From Cladosporium halotolerans (lineage: Eukaryota): a stretch of DNA of 64,000 nt. Positions 1-64,000 of the stretch are shown piece by piece. A program made the translations under genes and the position numbers. The DNA is taken from positions 1-64,000 of the forward strand of contig NW_027191483.1 in assembly GCF_011745625.1 (NCBI RefSeq). The letters run 5' to 3'. Each line of letters opens with the position of its first letter. Within the stretch, counting starts at the first letter, position 1. Under the pieces are notes generated by a model. It worked only from the letters and a program-made list of their open reading frames with translations, made no database searches and had not been told where the DNA came from.

Positions 1-479
1 CCCTCCCCCTCCCACTACCCTACATCTACCCCCCCGACGACCCCTTCAACCCCTTCGCGCCCGCCCTCCCGCCCGCTCAAGACCTCAAACCTCCCTCCTC
101 GCCCCTCACGGCCTTCCAAGACGACGACTTCCCCTGGAATGAGGAGATGTAAGTCCGCCCCTCGGCCCTCTGCCGGACATCGCCTGCCCCGCCCCCCAAA
201 ATCCAAGCAGGGCACGTTCACTGACGGCAGCGAAATAGCGATGGACCGGCGTACGCCTCCAGCACCGCTTCCAGCGACTCAGACGACGAAGAAGGCGGCG
301 GCGGCAGGAGGAGGGCGACGGCGTGTCTGGACCGGTTCAACGAGGACCCGTGGCATGCGCTTGTTGTGCTGGGGCTGAGGGTTTATTCGAAGGGGGAGGT
401 GGGCGTTGTGGTCAGGAGGGATGATGGGGACGGGGTGGGATCTGAGGTGGAAGGAGAGGGGGAGGGGGAGGAGGTGTGA
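1..479 (+). CDS. 3' end of a probable fungal calpain-like cysteine protease gene (partial; exons <1-148, 239-479)
   Basis: Splicing GTAAGT(149)...CTGAC...AATAG(238) gives ...DDDFPWNEEIDGP...SSDSDDEE...FNEDPWHALVVLGLRVYSKGEV...* (TGA 477-479). The DPW..xVxGLRVYS tail resembles the C-terminus I recall for filamentous-fungal calpain-domain proteins. The catalytic domain is outside the window. Confidence 0.55.
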
Positions 480-984
480 AGGGATGGCGCGGGAGCCGGA
501 TGGCGGGACGCTGGACGCGTAACGGGGGTGGATTGTGGACTTGGAGGCGATTGATGAGTTGCGTGATGATTCTGGGAGAGGATCTCGGCTCAGTTCGTTT
601 TGGGAGACACAGCGATGAAGGGATACGGCATCTACACTCAAAGACTGACTGACGAGAGGGGAAAAAATTCTATACTTTCATTTTGGAGCGGTCTGTAATG
701 CCGATACATAACACAGCGCGACAAAGGTAACCTATCAAACATATGAACACAAAGTAAATGCATGCCGCTCAAAAGCGTTTGACCAAGATAACAAAACACA
801 CACAAAAAAAAAAAAAAGACGCAAATGACCCCACCGACGCCGTACATGATGATGATGGTTACGATGACGCTTTCCAACGAATAAACAGATAGCACGTCGA
901 TCGAGTTAAGACAAGAAAGACATATGTTCACATTCTCCCCCGTTCTCGTATCGCTGCCGTCGCTGTGCAATGCTAAACGCTATC

Positions 985-3275
985 TTACTTCGCCTGGCCG
1001 TAGCCGTAGACGTCGGGCAGCCTGGGCTGCCTGTCCGACGACTGGTCCCTGTAGCCCATGTCGGCGGCGCTGTGGACGAGAGCATCTGCGCTGTGGTCGC
1101 GGTAGTGCTCCGTCGGGCGGCTGAGGCTGCGGCCGTAGTAGCTGTCTCCGCCAGGGGATTCCGGCCGGGGCGGCACGGGGTCGTAGTGGCCCTTCTGGTC
1201 GCGGGTGGCGCCGAAGGGCGAGTCGGAGACGATGGGGGCTTTGTAGGCGGTGCCCTTCTGGGACATGGGCTCCATGAGGAGGGAGTTGCGGGCGTCGAGC
1301 GGGGTGAGGTTGTCGAAGTCGCGGGCGAGCTCCTTCTCTTTCTCGGCTTCCTTGCGGCGTTGGCGGTGGGGGTTCTTCTTGATGCAGAAGATGAGGGCGT
1401 TGACTGCGATGAGGATGGCGAGGACGCCGGTCAGGACGCTTTGGACGACGATGAGGACGACGCCGGTGACGGTCTTGGTGGTGGAGCTGATGCCGAGCTC
1501 TTCGACGAAAACCAAGATGCAAATGACGGAAAGCACGCGGACGGTCTGGATAACGCAGTTGATGATGTTGCTGCTCTTCAAGCTGAATGGGCGAGTCCAC
1601 AAGAGCAGGCAGAGCATGAGTGCCTCGACAATGAGCTGGCCAGCGGTCTGGACGAGGCCATTGCTCTGCGCGCCAGCGATAACACAAGCGCGGACGAACA
1701 TGTAGACGATGACGGGAATGAAGATCCACCAGTAAGACTTCTTGTAGTTGTCGTAGAAGAGGGAGTAGCGGACCCAGACTTCCTTGTCTTCATAGAGATT
1801 GCTGGCGTCGCCGAGTTGCTTCTTGGCCTCCCGAGCTTTCGACCAGATTTGGAAAGTGAACCATCCCAGGATTGCGGTGAAGAGACCGAGAGTGACACCA
1901 GCCAGAGTTTTGGCAGCCCAAGAGTCGCCGTTCGTAAATTGATAGATACAGTAAAGGACCCAGATACCGTAGAGAAGCATGATCAAGTTAGTGATAGCCT
2001 TAGCGAGACGCCACCAATAGCGCTTGCGCCATGATTCCATCGAGTGAGGGAGCGGCTTCATCATCGACCAGGCTTCAAGAATGAGCTTGAAGAGGAGAAT
2101 GAGGACGATGATGGCGGCGACGACGATGGCGAAACTCAAGAGCAATGTCATAAAGGTGTTCGGTGCGGGAATCCTCAGCTGCTCAACATAGCCCTGAATG
2201 TCCTTGACAAATTTCTGGTTCTTAGATTCAGGCTCAGCAGTGTCGTCGCTGGAGCTGCCATCGCCGCCAACAGTTGACGTTTCACCGTCAACGCTGACCT
2301 CAGTACCGTCTCTGAGGAACAGGAATGCGCCTTCGATGGCACGCCTCTTTAGGCTGCCAGCTTCCGAGCTGTTGGCGCCGCTAGCGAAGACCAGTGTTGC
2401 GTTCTTGAGGTAGTCGTAGTTGTTTTCTGTCAGGTTGCCTCCAGTAGCTCCGCGGAAGTTGTCGATCGTTTTCTGCATGCTATCCCACGAGACCAGACCA
2501 GTACTGAAACCGAAATTGCTGCTGAAACTTTGGTAGACCGTGGGGTATTTGACGCTCATCATTCCGCTCAGCGCCATGCTTTGGAACCAGCCAAAGACTT
2601 CGCCGAACGTAGGGGATGGAGCAGCCGCACCGGGCGTGCCGGCAGCCGACAGCGCGGACAGACCAGTCAGGGCGAGAGATCCTGCGGCGATGCCGGCGGC
2701 GACATATTTAACGGCAGGCATTTCCAAAGATTTTCCGTTTCCAACAGTCGACTCCACACAAGCCAGCTGTGTATTGTCGGCGTCACGTGTGAGGTACATT
2801 TTGACCAGGCCATCCAAGTCGGGAACAGAGAACGCGATCGCGGGAATCTGTTTGGCGAATTCTTCGGGGACTGTTTGTTCACCTGAAGACGAGAACTTTG
2901 CGGCAGGGACTATTCGGATGTGAGCTTCCGTGCAATCATACATTTCAATGACATGTTCCACCTACCTGGACACATTTCTGTCATGCCCTGTTCGCAAGGG
3001 CTGAACTCCTTCTCATATACTTGTTTGCCGTAGGCAGTCACGACCAACCTGGCGGTCACATTTTGCTCGCTCTTACTCTCGCCGGCGACGTCGAAGATCA
3101 GTTTCCTGGTGTTCTTGTTGTAGGAGACGTCCAGTTTGTTGACTTCGATCGCGCTGTTGTCCAGACATGTCGTGAAGCTGTTGGTGCTCAAGACGTCTGC
3201 ACCGAAGACGCCGGTGGGTATCGTGAAGAAGCAGGCCGCAGCGGCCAGAGCCCGCATGCCCGCGGATGGGCGCAT
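985..3275 (-). CDS. Flavin-carrier (FLC)/Pkd2-like TRP-domain membrane protein (exons 3275-2966, 2909-985)
   Basis: Signal peptide; ML-like TRP_N domain (DVLSTNSFTTC...TAYGKQVYEKEFSPC...MCP|VP; IPAIAFSVPDLDG; LACVESTVGNGKS); multi-TM TRP domain (FGWFQSMALSGMMSVKYP, F..NFGFSTGLVSW). Intron 2965-2910 (GTAGG...ATAG). Confidence 0.9.
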
Positions 3276-4819
3276 CGTTGTGTGTGCTCGCAGGCTTGAC
3301 GCCTTCCACGCGGTGACGGTTCGAAGATTTCCGAGCTCTCAGACAAGCACGTCCGTGTTGAAGTGTGTTACAGAGGGTGTCGGGCGGTGAAGTGGGCTGC
3401 AAAGAGGAGAGGCGACGAGCTCCACAAGTTGCGTTTCAGGTGTGCGCCAGAATATGCGTAGCGAGCGAAGGGGTAGGATGGAAAGACTGGTCCAGGGAGA
3501 AAACGACAGGCCAAAAGGGGGAAAAGACAGGCGAGATGAGGGACGAAAGATGGATAAGGGAACAAGTACAGATGTGTATGCAACAGAGTATGCAGAAATG
3601 GTAGGGAAAACGAGCGTAAGTCGTGCTGCGGACAGCACATGCAATAGCAGGCCAGGGTGCAGGGCTGGAATACGAGATGAAGGTGGTTTGATGACTAGGA
3701 GCACTTGACCGGGGTTGAGTGGCTGCGCCGTGTGGGCGGCGTGCGATAGGGTGCTTGCGCAGCCGCACCGTTGCGGCCCCTTGCCCTAACAGGTATGGCA
3801 GAAGCGGCTATTTTGAGCGTGCTTCCGATGGACCTCGCGGGCGAGGTCTCGCCCGTGGGGAGCGAGGAGCAAGAGCGTGAGGGAGCCGCGCGCGAGGGGT
3901 CTCGCTCAGCGCGCTGCCAGTCGAGATCTTGTCTTCTCATCTCTCCCGGGCCGGGGGAACAGCTCTCTTCCTGAGTCGATGGACCTACGCCGCCGGGTGC
4001 ACAAGGCGCGATCGTCAGGCACGCATCGCCCGCCACCGAAGCCTGCCAGCAGCGTCCTCACGCGAGCGACAGGCGCCAGCAAGGCCGGTGGGTGCCACGC
4101 GTGCTCTCGCGGTGGCGTCCTATCGCGCGCACTCCGTGCAGCTGATGGCGTTTTGGAGGCGTGTGGGCGTGATGCCAGTGGATGGCTAAGCGGCGAAGGA
4201 AGAGCGGTACGTGCCGAGACGTTGTGTCGGGCGTCTCGTCCGGCAGGGTTGCGCGTCTGCAGGCGCTGGGGAAGCCCAAGCAAGTCGAAGCAAAAGGATG
4301 CCGCGGAAGCTGGAAGGCAGACCCTCTGGCGGTGCTGCCGTCCACCCAAGCAGCCAAGCTTCCAGTCTCTCCTCTCCTGTGGCGTCGTGTGTTTCATCCA
4401 TGAACTGCCTGTCCTGATTGTGTGTCGGACACCGCTCTGCGCGGGCGACGTCGGCAGCAGTAAACGCCGACGGCCGGGCACAGCAGTGATGTGCGCGCAC
4501 GCTAACAGCGAGCGCGAAACCAACGCTCCCAAGCCCCAACACACCTCCCGTCTGCCTGTGCTGACCTACATGACGTCCGCCGCTGAGACTGCTCGTGGAA
4601 AGTTCTGACCCGCCACGCGTCTGACAGTGTCATTGTGAACATACGCGCCGTGTTCCCGACTGCCCAATACTTGGTTACCTTGCTGCTGCTATGCTGTGCT
4701 AGCCCGAGTTCTTACCAAATCCGACCTTCTGCCACTCAATCTATCTCAATCCCGCGCTGCCCGCCGCCCTAAACGCCCCTCGTGAAGCTTGCCGGCTCAC
4801 CCCATCCGACAACCGAGCC

Positions 4820-5823
4820 ATGTCTCTCTGGGCCATTGCCGACATTCACATTTCCTACAAGAGTAACCGCGAGGCTATCCAGAATCTAAAGCCGCGGCCC
4901 GAGGACGGCCTCATCCTGGCTGGCGACAGTAAGCTTGCAGCTTGCCAAACAGCCTCATGGCGACTCCCTAACCGTTGTACATAGTTGGTGAAACCATCGA
5001 ACAGCTCAATGAAGTCTTCGACATTGCGACAAGATATTTCAAGCAGGTCTACTGGGTGCCCGGTAACCATGAGCTCTATTCGTCCAGCCACGCCAAGGAG
5101 CATGAGATGCACTTGAGGGGCGAGAGCAAATACATGGCATGCATCCTAGCTGCCAAAAAGTGGGGCGTACTCACTCCGGAGGATGAGTTCACCACGTGGG
5201 AGTACACCGATGCAGATGGTGTACCGCAATGCGCCCTCGTGTGCCCCATCTTCACCCTCTACGACTATTCCTTCCGGCCAAAGGATGTCTCGCGTGAGAA
5301 GTGCATCGACTGGGCACTCGAACACGGCATCAACGCCACCGACGAACACCTGCTGCACCCGGATCCGTATGGCTCAAGAGACGAATGGTGCCACCGCCAC
5401 ATCCAACAGGCCGAAATCAAACTTGGAGCTGCCGCCGCCACTGGACTTCCCCTCATCATCATCAACCACTGGCCATTGCGCGAGGACCTTGTCTATATCC
5501 CTCTGGTTCCACGTTTCAGTCCGTGGTGTGGAACCAAGATGACCGAAGACTGGCACCTCCGATTCAACGCGAAAGTCGTCGTGACCGGCCACCTGCACGT
5601 GCGAAGGACCGACTGGATCGACAGCGTCAGGTTTGAGGAGTGCAGTCTGGGCTACCCCAAGCAATGGCAGGAGGCCAAGGACGCGGGTAACGACGTCAAC
5701 ACGATGATGAGAGAGATCCTGCCTGGACCTCCTACACCCGAGAAGGGCAAGGAGCCTCCCACTAACTGGAGACGATACGGGATACCCACCGCGACGCAAA
5801 ACGGAGGTGCTTGCTGCACTTAG
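4820..5823 (+). CDS. Calcineurin-like metallophosphoesterase, PptH (Rv2795c)-like (exons 4820-4928, 4985-5823)
   Basis: Intron GTAAGC(4929)...CTAAC...ATAG(4984). Spliced protein has all five metallophosphoesterase motifs: ADIH, AGD, PGNHE, NHWP, GHLH. It also has family-specific strings LYDYSF, ATDE.LL.PDPY.SRDEWC, FSPWCGTK.TEDWH.RFNA, VRFEECSLGYPKQW. Confidence 0.88.
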
Positions 5824-6414
5824 CACTGTTTCTCGCCAGCTGGGCTGGCGTCGATTTTCCATTGCAAATATCCAAATTATATACGAGATCTCATGCGACT
5901 CTACGGCCTGTCACTGCCTCCCGCGTATACACCCGCGCCGTTCTCAGACGTGTTCAGCGTCCACATAAACAGCAATTCTCATCAAATTGGTACATGACCA
6001 GCCGAAATGATACCTTAAACTGGGGCCCAAACGTGTGCTCACGGCAACTGAATCTGTTTCGCGGACTACTTTCACAGACATTCATTGGCTTGCTTCAATT
6101 ATTTTGAGGCTCGCATGAGATATTGTGAAATCGCACCTACCATTTCGACTATTCACGAGCGACACGAAATCTTACCTGCACGCTTCTCGAAGAAAAGAAG
6201 GCCCACTTCGGGCACCGGAGTCAGTTGGAACACTAGGGCTTGCATAGATTCTACCTAGACAATCGCTGGTACAAAGCCCAAAGCCCGTTAAGCGCTGCCC
6301 TATGCTTCAAAGTTTGCGATTGTCTCTAAGAGTCTATTCACGATGCAACTGCACTACCCTCAACGACTATGACTCAGCCGGTCTACATCCAACATTCTAT
6401 CCACCATTCCTCAA

Positions 6415-7261
6415 TCACAACGTCGTACAAACGCTCGCTTCCACTCCCACCATATCCGGCCTCTGCAACCCCTGCTTCCCCCAGCTTTCCATCGCAAGCT
6501 CAAAAAACTCCGCCTGCTTCTCCTCCCCAGCCATCAAACCAACCTTCCCGCGCCGCCTCCGACTCTCCCCCGTCTCCACCAACCTCGCCTCACAATCCTC
6601 GTCCCCCATCAGATCTCCCTCAAAGACAAACTCCCTCACCTCACAATTCAACCACCCCGTCCCCGCCCCCTCCCACGCCCCCTCCCAGTCCCCCGTGAAA
6701 TAATGCATCCACCCCCCATGCGCAACCAGCACAACCCGCGCCTCCCGATCCCCACCCCTAACCAACTCCCTCACCCTCTCCCTCACAAAAACCCTCGCGT
6801 CCCGCGCCCGCGCCCCCACAGCCTCGCTGCGCGCACTGTACCGCCCGCCCGGCGCTTTATCATTCCACCCCTCGCGCACGAGCGCCAGATCGACCGCCCA
6901 CCCTTCCTCCTCAACAATCTCGCGCAGAACGCCAGGATCCGAGCCCACGTCGCACGGGTCGTCGGAGATTTCCTGCGCGTCGGGCAGCGCCAGGATGCGC
7001 GGGGCGCATTTCCCGCCGCGCGCTCTCAGCGCGGGTCCGAAGACGAGGGATGCGGTTTGCAGGGTGCGGCGGAGCGGGGAGGCGAGGACGAGGGAGATGC
7101 GGGATTGCGAGGGCGCGGGGAAGGAGGTTTGGCGGAGCAGGTGGCATTGCTGTTCGCCGTGGGGGGTTAGGGAGGGGTCGCGGAGCGTGTAGGTGCCGGT
7201 GCCGGGGGGGGAGGTTGTGGTGGCCTTGGGCGTGGCGGAGGAGGTGGATCGTTGGGGGCAT
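6415..7261 (-). CDS. Histidine phosphatase (phosphoglycerate-mutase superfamily), with an apparent +1 frameshift at 7204-7211
   Basis: MPPTIHLLRHAQGHHNL (RHxQG catalytic motif) starts at ATG 7261 in one frame. LRDPSLTPHGEQQC...ASPLRRTLQT...DAQEISDDPCDVGS...VLVAHGG...GTGWLNCEVR lies in the adjacent frame. Removing one C from a C8 run joins them. Confidence 0.82.
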
Positions 7262-7902
7262 GGCGATGTGGTTCGGGCGTTAGTGATGGGCTTGTGGAGG
7301 AAGTGGAATGGATGGATTGATTTGAGGTGCTTATTGGGGTTCGTGAAGATATGTTTTTGTTTTTGTGGAAGCAAAGCCGTGACGCTGTTGCTCGACGCGA
7401 TTAATGAGAGTTGGAGAGCTTACAAAGCAGACTGAACCTATGATTCCAAACCGATAGTCCCCTTCTGCAAGAGGCAGCCAAGGCCCAATGCTTTGGTAAT
7501 CTTCATCACTTCTTGCGACTATTGAGCTCGTGGTTGATGAACTGCGCTAAACCGCATTAGGAAGCCAAGACGCAAGCGCGGAGTTTCTTTCGTAAGTGAG
7601 GTTCTGGCGTGCGCGCATGCTGTGTAACCGGCGAGATTTCAACCCACACTTTGCACGGCTAGACCAACGCAGGGGCTTTTCGATACGTAGGTTGAGAGCT
7701 ATCAAACAGTGGTCGGTCCCGCGGCCTGCGGGTCGGTTGGCGGACTCGTCGTCATGGGCCTGCTGGGTTATTAAGCAGGTTCTTTGCCGAGATGAGAGGA
7801 GACACCGTAAAGCCTTTATAAAACTCCTCTCTCTTCGACAGAAATCTTCTGAGTGCCAATTTGGAATCTCAATGCATTGTGTCGGATTGAAATTGTCCAG
7901 TC

Positions 7903-9507
7903 ATGTCACCATCAGTACCAACCTCGCTCACATCAACTCCAGTCCCAGAAGACGATCCTAAAACAGAACCCAAAGTTTTGAAAGAATCACCGGTCGATGA
8001 GTCTCTACGAGCCCGCATCGAGCGACTGGGCCGCGAACGTCCAGCGGTCTTTAACAGCGCTTGGCGCGAGATCAGCTTCGTTTTCAGCATCTCCATGTCG
8101 CAGCTCCTTACGGACTTTTTCGTCTCGGGATTCACTGTCATCTTGCCAACCCTCATAACTGAGCTGGACATTCCACAGGCAGCGAGCGTATGGCCAGCGA
8201 CCGCATTTTCGCTCGTCATCGCCAGCACTCTCCTAGTGTTCGGACGTATTGGTGATATGGTCGGAGGATATCCTGTCTTCATGGGAGGTCTGACTTGGCT
8301 GGTAATATGGAGCATCGTCGCAGGCTTCAGCATCAATCCGGTCATGTTGAACATCTGTCGAGCTCTGCAAGGGTTTGGGCCAGCCGCCTCCCTGCCTACT
8401 GGCGTTATGCTCATGGGCTCCATCTACCGACCTGGACCGCGGAAGAATCTTGTCTTCGCGATTTACGGCACTTCAGCCGTATTCGGATTCTTCGGCGGTA
8501 TCGTTGTCGCAGGGATTGTCGGCCAATTTCTGCGCTGGGGATATTTCTTCTGGATCGGTGCCATCCTCACAGCCGTCACCCTCACAACCTCCTACTTTTC
8601 CATCCCACACGCTCGACCTGAAAAAGCCGCGAACAGCGCCATGAAAATGGACTACCCCGGCGCCGTCACCGTCATCGTCGGCCTAACCCTCACCGTCTTC
8701 GCCATAACCCAATCCGCCCACGCCCCCTCCGGCTGGCGCACGCCCTACATCCCCGTCTGCTTCTCCCTCGGCATCCTCTCCCTCCTCGCCGCGACCTACA
8801 TCGAAACGAAGATCTCCCCGCAACCCCTCCTCCCCGCCTCCATCTTCTCCACCCCAGCCATGACGCCGCTCCTCCTCGCCCTCTTCCTCCTCTACGGCAC
8901 CTGGGGCATCTTCTCCGTCTACGGCACGCAGTACTTCCAGCGCATCATGAGCGCGACGCCGCTGCAGGTCGTGGCGTGGTACGTGCCGCTGGGCGTCGCG
9001 GGCCTGCTGCTCAGCGTGCTCGAGGGCTTCATCCTGCACGTCGTGCCCGGCCGCGTCCTGCTGCTGGCGTCCGGGCTCGGGGCGCTGGGGTCGCAGCTGC
9101 TGCTGGCGCTGATTCCGCTGGAGGGTGGGAATTACTGGGCTTGGATCTTTCCGGCGACGGTTTTGAGTACGGTGGGCATTGACTTGTCGACGATTTATAT
9201 GACGGTGTTTGTGACGACTGTGCTGCCGGTTTCGCAGCAGGGGTTGGCGGGCGGGTTGGTGAATTCGACGCTGCATCTTGGGGTGGGGATTGTGTTGGGG
9301 CTGACGGATATTGTTCAGGCGATGACGGTTGAGGAGCAGGGGTTGGGGATGAGCTATAAGAATACGTTTTGGTTTGGTGTAGCGGCTGGAGGCGTGAGTT
9401 TGGTATTGATGGTTATTTGGGGCAAGCTGCCTGCGGCGAAGAGCGATTTGACGGCGGATGAGAAAGAAGAGCTCGAGCGGGAGGCTGAAGGGCAAGAGAG
9501 AGGATGA
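7903..9507 (+). CDS. MFS multidrug transporter (DHA2 / Atr1-like, ~14 TM)
   Basis: 534-aa intronless ORF with LGRERPAVF..AWREISFVFSI, motif A (FGRIGDMVGG), CRALQGFG, GSIYRPGPRKNLVFAIYG and many hydrophobic helices. Confidence 0.93.
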   Translation: MSPSVPTSLTSTPVPEDDPKTEPKVLKESPVDESLRARIERLGRERPAVFNSAWREISFVFSISMSQLLTDFFVSGFTVILPTLITELDIPQAASVWPATAFSLVIASTLLVFGRIGDMVGGYPVFMGGLTWLVIWSIVAGFSINPVMLNICRALQGFGPAASLPTGVMLMGSIYRPGPRKNLVFAIYGTSAVFGFFGGIVVAGIVGQFLRWGYFFWIGAILTAVTLTTSYFSIPHARPEKAANSAMKMDYPGAVTVIVGLTLTVFAITQSAHAPSGWRTPYIPVCFSLGILSLLAATYIETKISPQPLLPASIFSTPAMTPLLLALFLLYGTWGIFSVYGTQYFQRIMSATPLQVVAWYVPLGVAGLLLSVLEGFILHVVPGRVLLLASGLGALGSQLLLALIPLEGGNYWAWIFPATVLSTVGIDLSTIYMTVFVTTVLPVSQQGLAGGLVNSTLHLGVGIVLGLTDIVQAMTVEEQGLGMSYKNTFWFGVAAGGVSLVLMVIWGKLPAAKSDLTADEKEELEREAEGQERG

Positions 9508-9584
9508 GGTGCGAGCCAGGCTTCTGGTCGTGAGCATAAATGTGTTAAGCGTCATAGAGAAATTGTATAGAGGCTTCGCTGATC

Positions 9585-11257
9585 TCAAATGATAAGCCAA
9601 TCAACGCCCCTGCCCCGTAGATCTCTGATCCAGTCGCTGCTTTCACTCCTGCCATTGATAGTGTCGTTGCCTCGCGCAGATGCCTCGCGGCTTGACCTCT
9701 CTGCCCATATGTTCTCCAGCACCCCAAGAGCGCCCCTAATCGTACCCCAAGGCTCCACTTTCCACAACTCGTGAAACCTCCGCACAACCCAGCGCTGTGC
9801 CGCCGGATCTGCCGTCTCTGCTCCTGCGATGAACGAGGGCCAGGTCGTTGCTGTGAACAAAGCGTCGTTTGGGCGAATGTAGGATGCGTGACGGATGACT
9901 TCTGCTCCGAGCGATTCCAATTCCTGAGAGTTGCCAGCGCTCTTGTCAAGAGAATTGCAAAGGCGAGAAAGATAAATGCAGACCGCGGCGCGGTGGGCGG
10001 AAGCAACGTGTGTGCGATGCTCGAGGTCTGATGCGGGCGAGCGTGGCTGAATTGCCGAAGCCCAGCCAAGTGGATCGAAGGATATGGCGGTCTGCAGGAG
10101 CTGGTGGGCTTGCTGAGCTTTCCCGGCGTGCGACGTGTTCTCAGTCGAGCAAGTGTTGTCAGATTGGTACAGTTGAGCACCACTTTGCATCAGCTGGAGC
10201 AATGTTACTGGAAATGAAGAGCAGTGATTGCCTTCGGCATCTTGCAACAATGACAGACCGCCCGGAGGAAGCGCATTGTTGGTACCGAGGCCAGGTGAGC
10301 TGGCTAACGATGATCCTAGGATGTCAAACCTGTTTTCGATCAGTGATGCACGTGCTGAGTGTAGCAAGTCATAGGCAGATCTTACACCAAGCAATTGGAA
10401 ATGAGACATCGGCGAAGAGTGCTCGTACTCGTCTGCGTCCAGATCTCGGGCCCACAGAGTCTCTCGATAATGCGTCGCGCGCCGCTAATGTGGTGCGTCC
10501 AATTGCCTTGCCCAGATTCAACGAGCTCGAGTTCAATGAACAGGAGTACAACGGCCATGGTCACGTCGACATCTAGAGCAATGGTGCCAGTGAGCGCCAA
10601 TTGCAATAAGTGCAGAGCCTGTCGTTTCGCTGCGAGTGCATCATATTGAGGCTTTGATTGAGCTATCATAGACGACTCTTGGTCCTCGAGGTGGACTGAA
10701 CATTTCCCATCTGGATGGCCTGTGTTTGGTGTCGTGATGCTTGTTGATGCATTGTGAATCCACGAAGCTGAGTTGGCGACAATAATGTGAAGCAGTATAG
10801 GGTGCTTTTGCGTCAAAGGGATCAATTCACGAAATGGGTTGAGCTGGGTATTATCGTACGATACGAGGTTGCGACAGAAATCGTTGGCAACTATATGAAG
10901 ATAACTTGGTGAGTGCCATGAGTGAGACGGATGCCAGAATAGCTTACAATGATGAAGGTAATTCCGCGTCGAAGCGTCCAGATCTTGTGTCAGAGGATCC
11001 GTCGGAAGTGAGTGCACGACGACTTGATGATTGCCCTGCCTCTCATAACGTTTGCCGACCTCATGATACGAAACACCTGCCAGTTTACCACGGCTTGCAA
11101 CACCAGTTTCCCAGCGCATTAAGCGTTGATAGCCTAGACATTGTTGGCCATTCTTGATGCATTTCAGACATTGCGGTAGGGCTCTATCGCACTTCAGGCG
11201 ACGCCGGCGACAGTTGTGGCAGGCTTTGCGGGACTCTTCTGACAGATCATTCGCCAT
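9585..11257 (-). CDS. Zn2Cys6 transcription factor with fungal-specific TF domain (exons 11257-10948, 10890-10386, 10329-9585)
   Basis: CHNCRRRRLKCDRALPQCLKCIKNGQQC binuclear cluster; NPFRELIPL, W..HI.GA, WPSFIAGAE motifs of the Fungal_trans_2 type. Introns 10947-10891 and 10385-10330 with GTAAG donors. Confidence 0.9.
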
Positions 11258-11376
11258 ACCATTGTCATATCAGCTCATGGTTTGCGACAGATTCGAGGTG
11301 GGTAACAGCTTCGCCAAATCTTCCCGAGGCCCTTGACTTGCGAATTTGAGGGCGCGAGAGAGTTGAGCAACGACAT

Positions 11377-11395
11377 CACGTGCACGCTGACGTCA
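11377..11395. promoter_or_regulatory. Adjacent E-box (CACGTG) and CRE palindrome (TGACGTCA) in the divergent TF/permease promoter
   Basis: CACGTG at 11377-11382 and TGACGTCA at 11388-11395, ~120-140 bp upstream of the TF ATG. Function is inferred from bHLH and ATF/CREB consensus only. Confidence 0.35.
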
Positions 11396-12088
11396 TATGA
11401 ATAGAACGACTGGACAGAACCTCATAATTGAACTCTTCGTTCTGAGCACAATTCGGATGACAGGCCGTGAGTCGTGAAGACTCGTGTATGACAGGAGGTA
11501 CCTTCCTAAAGTGCGATGCCCGTGTCTTGCCTCTGAGCAACGGAAGCAGCACTTCTCAGAGGCGACATCGCAGCCAACGCCACGCCAAATTCGTCGCGGG
11601 AGCGATCTCGGAGCCGCTTTGATCGCCTTCGTCTAAGAATTTTCGACAGGCGTTAGTGTTTTGGGGCGTGAGCTTATTTCTGCAGCTAGAGTAGTATGTA
11701 GATCACGACGTAGGAGCTCTGCTTACCCTTCGACATCACCTTGTTGCGAAGACTGCACAATTGGAGGCCTCCGGCGTCATCGCGTTTTCTAAACGCTTCC
11801 TTCCATTCGCGATGGCCAGAAAATGGCAAGCATCGACCAACGTGACGCAACAGACCATGGCTCAACCACGCTTGCCGGGAATCCCGGGCCCGCCAAGTGC
11901 AGTTCTTTGGTCAACATGAGCCTTTCCCCATGAAAATTTATGTAACAGAACTGTTCTCTAGCGAACTAGTCTGCCAAGGCCACCTGGCCGTGGGTAGCCG
12001 TGCTCACCTTGACGATTCTTGAGTTATTACTCTGGCAGCTGCAGCATAGTCATATCTCTTCGAGCAGGAATCGCGCGACAGCAGGACC

Positions 12089-13684
12089 ATGGGCCACGCA
12101 AAGAGCCTGAACGACCACGAGCCGGAGGAGGAAGTCTTCGTGGAGCCGGCTCTAGCGCATCACTCTCCCGAAGCTTCTCAGGCTGGCGAGGTGACCGATG
12201 CAGTTTTTGGTGAAGTGGGCGCGGATGGCCCGAACTACCGCAGCGTGAGTACGCCCTACGCGCCTGAGCTAGTCCTCACTACACGCCCATGGACGCTGAC
12301 AACGACTGCAGGTCGGCTGGGTCGCCGCCATCGTTCTATTATTGAAGTCCCAAATAGGTCTTGGTGTACTTTCGGTTCCTTCGGCGTTTAACACCCTGGG
12401 CATGGCCCCGGGGATTATCATCCTCATCGTCGTCGCCGCTATCACGACATGGACGGGTTATGTTATTGGCACCTTCAAGCTTAACCACCCAGAGGTGTAC
12501 GGTATCGACGATGCTGGTGGAATAATGTTCGGCCGCGCTGGCCGCGAGTTCCTCGCCATTGCCTTTTGCCTTTACTGGTTATTCGTCTCTGGCTCTGCTA
12601 TGCTCGGCGTGTCGATTGGCCTGAACGCAGTCTCGGCACATGGTACTTGCACAGCTGTATTTGTTGCGGTAGCAGCAGCAATCGGCTTAATCTTTGCGAG
12701 TATCCGAACTCTCGGACGTGTCAGTTGGCTTGCATGGGTTGGGACAATCTGCGTGCTTGTCTCCAGTGAGTAAATGTGGCAAGGTATTCGACGACTTCTT
12801 AAGCTGACTCGCCCAACAGTCTTTACTCTCACCATTGCCACCGGTGTCCAGGATCGTCCAGCCGATGCTCCTCGCGAGGGCCCATGGGCTTCCGACTGGA
12901 AAGTGGTCGGTAACCCGACCTTTGCAGAGGCTATGTCAGCTGTTGCATCCCTTGTCCTCGCATATGGTGGTCTGCCAGCGTACTTCTCCATCGCCTCGGA
13001 GATGAAGGATCCTCGCTACTACACTCGGTCCGTGCTGTTCTGCCAGGGCACTGCCACCGTCGTATATATCATTATCGGCGTGGTAGTTTATTACTATTGC
13101 GGATCTTATGTCGCATCGCCCGCTCTGGGCTCTGCGGGCGTTCTTCTGAAGAAGATCTGCTATGGCTTGGTCCTGCCTGGCCTTCTGGTTACGGAGATTC
13201 TCTATATCCACGTGAGTAACATCGCTTGTCGGACTTCATCGAAGCGTCACGCTGACCAACGGAACAGTTGACCGCCAAGTATGTTTTTGTTCGAGCTCTC
13301 AGGAACTCGAAGCATCTCACCTCCAACTCCTGGGTTCACTGGACTTCTTGGCTGTGTTGCACTCTGGCGGTGACTATCATTTCCTACTGCATTGCAAGCG
13401 GCGTCCCCGTTTTCGGCGAGCTTGTCTCTCTGATCGGTGCCCTGTTCGGAACCTTGATGTGTTTTCACCCAATGGCTTGCATGTGGCTGTTCGACAACTG
13501 GAAGCCAAAGACCCGCACTCTAAAGTGGTACTTCCTTGTTAGCTGCAACCTTTTCATCCTCATCGGTGGATCCTACCTCCTTGTCTCTGGAACGTACGGC
13601 GCGGTCGTCGGCATCGAGAAAGCTTACACCGAATCCGGTGGATCCGCGGCGTGGTCTTGTGAGGATAATTCCAACTCTGTTTGA
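12089..13684 (+). CDS. Neutral amino-acid permease (Mtr-like, AAAP/Aa_trans family; exons 12089-12244, 12312-12765, 12820-13211, 13268-13684)
   Basis: DAVFGEV..DGPNYRSVGW, KSQIGLGVLSVPSAF, FKLNHPEVYGIDDAG, SEMKDPR.Y, CGSYVASPALGSAG, C-terminal WSCEDNSNS. Three GTGAGT...CTGAC...CAG introns. Confidence 0.93.
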
Positions 13685-14445
13685 GCTTTTGGTCCGATGA
13701 TTGAATAATCCTGATGGGCCATTCCGCATCACTCGTTGGTATCCTGGACTCGCGCATTTGGCCCTTTGCTCTACCTTGCTCCGCCGATAATAATCGCTGG
13801 ATCAGCCGCTATGGTCATAGCAGTCAAGGCTGTTACGACCTCCAACAAAGACGAAGGAATAAGTGCTATTCGAATCGCCTCTGACGCGATCAGCCTGCAC
13901 CGAACCCTTGTTTCCAGAAATGGTTCTTGATCGGAGGTAGTTGCGCTTCTGCGCGGGGTTCAGCGAAACCACCAATAAAAGTCTCGCTTCCATGACCTCG
14001 AAATGATTTGAGGTCTGGTGATCGCGTGGTGTGCCGTCTGATGAGATGATTCGAGAAAAGACCATCTTGAAGAATCCTCGGACGCTCCAGCAGTGGGTAG
14101 AGAATGAGTCTACGAATGGGAAAGTCTGGTTGAGATTGGGAGTGGTTTATGTATTCATCAACGACCTGAGCATTGAATCGCAATTTTATCTCCAACGTCT
14201 GTTACAATACGTGAATGAGTTGGTTGCCATGAGTTTCGTAACGTCCATGTCTCCCGGCTTCGGAGTGATGCCCTGTATGAGTTCGTCCAGGAATGCGCTA
14301 ACCCAAAACGGACACAGCGGGTGAATCTCCAGCGAGCGCCCGCATACAACAATAAACACTCACTTAGCAACGCTCTCAATCCACTCCACCCTTCGTAGGA
14401 GATCGAACGCCGACCGAGCCCTTCGGCTCACACACTACCAGCGCC

Positions 14446-16623
14446 ATGTCGCGGTACCAGCAGGCGTCAGCCTACGACATCATAACCGGCGGCGACCCAT
14501 CACCACGCCCCGCCGCCCGCCAACGCCAACCCCTCGCAGAATCCACCGCGACATTCCGCCAATCGACGATGTCCTCGCGACCCGACCACGGGAACGAAGA
14601 CTTGCGTGCGCAGTTGCGCACGCTCCAGTATGAGCTCGACAGCCTCAAACAGGAGCGCGAACTTTCGTCGCTCGAAACGCAACAGGAACTGCGCGACGCG
14701 CAGGCGCGCGCGGAAGAGGACTTCAAGCGCGCGCAGACGGCGGAGCGCGAGCGGGATACGGCTGTGAGAAAGCTCGAGAGCGCGGCGCGAGAGGCGGCCG
14801 AGGAGCGCGATCGAGCTGTCAATGAGAGGATGGCGCTGGAGAAGAAGAATCGCGGTTTGCAAGAGGATGCGAGGCAGTTAAGAGAGGAGGTTGAGGAGGC
14901 GAGGTCTGAGGGTGAGGAGAGGGCTCGAGGGGCTGAGAGGATGGTTGGGGAGCTTGAAGCGAGGTGTGAAAGCTTGAGGATTGCTAGTGACGAAATGAGA
15001 AGAGATTTGGAAGGCAGAGTTGAGGCGGTTGCTGCTTTGCAAAAGAGGGTTGTGGAGGGTGAAGAGAAGATCGGAGAGCTTGAGGGCGAAGTCGTACGAT
15101 TGAAGGCCAAGGGTGGAAATGAAGAAACTCTTGCTGTTGTGAGGAAGGAATTGGGCCAGCAGGTGGAATACATTCGCAAGCTCGAGGGCACAAGTCGTGA
15201 TCAGGGCAATGAGTTGAAGAACTTGAGGAAGACGGCAAGAAGCGTCGAAGTGGTTGAAGAGGAGAAAAGGGCTTTGGAGGCGAAGGTCGGCATGATGGAG
15301 GATTTGAGGCGGGAGCTGTCTGAAGCTCAGCTGCAACGGAGAATACTTGAAGACGAGAAGAAGAGCTGGACCAGCTACCTTGAGAACGAGGGGCCAGAAG
15401 GTGAAGCTGCATTCGAAACACCCGAACAGATGGCAAAGGCTTTCTTGCAGGAACGACTTGAGAGACTGAGTCTTGTGGACAAATTGGGTACCATCCAGCC
15501 GGAAATGACTGTTAAGGACGAAAACATCCGGGAGCTCGAAGACGAGAAATCTAAGCTTCAAGCTGAAATCGAAACACTACGGACGACTGCTGCAACGGTG
15601 CCAGCCATCGCTGCGCCTTCGGACGCCAAAGCGCGTGCGAGACTCGAGCGACAAAAGAACCTCGCCGTCAAAGAGGTCGAATACTTGCGTGCACAGATGA
15701 AGACATTTGAAGCAGAAGAGGCAGAATTCAACGCCGAGCAAATCGATGATGAACACAACAAGCGCGTGCAGGAACTGGAGGGCATGTTGGAGAAATACCG
15801 CTCGGAACTGCAGACTCTCCACGCCGACCTCACGAAACTCGAAGCTCAACCACCAGCGACGCCATCCCAGCCGATTCTTTCCTCTCCCAAGAAGCGTTCT
15901 CGTGAGGAAGAGGAAGAGTTCGATGAGCGGCTTGGTGCTCTACGTCGCAAGCTTCGCACAGCCCAAGATAGCCTTGCACAGTCGCAAAAGCAAACATCTA
16001 TTCTTGAAGCAGAGCTCAAAGCAAACGCCAGCCAGCTTTCCTCACTGAAAGAGAATTCTCGCACACGCATTCTCGAACTGCGTTCAAATCCCACGGCCGA
16101 CGCCGAAGCCATCAAGCTATCCACACTGAGGACATTGCGCGAGGAGAACGCCGCCCTCCTCGCCCAAGTGGAAGGCAACCCGAACGGCGGGGGCAAAGTC
16201 GTGCCCGTGTCGACACTTGCCGCTGCACGCCTGACGCTCGACGAGCTTAAGACGACGCTTCAGCAAACAGAGAAGAAATCGCTTCGACTTAAGCAGATTT
16301 TCACCACAAAGTCTCTTGAGTTCCGTGAAGCCGTCGCTTCTATCCTTGGTTGGAAGCTGGACTTCATGCCCAACGGGCGGGTGAAAGCAACTTCAATCTT
16401 GTACCCCAGCCATTTCAATAGCGAGGGCGAAGAGGAGGAGAACAGTATCACTTTCGACGGTGAAAATGGCACTATGAAAGTCAGTGGCGGTCCACGGAGT
16501 GTCTTTGCTGGCGAAATAAGACAGGCTGTCGAATTTTGGGTGGAAGGCAGGAAGGAGATTCCATGCTTTCTAGCGGCTTTGACGCTGGAATTTTACGAGA
16601 GGACGACGAGAGCTCAGGGATGA
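14446..16623 (+). CDS. MAD1: Spindle assembly checkpoint protein Mad1
   Basis: 725-aa coiled-coil protein with RILELRSNPT (Mad2-interaction region), the RLK motif (RLKQIF), EFREAVASILGWKLDF and the C-terminal RWD-like domain (EIPCFLAALTLEFYE). Confidence 0.93.
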   Translation: MSRYQQASAYDIITGGDPSPRPAARQRQPLAESTATFRQSTMSSRPDHGNEDLRAQLRTLQYELDSLKQERELSSLETQQELRDAQARAEEDFKRAQTAERERDTAVRKLESAAREAAEERDRAVNERMALEKKNRGLQEDARQLREEVEEARSEGEERARGAERMVGELEARCESLRIASDEMRRDLEGRVEAVAALQKRVVEGEEKIGELEGEVVRLKAKGGNEETLAVVRKELGQQVEYIRKLEGTSRDQGNELKNLRKTARSVEVVEEEKRALEAKVGMMEDLRRELSEAQLQRRILEDEKKSWTSYLENEGPEGEAAFETPEQMAKAFLQERLERLSLVDKLGTIQPEMTVKDENIRELEDEKSKLQAEIETLRTTAATVPAIAAPSDAKARARLERQKNLAVKEVEYLRAQMKTFEAEEAEFNAEQIDDEHNKRVQELEGMLEKYRSELQTLHADLTKLEAQPPATPSQPILSSPKKRSREEEEEFDERLGALRRKLRTAQDSLAQSQKQTSILEAELKANASQLSSLKENSRTRILELRSNPTADAEAIKLSTLRTLREENAALLAQVEGNPNGGGKVVPVSTLAAARLTLDELKTTLQQTEKKSLRLKQIFTTKSLEFREAVASILGWKLDFMPNGRVKATSILYPSHFNSEGEEEENSITFDGENGTMKVSGGPRSVFAGEIRQAVEFWVEGRKEIPCFLAALTLEFYERTTRAQG

Positions 16624-19301
16624 TTGCTTTCTTGACCGGCTCGCATCCTCTCATCCAGGTCTTCAAACGTGACGCCGCCTCCCGTATATCCAGCTTCCAA
16701 CAAGTTGGCGAGTCGAATTCTCCATCTCTCTTCGTACACCTCGTATTTCTTCAAGAATGCCTCATCGCTGAAGTCAAGAAGATCATTCTCCAGGGAGTCT
16801 AAAACGTGGTCGCCACTGTCCATCAAACTGTCCTTCATTTGTTCGAAGTCTTGGCAGTCCTCGCGCCAGCGGCCTGGCATCTTGGCGTCATCAAACGAGG
16901 CGTTGTTCATCGCACGTTTTCTTGTCAGAATGCTCTCCGCCATGTGGTTAAGGACGGGTTCGCCGGCCACCCATTGCCAGAAGTGCCTAGCATAGGTCTC
17001 ACAGGGGTTCCACGGAGAAACGTGCCAATCTTCCGGGTGCGGTCCGACAGACAGAGTGAAAGTCGGGCCACCGTTCCACCAGACATTGGCATATGAGCGC
17101 AAGTATTCGCAAATGTTTTGTACCTCTCTCTCAGCGTACTTGACAAGGTCGGTGCCAAGGGATTGGACGGTAGATACCCAGCATTGCAGCCTTTCGTTAA
17201 AGAAACGAGCACAATTTTTCGGTGGTGCCCAAAACTGATATTTCGTAGCATATAGGGTCAACCAATATAGGCAAAGTGCACCTAATGGTGTACTCTTCGT
17301 GGATCTGCTTAACATATCTCCGTGGAAAGAGTTTTCGAAAATCACGATTTCTCGCCAAAATGAAGGCAGTTCGTTAGCTGTCTGGTGCAAGTTGAGTCCC
17401 GCTCGTACTGCCAAAGCGAAAGCGCTAGCGATGAGTTGCTCTGTCTCAGGAGCGATTTGATGTGCGTGGATCCATGATATGGCATGAAGCACCCACTTAT
17501 ATTCAGAAGGGCGGGATTCAATTTCCTGAAGGACCGCGTTGTCGCACAGAACCTGTGTGAAATAAGGGTAAAAGTTGCATGAGGACGTGAAGTCAGCTCC
17601 CGGAGTGTCGTCGAATATAAATTTGAACTTCAGGCGGGACCTCAAGAAGCCATCAAGTTGATCCAGTTTCTCTGTGGCAGATTGTAAACCCGTGTGCCTG
17701 AGTGCGATAAGGTGAGCATAGGTCATGCTATCCTTTTCCCACCGTTCTGAAAACCAATCCTCGTCATCATTCTCTGGTGGAGTAATGGAGCGAAACAACA
17801 GCTTTTCTGCCTCTATGGGACCGTCTGAAAACACTGTCAACCTCATAAGGGGGCTCCAGAGGTCTTCGTGCTGTAAACGTGTGAAGATGCCCTCTCTCCG
17901 TAGCAGAGTACAGATATCCAATCGTCGGCCCCGAATTGCCCAAGTTAATGCTGTGTCGCTTTTTTCATCGCGATCGTATATTGACGCTTGGCCATTCGAA
18001 AGGAGTTTCTTCACTTCATCAATGTTGCCTGCAAAACATGCGATAAAGAAGGGCGAGTCCCTTGGGACGATCCTGCAGACTCCTAGTGAATAGGTCCATC
18101 CAGAACTTGCGCAATGCAGCTGCAGGTCGTACTGCTGTTGAGAGAACCATTTGGGCAGTCGTACGGTGAACACCACTCTTTTTCGCTTCTTTGTCGCAAT
18201 CTGTGTCTGCTCTGTCGTAGTAGTCTGCTCGATTGTGAAGCCCAGCGGCAGGAGGTGGAAGGAAAAGGTCGTGCGCTTTGTTGTACTAAATGCGAAGTAT
18301 CTCGAGACATCGCTATGTCCCCCGAGGATGTTGCCGAAATGAGCGTTGAGCTGGTGGATGCTGCGATCGGCATCTGCCACCGCTGCAGCAATGCAAGAGT
18401 ACTGCTGGTTGTGATTGTGGACATTTGAAGATATGTCTCTACACTGTTGACCCAGATCGGAGAGTGTGTTACAGATCTTTTCGCTACCAAGGTGTTAACC
18501 GCGTTGGTGCAACGGACCTACTCTGACACGGCGGGAGCCACATGCCTAGTTTCGCTTTGCAATGCCTTGATGCTGTGACTTTCATGAACCAATCTTGTTG
18601 TCGAATCGCTGAGGTCTTGAGAGAGTCTCGTAAAACCTTGTATTTGTTCTTTCTCGGTGGTTGCACTATCAGAATCAGCAACTTTGCATCAGCTTCAACA
18701 GGCATAGGTTTTTCGCACGTCGTTACTTCTATGCGAGCGCACTGTTGGGCAAGCTGGAGTTGTTGAGCTGAAAGAGTGCTTTGGCCCTGTGTGGACAGAT
18801 TGTGGCGATGTGCTACCTGGCCCCTTCGAGAGTCAGCGTCCCCTATCCCCGTCTATACGTGAATGTAGTGATCACTTACGATTCGAAGATTTGCAGAGCA
18901 AGTAACAGAGAGGTCTTTCCTCGCTCCACCCCCAGAATCATCTCTTCGATCTCATTCTTCTTGAAGGGAGCCTTCAATGCTGAAAGCTTACTTTTCTCCA
19001 GGCCGAAGTTCACTTTCTGTAGAACTGCAACGGTCTGATACCTTGTCTTCTCGAGGTTAGTGAAAATACTCTTGAGGCATTTGTCGTCCACGTTGATTTG
19101 ATCAGCCGATTGTATTCGTGCGCCAGCTTGCTCCAGAAGATCCCGCAGCATGTCCATCTCATCACTCAACTCTTTGACTTGGCCCGGAATATTCTTGACT
19201 GTAATGTATATCTCTCTCAGTTTGATCGCGCCCTCGGTCATCTGAGCTGTGAGAGAAATGAACCCAGCAGTCGCTGCGGCGATGCTAACAGGATCAGACA
19301 T
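16614..19301 (-). CDS. HeLo-like (fungal STAND N-terminal domain-type) protein with ankyrin repeats and uncharacterised C-terminus; internal exons 18484-18880 uncertain
   Basis: Exon 1 (19301-18880) MSDPVSIAAATAGFISLTAQMTEGAIKLREIY..VKNIP..VKELSDEM...ERGKTSLLLALQ ends at a GTAAGT donor. The large exon has ankyrin-like FFIACFAGNIDEVKKLLSNGQASIYDRDE..DTALTWA and the C-terminal W...LGTDLVKYAE.E / GPHPEDW / FWQWV / MPGRW strings. Confidence 0.72.
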
Positions 19302-20104
19302 GACTGTTTCTCGTAGAAGTTGGCCTGAATGGTATCCGATAGCAACCTGGGAGCTTCCAGTAAAGCTTGTTACCACCAGGCGACAAGATGATGTTCGATG
19401 TAGCTTTGATGAGTCGAAACCATAATATGAATGCGTTATGCGTCTGATGGTAAAGGAGAGGGAGAGATGCTTCAGCTTGGACAGATACCGCTTTTCGACG
19501 GCGAGGCTGACATGGCTGGGCGAAGCTGGGCTGAGTCTGATGCATGCACTGCCAGCACCTCTTGAGCCGATCTCCCGTCCAATTAGATGTGCAGCTTTGA
19601 GGATCGTTCGTGTACCACACTGCCTCAATGAATTACTGCGCCTCATTACACGCGGAAAACAGTGTGTGCCATGTATTTTCCGTCCATTGCCTTTTCGAAG
19701 AGCCGAGAGACTGTCATGCAGTGGAACAGTAGCCGATCAACGTTCGTCAAAGTGATGGTCTGGACATGCTGCTCATACATGGTGGAGTTTTGGAAAATCA
19801 TGTGACATTAAGACGAAATGCCCAAGTGAACGGAGACTCACAAAACGTACAAAGCGATCGATAAAGGATCGATTCAAGTAATATGAAACTTGCCATCGCC
19901 GTAGCCATGAGAAATTCATAGATCAGAAGAATCTCTATGTTCCAGGACGACTGGCAGAACAGGAAATGAAAATAATGCCCAGCCATAACTCTTCTTTATT
20001 TCGTCGAAGATCTCGTGATCTGTCCATCCGCAAGTGATATGTGAAGCTAATTCCATCATGGTTTGGTGTTTGATCCAGAAATAAACACAAAATCATGCCC
20101 GCAT

Positions 20105-20683
20105 TTACGCCGCATGCTCAGGCAATGTCGGCACGCCAGTAGGACCGGCAACGCCAGTGGGAGCAGCATTTCCACCAACGGGGCCGCCAAACGGCGGGCC
20201 TCCAGAGCCGGTAGGGAACGGAGCGCCTGTGGCGAAAGGAGGCTGCTGCGGAGCGTCGACTGGCGGCGTGGGCTTCTCATGCTTGGGCTTGTATGCCTGC
20301 CACGGCTTCCTGGGGCCACGGCCACGAGGACCTTCGAAACGCTTGTCGTGTTCGAAATAATGCACGCTCTCGGCGGCGCGCCAAGCGAAGTCGGCGGGTC
20401 CACTGGAAGGAGCGGCAGTACCTGATGGAATAAGGCCGGTGGGGAAGGCTCCGGTGGGGATGGCGCCAGTTGGAATGAAAGGGCCGCCGTTCACGCCAGT
20501 TGAGTCAGCAGGGATGGTGTCGAAAGGTGGTTGTGGTGAGGGAGGTCCCTTGGGGCCACCGGGTTGGGAGTGAGGACCTTTCCATGGGCCATGGTTGCCT
20601 TTGGAAAACCAAGGCGGAGCAGCGACGCTCGATGCGACGAGGAGAGACAGGGTCGCAAGGGATGTAAAGCTGAGAGACGGCAT
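20105..20683 (-). CDS. Small secreted Pro/Gly-rich protein (192 aa) with PTG repeats and one KR site
   Basis: ATG 20683 begins a signal peptide (MPSLSFTSLATLSLLVASSVA/AP). TATATA lies ~75 bp upstream. Repeated PTG motifs, no Cys, HDKR dibasic site. Confidence 0.78.
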   Translation of the reverse strand: MPSLSFTSLATLSLLVASSVAAPPWFSKGNHGPWKGPHSQPGGPKGPPSPQPPFDTIPADSTGVNGGPFIPTGAIPTGAFPTGLIPSGTAAPSSGPADFAWRAAESVHYFEHDKRFEGPRGRGPRKPWQAYKPKHEKPTPPVDAPQQPPFATGAPFPTGSGGPPFGGPVGGNAAPTGVAGPTGVPTLPEHAA

Positions 20684-22636
20684 GTCTGTAGTAGATATCG
20701 CTTGCGAATGGGATAAGGGAACAGAAAACCTAGTTGCGTGGTTCTGGCCTGATGGATATATAGTATCGCGGATTGCGCAACCTCGGACTTGGGGACTGAT
20801 TGGACGGACTATGCTGTCAGGCCAAGAAGAGTGAGCAATATGAGTACGCAAGCGAGCTGAAGCTTTTAGGGGAGATTAACAGAGGTGACTTCTCCGAAAT
20901 CTGCTGTGCCACCTAGATGAGGCGTAAAGGTACCTGCGAGGCAATCAACCAGCGACGCACAACGACCCACGAGAGCTTTTCCATGGCCGTATCGGCTCCC
21001 AGATGCATTGCGGCCTCGACGAGGCTTGGCCCTGCTACAATTGTGTTGAGAAGAGAGCGCCGTCGAAGACAAGCCCTTTTCACACCGGAAATTAAGCACC
21101 CCACCTAGCCTCGATAATTGCTCATGCTCGTCCCTGTACCACACCCTGGCACCTGAGCACCGGGACATTCTCCAGAACACACCAAAGCCCTTGGTCGAGA
21201 AGATCACGACAGAAGTCTCGCTCTCCAAGAGCGTCCAGCCCGAAGCATGTGTGTCTTCGTAGCCTTCTTGACAAACGCATTCAGCATGTGTTTGGTGAGC
21301 ACCATCGGACCAAGCGTGACGCCCCGCGCCGTATTGATTTTCGTGGACATCCTGGCCCGTCTGAGGTGCCTGAATGTGAAAGGAGCAGAGTCCGGAGGGC
21401 TGCGCGTCGCGTCCGCAAACCAGGGCACGCCGTAGGACCATCACTGGCATCGGGAATAGATAGTCGGTACCATAAGAAGAGCCGCCGTGGCGTCAGGTGA
21501 TGACACGCACACCATCAGCCAGATAAGACGACGCCGCGACTGCAGATGAGGTGTCGTCGAAGAGGACGTTGCGAGATCGTCAGGTTGAGCGCTAGCGCGA
21601 ATTCAATCCGAAGCACGGAGAGCCAACCTGCATCCTTGTTGATGATGTTCTGAAACAATGTCCTTAAGTAGCGACCATCTAGGCAACGTCGCTGGTAGAC
21701 GAGGTGGAGACTGCTGGAGGGCGCAATCTAGGTCACGCAAAGCTGATGCGTTCGATGATGCAGCCGTCGAGGCGTCTTCACGTGGCTCGTTACGCAAGAG
21801 CTATTTTCGCAAGCCGTGTTACCGATTACCAGGCATCACCGGAAATCGTCATGCAAGCCATCTGCACCGCAACCGTCTGGACATGTGAAGATGACCACGC
21901 AGCGGTGATGCTCATACGCAATTCCCCTGCAGCTTGCATGCTTGTGCTTGCCGCTCTATCACACGTGTGCTGAAGGCGCAGGACCTGGCCTTACTGCAAG
22001 ACGCGAATTGGCTGTACCTGCAGACGCGGACTTCGTATCACCGCGCATATCTTGCCTTTTGCCACGTTTTTGGGCCTTTGAAAACGCTCAATCTGTTGCC
22101 GTCAAGTGTTCTCGCGTTCTCAGCAATCACGTCACTCGACTTCGGTCGAGCCAAGCTTCTTATCTTCGCTGACGCTTAACCCAGCACTCATTCAAGCCGC
22201 GGAATCGGAAACGCTTCAGTGTCTTTATATGATTGAGATTAGTCTTCATAAACGCCTACGAACGCCAAAAACCCCCAGCCCGAGCCTGCTAGAGAGCAAT
22301 CTTGAAGGAGAGTGATGCATAGATCCGGAAGACCAAATCGCCGCCAGCGTGCCCGCACGCCACCAAACCAACGCTGCTAAGGAGCGTGAGGACTATTACA
22401 AAAGAGATGCCACCCCTGCGCCGGAACGCTTTCGTCGAGCTGCCAGCGCTCGGGATCGTTTCATGTCGTCAGTGGAACAAATGAGCGTGATTAATGAGTG
22501 TGATGAGTAGTTGAATAACTCCGTACGCCGTGGCACTCCCGTCAATGAGAGACTGTGGTGAGATTATGTTCATGTGAAATCCCGCTCCATGTATGATGAG
22601 AACCATGCTTAAAGGAATGTGTGTCATGCTGATATC

Positions 22637-23275
22637 TTAGATTGGGGTAGCCGATGCATTATCATCGATGCTGCGGGTGGAAGACTTGGCTTTCTTGCCT
22701 TTCTGACCCTTTGTCTTTGTTGAGGAGGGTGTTGAGGTAGTGGTGGGCGGAGCCAGAGCAGTCTCGATCGTGATCGTGATGGTTTGGCTGGGCGTGATAG
22801 TCTCCGTCGCGATCGTGGTGATGGTCAGTGTCGTGGTATCATCCGAGCCGGTTATAGGAGATGAGCGACTGTCATCTCCGCCCCTCCTGGGATTATCTTC
22901 CACACCAGTAGGCGAGGCAACGTTGGCAGTGATGGTAGACGAGGAAGACTTGCTGGCGTCGTCCTTGCCCTTGTCAGGCTGAGCATAACGTCGAGCGAGC
23001 CCAGTCCCGGAGGGCATGATTCCAATGGTGCCAGTGCCGAATACTGTGCCTGTGGCAAAGCCCGTGGCAAATCCTGCGTCTGTGGGATCTCCAGTAGGGT
23101 ATGGAGCGCTGGTAGAGCAGTCTTTGTCTAATCGCCCAGGCTTGTGCGGCAGACGGGCCTTGTCGCCGTCGTGGCCATGTTTGGTCTTGTCGCCCACCTT
23201 ATCTTTGGGCAAAGCTAGGGCAGAAGCGAGAGCGAAACAGGCCGTCGCTGCGGTGAGAATGCTCTTTCCAACCAT
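22637..23275 (-). CDS. Secreted Ser/Thr-rich protein (212 aa) with (P/A)TG repeats and RR sites
   Basis: ATG 23275 begins a signal peptide (MVGKSILTAATACFALASALA/LP). PYPTG..FATGFATG..GTG..MPSGT block; LARR and NPRR dibasic sites; Thr-rich tract. TATAAG lies ~150 bp upstream. Confidence 0.78.
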   Translation of the reverse strand: MVGKSILTAATACFALASALALPKDKVGDKTKHGHDGDKARLPHKPGRLDKDCSTSAPYPTGDPTDAGFATGFATGTVFGTGTIGIMPSGTGLARRYAQPDKGKDDASKSSSSTITANVASPTGVEDNPRRGGDDSRSSPITGSDDTTTLTITTIATETITPSQTITITIETALAPPTTTSTPSSTKTKGQKGKKAKSSTRSIDDNASATPI

Positions 23276-26200
23276 GTTGGAAAGTGTGAGCGGAAGCGGG
23301 AGAAATAAGAGACAGTTGAGAAGCGAGCGTAGAGAAACAAACAAGCTGAAGCGAGCGTGGATGGGTGTGAGTGCTTGATGCTGTCGGGGAGTTTGCTGAG
23401 TTGCCGGAATCCTGAATGTCTTATATGCTGCTTTGAGCTCCCGTCGGACAGCATCACTCAGGTCCCGACTTCAGTGTCTTAGAGTTTGAGCCGCCCAAGT
23501 ACCACGTGGTTCTCGAAACTTACCACCGTCCGCTCTGTTGGAAGTCTGAAGAACGCCACACCCACGGAGAGTCCCAGACGGTTCCGCACATGGCGAGAAA
23601 TCTAGAATTCCCAAGAGGGTAACGGCTAGAATGGCGCTTAGGTCTTTGACGAATCGAGCATTCTAATCGAAAGTGGAGACGGCGACTCACCAACAAGGAA
23701 AGCTCACTCGGCGAACGATGGAGGATAGAGGACACATGAAGACGATTGAAGAGACTTTGAAACAGAGCCGATCGCACCTTTGAATGAAGGTGAGAACCTG
23801 ATGACGCGAGTTCGGCGCGTCGATTTTGCGTACTGTTGCGTTACCCAGCCGTTGTTGACAGCCGACTGTCGTGAATCCTCTCTACGTCTCCCAATAGAGA
23901 CCTTACTCACAGAACGTTCGAGGTAGAGGTTTTGGTATAGCGCCACTCAGATGGCTAGAACTTTGCGGTAGAAGCAATGTACGAGCGCAAGAAGCGAACA
24001 TCGAACGCTTGTTACAGGCTTTTCGAACGCCACAAGCTTTGCGAGCACATGCCGCAGCGAAATCAACTCTGATGTCGAACGATGTCTCCGCAAACACGGT
24101 GGTCGAGACTTCGAGTCGCCCTGATGTGCAGTAAAGTTTAACACTAGGGTGGATCTAGTCGTGCGCGACGAGCCGGATCGCCTGAAGAGGCAATCAACTC
24201 TTCTGGCATTGGGAGGTATTCTCCGACGGCAATACTTGAACTGAGGCAATGTTCCGGATCCATCATCCCGGTGAATAATCCGTACCTCCGCCGTACCCAT
24301 TCCCGTGTTTCAGAGCGGCACGATGCGATGGGGCCGTGGCGCAAGAAAAGGCTGGCCTCGAAGAACGTGGGCAAAACGTGGGGAAATCCCGACCCAGTGG
24401 ATCGCCCTGAGACCGTTCTTTTGCGAACCACACTCCGCCTTCACACTCGCCTGGATAAACTCTCCGTGTCCATGTTTCTCGAGTGCCGACCCAGCACCTG
24501 GGATTTGAGATGCGATGCAATACATCGCAAGGCGACCCATGTCTCACCCCGCCACGCAGGGCCTCCAGATGCTTTACCGTAGCTGTACCCTGACTATACA
24601 CGGCACGGTGACTCGACCGCAGGTGGCTCGCTTGAGGCCTTGTCCACACGTCATGAGCTGCAGTCCGCAGAGAGACTAGACACATGTGAGTAGTCCGAAC
24701 ATTCTGCTTGACCATTCGCCCAGAAGCGAAATCTGGAATCTCTGCGGGGACTAATGGCCAGGTCTTACAGCCACCTTAGCACCTTGGCGTCTCACGTCAA
24801 GCTCACCCAGGGACCCGTCTTAAGATCTTCCAGATGTGCGCCTCCAAGGCGGCGGGGAGGTTCCCGGCCGTCTGAAACATCTTCTGGGTTGACGATTCGC
24901 GCAGGCGCACGTGGTCGCCATGGATAGGGCGTCTGCCTTGTGCCATCGGCGTTCGCCAGCGGCATGATGCGAGAGGGGCCTCACGCATTGTGCACTTGTC
25001 CTGGAGATCCACGCGTTAAGCCTCTGAGGAGACTGCGGCGCAATCTTCTGGCGGTTGACTGCATCTGTGTCAAGCATTTGTCGGCATTTGGTGCTCCCGT
25101 TTTCCGGTCGCGAGCATTCTCTGCAATAATGACATGGGGCGTGACGGCTGCGTCTTGCAAGCCGTGAATACTGTTTGCGTCTGGCTGGAGGGCGGAGGGG
25201 TTGTCAGGAGTCCGATTTCTTGCACGGCACGCTGTCAAGAGTCAGACAACATGGCTGGTCTTTTAGAGCGTCTCGATGACCAGGCGCTGCTCCCAAACTT
25301 TCTATTGGTCTGATCTGCCGCTCTGCAATGGTTAAATCCGCAGTCGTGACTTAACCATGGCTCTGCATTAGCCACATCAGGCAGTGAAGATCGGTGATAG
25401 TGGTCCACGTTCTCCGTGTCTCAGCCGCGTACCATGCTCAGGTTTCTCAGGATGTGAGCAGGCTATGGCGCCATAAAGAAAGCCTCTTTAACCGCGAAGA
25501 CCTGAGGCGCACGCCTCAAGACGTGTTAACACCCACAAACGCCGCTGCCAAGATGGCTGGACCATGTGCGCCTGATCTGCTTCATCCGTTAGTTATGGCT
25601 GGAAGGCGTACATTACGCGGCGATAAGCAAGAGCGAAATGACTGCCAGAAGTTCTGTGCGCATCTCATCGCTATGGCTGCTCCAGCATTACGCAGTGAAC
25701 GCAGCCGGCAAGGTAATACTCTTGGGCCATCAAGGTATAAAAGTCACGTGACGAATAATCGGTGCCCTCAATGCTGCGGAGCGTGCAAAAATCTGTAGTT
25801 TCAGCATGATCAGCAATGGATCTCTGCCAGACTCATGGCAGTCATGGCTTGATCACGACGTATAGCCCTGTAGAGTGCGTCCACCTGTTCGGTGGGTCGG
25901 AAAGAAAAATAGAAGGCAAAGCAGGAGAAAGCAGCAAGATTGACCTGAGCCCCGAGGCCCGAAAGGCAGGACTCAGGTACAGCGGTATTCACAAACGCAG
26001 CCAGAAAGCTGGAGCGATATGGCTTCGAGAATAACGAGTCGTTGCCATGTGATGATTTCTGACACTTGTGAAAGGGAAGCGAGTGGCGGACGCTGGTGTG
26101 TGCCGCGAGACGAACTTGCACTGTGTTGCAAATCTCCCGAGAGCCGCTGTCCGCACACGCGAGTGGCCTCGCACGATCCGATCGTTATGTACTTTGAAAC

Positions 26201-26833
26201 CAATAGACATCCTTCACCAACGTTTCACGCAGCCATCATTTCAGACAGGTCTAAGGCACAACAAGCCCGCTGAACATTGACCTTTAGCTCATGCCCGCAC
26301 CTTGCGACCTGGGTGCGGCTAACAGCTGGGCGGAGGGACAGGCTTGGGGTTCAGGCAAAGGCGTAGGTATGATCGCTAACGCACTCCGACAAACGGTTGC
26401 AAGTTCAATTCGCAGTCGCCGAGAACCAAACGATAGGTCTTCCGGCGTGGCAGAGGCGCAGCCTTGCACCTATAAGACCGAGATAACAGTAAGGTCCTGT
26501 AGGTCTGCCTTAGCATCGTCAGCTGATCGTTCGATGAGGTCGAAGGCAACCTGCGAGATTTGTCTTTTGATTGAACTTTACTAATCCAATTAGGAAAGAG
26601 TCATCTGCTTCGTTACAAGCGACCAGATCCCACCACTAGACTGTCCAAAGTCGCTGCGCCTTTATTGTTGCAGTGCCGCCCCGGTCTAAGCCCCAAATCC
26701 TTCAGCTCCGTGCCTGTCCCCGTGATGTTCGCGTCAGCCTCCTTTATAATATGTACCCTGGCATCAACAAAGTTTCTCCAAGGAAGCGTCTGAAGTTATC
26801 GAAAAGTCTCAATTACGGCAACGCTGCGCCCTG

Positions 26834-28391
26834 ATGACCGAATTCACTGACAAAGAATTCATCGAACGCGTGAGAGCAGCTGCGGTCACCTGCGGAAGCC
26901 TAGAAAATCTGCCATCACCTCATCAAACTTACACAGGAAGTCCGATCGCCTCTTGGTTCAACGGCACTTCCAAGGAAATCCTCGATATCGAGCAGGTCCT
27001 CGCCCAAGCTCAACGGGACGAAGAAAGTGCGAGGCGGGCAGTCTGCGTCGTTGAGAACATCGACTGGCGCTGGATATGCGCAATCGGAAACGCATGGGCT
27101 GTTGAGCCTATATTCTTCGCCGAACATGGCGTCAGTCCACAAGGCGAAGACGCGTGGTCGACTTTGTTTCCCAAGCACCGCGATATAGCCATTAAGAAGG
27201 GTCCTTCCAAGCACAAGTATGTCGACGGCGTGTTTGAGCACCATCACCTGGCCAATGACCCAGCAGCATACGACAAGCTGAGCCGTGAGCTTGCGTCCTC
27301 CTCCTACCAACGCAGATGTTGGATACCACCATTTCGCTACTCGCCGTCCTGCTGCACGCGCCTGTCATATTGTCGCGTCAACGCCAATTTGTGTATGTGG
27401 ACAACCAAAAGACTGATTTCCAGCATGATAAGCTAACAGATGCAGACCTTTTTCTCGTCGATCCACCTCCACAGCTCTCACATCATGACGTACATTTCTA
27501 TACAATGAAGACAACACCTAGCATGCAATTGACCCGCATGAAGACGACATTGCGCGTTCAATGTGCTACAAGCCGTGGCGGTATCACGCTCCCTCAAGTA
27601 CTGAAGCGACGTGTGTACAGCTTCCGTCAGACCATGTACGACGTGTTCAAGCACAGCTGGCACCTCAATGTCCTGTTCGACCAAGGTCTTGTTCGAGAAC
27701 TGGCTATCAACCGTGGCGAACTGCTCCATCTCATGGCTGCATCTTTGCACCAGACAAATCTTAAAGCCATCGACCGAGAAATCAAAACTGTCAGTTTCCA
27801 GGAGCTCCGACGCCCCGACATGGCCACGAACGCAAAACTGCTAGACCTTCGGGAAGTCCTCTCAGAGCTTGCTACAGGAACGGCGGAGACAAGCAGATAC
27901 GTTCCGAGACACGTGAAGCTGTTCTACGAAACTCTCTACGATCGCCAATCCGGCCTCAAAGATCATCTTGGCGTTCAGTCCCCGGTCGAGAAGTTGGCTG
28001 CCATCAAGCAAGAGGCCAGCGAACTCGAGAGATTCCTCATGGATAGTTTCCAGCTCTTGATGAGTTCTCTGAGCGCCATGGAGACGCAGACAGGAGCCGA
28101 GCGAACGCGAATCAGTATGGAGCAAGCGGCGCGGACTGCAAGGCTGACGCAGCTGGCCTTCATCTACGTCCCACTCACCTTCGTGACCGGCATATTCGGC
28201 ATGAACATCAAGGAAATAGCGAACCAGAACCTTCCGTCTGGGTATGTTTCGTGACATTGGTTATAGTGGCCGCTGCGACTGCGGTGACTTTTGGTTGGTA
28301 TGAGCTCTTAAACATGATGAAGCAACGACAGAGCTCGAGCGTTCAACACAAGACGAGAAAAATACATCAGCCCGTGCGTGGGAAACGCTGA
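26834..28391 (+). CDS. Fungal CorA-like membrane protein (exons 26834-27392, 27446-~28391) with an apparent frameshift after the GMN motif
   Basis: VVENID..WI..IG.AW.VEPIFFAEH, TRLSYCRV, YLFLVDP after intron GTATGT(27393)...CTAAC...GCAG(27445); LTQLAFIYVPLTFVTGIFGMNIKEI (CorA TM1 + GMN). TM2 (PSVWVCFVTLVIVAAATAVTFGW) is in the -1 frame. Confidence 0.78.
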
Positions 28392-28908
28392 TGAGGAGAA
28401 GGCAGTTAATGAGACGGCCCTTGACCCAGTCGGGCCGGTGGCACATGGGGTTTCCTGGCCACGTTAATCGCATCAGGTCTTCATCTTTGTCCAGATTTGT
28501 TCTATGTTTTCGTATCTTCGTGAGATTGAGTGACCTTGCTTCGAACCACAATACTGTTGTCTGTCTCTCGAAGCGGAGTGTCTTTCTGTGGAAATGTCGT
28601 CGGATTTTGCTGTGTGCATGTGTCGCCGCCAGTTGCATTCCGACTTCACAGGTTGTCGACCCGCAGTGCAGTTTACGTGACGGATTTGCCATCTAGTCCC
28701 AGAGAAGACAATGTTAAATTGATACACAACGTGGTTATGCTGCTGGAGATTAAAGCCGCAAGGAAGTCGAGGGTCGCGCTAGCAACCGATGTTTGTTTTG
28801 CCGCCAAGCACTGGAGTCAACAACCAGACTTTCAAGTCAGCGCGACAGTGCAGTCTCGTCTTTGCGACGACCAGCGACCAACGATACCCCTCACGAACTC
28901 ACGACAAA

Positions 28909-31900
28909 ATGGCTGGATCCGGCGACCTTATCGACTTCAATGTCATCGAAGGTCACAAGGAAAACATCCAGGCTTTGCCCAGCGGCCGCTCCGCGAAAGC
29001 ACTCGCGCAACTGTACTCCCCACCGCTCCTTGGGGCTAACCCCTCACCCTCATTAATCCAAGACGCAAACTCGAAAGAACGCCAGGCCTTCGAGAAAGAG
29101 CTTGGGCAAATTGACGAAGCCGACGACCCGCTGGATGTTTACGACCGCTACGTGAAATGGACTCTCGACGCATACCCTACGGCGCAAGCGACGCCGCAAT
29201 CAGGCCTGCTGCCCCTGCTTGAGCGCGCAACAAAGACGTTCCAGTCGTCGACACATTACAAGAATGACCCTAGATATCTCAAGATCTGGCTACATTACAT
29301 CAGACTCTTCTCAGATGCGCCTCGCGAAGTCTTCATCTTCCTGTCGCGCAACAACATCGGCGAGTCCCTCGCGCTTTACTACGAGGAATTCGCAGCATGG
29401 TTGGAGAACGCTGGAAGATGGAATCAGGCGGAAGAGGTGTATAAGATGGGGATGGAGAAGGAAGCCAGGCCAGTGGAGCGCCTGATCCGCAAATTCGGCG
29501 AGTTCGAGCGAAGAAAAGAGGCCAGACCAGAGGACTCGAACGAGCCCTCGAGTCCTGCTCTTCCCACAGTAAGGCCAGCTTTGGCCGCGAAGACCGACCC
29601 CTTCGCTTCTGCATCTCCGGCGCAGCCACAGCAAGCGAAGTCGACTGCCCCTAAGAAGGGCAAGTCGTCCAAGATGCAGATTTTCGCCGACGGAGACGAC
29701 TCAGACAGGCCTAGTTCGGGCGCCAGCTCAAGAGGCTGGGACAACATTGGCTCTCTCGCCGAGCGCAAGAAGGAGAACACGCACGCGGCAAAGCCGATGG
29801 CGGGCGAGAAGCTGAAAGTCGGCAAGACCAACGGTGGTATGCAGAAGATGATGGTGTTTAAGGATGCAGTAAGTTGAACCTCCCCATCGCCGCACCTAGC
29901 GCGCATTTTATTTACAAACGCAGGACTAAGTTATCCCTCGTGTATGCAGTCATCAAAGAAATCGTTCCTACCCAAACATCTTGCAAAATCCACTACCGGT
30001 GAGATTGACAACTATCAATGCGTGAAGAATCCAAAGAACGGAAGACTCGAATGTGTGTTTGTGAACTTGGAGGCCGTATATCCCAGAGGATCGTCGTCTG
30101 AATATTCGTTTGAAGAGCTGCGAGCGAAACACAGGGGATGGACGGACAAGCAATGGTCGAGACAACGGGAAGAGACAGCACATAAATCGCAGCCCGAAGC
30201 GGCTCTCGACGTTGCGCTTGACAACGATTTAGAACAAAACGAGCCATCCGAGGCTCCCAGCAAAGGCTTTAAGATTCATCGAGACGAGCCCGAGCCTGAA
30301 CCCGCGCCTAAGCAAAAGCAACGCGGCTTCAAGATTTTCGAAGATACTCCCACGGATGCTGGACCATCTGAGAAGTCACCACAGCAAGACGAGGTTTTCG
30401 TCGAAACATCATCCAAGACGCTTGCGCTGAATGACGAGAACGACGAAAACGCACCGCCATCTCAGCCGTCGGAAGCCGAGATCCGAAAGAAGATGCGACG
30501 AGAGGAGCGTGCAAACAGGACCCGGAAGATCCAGGTTATGGACGTCAAGCACATCAAGGGTGAGACGAAGACCATTCAACTCAACCTCGATTCACCGACA
30601 GGTCAGAAGCCCAAGCGGAAGAAGAATACCGACAAGGCCGAGCCGACTATGACAATCAACACGAAGGAGGCCATGGACGAGATTTATGGCATCTTCAACG
30701 CTCCTTTGCCTTCGCAAGGTAGCCAGTCGGAGAGTGAGTCAGAATCTTCCGATGACGACGACGAAGATGACTATACCACGGGCGACGAAAGCACGGCTAC
30801 TGGCAAGCTCTCTGCTGCACACAGCGACTACGGAGACGAGACACGTAACGAGCTGCTTTCGCAGGCCCAAGCAGACGAGCCGGAAGACGATCGTACTGAG
30901 AACACTGGATGGTCTGATTTCACCACTAGCAAGCATGTGCCGAAGGAAGCCGAAGACCGCGACGACACAGCTGGATCTACAGCAGGCTTGGATTGGGAGC
31001 CACAGCAGGAAGACAAGAATCAGCCTGAGCTTCCTGACGAAGAGATGATCACGCCTGAAGAGGAGAACGTCCAGACACGAAGCATTCCTATCGCCTCGGA
31101 AGACTATGAGCCGCCTTCAGCTCAATTCCAGCAGATGTCGATGTTACCGAATCATCGCCTTCCGTTCATGACACCAATTGCAGAGCAGACAGAGTCGTCT
31201 TTGGGCACCATCACCGCAAGAGCTCAGAAAGATTACTTCAATGCGAAGACGCCTAGTAGGCAGGCTTCGGGTGCGGTTCCAGAGTCTGATGACGAAGACG
31301 ACGAGCCTCCCAGCAGCCCTTTCCAGGAGGTGACTGTTGACCTGGCCGATGACAAGTTCAAAGTTCTGCAGCCCATTCGTACCAAGTCGACGAAGGGCAA
31401 CATCTCGCTCGGAAAGGGAACAGCAGTTGCTCAGACCGAGGCGAAGACGGCAGAGCCATCTGCACAGGACGCCGTACAAAAGGGCCCGATTGTGCTGGAG
31501 CAGCAGTGCAATCCTATGGATCCGAATTTGCGCCAGACAATCTTGAGCCAGATGAAGCCGTCCCTGTCTACATTTGAGGGCTATCATGAGCACTCGGGTG
31601 TTGCATCTGGCCGAACATCTGAAATCAAGAAGTATATCAAGACTCTGTCGAAGACAGGCAAGAACAGCATGAATCCTGAAAAGACAGGACAGACTCTTGG
31701 ACTGCCTCCAATGCTCCAATTTGAAGGCTCGAACGCGACTTACACTATTCAAAGGGAGCTCGGCGCAGGTACCTTTGCGCCCGTATACCTCGTTGAAAAT
31801 AGCGAAGTCGTTCAGGCAATGAAGGAGGAAAACGAGGAGAACAGCCCTGCCGCTCGTGGTGTCGGCAAGCTTGCCCATCGAAAGCCATTCGAAGCCATCA

Positions 31901-32811
31901 AGATGGAGGAGCCGCTGTCCGCCTGGGAGTTCTTCATCCTACAGCAGTCACACCGCCGTCTCGGTGTCTCTCGCGCCGCAGAGAGCATCGTCCGCGCGCA
32001 CGAAATGCACATGTTCCGCGACGAGTGCTTCCTCATTGAAGAGTACCGCAATCAAGGCACCCTGCTGGACCTCGTCAACATCGCCCGCGCTGACACCGCC
32101 AACTCCTCCGGCGGCGGCATGGACGAAGTGATGGCAATGTGGCTGACCGTCGAGCTCTTCCGCACCGTCGAAGCCCTGCACGCCAAGCAGATCATCCACG
32201 GCGACCTGAAGGGCGACAACGTGCTCGTCCGCTTCGACGACCCTGGCATGGAAACGGACTGGAACTCGACCTACTTCCCCAGCGGCGCGCACGGCTGGGC
32301 CAGCAAGGGCATCTGCCTCATCGACTTCGGCCGCGGCATCGACATGAAGCACTTCGTGCCGAATGTTGCCTTCATCGCGGACTGGAAGACGACGGAGGCG
32401 GATTGCGCGGAGATGCGCGAGCTGCGCCCTTGGACTTACCAGGTCGACTACCACGGCATGGCGGGCATCGTGCACAGCATGCTGTTCGGCAAATACATGG
32501 AGACGATCGCGGACCGCGGCGCCTCGCTTGGCCAGGGCGCGACGAAGACGTATCGCATTCGCGAGAACCTCAAGCGGTACTGGCAGGTGGAGATTTGGCA
32601 GGAGGTGTTTTCGTTGCTGCTAAATCCTCTCATGCACCTGGCTGGCGAGGAGGGAAAGAAGATGCCAGTGCTCAATGGTATGAGGGGTCTGAGGTTGAAG
32701 ATGGAGGGCTGGCTGGAGGAGAACTGTGAGAGAGGTATGGGCCTCAAGGGCATGATCGGAAGGATGGAAGCTATCACTAGGGAAAAGAGGAAACGCGGTG
32801 GGAGAGCCTGA
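28909..32811 (+). CDS. BUB1: Checkpoint serine/threonine kinase Bub1/Mad3 (MadBub, SldA-like; exons 28909-29868, 29950-32811)
   Basis: N-terminal KEN box (HKENIQALPSGRSA), TPR domain (DDPLDVYDRYVKW, YKNDPRYLKIW), GLEBS (EYSFEELRA), PTMTINTKEAMDEIYGIF conserved motif, kinase domain (ELGAGTFAPVY, IIHGDLKGDN, LIDFGRGID). Intron GTAAGT(29869)...GCAG(29949). Confidence 0.96.
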
Positions 32812-33140
32812 TCCGCGTGGTTGAAGGGCATTTCGTACAGTCTGACTCTTGGAAGATTTGATGGCGTTCTGGATTGTTTATAATGGTAATACCCACTACG
32901 GACTCAGGTTGACGGAGGTAGTCAATTTCACAACTTAACAATGCATACCTTTAGTGCAACGCCTGTGATGCAAGCCAGCCCCACTTCTGCGATCCATGTC
33001 GATGTCACTCAGCTTCGAATCTAGACCGGATCATCCTCAACAACTGTCGATTGCCATAGATTTGAATTCAGGACCAGACAAAAGCAGACCAGCGAGGTTT
33101 TCCTTCACGAAGGCTCTTTAATCACAAAATAAGCAAGACA

Positions 33141-34049
33141 ATGCCTACCACTATTCGCATCGCCCTGGACTGGACGCCCAACACAATCCACACCGGACTC
33201 TTCCTCGCAAAAGCACAGGGGCTCTACGAAGCAGCCGGTCTCGACGTGCAGCTGCTGGCCCCAGATGCCTCTTACACCAAGACACCAGCCAAACGGGTCG
33301 AAGCCGGCGAAGTAGACCTCGCCATCTGCCCTTCGGAGTCATGCATCGCGTACGCCGAGAACGGCAAGATGCAATTGCAAGCGATCTATGCCGTTCTCCA
33401 GCGTGATGCTTCCGCGATTGTTTCTACTAAACTTAGCCGCGCTGCTGAGCTGGGTGAGGGCAAGGTCTATGGGAGCTACAATGCTAGATATGAGGATGCG
33501 ATCGTGAAGGAAATGGTGGCGAGAGATGGTGGTAAAGGAGACGGCGTCAAGATTGAAAGACAGCAAGGGAAGCTGAGCTTGTTTGATGCCGTTAAGCAGG
33601 GTGATGTTGATGCCACATGGGTGTTTGTGCCGTGGGAGGGCGTTGAGGCGGAGCTGGAGGGCACGCAGGCGAAGTACTTCCGCTTGGAAGACTACCAGAT
33701 TCCGTACGGCTATTCACCTGTCATTGCGAGAAAGGCTGGCCCTGGCGGTTTGGATGAGAAGGCCCTGACAGCTTTCGTAACCGCGACACGAAAGGCTTAT
33801 GCTTTGGCCGCTAAGGACGTGGATGCTGCCGTGCAAGCATTGAGGCCACATTGCCACCCTGAAAGGTCGGAGGAGTTCTTGAAGAAGAGCCAGTCAAGCA
33901 TCAACGAGTACTATGGTGATGGAGATCAGATTGGTGCCATGAGCGAGCAGAAGTGGAAGACCTGGATTGGTTGGCTAGAGGAGCAAAAGATGCTGGCAAA
34001 GGGAACCGTTGAGACAACGGATCTCTTTACAAACGAGTTCCACGCCTGA
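33141..34049 (+). CDS. NMT1/THI5-like (periplasmic-binding-protein fold) protein, bacterial type
   Basis: Intronless 302 aa starting IRIALDWTPNTIHTGLFLAKAQGLY..AGLDV, with SYNARYEDAIV, DATWVFVPWEG, IPYGYSPVI. Lacks the KAMIH and CCCxC motifs of fungal Thi5. Confidence 0.85.
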   Translation: MPTTIRIALDWTPNTIHTGLFLAKAQGLYEAAGLDVQLLAPDASYTKTPAKRVEAGEVDLAICPSESCIAYAENGKMQLQAIYAVLQRDASAIVSTKLSRAAELGEGKVYGSYNARYEDAIVKEMVARDGGKGDGVKIERQQGKLSLFDAVKQGDVDATWVFVPWEGVEAELEGTQAKYFRLEDYQIPYGYSPVIARKAGPGGLDEKALTAFVTATRKAYALAAKDVDAAVQALRPHCHPERSEEFLKKSQSSINEYYGDGDQIGAMSEQKWKTWIGWLEEQKMLAKGTVETTDLFTNEFHA

Positions 34050-34211
34050 GCCATTGATATCCGGGCTTTCTATGATCAATCGAAAATCGTCTTCCCAGTT
34101 TACCAAGGGTATTTCTTACGTTCTTCTTCTTCCAAGACTCCCCAGCGGGCCAAGGTCTCCACATCGGGCGAGTGCCCCATCGGCTCTCCCGCTTCTCCAA
34201 CCTCTCTGCCC

Positions 34212-34235
34212 CCGCTCACTCCGCTCACTCCGCTC
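34212..34235. repeat. Short tandem repeat (CCGCTCACT)x2.7 in the GH43 promoter
   Basis: ccgctcact ccgctcact ccgctc read directly; ~200 bp upstream of ATG 34437 and ~110 bp upstream of TATAAG. Confidence 0.7.
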
Positions 34236-34436
34236 TTGTCACCTCCCACGCGTGCCACGAGAGCCGCAAGGGCGGCCGTCGCACGGACAATGCATTGTGA
34301 GTGCAGATCGTGACGATCTGCTTGGGTGGTTGGCGTACCTGATATAAGTGTCCCTTCTTCCCGCCTTTCCTTCAGTCTGGTCAGATTCCGTCTTATTGCA
34401 GTTCTGGTTCGGTGTCCATCCTGTCCCTCCGTAATC

Positions 34437-35837
34437 ATGTATCTCTCCCTTCTTGGTCTGTTGACGCTTTGCACGGGTATATTGCCGTTGACTTTTGCGC
34501 AAAATTATTCAACTACCTTCACGAACCCGGTCCTTAACTCAGTCGGAGCCGATCCTTTCATTGTCAAAGATGGCGGATTCTACTACCTTACCTACACTAC
34601 CGCTACTAACATTACGATTCTGAAGAGCACGAGCTTGACAGATTGGGACAATGCTGAAGTCAAGCTTGCCATTCGACCCTCCGGTGTGTCTTGAATCAAA
34701 ATTGGATCGCATTGATCGTCGACTGATAAGAGCGACAGCGCAGCCAGCCATACTCTACGGACTTGTGGTATGTCCTTGCATCGACGTGATGGACTGAGAC
34801 TTTTCCGAGCTAATGATCATTGAACAGGGCCCCAGAACTCCACAAGATCGATGATAAATGGTACATCATTTTCACCGGCGACCCAAACAATGGTACGCAA
34901 TATTTGCCAGCGCACATCCATCGAGTGACGGAAGCTGACAGCAAATCAGACACGCCGCCACCTGAGATCGATGCCTTCTGCCCTTTCAACTGCCCAGCTG
35001 TGTATCACCGCATGTTCGTCCTGGAGGGAAGCACTAGCGATCCCTGGACCAGCAACTACACCATGAAAGCAGAGCTCGACACGTATGATCAGTTTGCGAT
35101 TGACGGAACATACTTCCGCCACAGCACTGGGCTCTACCACGTTTATTCCTGCTGGTTCGTAACGACTTTGGTCATTTTACCATTTTCATCGCTGACTTAT
35201 CCTTCCCAGGTACCACGCCTTCTCCTCTTGGCCAGCCAACCTGTGCATCACCAAGATGAGCGACCCCTGGACCGTGTCCTCCAACCTGACCGACAGACAA
35301 ATCGTAAGCAGCACCTGACTCAACCCACAACCACACAACACTAACACCAGTCCGTAGATCTCCGCCCCTGAAAACGCCTGGGAACAAACTCCCTACGGCC
35401 GGCGCGAGAACTACCGCCTCGCCTCCAACGAAGGCCCGCAACAGCTCACCAACCCGCACACCGGCCAAGAATTCATCATCTACAGCGCCGCCCGCAGCGA
35501 CAACAGGAACTACTGCCTCGGCCAACTCGAGCTCGTCGGCTCGGACCCGATGAACGCGCAGGACTGGAAGAAGCACAACGACGGCTGCGTCTTCTACCAG
35601 AACGCGCAGGAGGAGGCGTACGGCGTCGGCCACGCGAGCTTCACGACCAGCCCGGACGGCAGCGAGGACTGGATCGTCTACCACGGCATGAGGAATTACA
35701 TGAGCGGGTGGGGCGCGCGGACGGTGCGCGCGCAGAAGTTCACGTGGAATGAGGACGGGTCGCCGAATTTCCCGCGTCCCGGGTATGGGCCGTACGAGGT
35801 GCCGAGTGGGCAGAATGCGAGCATGAAGATGTTTTGA
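34437..35837 (+). CDS. Secreted glycoside hydrolase family 43 (alpha-L-arabinofuranosidase-like), 6 exons, possible +1 frameshift near 34670
   Basis: Signal peptide; NPVL...GADP (catalytic base), WAPELH, FAIDGT (pKa-modulating Asp), NEGP (catalytic acid), YGVGHASFTTSPDGSEDWIVYH. Introns approx. 34684-34738, 34768-34827, 34893-34949, 35155-35209, 35304-35357. Confidence 0.9.
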
Positions 35838-36287
35838 GGAATTGGGTGAGGGAGGCTTTTTGATTCCGTGATAAGGGGCGCGGCGAAAGCGCGGAGACTT
35901 TGGTGTCTTCTAGCAACAAAAGCAGAGTATTTATCCATTCAATGATTCAGCATTCAGAAGGACAATTGGTCCACGTGCCGTCGAAGATCGAATGCCATCG
36001 TGCACCAAGCCAAGACACAGACAGGCCCACGTAGCCAGATGTTCGAAAAGGGTATCATGATAGAACATATTTGAGCTGCCCTAACTTTACTCACTAGGGA
36101 CTGCCGAGACGAACTTCAAGGGAAATCTGGCCAAAGGGGCCACAGGTGACATGCCTGCCAGGACGTATGAGCCACGCAAACGCCAAAACATACCAACCTG
36201 CCATGCACCGCCGCTCTGAGAATATGTGTAGGGAATCGTAAAAGCGTACTTGGTCTGTGATCACGTCCGGGAAGATCCCGGCTGACC

Positions 36288-38085
36288 CTAGCTCAGAGTT
36301 GTGTTGAACTGCCAGTTCTCTGTATATAATTCAGTAATTGTTCCGGTGAGCTTAGAAAGATGAAAGACTTACCCTCTTTGAGGTTCTTTGCAGTATCGTC
36401 GAGCAAAATGATATGGCGCTGGTTGCAGTAGGCGGTCTTGTCCATCATTTGAACCTTGAGGCCAGCCAGCTGGTCCGGTTGCTTCTCGAACATCTGTCCA
36501 CAAAGTCAGCATTGGGTACTTGCAGTCCGATTGCTACCGAGGCTGAAAGGTAAACATACCTCACTCAAGTTCTCGACAGCCATCTCCAGATCTTTCTGGT
36601 TGTCCTCAAAGATCTCTGTTTGGTTGTTGCGGGCGAGGTAGTAGGCAAAGGCGTAGGTCCACTTCAGCGTCTGGCGACATTGCTGCAGTGCTTTGCTCGC
36701 GCTTTCAAGGAATTGCACTTCAATCCAAGACATGTTTGAGGAGCTCTGCAGCAGGGTCATTTTTTTCTCCGTCTTATGGAAAATGTCCTTATCCAGCTTG
36801 GCACTCTGCTCGTGGTTGGCGTATCGGTTGTAGTAGTGCAAGTACCGCTCCAAGGACTGCCTAGATTTGGCCTGCGAGTCGCGAGCTTCGGTTCCTGACT
36901 TCTCTTCGTAGCGGTTACAGTTGTACCACGAAGTGCCGTGCTCAGACCATAGGCCCATACACTAAGGCTCAGATGTCAGCTAGGTTCACTACTTGAAGTG
37001 TGTTAGCGGACTTACCATCCAACAGAACTCGTTCCTGCACTTGCGGCACGTCATGTGGTTACAGCCACCATTCTTCTCAATTGTCGAACCGCACTTCGGG
37101 CACTCTTTTGTGTTCGCCGAAATCCAGTTGGCAGTCTCCGAATCATCCTCACACTTCTTGAGCCACTTCTTGACCAAGCTGCAGGGACACGGCTGGTGAT
37201 CGGCCAGAGTACAGCCGAAGCAAAAGCCGTGTTTAGCGTCGCAAGTCACAGTCGGGACGATGCGATTGAGGTCGCGCTTCTTGACACCGCACTCCACAGC
37301 GTACACGCAGTTCGGCGCAGGACACCACTTAAGACTTTCCTTGTCGTCCACGTAGGTCCGCATGAGGAGTTCATGGTAACGGTCGGTCAAGTCGGGGGTG
37401 ACCATGAGATCGAGCGACTTGGAATCCACGATGGAGTTGCAGCCATCGCCCGGGCACTTTATTCGCGCCGCTTCGCCCTCTTCTTTGATCTTTTGTGCCA
37501 GGTATTGTCGGTAGCAGTCTGTACAAAACCTATGCTCGCATTTCATCGCGAACGTCTCGAGCCCCGGGCCATCCTCGCAGCAGATGTCACACATGAAGTC
37601 GTCCTTGATTTCTATGCGGGGAGGGCTGGTTGTCATGTCCTGTCCAAGGCCTGCTTTACTCAACACTTCCTCCTGGTTGTCCATATACTGCTCAATCAAG
37701 CGTTCCTTGTTCCATCTGAAGTACCGCAGCAATATGGCAGTCGACTCTTTCGGCTGTTCAAGCAACCCCGCCACCTCATCCACCTGCTTATCCTGCTGAT
37801 CCTGGATGTCCTGCGGGCTGTACACCGAAAAGTCGACCTCGAAATGCTTCTTCTTAGCCTTCAGGTCTTTCTCCTGTGTCTCAAACGCCGCATCGTCGCC
37901 GAAATCGTCGTCGATCTGAACATCAGAGTCGTCTGGGCCCGTGTTAGTCAGCCTGCTACCCCGCCACACGACACCCTTTCTCTGCCCCCAAGCAAGAACT
38001 CACCTCCTCCAAAACTGCTCCCGCCATCTTCGACGAAGCCGTCGCTACTAGCGACGCTGTTGAAGTCTTCGATGTCCGAGTCCAT
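36288..38085 (-). CDS. Ariadne-family RBR E3 ubiquitin ligase (Hel1/ARIH1-like; exons 38085-38004, 37932-37016, 36961-36560, 36493-36373, 36319-36288)
   Basis: Acidic N-terminus, UBA-like (LLRYFRWNKERLIEQY), RING1 (CDICC...CEHRFCTDC), IBR (KWCPAPNC), RING2 (TKECPKC..TIEKNGGCNHMTC..C.NEFCWMC), Ariadne domain (LERYLHYYNRYANHEQS). Four canonical introns. Confidence 0.95.
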
Positions 38086-38665
38086 CTTGCCCTCGGTGCT
38101 GAGAGGCGTGGCCGGCAGGGCGGCTGCCTCGACCTGGTGGAGAGTCTTGCTGGCTTTGCGCTTGGGCTGACCGTCAGCCACCGGTGTAGTAGAGGATGCG
38201 GCGGACTGGGAATCCGCGGGCTCGCTGTGTTTGCGCTTCGGTGCGGCGCGTGGAGGCGTGGTGGGCGTGGGCGGCCTCCGCCTGCTGTGACGAAGGCGAC
38301 AAGGGCTTGGGGGATCGGCGGTGGAGGATGCAGGCTTGGTGAGCAAGCCGTTTGGGACTGTCGGGAGTAGTTGGTCGTAGTAAGCAAGAATGGCGGTGTC
38401 CGAATCGTGGAGAGAGTCTTGTGATCGGTTCGGTCAGAAGTGCAAGGCTGGTCAGGGCCCTCGGGCGTCGCTGGCTGATGATGCAGGCCGCAGCATCATC
38501 GGCCGGGGTGGAGAGCGACGCCGGATCGGGTAAGACGGGCCCGTGCGCTCTGTTTTCACTTGCATGTGCCCAACTTTATCAAGCATGCGTAAGAACGAGA
38601 TGAAACACTTGATTGGGTTTGGAAAATTGTCGTGGGAGCGACATATGTTCTATTTAGTAATTCAA

Positions 38666-40933
38666 CTACTCATCATCGTCGTCGTTACTGTCGTCCTCTT
38701 CTTCGCTGCTTTCCTCTTCGCTATCGCCGCCCATGATCTCTTCCGTCTCCCGCTTGACCTCCACCAGCTCCGGGTTCGCTCCACTTCTCTCGTCTTCCAA
38801 CCACTGTTCAAGCGCCTCGCTTTCAAACAGTTCCAGGCTGACCAGCGCATTGCAAACGTACAGAAGCACTTTACCGCCCTGCGGTCTGTGAACTAGATCT
38901 GCCTGGACGTAGAGCAGGAATTCGACGGACTCGGGGTTGTCCTCCTGATCTCTGTCCAGCACGGCACGCTCCACCAGAAGGCGATTAGGTCCAATGGTCT
39001 GAGAGACGGCCTTCTGTGGCGTGGCGCCAGACTCCACGAGTGAGGCGATGCGTTTCATGAGTGCCACACCGACCGCACGCCTCACTTGCTTGCCATCAGC
39101 GTTGCTGCTGAGAGTAAGGGCCTTGAGCTCCAGCTGGATACTATCCGGGCTATCGCCACGTTGTAGAGAGTCGAATATGCTGCCAGCGGCTTCGTGATGG
39201 AAATCTGCGGCGCTGCGGCGTGCTTCGGCTTCACCTGCGCTCTCTTCTGAGTTGATCGAGCCGAAGCTCTCAGTGCGGTGCGAACGGGGCTGAGAGTCGG
39301 TCTCAAAGTCAGAGTCGTCCTCGTCTTCCGAGTTGAGGGTAGAGATAGAGGCAGCATCGTCGTCGTCGCGGAGCTTGAGCTGAGGGATGAGCGTTTCGAA
39401 ATCCTCCTCGTCGTCTGAGTCAGGCTCTTGGTTGAAGCCCTCGCCCCCCTTGCCGACAACCTTCGGATCCGCTGCACCCCTGACCAGCTCGTCATGCTCG
39501 TAGCCGCGCTTGCGCTTGAAGCGCGTGATTCTTCCAGTCCCTTGTACCGTAGTGTCATTCGCGATGACGGTGCCGAAAGATACAAGGGCACCCGGAGACA
39601 CCTTGCAGTTCTTCCCAATAGATGCCTCGTTCGCCACAACCGCCCGCTCTATCACTGTGTCGTCGCCAATTCGAGCATCGTCCCAGATGTATGCGCCGTC
39701 GATCTTCACCCTTCTACCAATCACACATCGCCTTCCAATAACGCTGTTGGTCACCACGCTGCCGTCTCCAATGCTAGTCGCTTTGCCCAAAACCGTCTTC
39801 TTTTTAACGACAGCACTCCTCGCCAGAACGACACCTTCTTCGCGATACACTCCACTTTTGCCAACAGCATAGCTTTGCTGCCTGAGGAGGTTCGCGTCCG
39901 GGCTCAGCGGGTAAGACCACCTGCCGACAACATCTTTGCTCACTGCATCGTACATCTGTAAGCTCTTAACTCGCGCCGCGTAGCCCTCCGTCGCCACATG
40001 CGTGTGGATCGTCATGCCGTTCAGCTCGTGATCCTTCAGCGTGCCGTACAAGAAACCTCTGCGAGGCTGCTGCCAGTCGAAATTGTCGCTCCATTGGCTC
40101 AGCACTTCCGGAGAGCAGATATCAATACCACAGTCGATCAGATCCGCCCGGACCTCGAGCTCAGGGCAATCAGCCAGGATCTCGCCGTCAATGTTGAGCC
40201 TGGGGTGCGTCTGCCCAGGACGCATCTGCTCGTAATGCAGACACCTGTCTTTAGTCGGATCCACAACAAACACCGGACGGGTACCGTGCGCTTTCGTGCG
40301 GTGCTGGTCGCCCGCCTCGCGCAAGACCATTGTCATGATGGCGTTCTTGCTTTTCTCCCTGCGCTGCTTGTGCGCGCGGATCGCGTTCTCGATGCCCACG
40401 CTCGCGACGACATCGCCGTAGACGCAGACGAAATCGCCCGTCAGCATGCCCTTCTGGTCCATGTCGCGCATGGCGTCGCCGATGGAGTTGGAGGCGGAGG
40501 AGCGCACAATCTCGACGCTGAAAGGTGACGTGTCGCGTGTCCATTTGCTGGAGGCGACGTATTCCTCGACTTGCTCAGTGTGGTTGCCGGAGCAGATAAA
40601 CACCTCCTCGACGCCGGCATTGGCTAGGAATTCGAGCGTATACTCGATGAGAGGCGTGTTGGCGAGCGGCAGCAGGCATCGTGGCTTTTCTAGCGTGAAA
40701 GGCTCGAACTTGGGCTCGAAGGAATCGGCTAGAACCTTTATAGGGAAGCGTGTTAGATCGGATGCATGTTGGGAGGCGTGGCTATATTGTTATGACGCAT
40801 GACTCGATACTTTTTTTGCGCCTGGACGGAGGAAATGACATACAAGTGCCTGAAGAGGATCAGGGCGCTCTTCTTCACCAGAATTCTTGCCCTTGTCGGC
40901 GCCACCGCCCTTCTTGCCGGATTTGGGGGGCAT
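38666..40933 (-). CDS. GCD6: Translation initiation factor eIF2B epsilon subunit (exons 40933-40844, 40735-38666)
   Basis: [41 protein letters not shown]; NFD motif; left-handed beta-helix hexapeptide repeats; C-terminal HEAT/W2 domain (IQLELKAL) and acidic tail. Intron GTATGT(40843)...CTAAC...AAAG(40736). Confidence 0.95.
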
Positions 40934-41974
40934 CTTCGTGTATAAGTGGCGTGTGGTGTTGTTTGCCCGTACGGCTTTGGAGGGGAGATTTTGAGGGTGG
41001 CGGCGTGTGAGTCGAGCCCCCCGCGCTGATTGGGACGAGTCATGTGATTTCACTCCCACTCGCAAGTGCAGACACAGAGGCCGATACCTTTGTCGCTTGA
41101 TTCACTATATTGCCAATCTCGAAAGGCTCCATCGTCGCTTTATGTGACGATCAAGTCACTATTCTGGCGATGATATCGTAGTGTTGGCGGCCGCGACAAA
41201 AGCCCTTGTTGTGCGTGACTTGTCAAGCTGCATGCATGGCTCGCGAAAACGGGACGACCGTGCCTTACATATACTGATGAAATACGGGTACGGTCATGCA
41301 GTTACGGAGCGATCATGTCTCCTCTGCATGGCTGGTAAGGATATCATCGTGGCCGGATACGGACGCGAACACGACAACCTGGTGACCTTAGCGGGCGCCG
41401 AACCATGGATCTTTGCCGATGGAATCTGTCATCTCCGAGCTCATGCATGCATCGGGTTGACAGCCACCACCGTGACACGACACATGGTACGCCGATGCTG
41501 CGGGGCATCAGGTATTTTCGCGTTGCCCGCTATGCACAGCAACCAACTCGGAGTGTCTCGAGCGTCTGGGCCAGGCACCCAACACGCTCGCCTAAAAGAA
41601 CAATTTCCCCAGCCTGGACGATAATTCGCCTCTGCCTCTGCGGGGGAGTTGCATAGCCGGGGACGCCGCCCTACACAGGCGAGCCGATGGCGGCAGAAGA
41701 CCCCCCCTGCCGACCTCGTTCCTCCAATGGCCAACCAGACCCTGTGAGCCTGAAGGCTGCCAGTTAATATCGACTGCTGGCCTCGGGGCCCCGGTGGCAC
41801 ACCTCTCCCAAATCTACCATCTTCCGTGGCGGCCAGGCGCATGGACTGATCTAAGGGCCAAAGCCGTGGTGGGCGCCGCATCCTGCCTTAAGAGAACGCA
41901 ATAGTCCTTCCGGCGAGGCTCTAGTCGTTCGAGACTTACCTCGTTATTGCTACAGCCCCCACTTGGACTCGATT

Positions 41975-43981
41975 ATGGATCCCATGTCCGCTGACGAGGA
42001 CTCTCGCAACGGGCTGTCAGACTCCGCATCTGCTGTCAACGCCGTGCGACCCGGCGTGAAGAGGTCGCGTTCCTCCTACGACAGGCCTCTCAACCGTGCC
42101 GACACGATGGAAGACATTGTAGCGAGCGAGTTGAAGTCAGCTGATGCTGCTGACGGCAAAGTCGCCAGATTCCCAGCCGACCCGCTGGACTACCCTCGTC
42201 GCAGAGCCACGATCGCCTGCGAGGTCTGTCGAAGTCGAAAGTCCAGATGTGACGGTGCTCGTCCGAAATGCAGACTTTGTACAGAGCTGCAAGCCGAATG
42301 TGTCTACCGTGAGCCAGGCGTCAAGCTGGATGCTGGGGACAAGATGATTCTAGAGCGACTGGCTCACATCGAGGGTCTTCTGAAGGCGGGTATGCAGTCC
42401 GGTATGCACGGCTCTTCAATGAGCTTGAATGCGCCGAGTGGCCCCATATCTCCGGCAACTAGTAACCCGGCATCAGAGGAAATGACAGGAAAACGCATGA
42501 GCACCACAAGCGCGCCGGCCGCGATACCGCAGGTCAACGGTCTGGGTTCCTGGCAGGCCAACATCTCTACAATGCCCAAAACACACACAACACCAGCCTT
42601 AAACCTCTTGCAATGGCCGATCATTCGAGAGCTGGTGTCGCTGCCATGCGATCCACAAACGCTCCTACAGCTGGAAATGGCTCGTCCTCCCTTGGAGATG
42701 GGGAGGTACTCCTTGGACTTCTCTGCGGCTCATGCGTACGCGCAAGCTTTCTTCCAAAGAGTCAACGTCTGGTATGCTTGCGTGGATCCTGCTACATGGC
42801 ACGTTCACTACCACAGCGCTATGGCTTCGGGCTGCCGGTCCCTTCCCGACAGCTGCATGGTTCTGTTGGTACTCGCTCTAGGCCAAGCAGCGCATTCTGG
42901 TTTGAGCATTTCCCGCGTCCCGGGAGACCAGCTACCGCCTGGTCTGCCATACTTTGCAGCGGCCTGGAATCTCCTCCCGAGTCTGCTGACTCGAAATGAT
43001 ATTCTTAGCACGCAGTGTCACATATTGGCAGCAGCATATCTGCTCTATCTGGTACGACCCCTGGAAGCGTGGAATCTTCTTCACAACACCAGCATGAAGA
43101 TCCAGCTCCTACTGTCTTCTCAACAATCGATTCCACCTCAGCTTCGCGAGCTCAGCGAGCGCCTCTACTGGAACACGCTAATGATCGAATCTGACCTCTT
43201 GGCCGAGATGGACCTACCGCACTCCGGCATCGTACAATTCGAAGAAAGCATGCGACTTCCCCGGCCATTCCCCTACGACGCTTCAAACGTCACCCCAGAA
43301 GAGCCCCCCGGTTCAGACGAGCTGTGGTACTTCCTCGCCGAAATCGCCCTCCGCCGCCTCCTAAACCGCGTCTCCCACCTCATCTACACAACCGAGCGCA
43401 GTACCCGCGGCGCGAACGGCCTCACCTCCTCCCTCGATCCCGTCACCACCGAGCTCGACTACCAACTAACCCAATGGTACGAAAGCCTGCCCGCGCCCGT
43501 CAAATTCCCTCGCGAGCGCCTCCCCGCCCGCAACCAAGTCCAAACGGTCCTCCGCCTGCGCTACTTCGCCTGCCGCACAATCATCTACCGCCCCTACATC
43601 CTCGCGGTCCTCGCCGACGAGTCCTGCGCGCAAGAGCCCGGTGTGCAAGACGCTTGCCGCAAGTGCCTGGAGGCCTGCATCCGGCAGCTGGAGTACATCA
43701 CGGCGCACCACGACGGGCACATCCCGTACCTGTGGCAGGGGGCGCTGAGCATCGTGTCGCAGGCGCTGCTGATCATGGGCGCGACGCTGAGCGGCTCGCT
43801 GGCCGCCCTGCTGCCGCCGGCGCACCAGATGAACGTCATCGTCGCCGAGGTCGTCGCGGAAGTCGAGCGCATGGCGCACCTTGCGCCCAGTATCCGGCTG
43901 TGCGCGGAGCTCATGCGCGAGGCGGAGGACAGGCGGCAGGCGCTGCTTGCGACGCAGCCGGCGCAGCCGCTGAGGGGCTGA
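41975..43981 (+). CDS. Zn2Cys6 transcription factor
   Basis: RRRATIACEVCRSRKSRCDGARPKCRLCTELQAEC cluster; middle-homology region (RPLEAWNLL, ERLYWNTLMIESDLLAEMDLPHSGI, WYFLAEIALRRLLNRV). Intronless ORF; first ATG at 41975. Confidence 0.93.
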   Translation: MDPMSADEDSRNGLSDSASAVNAVRPGVKRSRSSYDRPLNRADTMEDIVASELKSADAADGKVARFPADPLDYPRRRATIACEVCRSRKSRCDGARPKCRLCTELQAECVYREPGVKLDAGDKMILERLAHIEGLLKAGMQSGMHGSSMSLNAPSGPISPATSNPASEEMTGKRMSTTSAPAAIPQVNGLGSWQANISTMPKTHTTPALNLLQWPIIRELVSLPCDPQTLLQLEMARPPLEMGRYSLDFSAAHAYAQAFFQRVNVWYACVDPATWHVHYHSAMASGCRSLPDSCMVLLVLALGQAAHSGLSISRVPGDQLPPGLPYFAAAWNLLPSLLTRNDILSTQCHILAAAYLLYLVRPLEAWNLLHNTSMKIQLLLSSQQSIPPQLRELSERLYWNTLMIESDLLAEMDLPHSGIVQFEESMRLPRPFPYDASNVTPEEPPGSDELWYFLAEIALRRLLNRVSHLIYTTERSTRGANGLTSSLDPVTTELDYQLTQWYESLPAPVKFPRERLPARNQVQTVLRLRYFACRTIIYRPYILAVLADESCAQEPGVQDACRKCLEACIRQLEYITAHHDGHIPYLWQGALSIVSQALLIMGATLSGSLAALLPPAHQMNVIVAEVVAEVERMAHLAPSIRLCAELMREAEDRRQALLATQPAQPLRG

Positions 43982-44889
43982 TGATGGGAGGTCCGTTTTC
44001 CTGTCGGCTCAGGGCGCGAGCCGGAGGAGCGCGTGGGTGGCGCGATTTTTGGGCCTTCTCGCTCCCTTCTGTTGCATGCCAAGGGAGGCGCTGGGAGGCG
44101 GTAGGCGCGCGAGGCGGTGTTCGACGATGTTCTTCGCCGCTTCTCGCGTGGCGCTGGCGGCGCGTCCGGACTTCGGCCCTCCGTGCCGGCTGTGAACCGA
44201 TGCTGGGAAACCCGAGAGCTATTTTATCCGGGCGATCCTTCCGGAATATCCTCTGCCCTACTCCTCTTCAGCTGCGCGGTTGAGATATTGTGGTTGGACG
44301 CTGTGCAACATCACTACATGCGAGCAGCGAAGAGATGAACGAAAGGGCTTGCTTGGCGACCTGGTATTGGTGCGCTTCGAGGAGTCGCGGCGAACAGACT
44401 GATGATGACGATGTCCTCGACGAAAATCTGCATTGCGCTATGCAGGCGAGGTCACCACCATACGTTGAGATCGGAATAAGTGACCGATCAAGAAAGAGGC
44501 CTTGGGCTTCCAGCACGAATCTCAAGGGGCTGTTGCCCAACTCCCAACGTTATATTTCCAGGAGATCAACCACTCAGGCTCAGGCGGCGGTCGCCTACCG
44601 GCAGATATCAAATCTGTGACCGCTTGAAAAAATGGAGGAAAGGATTTGTATTGCACAGCAGGCGCACAAGTAAAATCAAGAATAAACCAAGGGCGCCCGC
44701 CTGTAATCTTTCAATTGACGAACATTTCTTTGATCGTGCTACGTAATTTACACAAATGTCGCTGCGAAGCGATGACACTCAGCGAAGCCACAGACCCATC
44801 GCTGTATGCGAGTTCCAGTTTCTACACCCTCCATGAGCCTGTCATCTGGATCCTAATCATTCTATTCGTTTCGTTGTCATCACATTTGC

Positions 44890-46820
44890 TCATCTCACAA
44901 ACAGGCTATCGGAGTCCTGGTTGTAAAGCTTGATGATGCCCGCCAACTTGTTCGCTTCGGCGGCGAAATTGAGCGGGTTGGCGTATTGAACCTGATAGCG
45001 GACTCTGTTTCATTCGTCAATAAATCTCCTTTAATAGACCGCGCAGATTGGCGGAAGAATTGAACATACCTCTGCTGATCCTGGAACGTATCCATCTTGG
45101 CCTTGCACCTGAAGACGAAGGTCTTGCAGTTCGCCTCGCTGAAAAGAATCTCCTCCTGCCTCGACTCGCCCTCCTCACGCATCGCCATGAGGTCATTGGC
45201 CGGCACGCCCATGATCGCCAGGCCGACTTCGTTGAAGCACGACAGCCACAACTGGCCGGTGTGGTCGCCGACGTTGACGGACATGATGTAGCGGTAGTCC
45301 GGCTTGTCCCACGTCTTGTCGCACTTCTCGCAGCGCCACTCGCCGGGGTTGATTTCGACGACCTTCTTGTTGCAGCTGTCGGTCTGGCAGGCCGGGTACG
45401 CCACGTTGTCCTTCTTGACGTACAGGATGGTGGCTTTGATGTTGAACCAGTCGGTGCTCTCGCCCATGCCCAGGTTCTCTTCCGACACTTGGGCGACAGA
45501 CTTGTACTCATCGCGCTTGCCTCCAGACGTGGCGGAGACGGCACCCATGGTGTTGGCGTGAGACTGGAAATTCTCGGTGCTGCCACCAGCATCGTACCAG
45601 CCCTTGAGCTTGTGCGCCTCGTCGATGTCAGGATCCACAGTCATGCTGCCCGAAGACAGCAGCGAGAGTGAACGGCCGCCGAAGTCAGAGACCTTGACGC
45701 CCTTGAATGCAATCACGCTCTGAGGCTGCGCGTCGAAGTTCTGCGCGCTGTTGCCCCAAATCGTCAAGCGAACATTGAAGCCAGTGTTGTCGATTAAAGT
45801 GAGCTCGCGCTTGTTGTATGGTTTGCTGGTGGTCTTGGAGACAATCTCGCTGACCTCGCCGACCTCCGAAAGAACACCGATGCAGTCGATCGTGGTGTCC
45901 TTTTCAATGGACTGCAGGTCCGCAAGCGTCGTGAAGTTATAACGGACTTGCGGCACGCCAGAGTCATCTTCAGCTTTCTCGATCTGGGTGTCCTTCTCGA
46001 ATGTGAGCTCGTAGTCGTTGTTGACGTTCGAGAACTGCTTCTTCGCAAGCTGGACTCGACAGGGCGCGGAGACATAGTAGGTGTTGCCTTCCACCAGCGT
46101 ATCGTACCACTGGTCAACTGCGTCGTTGAACCCCGTTGCTCTGATCTCGCCCGACTCGTCCAAGAAGTTGACGCTGAAAAGCTTGCCTTCACCGTTCTTG
46201 TTGTGCCACGTCTTGACCTCTCCCTTGTGCGAGCATCTTGCCTTGATTGTCCACTTGTGTGCGTAGGGCGATAGCGCTTCGATGGGGAAAATGTTCGCGT
46301 GGCTTCCGCCGCCGTTTGCTCTCGAGGGCAGACTGCGCTGCGGTTGTTGTTGCTGCTGTGGCCTTTGAGGTTGCTGCTGCTGCTGTCCGTAGAAGTTGTT
46401 CCCACCAATGTTCTCCGGCTGGCCCTGCGGTTTCGTCTCGTCCGCCTGGCCCTCCTGCTTCGGTCCGTCAAGAGCCACGGGCTGACCAAGCTTGTCCGGC
46501 TCGCCATACTCCTCCAGCACTTCCAAGTCAATCACGACCAGGATGAGCCTCTCTTTGACCATGTTCGCCTGAAACTGCTTCAGCTTGCAGACGCTGCCCT
46601 TCTTCAGCTTGCCCTCGGTGACGATCCAGTTGGCCTGCTGCGTGATCATGCTCTGAATGAAGTTGAGCGTGTCATTCCACACGACTCTGTAGCGCTCCTG
46701 GCCGTTCGCGCCCGGCGCCATAGGCTTGATCTGCACGCACTGCACGATGGGCTCGATGACTTCCTCATTCTCCGAGATGCGACGCAGCGCGCCGTGCGTG
46801 AGGGCGCCGTGTGCGTCCAT
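44890..46820 (-). CDS. RFA1: Replication protein A large subunit (exons 46820-45070, 45004-44890)
   Basis: PIEALSPYAHKWTIKAR, GEGKLFSVNFLDESGEIRATGF, FKGVKVSDFGGRSLS, zinc-finger YPAC...CNKKV...WRCEKC. Intron GTATGT(45069)...AACAG(45005). Confidence 0.97.
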
Positions 46821-46961
46821 GATGGTGGCGTCTGGAAGCTCCGATCCGTAGTCTGAGTATGACAAAGAGATATGAAGACCGGGAGGAGGATTGGCGGTGG
46901 TGCTGGTGGTTGCGTTGCTGACGGTGGCGGTGTTTGGAGAGTTTTGGAAGTTCGCGGGGCA

Positions 46962-47104
46962 GACGCGCTCACCGCGTGAGCGCGTCGAAGTGGAAGCTTG
47001 GACCATGTCGCCTTCTGGCCTACGACGAGATGATTGCAAATCAGGTTGGGGCAGGACGAGGCAGGCGGCAGGAAAAGCTATTATTTATCCCATATCACAC
47101 GCGT
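46962..47104. promoter_or_regulatory. MCB-like elements in the RFA1 promoter
   Basis: Perfect MCB ACGCGT at 47099-47104. An 11-bp inverted repeat GACGCGCTCAC-cgc-GTGAGCGCGTC at 46962-46986 holds three ACGCG/CGCGT cores. RFA1 is an established MBF (G1/S) target in yeasts. Confidence 0.55.
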
Positions 47105-47393
47105 GGCTAGACCGTTCACACGGGTCTATGTCGCGCAGTCCCGTGACTCAATAAAGTCGACCCTCACTGAAAGTAGAAGGCAACAGCATCGCTGGCCGCC
47201 AATCAACAGAGACGACACGCCATCCTCAACACGAGCGCATTTGTTCAAACCATAAGTGCTTTTCATACAGTCGCACGCTCAAAGTAATGATATCACATAT
47301 GCATCCTCCTGCGCGCCCAAATCTAGGCAGCAGTCCACAACGCTTGCTCCCAAACCCAACCATAAACGCCATTTCAATAATGCTGTCAATCGA

Positions 47394-50300
47394 TTACCAC
47401 CCCCTCCTCTTCCCTCTCTCCTCAGCACCCTTCTCCTTCATCCTCGCCTTCTTCGCGTCAAACTTTTTCTTCTTCTCCTTCGCCCACTTCTCCGGCTCGC
47501 TGACCGCCTCGATGCGCCTCTTGCGCCTGCGCTCGTCGCGCTTCTCCATCGATGCCTTCTTCGCCTTGCCCATCTCCGCGACGAAAGCCTCCGAGCCGAG
47601 CTTCTTCTGGATGAGGTCGAGCGTCTCGCGGGCAAGGTTGGAGAGAGCGACGTAGGCTTCGCCGGGCGGCTGCACGATGGACGGGTCGGTCAGGTTGTAC
47701 AGCGGGCGGATGAGGGTGGCGATGTTGGGGAGCGGCGCGGAGAGGTGGTTGAGCAGCGCGGTTTGAGACTGAAGTGCTGCTGTACGCGTGAAGACCGGAG
47801 TGTTTTCGCGGCGCACGATGGCAGAGAGGCGTGAGAGCAGGTAGCCGATAGCAGTGGTGTCTTGGCCATCCTTCTTGTCCTCTTCTTCGACGTCGTCTTC
47901 CTCCGCATCTTCCTCCGTAGACCGCTCTTTCCACTGCATTCCGTTCGCGGAGAAGGCGCGGCCGAGGAAGACGAGGTTGCGTACCGTGTAGTTCACGGCC
48001 TCGGTTGCATCGGCCGAGCTGGTGCGTAGAACGCGCAGGTTGACGGCGCATGCGGACTTAAGCTCCTTCACACCAAGTTCCAGTCCACCCGAAGCGCGAA
48101 GAGGAAGACTAGCCAGACCAGACTCTGTCTTGGAAGAGGTGCTCGCGGCATCGTTAAAGAGCATACCCTGGAGTTTGGCAGCAACCTCTTGAGCGTCGAA
48201 AGCAGGTACAGTCGAGCGCTGCTGAACGCTCGCCCAAAGAGTGGATCGCTTCTTAGCGAAAGCCCTTTCGGGATGCATTTCGCAGATGGCAGTGAGAAGG
48301 CCGAGAGCAGCGACCAGATGCAAGCGCTCGCCAACAGACTCGACGTCAATCTCAGTTGCCAAGATAGTGTCAAGCTCGTCCAAAAGACCGTCTGCAAACT
48401 TGTCAGTTGGCTTGCTAGACCGGACGAAGATGGCCCAGCACTGCAGAGCCGCCTTTCGGATTGCGATCTTCTTGTCAGCGCCCATCCACTTCTTGATGGT
48501 CTCTCTCAGCGTCTTCTCCCTGTCCTCATCTGCGCTCTCGAAGACTCTGCCGATGAGCACACCAGCCATGTCCCTGCAAGATTTGTCTGTGTCAGAGCCG
48601 AGTCTAGGCACGAGACCGACAAAGAAAGTCAAGAGCAAAGGCTGCAAGGTCTCCTCTCCAACTTTACCGAGCAAACCGTGCAAAACTTCCATCACGCTGT
48701 GGCGGCCAGCAACATGCTCGTAATCCAAGTTCTTGATCAAAAATCCAGTTTGCTTGGTCCAGCGATCCTTGCCCTGGGGGTAGTCCAGCACAAACTGCAA
48801 GTACGCGCTGCGAGCACTCTGTCTCACAGACGCGTCAGGGTTGGTGATCATCATGCGGGCGACTTCGTCCATGACCTCGTAGACTTCCGTGATGACGATC
48901 TTGCGGCCAACGACGGCACGCAAGAAACGGAAGAGGATGCCCTGCCTGTCAGGTTCATCCAGATCCTGCTTGAGAGTCTTGAGCAGAATTGCAATGTCAT
49001 GCTCTTTGACCTTGACGGATCTCTTCTCGCGCAGGATCGCGGTGACGAGGTCCAGGCCAGCCTTGGCGGCGTCGGTAGTGGTACTAGGAGACGCCTTGAT
49101 CATGCCCACAGCTTCCTTGAGATACACAGGAGCGTTTGCCTCGATGGCCGGGAGAGGCACTCGGATAATTGTCGTGACGAGCTTGGCGGCAGCAATCTTG
49201 ACCTCTTCTTGCCCGCCAACAATCGCGTCACCTACGATGGGAAGGTAGCCAGCCATATTGGCAGGCGTCTGAAGGTCTTCGTGACGGCGAACAACTTTGC
49301 GCACCAAATTGAGTGCAAAGCTCGACAGCTTGAAAAGGTACGAGGTTGTGGCTCCCTTGCGGTTGGCCTTCTGCTCCGAGGCGATCAGGTACCTGCTAAC
49401 CCTGTAGTCTTCCTCAGCAGCCTGAGCGGCAGGTTTGGCTTCTTGCGCGTAGACCTGTCGGACCATTTCGTGGCAGAAGATGAGCATGTCTCTCGAGTCA
49501 GCCGCCGGGTTCTGATCGACACCTTTCCTGACTCGCACGAGCAGGTCATCGATCTTCTTGACCATCTTATTGTCTAGTCTCTCGGACAACATGGCTCGGA
49601 TCGGCAGCATCAGCTGGCCAAGGTGGGTGATCGAAGCGGATCGGGCGAGGATCTCTGTGGTGTCGTAGCTCTTGCTGCTCTTGATTTCTTTCATGCTGGT
49701 GGTGTACTCTTCAGCTTCTTTCTCTTGGCCAGTCACGCCGAAAATGTCGTCCATGACAACAGCCATCATGTCAGGCAAGCAAGAGTCAAGGTCGCCCGGT
49801 TGGAACTGATCAGCGTTGGTGACCAGCAGGTAGTGTACCGTGAAAGACAAGACGTGCAGCTGGTAACCACGCTGCAGGGCGCTACGCAGCTCCTTGAGCA
49901 TGAAGTTGAGATAGGTCGGTCCCACGAGTCGCAAGATAGTAGAGAAGGTGCGGCGTGTCTGTTCTCGGGCTTCGAGGTCGCGACTCTTCAAGATGTGAGA
50001 GATGTCGGTGAGCGTAGGTGCGAGTCTGCCGACGAACTCGTTCTCAGGTAGCAGAAGCAGAAGCTTGACGATGGAAACGGCAACAGTGACACGCCTATCC
50101 ACCGTTGACTCGTCTTTGCGGTGCAAATACTCAGACAGCGGTGGAAGGAACTCTTCCATGATCACTCGCTGCCTGTTCGTGCGTGAGGCTTCTTGCTCGT
50201 CCGTGTTCATTGCGGTCTCTTGCTGGTTGTTCATGCGCGCAGTCAATCCGTCGACCAACGCACTGATCAGCCTCAAGACCACCTTCTCTTGGTCAGGGTT

Positions 50301-53300
50301 CTTCTTCAGTTCTCCGAAGTAGCGCTTCATGACGGACCGGTAGTCGGACCATTTCAGGTTCTTCGCCAATGAGCCAATTGTGACCACGGTCTGGTCAGAT
50401 AGCGTTCGGCCAGCATCGCCTTCAGCTTGGTCGAAGATGAACTGTTCCAGCAGGGGGAGGAAGATACGGCTCACGTTGTGAGACTTGAGCTTCGGTTCCT
50501 CGGTGAGTCGGCGCAGAGCACGTAGACGGCGATGTTGCTGAATGTGCAGAACATTGGTGAAGAAAGAGGCTTCCTCATCTCCGTCAACCCCAAGAGCTGC
50601 CATATCGGTGACCTCAGTCCATTCCGTGCAGTGTTCCACTACACGTCCGAGCAGGCGCAGGTATTCCGCACGAACGAGCTCTGAGGGCTCTTTCATGCCG
50701 CGCTGGATAGCCGGGAAGAGATCGCTCTTGATCAAGTCAAGGTTACCACTCTTGCCCGACGCCACGATGAGCAGTTCGAGCGCGCGTGTTGCGCTGGCAC
50801 GATTGACCGTGTCATCTTCGTCACGAATGAACAGCATGCAGTTGTGCATCAGAGGAAGCCACTGATCGTTCGAGAACTTCTCGGCGTTCTCATAGATGCG
50901 GGCAAAGCCCTGCTCCTTGCGATCATGATCCGGTTCGTTAAGGCGAGTCGGATCAAGCGCGTTGATCTCCTCGCAAATGTCGGCGCTCTCTGCGAGTGCT
51001 CCATCTCCTTTACAAAGCTTGACGAGTGCAGTAGAGAAAAGCTTACGGCTCTCGAGGTCACGCAGACGGGAAAACAGTCCCGAGATAGACTGGTAGACAG
51101 TCTTAGGAGGCGCAGCTGTGCCCATCGTATCAAGCAGAGGCATCATAGTGCGCACCAAACCAGCCTTGACAGATGGGTGTACGAAGTTACCGGGTTGACG
51201 CAAGAGGTTTGCGCAGACTTGTATGATCTCTTCAGCCTGCTTCGGATCGGTGATGCGCTCAGCGAGCTGGATAGTACTCTTGACGCATACTGAGAGGACA
51301 TCGCTGGCGGGTTGCTGTTGGCTCAAGATGCTGGAGATGCTTGCTACAAATGCTGAAACGTATGGCTGGAAGGAATCAGTGATGGCGGCATTCGAAACCA
51401 GACGATCGAGGATGTCTCTCAAGATATAGATCTTGACTTGGTTCTGAGCTCCTGAATGCTCAAGCAACTCAGCTAGGCCAGTGAGGATGCGGCGGTCCTC
51501 GAATAGATGTGCAGTGTAAGATGTAGACTTGCTCCATGCCGCAAATAACCGCAGCATTGCAGAGATACCCTGCAAGTTCTCGGAGGCAAAGTTATCCAGA
51601 CGAGGCGACACCAGCTCAGAGACTATGGCCTTTCCTTGGCTAGAAAGATCGAGATCTTCGGTGTCCGCGAACACCTTAACGAGACACTGGAGTCCAGTCT
51701 GACGAATAGCTTTATTCAGAGAAGCATCCTCAACAGTCTCCTTCTCCTGGTTATCCAGTCGCTTAGCGGCAGAGACTGTACAAAGGAGTGCAGTATCCGC
51801 CAACTTGATTGCATAAGGTTCCAAGTTCGATCCCAGGGTCTCGAGCATATCGTTGACCATGTTGAGCATACCGACCTGTTGGCGCAGGGGCATCGTCAGG
51901 TTCGCGGCACTGACAACGCCGTCTTCCGTACGTGTCTTTGCGACTGCAATGTCAATAAAATCCGCCAGCACCTTCGTGTCATACTGCGACAACGCAACGA
52001 AAATGGCCTTACGGCGAGCGTTTTGGTTGTCTTTCGCACCGCCCACAGCCCTTCCATACAGTAGCCTGAGTAGTACAGGCATGACAGCAGCTTGGTCCGC
52101 GGGCTTCAAAGCGTCGTCTCCCTCACCTTGAAGGAACACAGACAGCTCTTCGCGGAATCGTGCATCGTCCAAAAAGTTCATGAGACGCTCTTGGTTGCGC
52201 TTGAGGGCTGGCTCTTTCCAGGCCAGGATAGCCTTCAGCGCCGAGGTCTGGATCTCTACATCACCGTTTGCGCAAAGGTTCAGGAGGGCATCGTGAACCT
52301 CGGAAGCTTTGTAGAGTACTCTAGGGTTGTTGAATTTCGCAACCACTGCAAGCATGGCCTTTTGGTCTTTTCGCGCCCATCTTTCGGTATCTGAGGACTG
52401 CTCTTCCTCATCGCTTGCGCCCGCCCACTGCAGAAGTATGGGAACGAGCAGGCGCGATCTCTTCTCCGCGAGATGGGGGCTCCTATCTAACACCTTCAAA
52501 GCCTGTGTCCTGGAGCTCTCGGTGTTGGTGGACAAACGCTGATGTTCGAGTCGGAACGCGTGCTCCGGTTGAGCATAGCCTCCATAAGGCTCATTGAACA
52601 CCTGGTCAGATATGGAGCTCACTTTCGCGAGGTTGGAGCACTCGAAATCGGAAGCGACATGTGCTGCTTCAGATTCGAGACTGATAGGCTGTGGTTGAGG
52701 ACCATCTTGATCACGCTTGTCCTTCTGACCTTTCAGCCAAGTCTGAATCAGCGCAACGATCGTCTCCTCGCCGCTTTGGTCGTTGCACATCGACGCCAGC
52801 GCTTCGATCGCGTCTGTCCACGCTTGCGCAAGCCTGACATGGAGCAGGCCGAAGCAGAATGTTGGGATCGCTTTCTTCAGAGTAATGTCGGACTCGATGT
52901 TCTTGAATGCTGCCGCCAATCGGCGGATGTTCATGGAGACACTGCGGCTGGTCTCAATGTTAAGCGGCGTCGATTCTAAAAGGATAGCAATGCTCAGGAC
53001 TTCAGGTGTTTCCTGGCCTCTTCGTTTGTAAATCGCTTCGAGAATGTCAAGGCTCTCCGATCTGAGATGATGGGATGGAAGTGCCAAAGATCGAACCAAA
53101 GAATCAAGCAAAACGTCCATGTGAGGTCCAGTTACATCAAGCTCCTCCTTGCTCTTGATAAGTTTGCGCATGCTCGACCAGAAAGGAGCAAGGCCAAAAG
53201 CGTGAGCGCTTGAAGAGCAAAGAGATGGCCAAAATGCGGCCACCGGTGATGAAACGTTCACAGCAGCCGACAGAGCATTTCCCAGGCTGAAGTCAGTGAG

Positions 53301-54965
53301 CAACTCGTTTGCCGATGTTTCTGAAGCGTCCAATCCAGACTTCACAAGACGGGCCAGGATGGTTCTTAGGCGCTCTTGATTTTGCGTCTCGAGCTTGACA
53401 AGTCGTATCGTCTGCAGGACCAAATTTGCAGATGCAATACTTGAGACATCGACATCCGATTTCGAAGGATCCATTGCTTCCAGTTGCTCCAGCATGTACT
53501 TTTGCATCTCCTTTGGGCACTGCATCTTAGAATCTGAGCCCGAGGCAGCCAACCGGGGCAACTGCTGCAATAACGCTGTCGGGTCGTGTTTCCACGATGC
53601 GACAATGAATTTCTGCAGATGGGGTACCACAAATTGCTGGTATCTCTCGTCGCCTAGCCGGGCGAATAGGTCGCAGAACTGCAAGAAATGCGGGATCCAT
53701 TCAGGCTGCCGGATCAAATCCAGAAGACCGAGTGCAGGAAGGACAGCTTCGACTGTAGCTGATTGCATGACAACTGCGAGTGCCGACAGTACACTGTGCT
53801 TTGTCGTTGGGCTGAGCAGCGGCTGCTTCGTTCCTGCTTTCACAAGGGTTGACACGATCTTGACGATCCCGCTCCATTCCTGTATCCTTGCAGCTTTCCT
53901 GACAGATACTATCGTGAAAATTGTCCGGCCGGTAAAAGAGGCCATCGATTCGTTCACATCTTCTTCTGTAACTTCCAGTTCGCTCACCACGAGCTTTGCA
54001 ACAGGCTGGAAAGTCTCAGGTGTGGTGTAGTGAATTATACTGGTGAGTGAACCAGCCACAATCTCCATGCTCGTATCATTGAACGTCTTGCGCACATTTC
54101 TCATCAGACTCTTGATGACCGCCAGACCACTAGTGTGGATGCCGTGCTGGATGCCCTTGACAGCTTCCGTTAGCAGGGTCATCACACCCTGTCGGTGCAG
54201 ATTCGCTGATCGGGCAGATTCTGAAGCAGTGCAATCCTCCAGGATGTGGCCCAAGATACGATCGAGAGGCTCCTGGTCTCTGTCGTACACAGTTGCCGCC
54301 TTCCTAACCAGAAAGCTCATGGACTCAGCGGCGAAGCGGACAATGAAGGGCTTTTGGGGTTCCTTCCCCATGTACACGGACATGAGGTCATATACGGGAC
54401 GCAAATCCGGAGTCAAGAGTCGCGACAGATACTTGAACAGCCAGGCCAAGCACGTAAAGCTCCATTCGACAACTGCAGGATCGGGGTGCTTGGAAGCGAC
54501 GCTAGCCACGGTGCTCACGGCTCGCGCGAAGTGCTTCTCAAAGCGGGTATCCATATCGTGCGCAAAGCGAGAAAGCAAGCTGAGGAGAGCCTCCATAGCA
54601 AGCCCATCTGCCTTTGCAATGTACTCCACCAGAAGGTCCATGATCTTCTCTTCATTGTACAGAACCGAAGGCAGGTTGTCACACAGCGGCGCAACCTCTT
54701 TCGCAAAGTTGCCAAAGGTCTCCGACAAGTTCAGGTCCCTCCATTCTGTAAGAGATCTTCCAAAATATGTGTCAGATTCGTTCGACAGGGCCTCGGAGTC
54801 GACTTGGTTTCTCTTTCGTCTGATCGGGTCGATTCTAAGATTTGCGATGCGCTGGGAAAACGGCTGGAAGCGGTGATTTTTCGTTGTGACGGTGGTGCGC
54901 TTGGTGTCTTTTTTCGGTTTGACCACCGCAGATGGCTTAGCCACCTTTCCCTTTGAAATGGCCAT
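47394..54965 (-). CDS. UTP20: U3 snoRNA-associated protein 20 (SSU processome, HEAT repeats / DRIM domain)
   Basis: ~2520-aa intronless ORF: HRFQPFSQRI..LRIDP, EWRDLNLS..F, LHIQQHRRLRAL, ELRSALQRGYQLHVLSFTVH, C-terminal KRDERRRKRRIEAVSEPE. Confidence 0.96.
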   Translation of the reverse strand: MAISKGKVAKPSAVVKPKKDTKRTTVTTKNHRFQPFSQRIANLRIDPIRRKRNQVDSEALSNESDTYFGRSLTEWRDLNLSETFGNFAKEVAPLCDNLPSVLYNEEKIMDLLVEYIAKADGLAMEALLSLLSRFAHDMDTRFEKHFARAVSTVASVASKHPDPAVVEWSFTCLAWLFKYLSRLLTPDLRPVYDLMSVYMGKEPQKPFIVRFAAESMSFLVRKAATVYDRDQEPLDRILGHILEDCTASESARSANLHRQGVMTLLTEAVKGIQHGIHTSGLAVIKSLMRNVRKTFNDTSMEIVAGSLTSIIHYTTPETFQPVAKLVVSELEVTEEDVNESMASFTGRTIFTIVSVRKAARIQEWSGIVKIVSTLVKAGTKQPLLSPTTKHSVLSALAVVMQSATVEAVLPALGLLDLIRQPEWIPHFLQFCDLFARLGDERYQQFVVPHLQKFIVASWKHDPTALLQQLPRLAASGSDSKMQCPKEMQKYMLEQLEAMDPSKSDVDVSSIASANLVLQTIRLVKLETQNQERLRTILARLVKSGLDASETSANELLTDFSLGNALSAAVNVSSPVAAFWPSLCSSSAHAFGLAPFWSSMRKLIKSKEELDVTGPHMDVLLDSLVRSLALPSHHLRSESLDILEAIYKRRGQETPEVLSIAILLESTPLNIETSRSVSMNIRRLAAAFKNIESDITLKKAIPTFCFGLLHVRLAQAWTDAIEALASMCNDQSGEETIVALIQTWLKGQKDKRDQDGPQPQPISLESEAAHVASDFECSNLAKVSSISDQVFNEPYGGYAQPEHAFRLEHQRLSTNTESSRTQALKVLDRSPHLAEKRSRLLVPILLQWAGASDEEEQSSDTERWARKDQKAMLAVVAKFNNPRVLYKASEVHDALLNLCANGDVEIQTSALKAILAWKEPALKRNQERLMNFLDDARFREELSVFLQGEGDDALKPADQAAVMPVLLRLLYGRAVGGAKDNQNARRKAIFVALSQYDTKVLADFIDIAVAKTRTEDGVVSAANLTMPLRQQVGMLNMVNDMLETLGSNLEPYAIKLADTALLCTVSAAKRLDNQEKETVEDASLNKAIRQTGLQCLVKVFADTEDLDLSSQGKAIVSELVSPRLDNFASENLQGISAMLRLFAAWSKSTSYTAHLFEDRRILTGLAELLEHSGAQNQVKIYILRDILDRLVSNAAITDSFQPYVSAFVASISSILSQQQPASDVLSVCVKSTIQLAERITDPKQAEEIIQVCANLLRQPGNFVHPSVKAGLVRTMMPLLDTMGTAAPPKTVYQSISGLFSRLRDLESRKLFSTALVKLCKGDGALAESADICEEINALDPTRLNEPDHDRKEQGFARIYENAEKFSNDQWLPLMHNCMLFIRDEDDTVNRASATRALELLIVASGKSGNLDLIKSDLFPAIQRGMKEPSELVRAEYLRLLGRVVEHCTEWTEVTDMAALGVDGDEEASFFTNVLHIQQHRRLRALRRLTEEPKLKSHNVSRIFLPLLEQFIFDQAEGDAGRTLSDQTVVTIGSLAKNLKWSDYRSVMKRYFGELKKNPDQEKVVLRLISALVDGLTARMNNQQETAMNTDEQEASRTNRQRVIMEEFLPPLSEYLHRKDESTVDRRVTVAVSIVKLLLLLPENEFVGRLAPTLTDISHILKSRDLEAREQTRRTFSTILRLVGPTYLNFMLKELRSALQRGYQLHVLSFTVHYLLVTNADQFQPGDLDSCLPDMMAVVMDDIFGVTGQEKEAEEYTTSMKEIKSSKSYDTTEILARSASITHLGQLMLPIRAMLSERLDNKMVKKIDDLLVRVRKGVDQNPAADSRDMLIFCHEMVRQVYAQEAKPAAQAAEEDYRVSRYLIASEQKANRKGATTSYLFKLSSFALNLVRKVVRRHEDLQTPANMAGYLPIVGDAIVGGQEEVKIAAAKLVTTIIRVPLPAIEANAPVYLKEAVGMIKASPSTTTDAAKAGLDLVTAILREKRSVKVKEHDIAILLKTLKQDLDEPDRQGILFRFLRAVVGRKIVITEVYEVMDEVARMMITNPDASVRQSARSAYLQFVLDYPQGKDRWTKQTGFLIKNLDYEHVAGRHSVMEVLHGLLGKVGEETLQPLLLTFFVGLVPRLGSDTDKSCRDMAGVLIGRVFESADEDREKTLRETIKKWMGADKKIAIRKAALQCWAIFVRSSKPTDKFADGLLDELDTILATEIDVESVGERLHLVAALGLLTAICEMHPERAFAKKRSTLWASVQQRSTVPAFDAQEVAAKLQGMLFNDAASTSSKTESGLASLPLRASGGLELGVKELKSACAVNLRVLRTSSADATEAVNYTVRNLVFLGRAFSANGMQWKERSTEEDAEEDDVEEEDKKDGQDTTAIGYLLSRLSAIVRRENTPVFTRTAALQSQTALLNHLSAPLPNIATLIRPLYNLTDPSIVQPPGEAYVALSNLARETLDLIQKKLGSEAFVAEMGKAKKASMEKRDERRRKRRIEAVSEPEKWAKEKKKKFDAKKARMKEKGAEERGKRRGW

Positions 54966-55347
54966 TTTCACATCCTCCGCCTGCGTGATGTGAACTCAGC
55001 AAGCCGCGGCTTGAAGATCTCGAAGACAAAAAGTTCCAAAGCCAAAGCCCGTGCCTCGTCTGGGGGCGGGTGCAGCCGAGCGCCACTTGAGGCTTGTGAA
55101 CGCGCATGTGAGAACTTCAGATCGGCTTGAGCTCGCAGCTCACTTACCTTCTGTTCACGTGATCGGCTTTGCGTCTACTTAATCAACTAATTTTGCCTTG
55201 CTTCTCTTCTAAGCCAGGAGCTTCAATTATTTGCCAAACAACCCTTCCTCTCAACCTGCTGCGAACGATCTCACTCGCACACAGGATACAACGGTCAACA
55301 TCAGCCAAACCGCGCTGAGGCGCTGAACTCAATCCACAACCACAACC

Positions 55348-56970
55348 ATGGCGCAAAAGATTGTTGTGACCGGAGATATCAATGGTCAACTGAACCAATT
55401 CTTCACAAAACTGTCAACCCTTCAAGCGAGACAACAATTCGCATTCGCCGTCATTGCCGGCAATCTCTTCGCAGACCCCGAAAACACTTCACCACAAGAA
55501 GCCGAGGATCTGGCAAAACTCGTCAAGGGCGAGATTGAAGTACCGGTCACGACCTACTTCTCTATCGGCCACCGTGCCCTGCCCAGTATCGTCATCGAAA
55601 AGCTCCAAAGTAACGACGGCGAGCTCTGCACAAACCTGATCGCGCTCGGACGCAAAGGACGCGTCAAGACTTCAGAAGGCTTCAACATCGTCGCCATTGG
55701 AGGCAAGCATCAGTCAGGCGACGAGCCCGCAAATGCCTACGACGCATCCTTTAGCGACAAAGATGCCAACACCGCCAAGGGCTACAACGACGCCGACATC
55801 CTAATCACAAGCGAATGGCCAGCTGGCGTAGCCGACGGCTCAAAAGCCCCTCCCACATCCCCAGCACCCGCCAGCTCCGAGTCCCTCTCGGACCTCTGCA
55901 CAGCCCTCAAACCCCGCTACCACTTCTCCTCCTCTCCAGCCTTCTGGGAACGCGAGCCCTTCTTCCACGCCACAGACCCCCCTCGCCCAATCACCCGCTT
56001 CCTCTCCCTGGCCCCCTTCGGCAACCCCTCCAAATCAAAATGGATCTACGCCTTCACCCTCGAGCCCTCCGCCGAACCAACCCAGCACCTCCCACCCGAC
56101 ACAACTGCCTCCCCCTTCCTCCAAACCCGCAAACGCAAAGCCCTCTCCAGCCAACAAGACTCCTACAACGCCCTGCGCTTCTCCACAGACGACAACCCGC
56201 GCTCCCACGGCGGCGGTCGCGGCCGCGGCAAACGCCACAAAGCCGGCCCGCCAGACCCCGCCGAGTGCTACTTCTGCCTCTCAAACCCGCAGTGCGAGTC
56301 GCACATGATCGCCTCCATCGGCGAAGAGTCCTACCTCACGACCGCCAAAGGGCCCCTCCCCCTGCCCAACACCTTCCCAGCTCTCGGCGGCGCCCTCCCA
56401 GGCCACGTGCTGATCATCCCCGTCTCGCACGTGCCGACCCTCGACGCCCTCGAAGACTCCGCAACCCGCGAGCGCGTCCGCGCCGAAATGCAAAAGTACC
56501 GCGCGAGCCTGCACGCGATGCTCCGCGCGCGCGGCGACGGGAGCCTCGGCGCCGTGACGTGGGAGATCGCGCGCGCGGGCGGCGTGCACGCGCACTGGCA
56601 GCTGCTGCCCGTGCCCTCGGACCTGGTATCCAAGGGCCTCGTGGAGGCGGGCTTCCGCGTCGAAGCGGAGAAAGCCGCCTACCCGACGTCGTTCCTCACG
56701 GAGCGCTCCGAGGTCGCGGCCGCGGAAGCCGAGGGGGACTACTTCAAGGTGCGGATGTGGAGTGCGGAGGGTGGGGAGAGGGAGATGGTGCTGCCGCTGG
56801 ACGCGACGTTCAGGTTTGACTTGCAGTTTGGGCGGCGCGTGCTGGGGAAGTTGCTAGGGTTGGAGAAGAGGGCGCATTGGAAGGATTGTGGGCAGAGTCG
56901 GGCGGAGGAGGAGAGGGAGTGTGAGGTGTTGAAGGGGGTGTTTGCGGAGTTTGATTTTACGGCGGCGTGA
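55348..56970 (+). CDS. DRN1: CWF19-like protein 1 (Drn1/Mug161-like; metallophosphoesterase-like N-terminus plus CwfJ domains)
   Basis: KIVVTGDING, ADILITSEWP, LKPRYHF, CYFCLSNP....HMIASIG..SYLTTAKGPL, GHVLIIP..H, HAHWQLLPVP, FDLQFGRRVL. Divergent from UTP20 across ~380 bp. Confidence 0.9.
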   Translation: MAQKIVVTGDINGQLNQFFTKLSTLQARQQFAFAVIAGNLFADPENTSPQEAEDLAKLVKGEIEVPVTTYFSIGHRALPSIVIEKLQSNDGELCTNLIALGRKGRVKTSEGFNIVAIGGKHQSGDEPANAYDASFSDKDANTAKGYNDADILITSEWPAGVADGSKAPPTSPAPASSESLSDLCTALKPRYHFSSSPAFWEREPFFHATDPPRPITRFLSLAPFGNPSKSKWIYAFTLEPSAEPTQHLPPDTTASPFLQTRKRKALSSQQDSYNALRFSTDDNPRSHGGGRGRGKRHKAGPPDPAECYFCLSNPQCESHMIASIGEESYLTTAKGPLPLPNTFPALGGALPGHVLIIPVSHVPTLDALEDSATRERVRAEMQKYRASLHAMLRARGDGSLGAVTWEIARAGGVHAHWQLLPVPSDLVSKGLVEAGFRVEAEKAAYPTSFLTERSEVAAAEAEGDYFKVRMWSAEGGEREMVLPLDATFRFDLQFGRRVLGKLLGLEKRAHWKDCGQSRAEEERECEVLKGVFAEFDFTAA

Positions 56971-57237
56971 GGGGCCTTGAGGCGAGAGGGAGTTGAGGGG
57001 GAGGATTGAGTCGTGAGCGGATGCATGAAGTTAAAGAAGCTGTATAGTATGATTACGACCGGAAAGCCGGCCTCCTGGCCCAGATGGCCGAATGCCCGTA
57101 ATGCACCTATTCCAACCCATGAGCCTCGCTCGCTTGCACACCATTCATTACCATACGCCAGACGTGAAGATACCGAAATGCCACAAAACACCCATGTAGA
57201 CCAAACCCCTTCTTTCCAAAACAATCAAACTAATCCA

Positions 57238-59119
57238 TCACCTCAACTCGGTGAAAACCCCCTCATCCAACCCCTTAGCAACAAGCTCATCCTGTCGGAC
57301 ACTCTGCCTCTGCCGCCAATCTCTCTCGTGCTGCCCATACAGCGCCTGCACCGTCGGGCTCATGCCGCTCATGGTCGCCTGGCTCGCGCGCTTGCCGGTG
57401 TCCGGACCCTGGCGCGAAGCCTGCGACAGGAGCGACGCGTGGCTCATGTTCTGCGGGTTCGTGAAGCGCTGGTGCGGGTGCTGCTGCTGTTGCTGTTGGT
57501 GGTGGGGCAGGATGAGGGATTGGCGGGAGACGTTGGAGGAGGGTGTGGGTTGGGAGAATGATTGACGGGCGGAGGACGGGGGTTGGGCGAGCGATTGGCG
57601 GGAGGCGTTGAGGCTGGGAGGGTATGATTCGAGCGGGGATACGCGGTGCGCGCGCGTGTTGGCTGTGTGGTAGGTTGCGGGCGTAGAGACGCCGGAGCTG
57701 GAGCCTGTGGAGGGTTTGTAGATGGCTGGCGTGACGGTGCCGGGTGGGGAGAGGGTTTGGGGGGATGGGTTTCGAGAGAAGTTGATCGATTGTCGTCGTG
57801 AGGGGTTTGCGCTGTCTGTGACGATACTGGGAGTGCCAGTGCTGTTACCGCTGCCATTGGCGTTGCCATTGACGTTGCCGTTGCCGTTGCCGTTGCGGCC
57901 CTGGGGACTCAAGGCACGGGCAACATCAGGACCGACGGTGCGGATCGTACTGGTGTATGGATTTGGATAGACGGAGTATTTCGACAGGCGCTTGTTTCGT
58001 ATGGCTGTGTCCGCTTCGGGTCCGTGTCGAACGGTAGGAGATGGTGCTGCGAGAGGGTCGTCTTCGTAAGTCGTCGGGCCCGTAATAACTTCATGTGCGT
58101 CGTCTGCTTCCCAGCTATGAGCGCTGCCGCCACTCGGCGCGCTGCGGTCACCGCCATTCGGTGCACTTTCGGCAGGGGCTAAGTTGCTGGTCTTTAATTT
58201 GATGTTGTTTGGAGGAAGTGGTTCTGTGCTCGTCTTCGGCGGCTGTGATTGTCAGGCAGATGGACTATGCATTTGTGTTGCTTTGCGCGAGGCCTGTTGG
58301 CTTACTGGTGAGTCGCGAACCCGTGATCGGCTGCAGGAGAGTTAGCTTACGGTTTCTTGTGAGCAACACTGTGTGCTGTCGCTCACCTCTTTCGTCTTGC
58401 AACCGAGCTGAACAGCTTTCTGATGCCTCTCGGTTGCTCCTCCTGTTGTGGTGATGAGTTCTGTGGTTGTTGCGGTTGTTGCGGTTGGGGAGCTTGTGAT
58501 TGCTGCCCCTGCTGCTATCTCGTTAGCGACTGTTTTACATGGTTGCAATGCAATTGACACCGCAACTTACACTCGAGACTGCGGATCGAGGTGTGACCGA
58601 TCGTTGTGTCTGCGGCCGCCGCGATTCGCGCTCCGGTTCACGGTACGGATACGTTGCTACCCTCGCGACCTCCTCCTGCTCCTCGAGTTCGCTAGTGGTA
58701 GGAGCCCACCGCTCTTCATCCCCACAGACAACAATATACCAAGCAACCTTCTCTTCCGGTGCCAGCTTGTCCCTCAGCTCCATCATCGAAGCCCACTGAT
58801 CGTTCGGCACGCCTTTTCCTCGAATCTCATCCACATCCACGCCCAGCTTGACCTCCTCCACGACGTCGGCGACGTACGCATACGGCTGGCTGCCAGACCC
58901 GGCCGTCGTGTCGTTGGGGTCGTACTGCTCGACGAACCGCAGGTGCGGCAGGTGCTCCATGCTCTCCGGGTACAGCTCGTTGAAGTTGTCGAGCATCTCG
59001 CGCGTGGTGCCCGGCGCGACGAGCCATTCCGCCGCCGCGTCCTCGAGGTTGTGCAGGATGATGTGGATGCGGATCGCGGGTCGCGGCCAGCGAAAGCCGT
59101 GGATGAAGTAGACCGGCAT
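57238..59119 (-). CDS. FlbE-like developmental-regulator domain protein with long disordered C-terminus (exons 59119-58571, 58514-58387, 58330-58306, 58242-57238)
   Basis: MPVYFIHGFRWPR..IRIHIILHNLEDAAAEW, LRFVEQYDP.D....SQPYAYVAD, LRDKLAPEEKVAWYIVVCGDEER match the FlbE-type domain as I recall it. Three GT..CTRAC..AG introns join it in frame to the 57238-57912 ORF. Confidence 0.8.
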
Positions 59120-60263
59120 TGTTGTTTACCTCGCGCCGGACGAGAGCTCGTCTTCGATTCGGCGCTCTTGTCGCGACTTGTTGTCGCTCGACTTCGTGCC
59201 GAGGACAATCGCCGCCAGGCTATAATCGTTCGGCGGCACAGTATAGGCTCTGCGGGCCTCAGGCGTACCAAATAATCCGGATGGCTGGCCCTACCCCACG
59301 GGTCCAAGCTAGCGCGGCAGTCGCAATGGTCAGGAACCCAATGGCGGCAGCGAATTGAAGGATGACGAGAGAAGGTCAGAGAGATAGAGAGTCACAGGAA
59401 CAACAAGGCACGGCGTCACACGGAACCAGCGACCTCTACGCGTGCGTCCTGTGCCCGAGTCTGAGTCCCAAGAAGTCGCTTCGCCTGGGCCGCGGCGCTG
59501 GATCGATCGGCCGGCCTATAGAGGAGCGCGGTAATGGGCTCTGCGTCCGCCGGGCCACGCGCAGGAAATAATAAACCGTTGTGATATCGGCCGACGGTGT
59601 CCCTCGAAGCCTTGAAACGGCGTTGCTTGTTGCGCGCAGGTCACGCCGTGGGACGCGTGCGGTGAGCCCTTCGACGTGGCTGAGGTATGAATGCGCCAGC
59701 CGAGTCGCGGGCGTGCGGTGCTTTTGACTTCCGGGGAGGCGAGCAGGGACGCCTAGGTTGTCTCACTGCCGGATGGCGGAACGTGGCATGCGCTGTGATA
59801 GCAGCCAATGCGCGTGGGATAAGACAAGGTTACGTGCCGGGACGAGGCGGTAGCTTTATGCTGTGGTGGTGAGAGGGCGTGACGGCGGCAGACGACTCGC
59901 TGAAGGAGCGCAGCAAACGCGCAAGCGCATTGTTGTTATCCTCGAAGGCGAGCGAGCGCGTCGTCGCCAGCGCACCGGAGGTGTAAAAGGCTAATCCCAT
60001 CTCACGCAGCACAGCGCAGCGCAGCAAGCACAGCGCGAAGCCGCCGCCTTCTGGCTGGAGAGCCGAAGCCCTGCACTGATTGCACGGTTGCATCGCCGAA
60101 TCAACGCATCCAGAGGCGCCGGGCGCAGGGACGCACACGACAGATCCCCGATGCGCTATCCCCAAAGCACGCCGTCTCGTCTTCTTTAAGAACCCGACTC
60201 GACAGGCACCTACCCTACCTCACCACACCTGCCACTCGCCCCGCGGGGCCTCCGCCTCCAGCC

Positions 60264-61301
60264 ATGCCCCTCCACCTCCTCGGCAAGAAGTCATGGAACG
60301 TGTACAACGAAGACAATGTCTCGCGCGTGCGGCGCGATGAGGCCGACGCAAGGGCGCGCGAGGAGGCCGCCGAGCAGCGCATGCAGGAGCAGGATGCCGC
60401 GCGACGCATGGCGCTGCTGCGAGGCGAGGAGCCGCCGCCCGCACTACCGGAGCCGGACGAGGATCATCTCGATCGCAGGCGTGGAGACGATGTGGGAGGT
60501 GCATCGCGTGGACACAAGCGGCGACGGTTGAAGGGCGAAGATGATACGGATAGGGAGGTGCGGTACGCGCGGGAGGATGCTGAGGCCGGAGAGAGGATGC
60601 GTGAAGGGATGCGGGAGAGGAGTGGGAAGGGCGATGATAGGCCTCTGCAGGATGGTGCGGGTCACATCCAGCTTTTCTCTGCGCCTGAGGAGCGAGGGAA
60701 GGGGAGGACGAAGGAAAGCAAGGAGGAGAGAGAACAAAGACGGAAGAAAGAGCAAGAGGAACAGCAGCAACAGGGCATGCGCTTTACCGATGCTGCTGGG
60801 TATCGCTCAGGTGCGAGCAAACCCTGGTACACTGCGTCTGACGTCCGACATGATGAAAGTAGAACAGCGAACGAGCTTATGCTTGCCGATATTCAAGGTA
60901 AGGATGTCTGGGGCAACGAGGACCCTCGGCGAAAAGAAAGAGAACAGAACAGGATCGTCAGTAACGATCCCTTTGCTATGATGCAGCGAGCGCAAAAGCA
61001 ATTGAAACAGAGCGAAGGCGACAGAGAGAAGTGGAAACGAGAGCGCGATCGAGAGCTACAGGAGCTCAAGTGGGAAGATGAGAGGAAGCAAAGGCGCGAA
61101 AGAAAGCAGGAGAGACGCAGTAGACGGCGAGATGACGATGAAGATGAAGGCCTCGAAGGTTTCAGTCTCGACAGCCCAGCAAAGGAACTGAGAAGTCGTC
61201 GCAACGACCATGACAGGCATAGGAGGCACCACCATCATCGCTCTCACCGACACCGTAGCGATCGAAGTAGAAGTCGATCAAGAGATCGTGAGCGGAGGTA
61301 G
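60264..61301 (+). CDS. Cir_N-domain (LENG1-like) nuclear/splicing-associated protein with RS/RH-rich tail
   Basis: MPLHLLGKKSWNVYN.DNV.RVRRDEA N-terminus, GHIQLF, KPWY, KDVWGNEDPRRKERE...NDP, C-terminal RSRSRSRDRERR. Confidence 0.85.
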   Translation: MPLHLLGKKSWNVYNEDNVSRVRRDEADARAREEAAEQRMQEQDAARRMALLRGEEPPPALPEPDEDHLDRRRGDDVGGASRGHKRRRLKGEDDTDREVRYAREDAEAGERMREGMRERSGKGDDRPLQDGAGHIQLFSAPEERGKGRTKESKEEREQRRKKEQEEQQQQGMRFTDAAGYRSGASKPWYTASDVRHDESRTANELMLADIQGKDVWGNEDPRRKEREQNRIVSNDPFAMMQRAQKQLKQSEGDREKWKRERDRELQELKWEDERKQRRERKQERRSRRRDDDEDEGLEGFSLDSPAKELRSRRNDHDRHRRHHHHRSHRHRSDRSRSRSRDRERR

Positions 61302-62944
61302 TGGTGGTGAACCGAGACGAAGCTACGAACTCATGAGACCGGAGTTATGAACCTACGAAACAATGTATAGGTAGATGTACCCTATGTAGATGCACACACG
61401 GCCCCATGGCAGCCGCGTGCAAATGAATCTGCAAGCTTCACGGAGCAATCCCACGTGTTTGATGTGAGCTCAATACCTTGCACGTATGCATGTTCGACGA
61501 AAAGTACGGTAGCCGGGATGAGAGACGATTGGAGGGTGACGTTTGTTTACTGGCAGGTTGATGCAACCCCCATGCATCGGGTTCCTGGTACATGGCTACA
61601 GAGTCGTTTGACATCGGGCGTCCGTTCCCTTGCATGCATTTCCAAACAAGCGGATGTTCCGACCACGTCGAGCGGAATACCGGAAATGTACACCGGAACA
61701 ATTTTGTAGCTACGGCATTGCTGCAGACCGCCGACAACGAACAGAGTTCGAGGCACAATAGCAGAACTGAGGAGCTTTCGGCAAATAAGGAAACACCAGA
61801 CTCCCATATGCTTCGTCCTTTTGCCGGTGTCGTCGGCTTCTATCAATCCCAACAATTTATGTCGGGCTGCGACCCGGTGGAGGGAAGCATGGCTGGCTTT
61901 TCAGCCGCCGACGAAACAGCCAAATTGTGCTGGCGAAGTCCAAATCGCCGTCCCAACTCCAGCCAAGACAAGTCCTCGGCCATCGGACATTCTTGCCCTT
62001 TCCGCCGGCGGCGTGGCTCGCCTTCGCCCTACGAGAATTGCGCGAGCAGCGAGGCACCTCAGACAGCCAGCAGCACAGCAGACGCCCGGACATGGTGGGA
62101 TGATGACAGCAGGCTCGCGCCGTTGCAGGGCCGCCACTCAGCCCCGCGGATAAAGGCAAACGGTTGCTACGCCTGCGGAAAAACCAAACAGCGTCATGCC
62201 CGCCGTCTCATCTCCCGGCAGCGGAGATGCAGTGCGAACAGTGCTTGGCTAGCACGCGGCGAAATGGCATAGGGCGAATGGCCGCCTGTCGACCCGATAA
62301 GGGAGGGCGGCGTGGGCAGGGCAGCGTGGGCAGCCAGACGGACGGGTGTGACAGCGTGCTACACCGCATTACAGTAATAGTAGCTCCGGGCGACGAAACG
62401 CGGCCGTACTGCGGTTTCGCGCTCGCCGTCGACGGCATGACGATCGATGCGTGTCAGTGCTGGTGAGAGGTGGCTCAAGTGGGAGGGCTGGTGGGCCTGC
62501 TCGGCAACGGAAGCAGCGCGCTCTGGCTCGACTTTGTCCTGGTGGGCGAGGGAGGGCGCGGAGGGCGCGCAGAGCCGCGGCAAACAGCAGAGCGTGGGCA
62601 GACCAGACAGAGAGGGAGGGCAAACACTCGCGCGCCGCTGCAAACTCACGACTCCCTTCGCGCATTGAGCTGAGCGTCGCCCTGACCGTCCATCGCTGAG
62701 CTGCTGCACCTCCGCCTGCTGTCGCCCGCGGCCTCCCGGCACTGTAATCGCTTACCTGATCCCGCCGAACGCGCGACCTGCCAGCCAGCCCGGTCCCACA
62801 TTACTCGCCCCTCCTCCGATGCTCATGACCTTCCCAACCAAAACTTCCAGCGGCAGCCACCACCCAAATACCTCGCCTACCACTACTGCCCAGCGTCGTC
62901 TCGACACACTCTCGCAACACATCACCGACACCACCTCCGCCACC

Positions 62945-64000
62945 ATGTCTTCCGAGCCTGTGTGAGTTCCTCCATCCCGCAACCCCCACCATCGTCGCCC
63001 AGCTGCCCCGCCATCCCACCGCCTGCTCGAGAAATCCTCCGCCAGAGCTCCGCCATCGCCATGGCTGCGAATGCATACGCGGTGGACAGCAGCGGCGCTG
63101 TAGATACACACACGCACCTCCTGTATCAGGAGTCTGCTCGCTCAAACGGCGACAATCGAGCGTTCCGCAAAATTCTCATGGCCTATGACACAACCCCACG
63201 TATACCCAGATGGCAGCATCACAACATTGCAAACGCCCGCCAGAGCAGCAGCTGACCTGGCTTCCTTCACAGTGGAGACTTCGGTCTCATTGGCCTTGCG
63301 GTCATGGGCCAGAACCTGATCCTCAACGCCGCCGACCACGGCCACACCGTCGTTGCCTTCAACCGCACCGTCGCCAAGGTCGACCGCTTCCTCGAGAACG
63401 AGGCCAAGGGCAAGAGCATTGTTGGCGCACACAGCATCAAGGAGTTCATCTCCAAGCTCAAGAAGCCCAGGCGCATGATGCTCCTCGTCATGGCCGGCAA
63501 GCCCGTCGACGACTTCATCGAGCTCCTCCTCGAGAACGGCCTTGAGGAGGGTGACATCGTCATCGACGGTGGCAACTCTCACTTCCCCGACACCAACCGC
63601 CGCACCAAGTACCTCCAGTCCAAGGGCATCCGCTACGTCGGCTCCGGTGTCTCCGGTGGTGAGGAGGGTGCCCGCTACGGCCCCTCCATCATGCCCGGTG
63701 GTAACGAGGAGGCCTGGCCTTACATCAAGGACATCCTCCAGGACATCTCCGCCAAGTCTGACGGCGAGGCCTGCTGCCAGTGGGTCGGTGACGAGGGTGC
63801 TGGCCACTACGTCAAGATGGTTCACAACGGTATTGAGTACGGTGACATGCAGCTCATCTCTGAGGTCAGTGCAGCATTGGAATCATATCGAGACCAAAAA
63901 CTAACATTCTGCAGGCCTACGACATCCTGAAGCGTGGTGTCGGTCTCAGCAACAAGGAGATCGGTGACGTTTTCGCCGAGTGGAACAAGGGCGTGCTCGA
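62945..64000 (+). CDS. GND1: 6-phosphogluconate dehydrogenase, decarboxylating (5' part; exons 62945-62961, 63273-63864, 63915->64000)
   Basis: MSSEPV|GDFGLIGLAVMGQNLILN, IDGGNSHFPDT, GSGVSGGEEGARYGPS.MPGG, GAGHYVKMVHNGIEYGDMQLISE|AYD. Strongly C-ending codon usage. Confidence 0.98.

Follow-up and report, generated by a model that had tools for sequence, protein, structure and literature searches.

A eukaryotic branch of the PptH family of metallophosphoesterases in Pezizomycotina

A two-exon gene on the plus strand at positions 4820-5823 of the window (the whole 64-kb stretch of DNA analyzed here) raises the question of whether a fungus carries a relative of PptH (Rv2795c), the phosphopantetheinyl hydrolase of Mycobacterium tuberculosis (Mtb), and, if so, from where the gene came and what its product might do. 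The preliminary description of this DNA had called the gene a fungal homologue of an actinobacterial enzyme, possibly of bacterial origin with one intron gained since, and had proposed an activity on carrier proteins not known to be described in fungi. In our literature search, PptH, Rv2795c or ‘phosphopantetheinyl hydrolase’ occurred only in M. tuberculosis papers and none paired Rv2795c with fungi, while an NCBI record from Exophiala dermatitidis is already named ‘[Acyl-carrier-protein] phosphodiesterase PptH’. The available text of one report states that PptH ‘appears to be limited ... to mycobacteria’ (PMC8557913, the sole source of this statement), and in the available text of another only mycobacterial orthologues are mentioned (PMC8433221). 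The gene described here belongs to a new, eukaryotic branch of an enzyme family that is already known.

Gene structure, transcript and splicing

The gene is expressed and spliced, and its reading frame of 315 codons is intact (Table 1). The start and the end are those given in the preliminary description, and the intron is single. The translation of exon 1 (P0002) ends in ...LILAGD, and joining 4928 to 4985 creates an ATT codon, with which the protein of 315 residues reads ...AGD-I-GETIEQ.... Full-length fungal homologues read ...[AC]GD[IV]GE... at the same junction, and the N-terminus encoded by exon 1 is colinear with theirs. A branch-like site, CTAAC, lies near 4967 in the intron. Contigs from X1, a metatranscriptome run, and from X2 and X7, probable RNA runs, which together represent three studies, join 4928 exactly to 4985, and the 56 nt are retained in X15, a near-identical DNA-like run. 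The transcript starts at about 4632, where the X1 contig begins; the 20 nt of loose sequence attached to this end of the contig resemble a cDNA template-switch adaptor. All sequence and structure analyses below were performed on exon 1 (P0002) and exon 2 (P0001) separately, never on the joined protein.

Table 1 Features of the PptH-like gene and its nearest neighbors in the window (residue numbers are those of P0001, the exon 2 translation; A2 is the 46-sequence alignment)
Feature	Position	Strand	Remarks
TRP-like channel	985-2961	-	Pfam; upstream of PptH-like gene
5' untranslated region	4632..4819	+	Covered by X1, X2, X7 RNA contigs
Exon 1	4820..4928	+	ATG at 4820; 36 codons and first base of codon 37
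D-x-H motif	4841-4849	+	Exon 1
G-D motif	4922-4927	+	Exon 1
Intron	4929..4984	+	56 nt, GT..AG, phase 1; splits the codon after the GD motif
Exon 2	4985..5823	+	278 full codons (P0001); stop TAG 5821-5823
G-N-H-E metal-ligand motif	5062..5073	+	Residues 26-29; G26, N27, H28 invariant in A2
N-H of NHWPL, metal-ligand motif IV	5464..5469	+	H161, ≥90% conserved in A2
W-C-G-T family motif	5524..5535	+	C181 = Mtb PptH C225; W180, C181, G182 invariant in A2
G-H-L-H motif	5587..5598	+	H202, H204 = Mtb H246, H248; G201, H202, H204 invariant in A2
Histidine phosphatase (His_Phos_1)	6415-7419	-	Pfam; convergent to PptH-like gene

Similarity to PptH in sequence, predicted fold and catalytic residues

As judged from its sequence, its modeled fold and its catalytic residues, the window protein is a member of the PptH family. 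All eight motif strings that the preliminary description had read as characteristic of PptH are found, in colinear order: LWAIADIH in exon 1, and YWVPGNHELY, WGVLTPED, TLYDYSFRP, NATDEHLLHPDPYGSRDEWC, NHWPL, FSPWCGTKMTEDWHLRFNA and GHLHVRRTDWIDSVRFEECSLGYPKQW in exon 2. When exon 2 was compared with all PDB sequences by phmmer, it matched 6unc_A with an E-value of 7.6e-53 (182.7 bits), residues 5-248 aligning with 60-290 of that chain, and among PDB sequences at E up to 1 the only other chain was at E 0.92. 6UNC is titled phosphopantetheinyl hydrolase PptH of M. tuberculosis in the Foldseek table. Pfam reported only the generic PF00149 (Metallophos, E 1.4e-8), to whose N-terminus exon 1 also matches (E 0.004), the ESM Atlas returned only generic metallophosphoesterase clusters, and no curated NCBIfam model reached its cut-off (TIGR03729 scored 29 bits vs a cut-off of 148). 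At the level of sequence, the likeness to PptH is far above chance and above generic metallophosphoesterase resemblance.

The predicted fold points the same way. We modeled exon 2 with AlphaFold, using a 46-sequence alignment as input and leaving out the 37 N-terminal residues of exon 1, and obtained a model with pLDDT 91.7 and pTM 0.90. Foldseek matched this model to the four chains of 6UNC (E ~1e-20, TM 0.78-0.79, rmsd 2.0-2.2 Å, 36-38% identity); the next match was at E 1.8e-3, and all other chains had TM ≤0.40. The remainder consisted of purple acid phosphatases, Mre11/SbcD and the cyclic-nucleotide phosphodiesterase Rv0805. The superposition on PptH (TM 0.79, rmsd 2.1 Å) extends to the elaborations of the fold that are specific to PptH, a four-layer sandwich with extra helices, as far as the model’s match to 6UNC indicates.

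The five ligand motifs of the binuclear metal center (D-x-H, G-D, G-N-H-E, H and G-H-x-H), which are also those of Mtb PptH, are all present in the window protein. We examined their conservation in A2, an alignment of 46 fungal, actinobacterial and other bacterial sequences, in which the D-x-H, G-D and N-H motifs are ≥90% conserved, and the residues G26-N27-H28, T63-P64-E65, P87, F89, Y92-D93, D119, P127, W180-C181-G182, T186, W189, G201-H202, H204 and S220 are invariant. Because many of the invariant positions are not metal ligands, the family may have one specific substrate in common. Using the phmmer alignment of exon 2 to 6unc_A to map the Mtb residues, we found that the three positions defined by mutation in PptH (C225, H246 and H248) are all kept, which together with the 6UNC match and the fold bears out the earlier claim of a specific PptH homologue. 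According to the available text on the Mtb enzyme, its center is of the Mn-Fe type, with H248 among the metal ligands; the mutant H246N is inactive, and C225R, an active-site substitution, causes loss of function (PMC8557913).

The two proteins also share the strings TPE, YDYSF, WCGT..T..W and RFEE.S.GYP, and they are similar in length (315 residues vs a PDB chain of 313 residues). They differ in that the window protein, which has no more than 36-38% identity to the Mtb enzyme, is eukaryotic, is encoded with one intron and outside any operon with a phosphopantetheinyl transferase (PPTase), and lies in a separate clan, to which a metagenome-assembled genome (MAG) of Myxococcota is the closest bacterial relative in the tree; fungal members furthermore carry a conserved C-terminal tail (REILPGP...WRR.G). 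Two other groups of enzymes deserve comparison. AcpH of E. coli and Pseudomonas removes phosphopantetheine from holo-ACP in a metal-dependent manner, which is the reaction proposed here, and according to the available text of PMC8557913 occurs in Gram-negative bacteria only. However, AcpH is a mostly helical HD-domain protein that is unrelated to the window protein in sequence and fold; Pfam gave Metallophos families only, and the modeled fold is that of a metallophosphoesterase. The class III cyclic-nucleotide phosphodiesterases, CpdA and Rv0805, have the binuclear metallophosphoesterase core in common with the window protein, but Rv0805 reaches no more than TM 0.28-0.33 against the model, with E about 1e-2, far from a close class III match.

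Distribution of the family and origin of the fungal gene

To place the window protein among its relatives, we searched protein and genome collections. A word-indexed protein search with the window protein returned 6012 proteins at E ≤1e-3, and the named records among the best 120 of these are all from Pezizomycotina but one, labeled Quercus suber (72% identical to the window protein), which is probably a fungal contaminant. The closest named relative among the matches listed is from Polychaeton citri (Capnodiales, 74%). A second search, with P0298, a more distant intronless fungal member from locus L115, added Knufia, Lithohypha, Penicillium chermesinum, Xylaria, Paramyrothecium and many Pleosporales. 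According to taxonomy look-ups of examples, the fungal members belong to four classes of Pezizomycotina (Dothideomycetes, Eurotiomycetes, Sordariomycetes and Leotiomycetes), across which identity is 56-83%. Yeast appears to have no member of the family. We noticed that several other database records of fungal homologues are mislabeled ‘transposase’, and that relatives are named ‘CpdA, cyclic AMP phosphodiesterase’ by several sources (JGI, NCBI).

The family is compact: among 1.84 billion representatives scanned with HMMER, 563 clusters match at E ≤1e-3, 78 of them at E ≤1e-30. For its bacterial side, we scanned one genome per prokaryote species with two fungal-like peptide patterns (FTLYDYSF and NHWPLR[EQ]D), by which actinobacterial members could therefore not be picked up, and found 456 bacterial relatives. 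The best 80 of the 456 come from Myxococcota, Chloroflexota, Acidobacteriota, Planctomycetota and Alpha-, Beta- and Gammaproteobacteria, at 41-54% identity; by tblastn, the loci L002-L080 are 41-49% identical to the window protein. Among the bacterial relatives, these uncharacterized proteins are the most similar to the window protein in percent identity; they carry the FTLYDYSF and NHWPLR[EQ]D strings, and they differ from it in being bacterial and intronless, with neighbors that are varied apart from PPTase genes. The actinobacterial side was reached through P0136 and P0147, which match 6UNC at 346 and 310 bits and belong to a clade known from representatives only; as the matches to P0136 include Streptomyces, Nonomuraea, Kutzneria, Actinoplanes, Nocardiopsis and Micromonospora, among others, this clade is the actinobacterial PptH clade. 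The label ‘actinobacterial’ in the preliminary description was too narrow: the family is present in at least five bacterial phyla beyond Actinomycetota, and in A2 the non-actinobacterial bacterial members are 43-52% identical to the window protein vs 35-41% for those of Actinomycetota and 56-73% for the fungal ones. The PptH family is thus far wider than the mycobacterial range given in PMC8557913, with a conserved, expressed branch in four classes of Pezizomycotina.

We built a tree of 65 rows with IQ-TREE (LG+C20+F+G4 PMSF, finished over three runs; FastTree served only for choosing rows), which has no outgroup. The 19 fungal rows all fall into one clan (UFBoot 100/SH-aLRT 99), in which the window protein pairs with Polychaeton (99/87) within a Capnodiales/Mycosphaerellales group (100/99). 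The sister of the fungal clan is L008, a Myxococcota MAG (96/87), and the actinobacterial core forms a separate clan (100/99). In this tree the fungal clan lies outside the actinobacterial clade, which holds the characterized PptH. The backbone is weak (deeper supports of 7-54), and a tree constrained to join the fungi with the actinobacterial rows (11 of 12, P0150 being omitted) is 21.4 log-likelihood units worse and not rejected by the AU test (p-AU 0.185). On this evidence, Myxococcota are a somewhat more likely donor lineage than Actinomycetota. Within the fungal part, the gene tree crosses class boundaries, with Dothideomycetes in three places, which hints at hidden paralogy or fungus-to-fungus transfer.

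An old bacterial origin followed by a later gain of the intron is well supported; the preliminary description had envisaged a bacterial origin and an intron gained since. The fungal clan is nested among bacterial sequences, and the direction from bacteria to fungi is read from the breadth of the family in bacteria and its limitation to one fungal subphylum in the lists examined, while the spread over four fungal classes argues for an old rather than a recent acquisition. The intron is found precisely at the GD|[IV]GE site in 24 of the 40 assessable fungal-type metagenome loci, with lengths of 51-101 nt, each of the 24 being closely related to the window gene; among the 16 loci where it is absent, 14 are more distant members (52-62% identity). 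The intron thus occurs only in the lineage of the window gene, a pattern that agrees with an ancestor that was intronless and bacterial-type and with a later gain in that lineage. Most likely, an ancestor of the leotiomyceta received the gene from a bacterium, and the intron was acquired afterwards in the lineage of the window gene.

Proposed function and its alternatives

We consider it probable, by homology with the Mtb enzyme, that the fungal protein hydrolyzes the phosphopantetheine arm off holo carrier proteins. The main reason for carrying this function over to fungi, besides the conservation of residues, is a tie to PPTases in bacteria. We examined the nearest flanking ORFs of 79 bacterial loci (L002-L080; 151 ORFs) with Pfam and found a Sfp-type PPTase (PF01648) as the immediate neighbor in 13 of them, from Myxococcota, Alphaproteobacteria, Acidobacteriota and Chloroflexota, and none as immediate neighbor in the other 66. 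In eight loci (L014, L035, L039, L050, L057, L062, L066 and L077) the PPTase gene lies upstream on the same strand and abuts the start; it is downstream on the same strand in L063, divergent in L021, and convergent in L027, L044 and L068. The sample of 79 is biased, being drawn from the best 80 of the 456 relatives found with the two fungal-like patterns, and the 13 loci include several that are mutually related; by our own estimate, if a genome has between one and a few PPTase genes, the number of such neighbors expected by chance in 79 loci is far below one. In two further proteins, P0250 and P0216, a PptH-like domain is followed by a PPTase N-terminal domain in the same chain. These neighbors and fusions tie the family to phosphopantetheinylation well outside mycobacteria.

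The locus is a nuclear gene of a dothideomycete-like ascomycete and encodes a PptH-family metallophosphoesterase of 315 residues, predicted to be cytosolic because the protein starts directly at the first strand and has no presequence. In the mechanism that we propose by homology, a two-metal center (Mn/Fe-type) would activate water to hydrolyze the phosphodiester bond by which 4'-phosphopantetheine is attached to the conserved serine of holo carrier domains. ACP and PCP domains of polyketide synthases (PKS), non-ribosomal peptide synthetases (NRPS), fatty acid synthase (FAS) and Lys2-type enzymes would be returned to the apo form, and the enzyme would oppose the Sfp-type PPTase. We infer the fungal substrate and any regulatory or repair role, and the substrate could differ from that of Mtb PptH because the two proteins are 36-38% identical and the fungal one lies outside the actinobacterial clade. 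The Mtb enzyme acts broadly, on carrier proteins of FAS, PKS and NRPS, and is described as non-essential, with no mouse phenotype and an unclear role, in the available text of PMC8557913.

A more far-reaching proposal, which we put forward tentatively and with a little less than even confidence, is that of an ‘eraser’ of phosphopantetheinylation conserved in filamentous ascomycetes and obtained in the distant past from a myxobacterium-like donor, which might serve as an off-switch or repair blocked carriers and might be the missing fungal activity to which the release of pantetheine-bearing products is due. One such product has been reported from a fungal NR-PKS expressed in yeast, and in the available text of that report no AcpH homologue was found in yeast and the enzyme that would cut the arm from fungal or yeast carrier domains is called ‘elusive’ (PMC13476535, 2026). 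The gene described here provides a testable candidate for phosphopantetheine stripping in filamentous fungi. If the proposal is true, carrier priming of PKS, NRPS, FAS and lysine biosynthesis would be reversible in eukaryotes, providing a reversible control or repair step in secondary metabolism and in fatty-acid and lysine synthesis, and it would bear on the expression of fungal synthases in other hosts and on antifungal ideas directed at PPTases. Pezizomycotina are the makers of most fungal polyketides and non-ribosomal peptides.

The strongest alternative, which we regard as rather unlikely though deserving of serious weight, is that the protein is a PptH-family phosphodiesterase with a non-carrier substrate in fungi, such as a small phosphodiester (CoA- or dephospho-CoA-related, or a cyclic or linear nucleotide) or a lipid head group; its likeness to PptH would in that case be due to ancestry and not to function. 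The fungal clan stands apart from the only characterized member, to which the window protein is ~37% identical, and the CpdA labels given by JGI and NCBI would suit such a substrate, as would the available text of PMC8557913, whose authors were unable to exclude small-molecule substrates of PptH. The genomic context in fungi also leans this way: a Pfam scan of the 43 ORFs across the 64-kb window found no PPTase (PF01648), PKS, NRPS or carrier protein among them, and the gene has no linkage to PPTase or carrier genes in seven of the eight fungal loci with long flanks, where the neighbors are housekeeping genes. Operons are not expected in fungi. The eighth locus, L121, counts in favor of a carrier substrate: here the PptH-like gene lies 830 nt downstream of a highly reducing PKS on the same strand, with the domains KS-AT-DH-CMeT-KR-ACP-reductase. 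Against the alternative speak the invariance from fungi to Actinomycetota of residues that are not metal ligands (TPE, YD, WCG, T186, W189 and S220), the recurrence of PPTase adjacency and fusion in four non-actinobacterial phyla, and the poor match of Rv0805 to the model. Hydrolysis of the phosphopantetheine arm of carrier proteins is our preferred reading.

Much less probable is a functionless or decaying relic of horizontal transfer that is transcribed without a selected role. Its restriction to one fungal subphylum among the matches listed and the dispensability of the characterized bacterial homologue, as the available text on it has it, would fit a relic, but the frame is intact, the transcript is correctly spliced, every catalytic residue is kept at 56-83% identity across four classes, and synteny is conserved. 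Finally, contamination of the fungal assembly by bacterial DNA, which would suit a mainly bacterial family and of which the reverse case is seen in a fungal-type contig filed under a bacterial MAG, is ruled out by the spliceosomal intron removed in RNA, by the flanking fungal genes (the TRP-like channel, Zn2Cys6 factors, MAD1, BUB1 and UTP20) and by the same synteny on 13 independent fungal contigs.

The misfiled contig is L001, which is placed under a ‘Deltaproteobacteria’ MAG and, being 99.9% identical to the L121 contig, is almost certainly a mis-binned fungal contig. Of the neighbors of the window gene, the TRP-like gene is the one that is syntenic in the 13 related fungal contigs; further genes in the window encode an MFS transporter, eIF2B-epsilon, RPA1 and CwfJ. 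We considered two other genes as conserved partners and rejected both: the MFS gene two genes downstream is not syntenic in the related fungal loci, and the histidine phosphatase has no copy in any related fungal locus by tblastn. A histidine phosphatase also adjoins the Chloroflexota homologue L005.

Doubtful labels and origins among the homologues

One locus recovered in the prokaryote genome scan, L001:1-8401 (GTDB contig NYXK01000208.1), is assigned to a 'Deltaproteobacteria' metagenome-assembled genome (MAG) and is 99.9% identical to the metagenome contigs L121 and L129, in which a highly reducing PKS of fungal type precedes the PptH-like gene. Because the GC content of L001 is 52% and its genes are separated by long gaps, NYXK01000208.1 looks like a fungal contig that was mis-assigned to a bacterial MAG.

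Several fungal orthologues (P0058, P0060, P0068, P0080, and P0341) are called 'transposase' by NCBI or UniRef, although the only Pfam domains recorded for these proteins are metallophosphoesterase domains; this label is likely an annotation error passed between records. Separately, P0021, a database protein labelled Quercus suber, shows 72% identity to the window protein and falls among dothideomycete matches; it is probably fungal DNA within the oak assembly.

Branching within the fungal clan

Within the fungal clan of the IQ-TREE phylogeny, the branching disagrees with the fungal classes. Members of the Pleosporales, the Mytilinidiales-like fungi (Lophium, Lepidopterella), and the Capnodiales/Mycosphaerellales occupy three separate places, and Xylaria pairs with Bisporella (UFBoot/SH-aLRT 99/95). 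This discordance could come from old paralogy, fungus-to-fungus transfer, or weak signal.

Putative fusions and bacterial neighbours

Four database proteins appear to join the PptH-like domain to another domain. In P0250 (645 aa) and P0216 (388 aa), the partner is the N-terminal domain of a PPTase; P0149 (825 aa) combines an MFS transporter, and P0190 (863 aa) a bacterial PH domain, with the PptH-like domain. These putative fusions are either true fusions or read-through gene calls. In 8 Chloroflexota loci (L033, L040, L045, L047, L061, L070, L071, and L072), from Ardenticatenaceae, Promineifilaceae, and Anaerolineae, the PptH-like gene directly follows a same-strand gene for a Crp-type regulator (cNMP_binding + HTH_Crp_2).

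Gene content and 5' leader in the window

A histidine-phosphatase gene is convergent to the PptH-like gene both in the window and in the Chloroflexota locus L005, and it showed no synteny with the PptH-like gene in 13 related fungal contigs. We also observed that MAD1-like and BUB1-like genes lie ≤17 kb apart in the window. The remaining genes are ordinary housekeeping ones (eIF2B-epsilon, RPA1, UTP20, CwfJ, an Ariadne-type E3 ligase, THI5/NMT1, and 6-phosphogluconate dehydrogenase).

Features located in the window and in locus L005
Feature	Location	Strand	Remark
Upstream ORF, three codons (ATG CTG TGC TAG)	window 4691-4702	+	5' leader of PptH-like gene
Histidine phosphatase (His_Phos_1)	window 6415-7419	-	convergent
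Histidine phosphatase (His_Phos_1)	L005:6733-7428	-	convergent
MAD1-like	window 14368-16623	+	spindle checkpoint
BUB1-like	window 28783-32811	+	spindle checkpoint

The short upstream ORF of the PptH-like gene lies downstream of the apparent transcript start (~4632) and ahead of the main ATG (4820).
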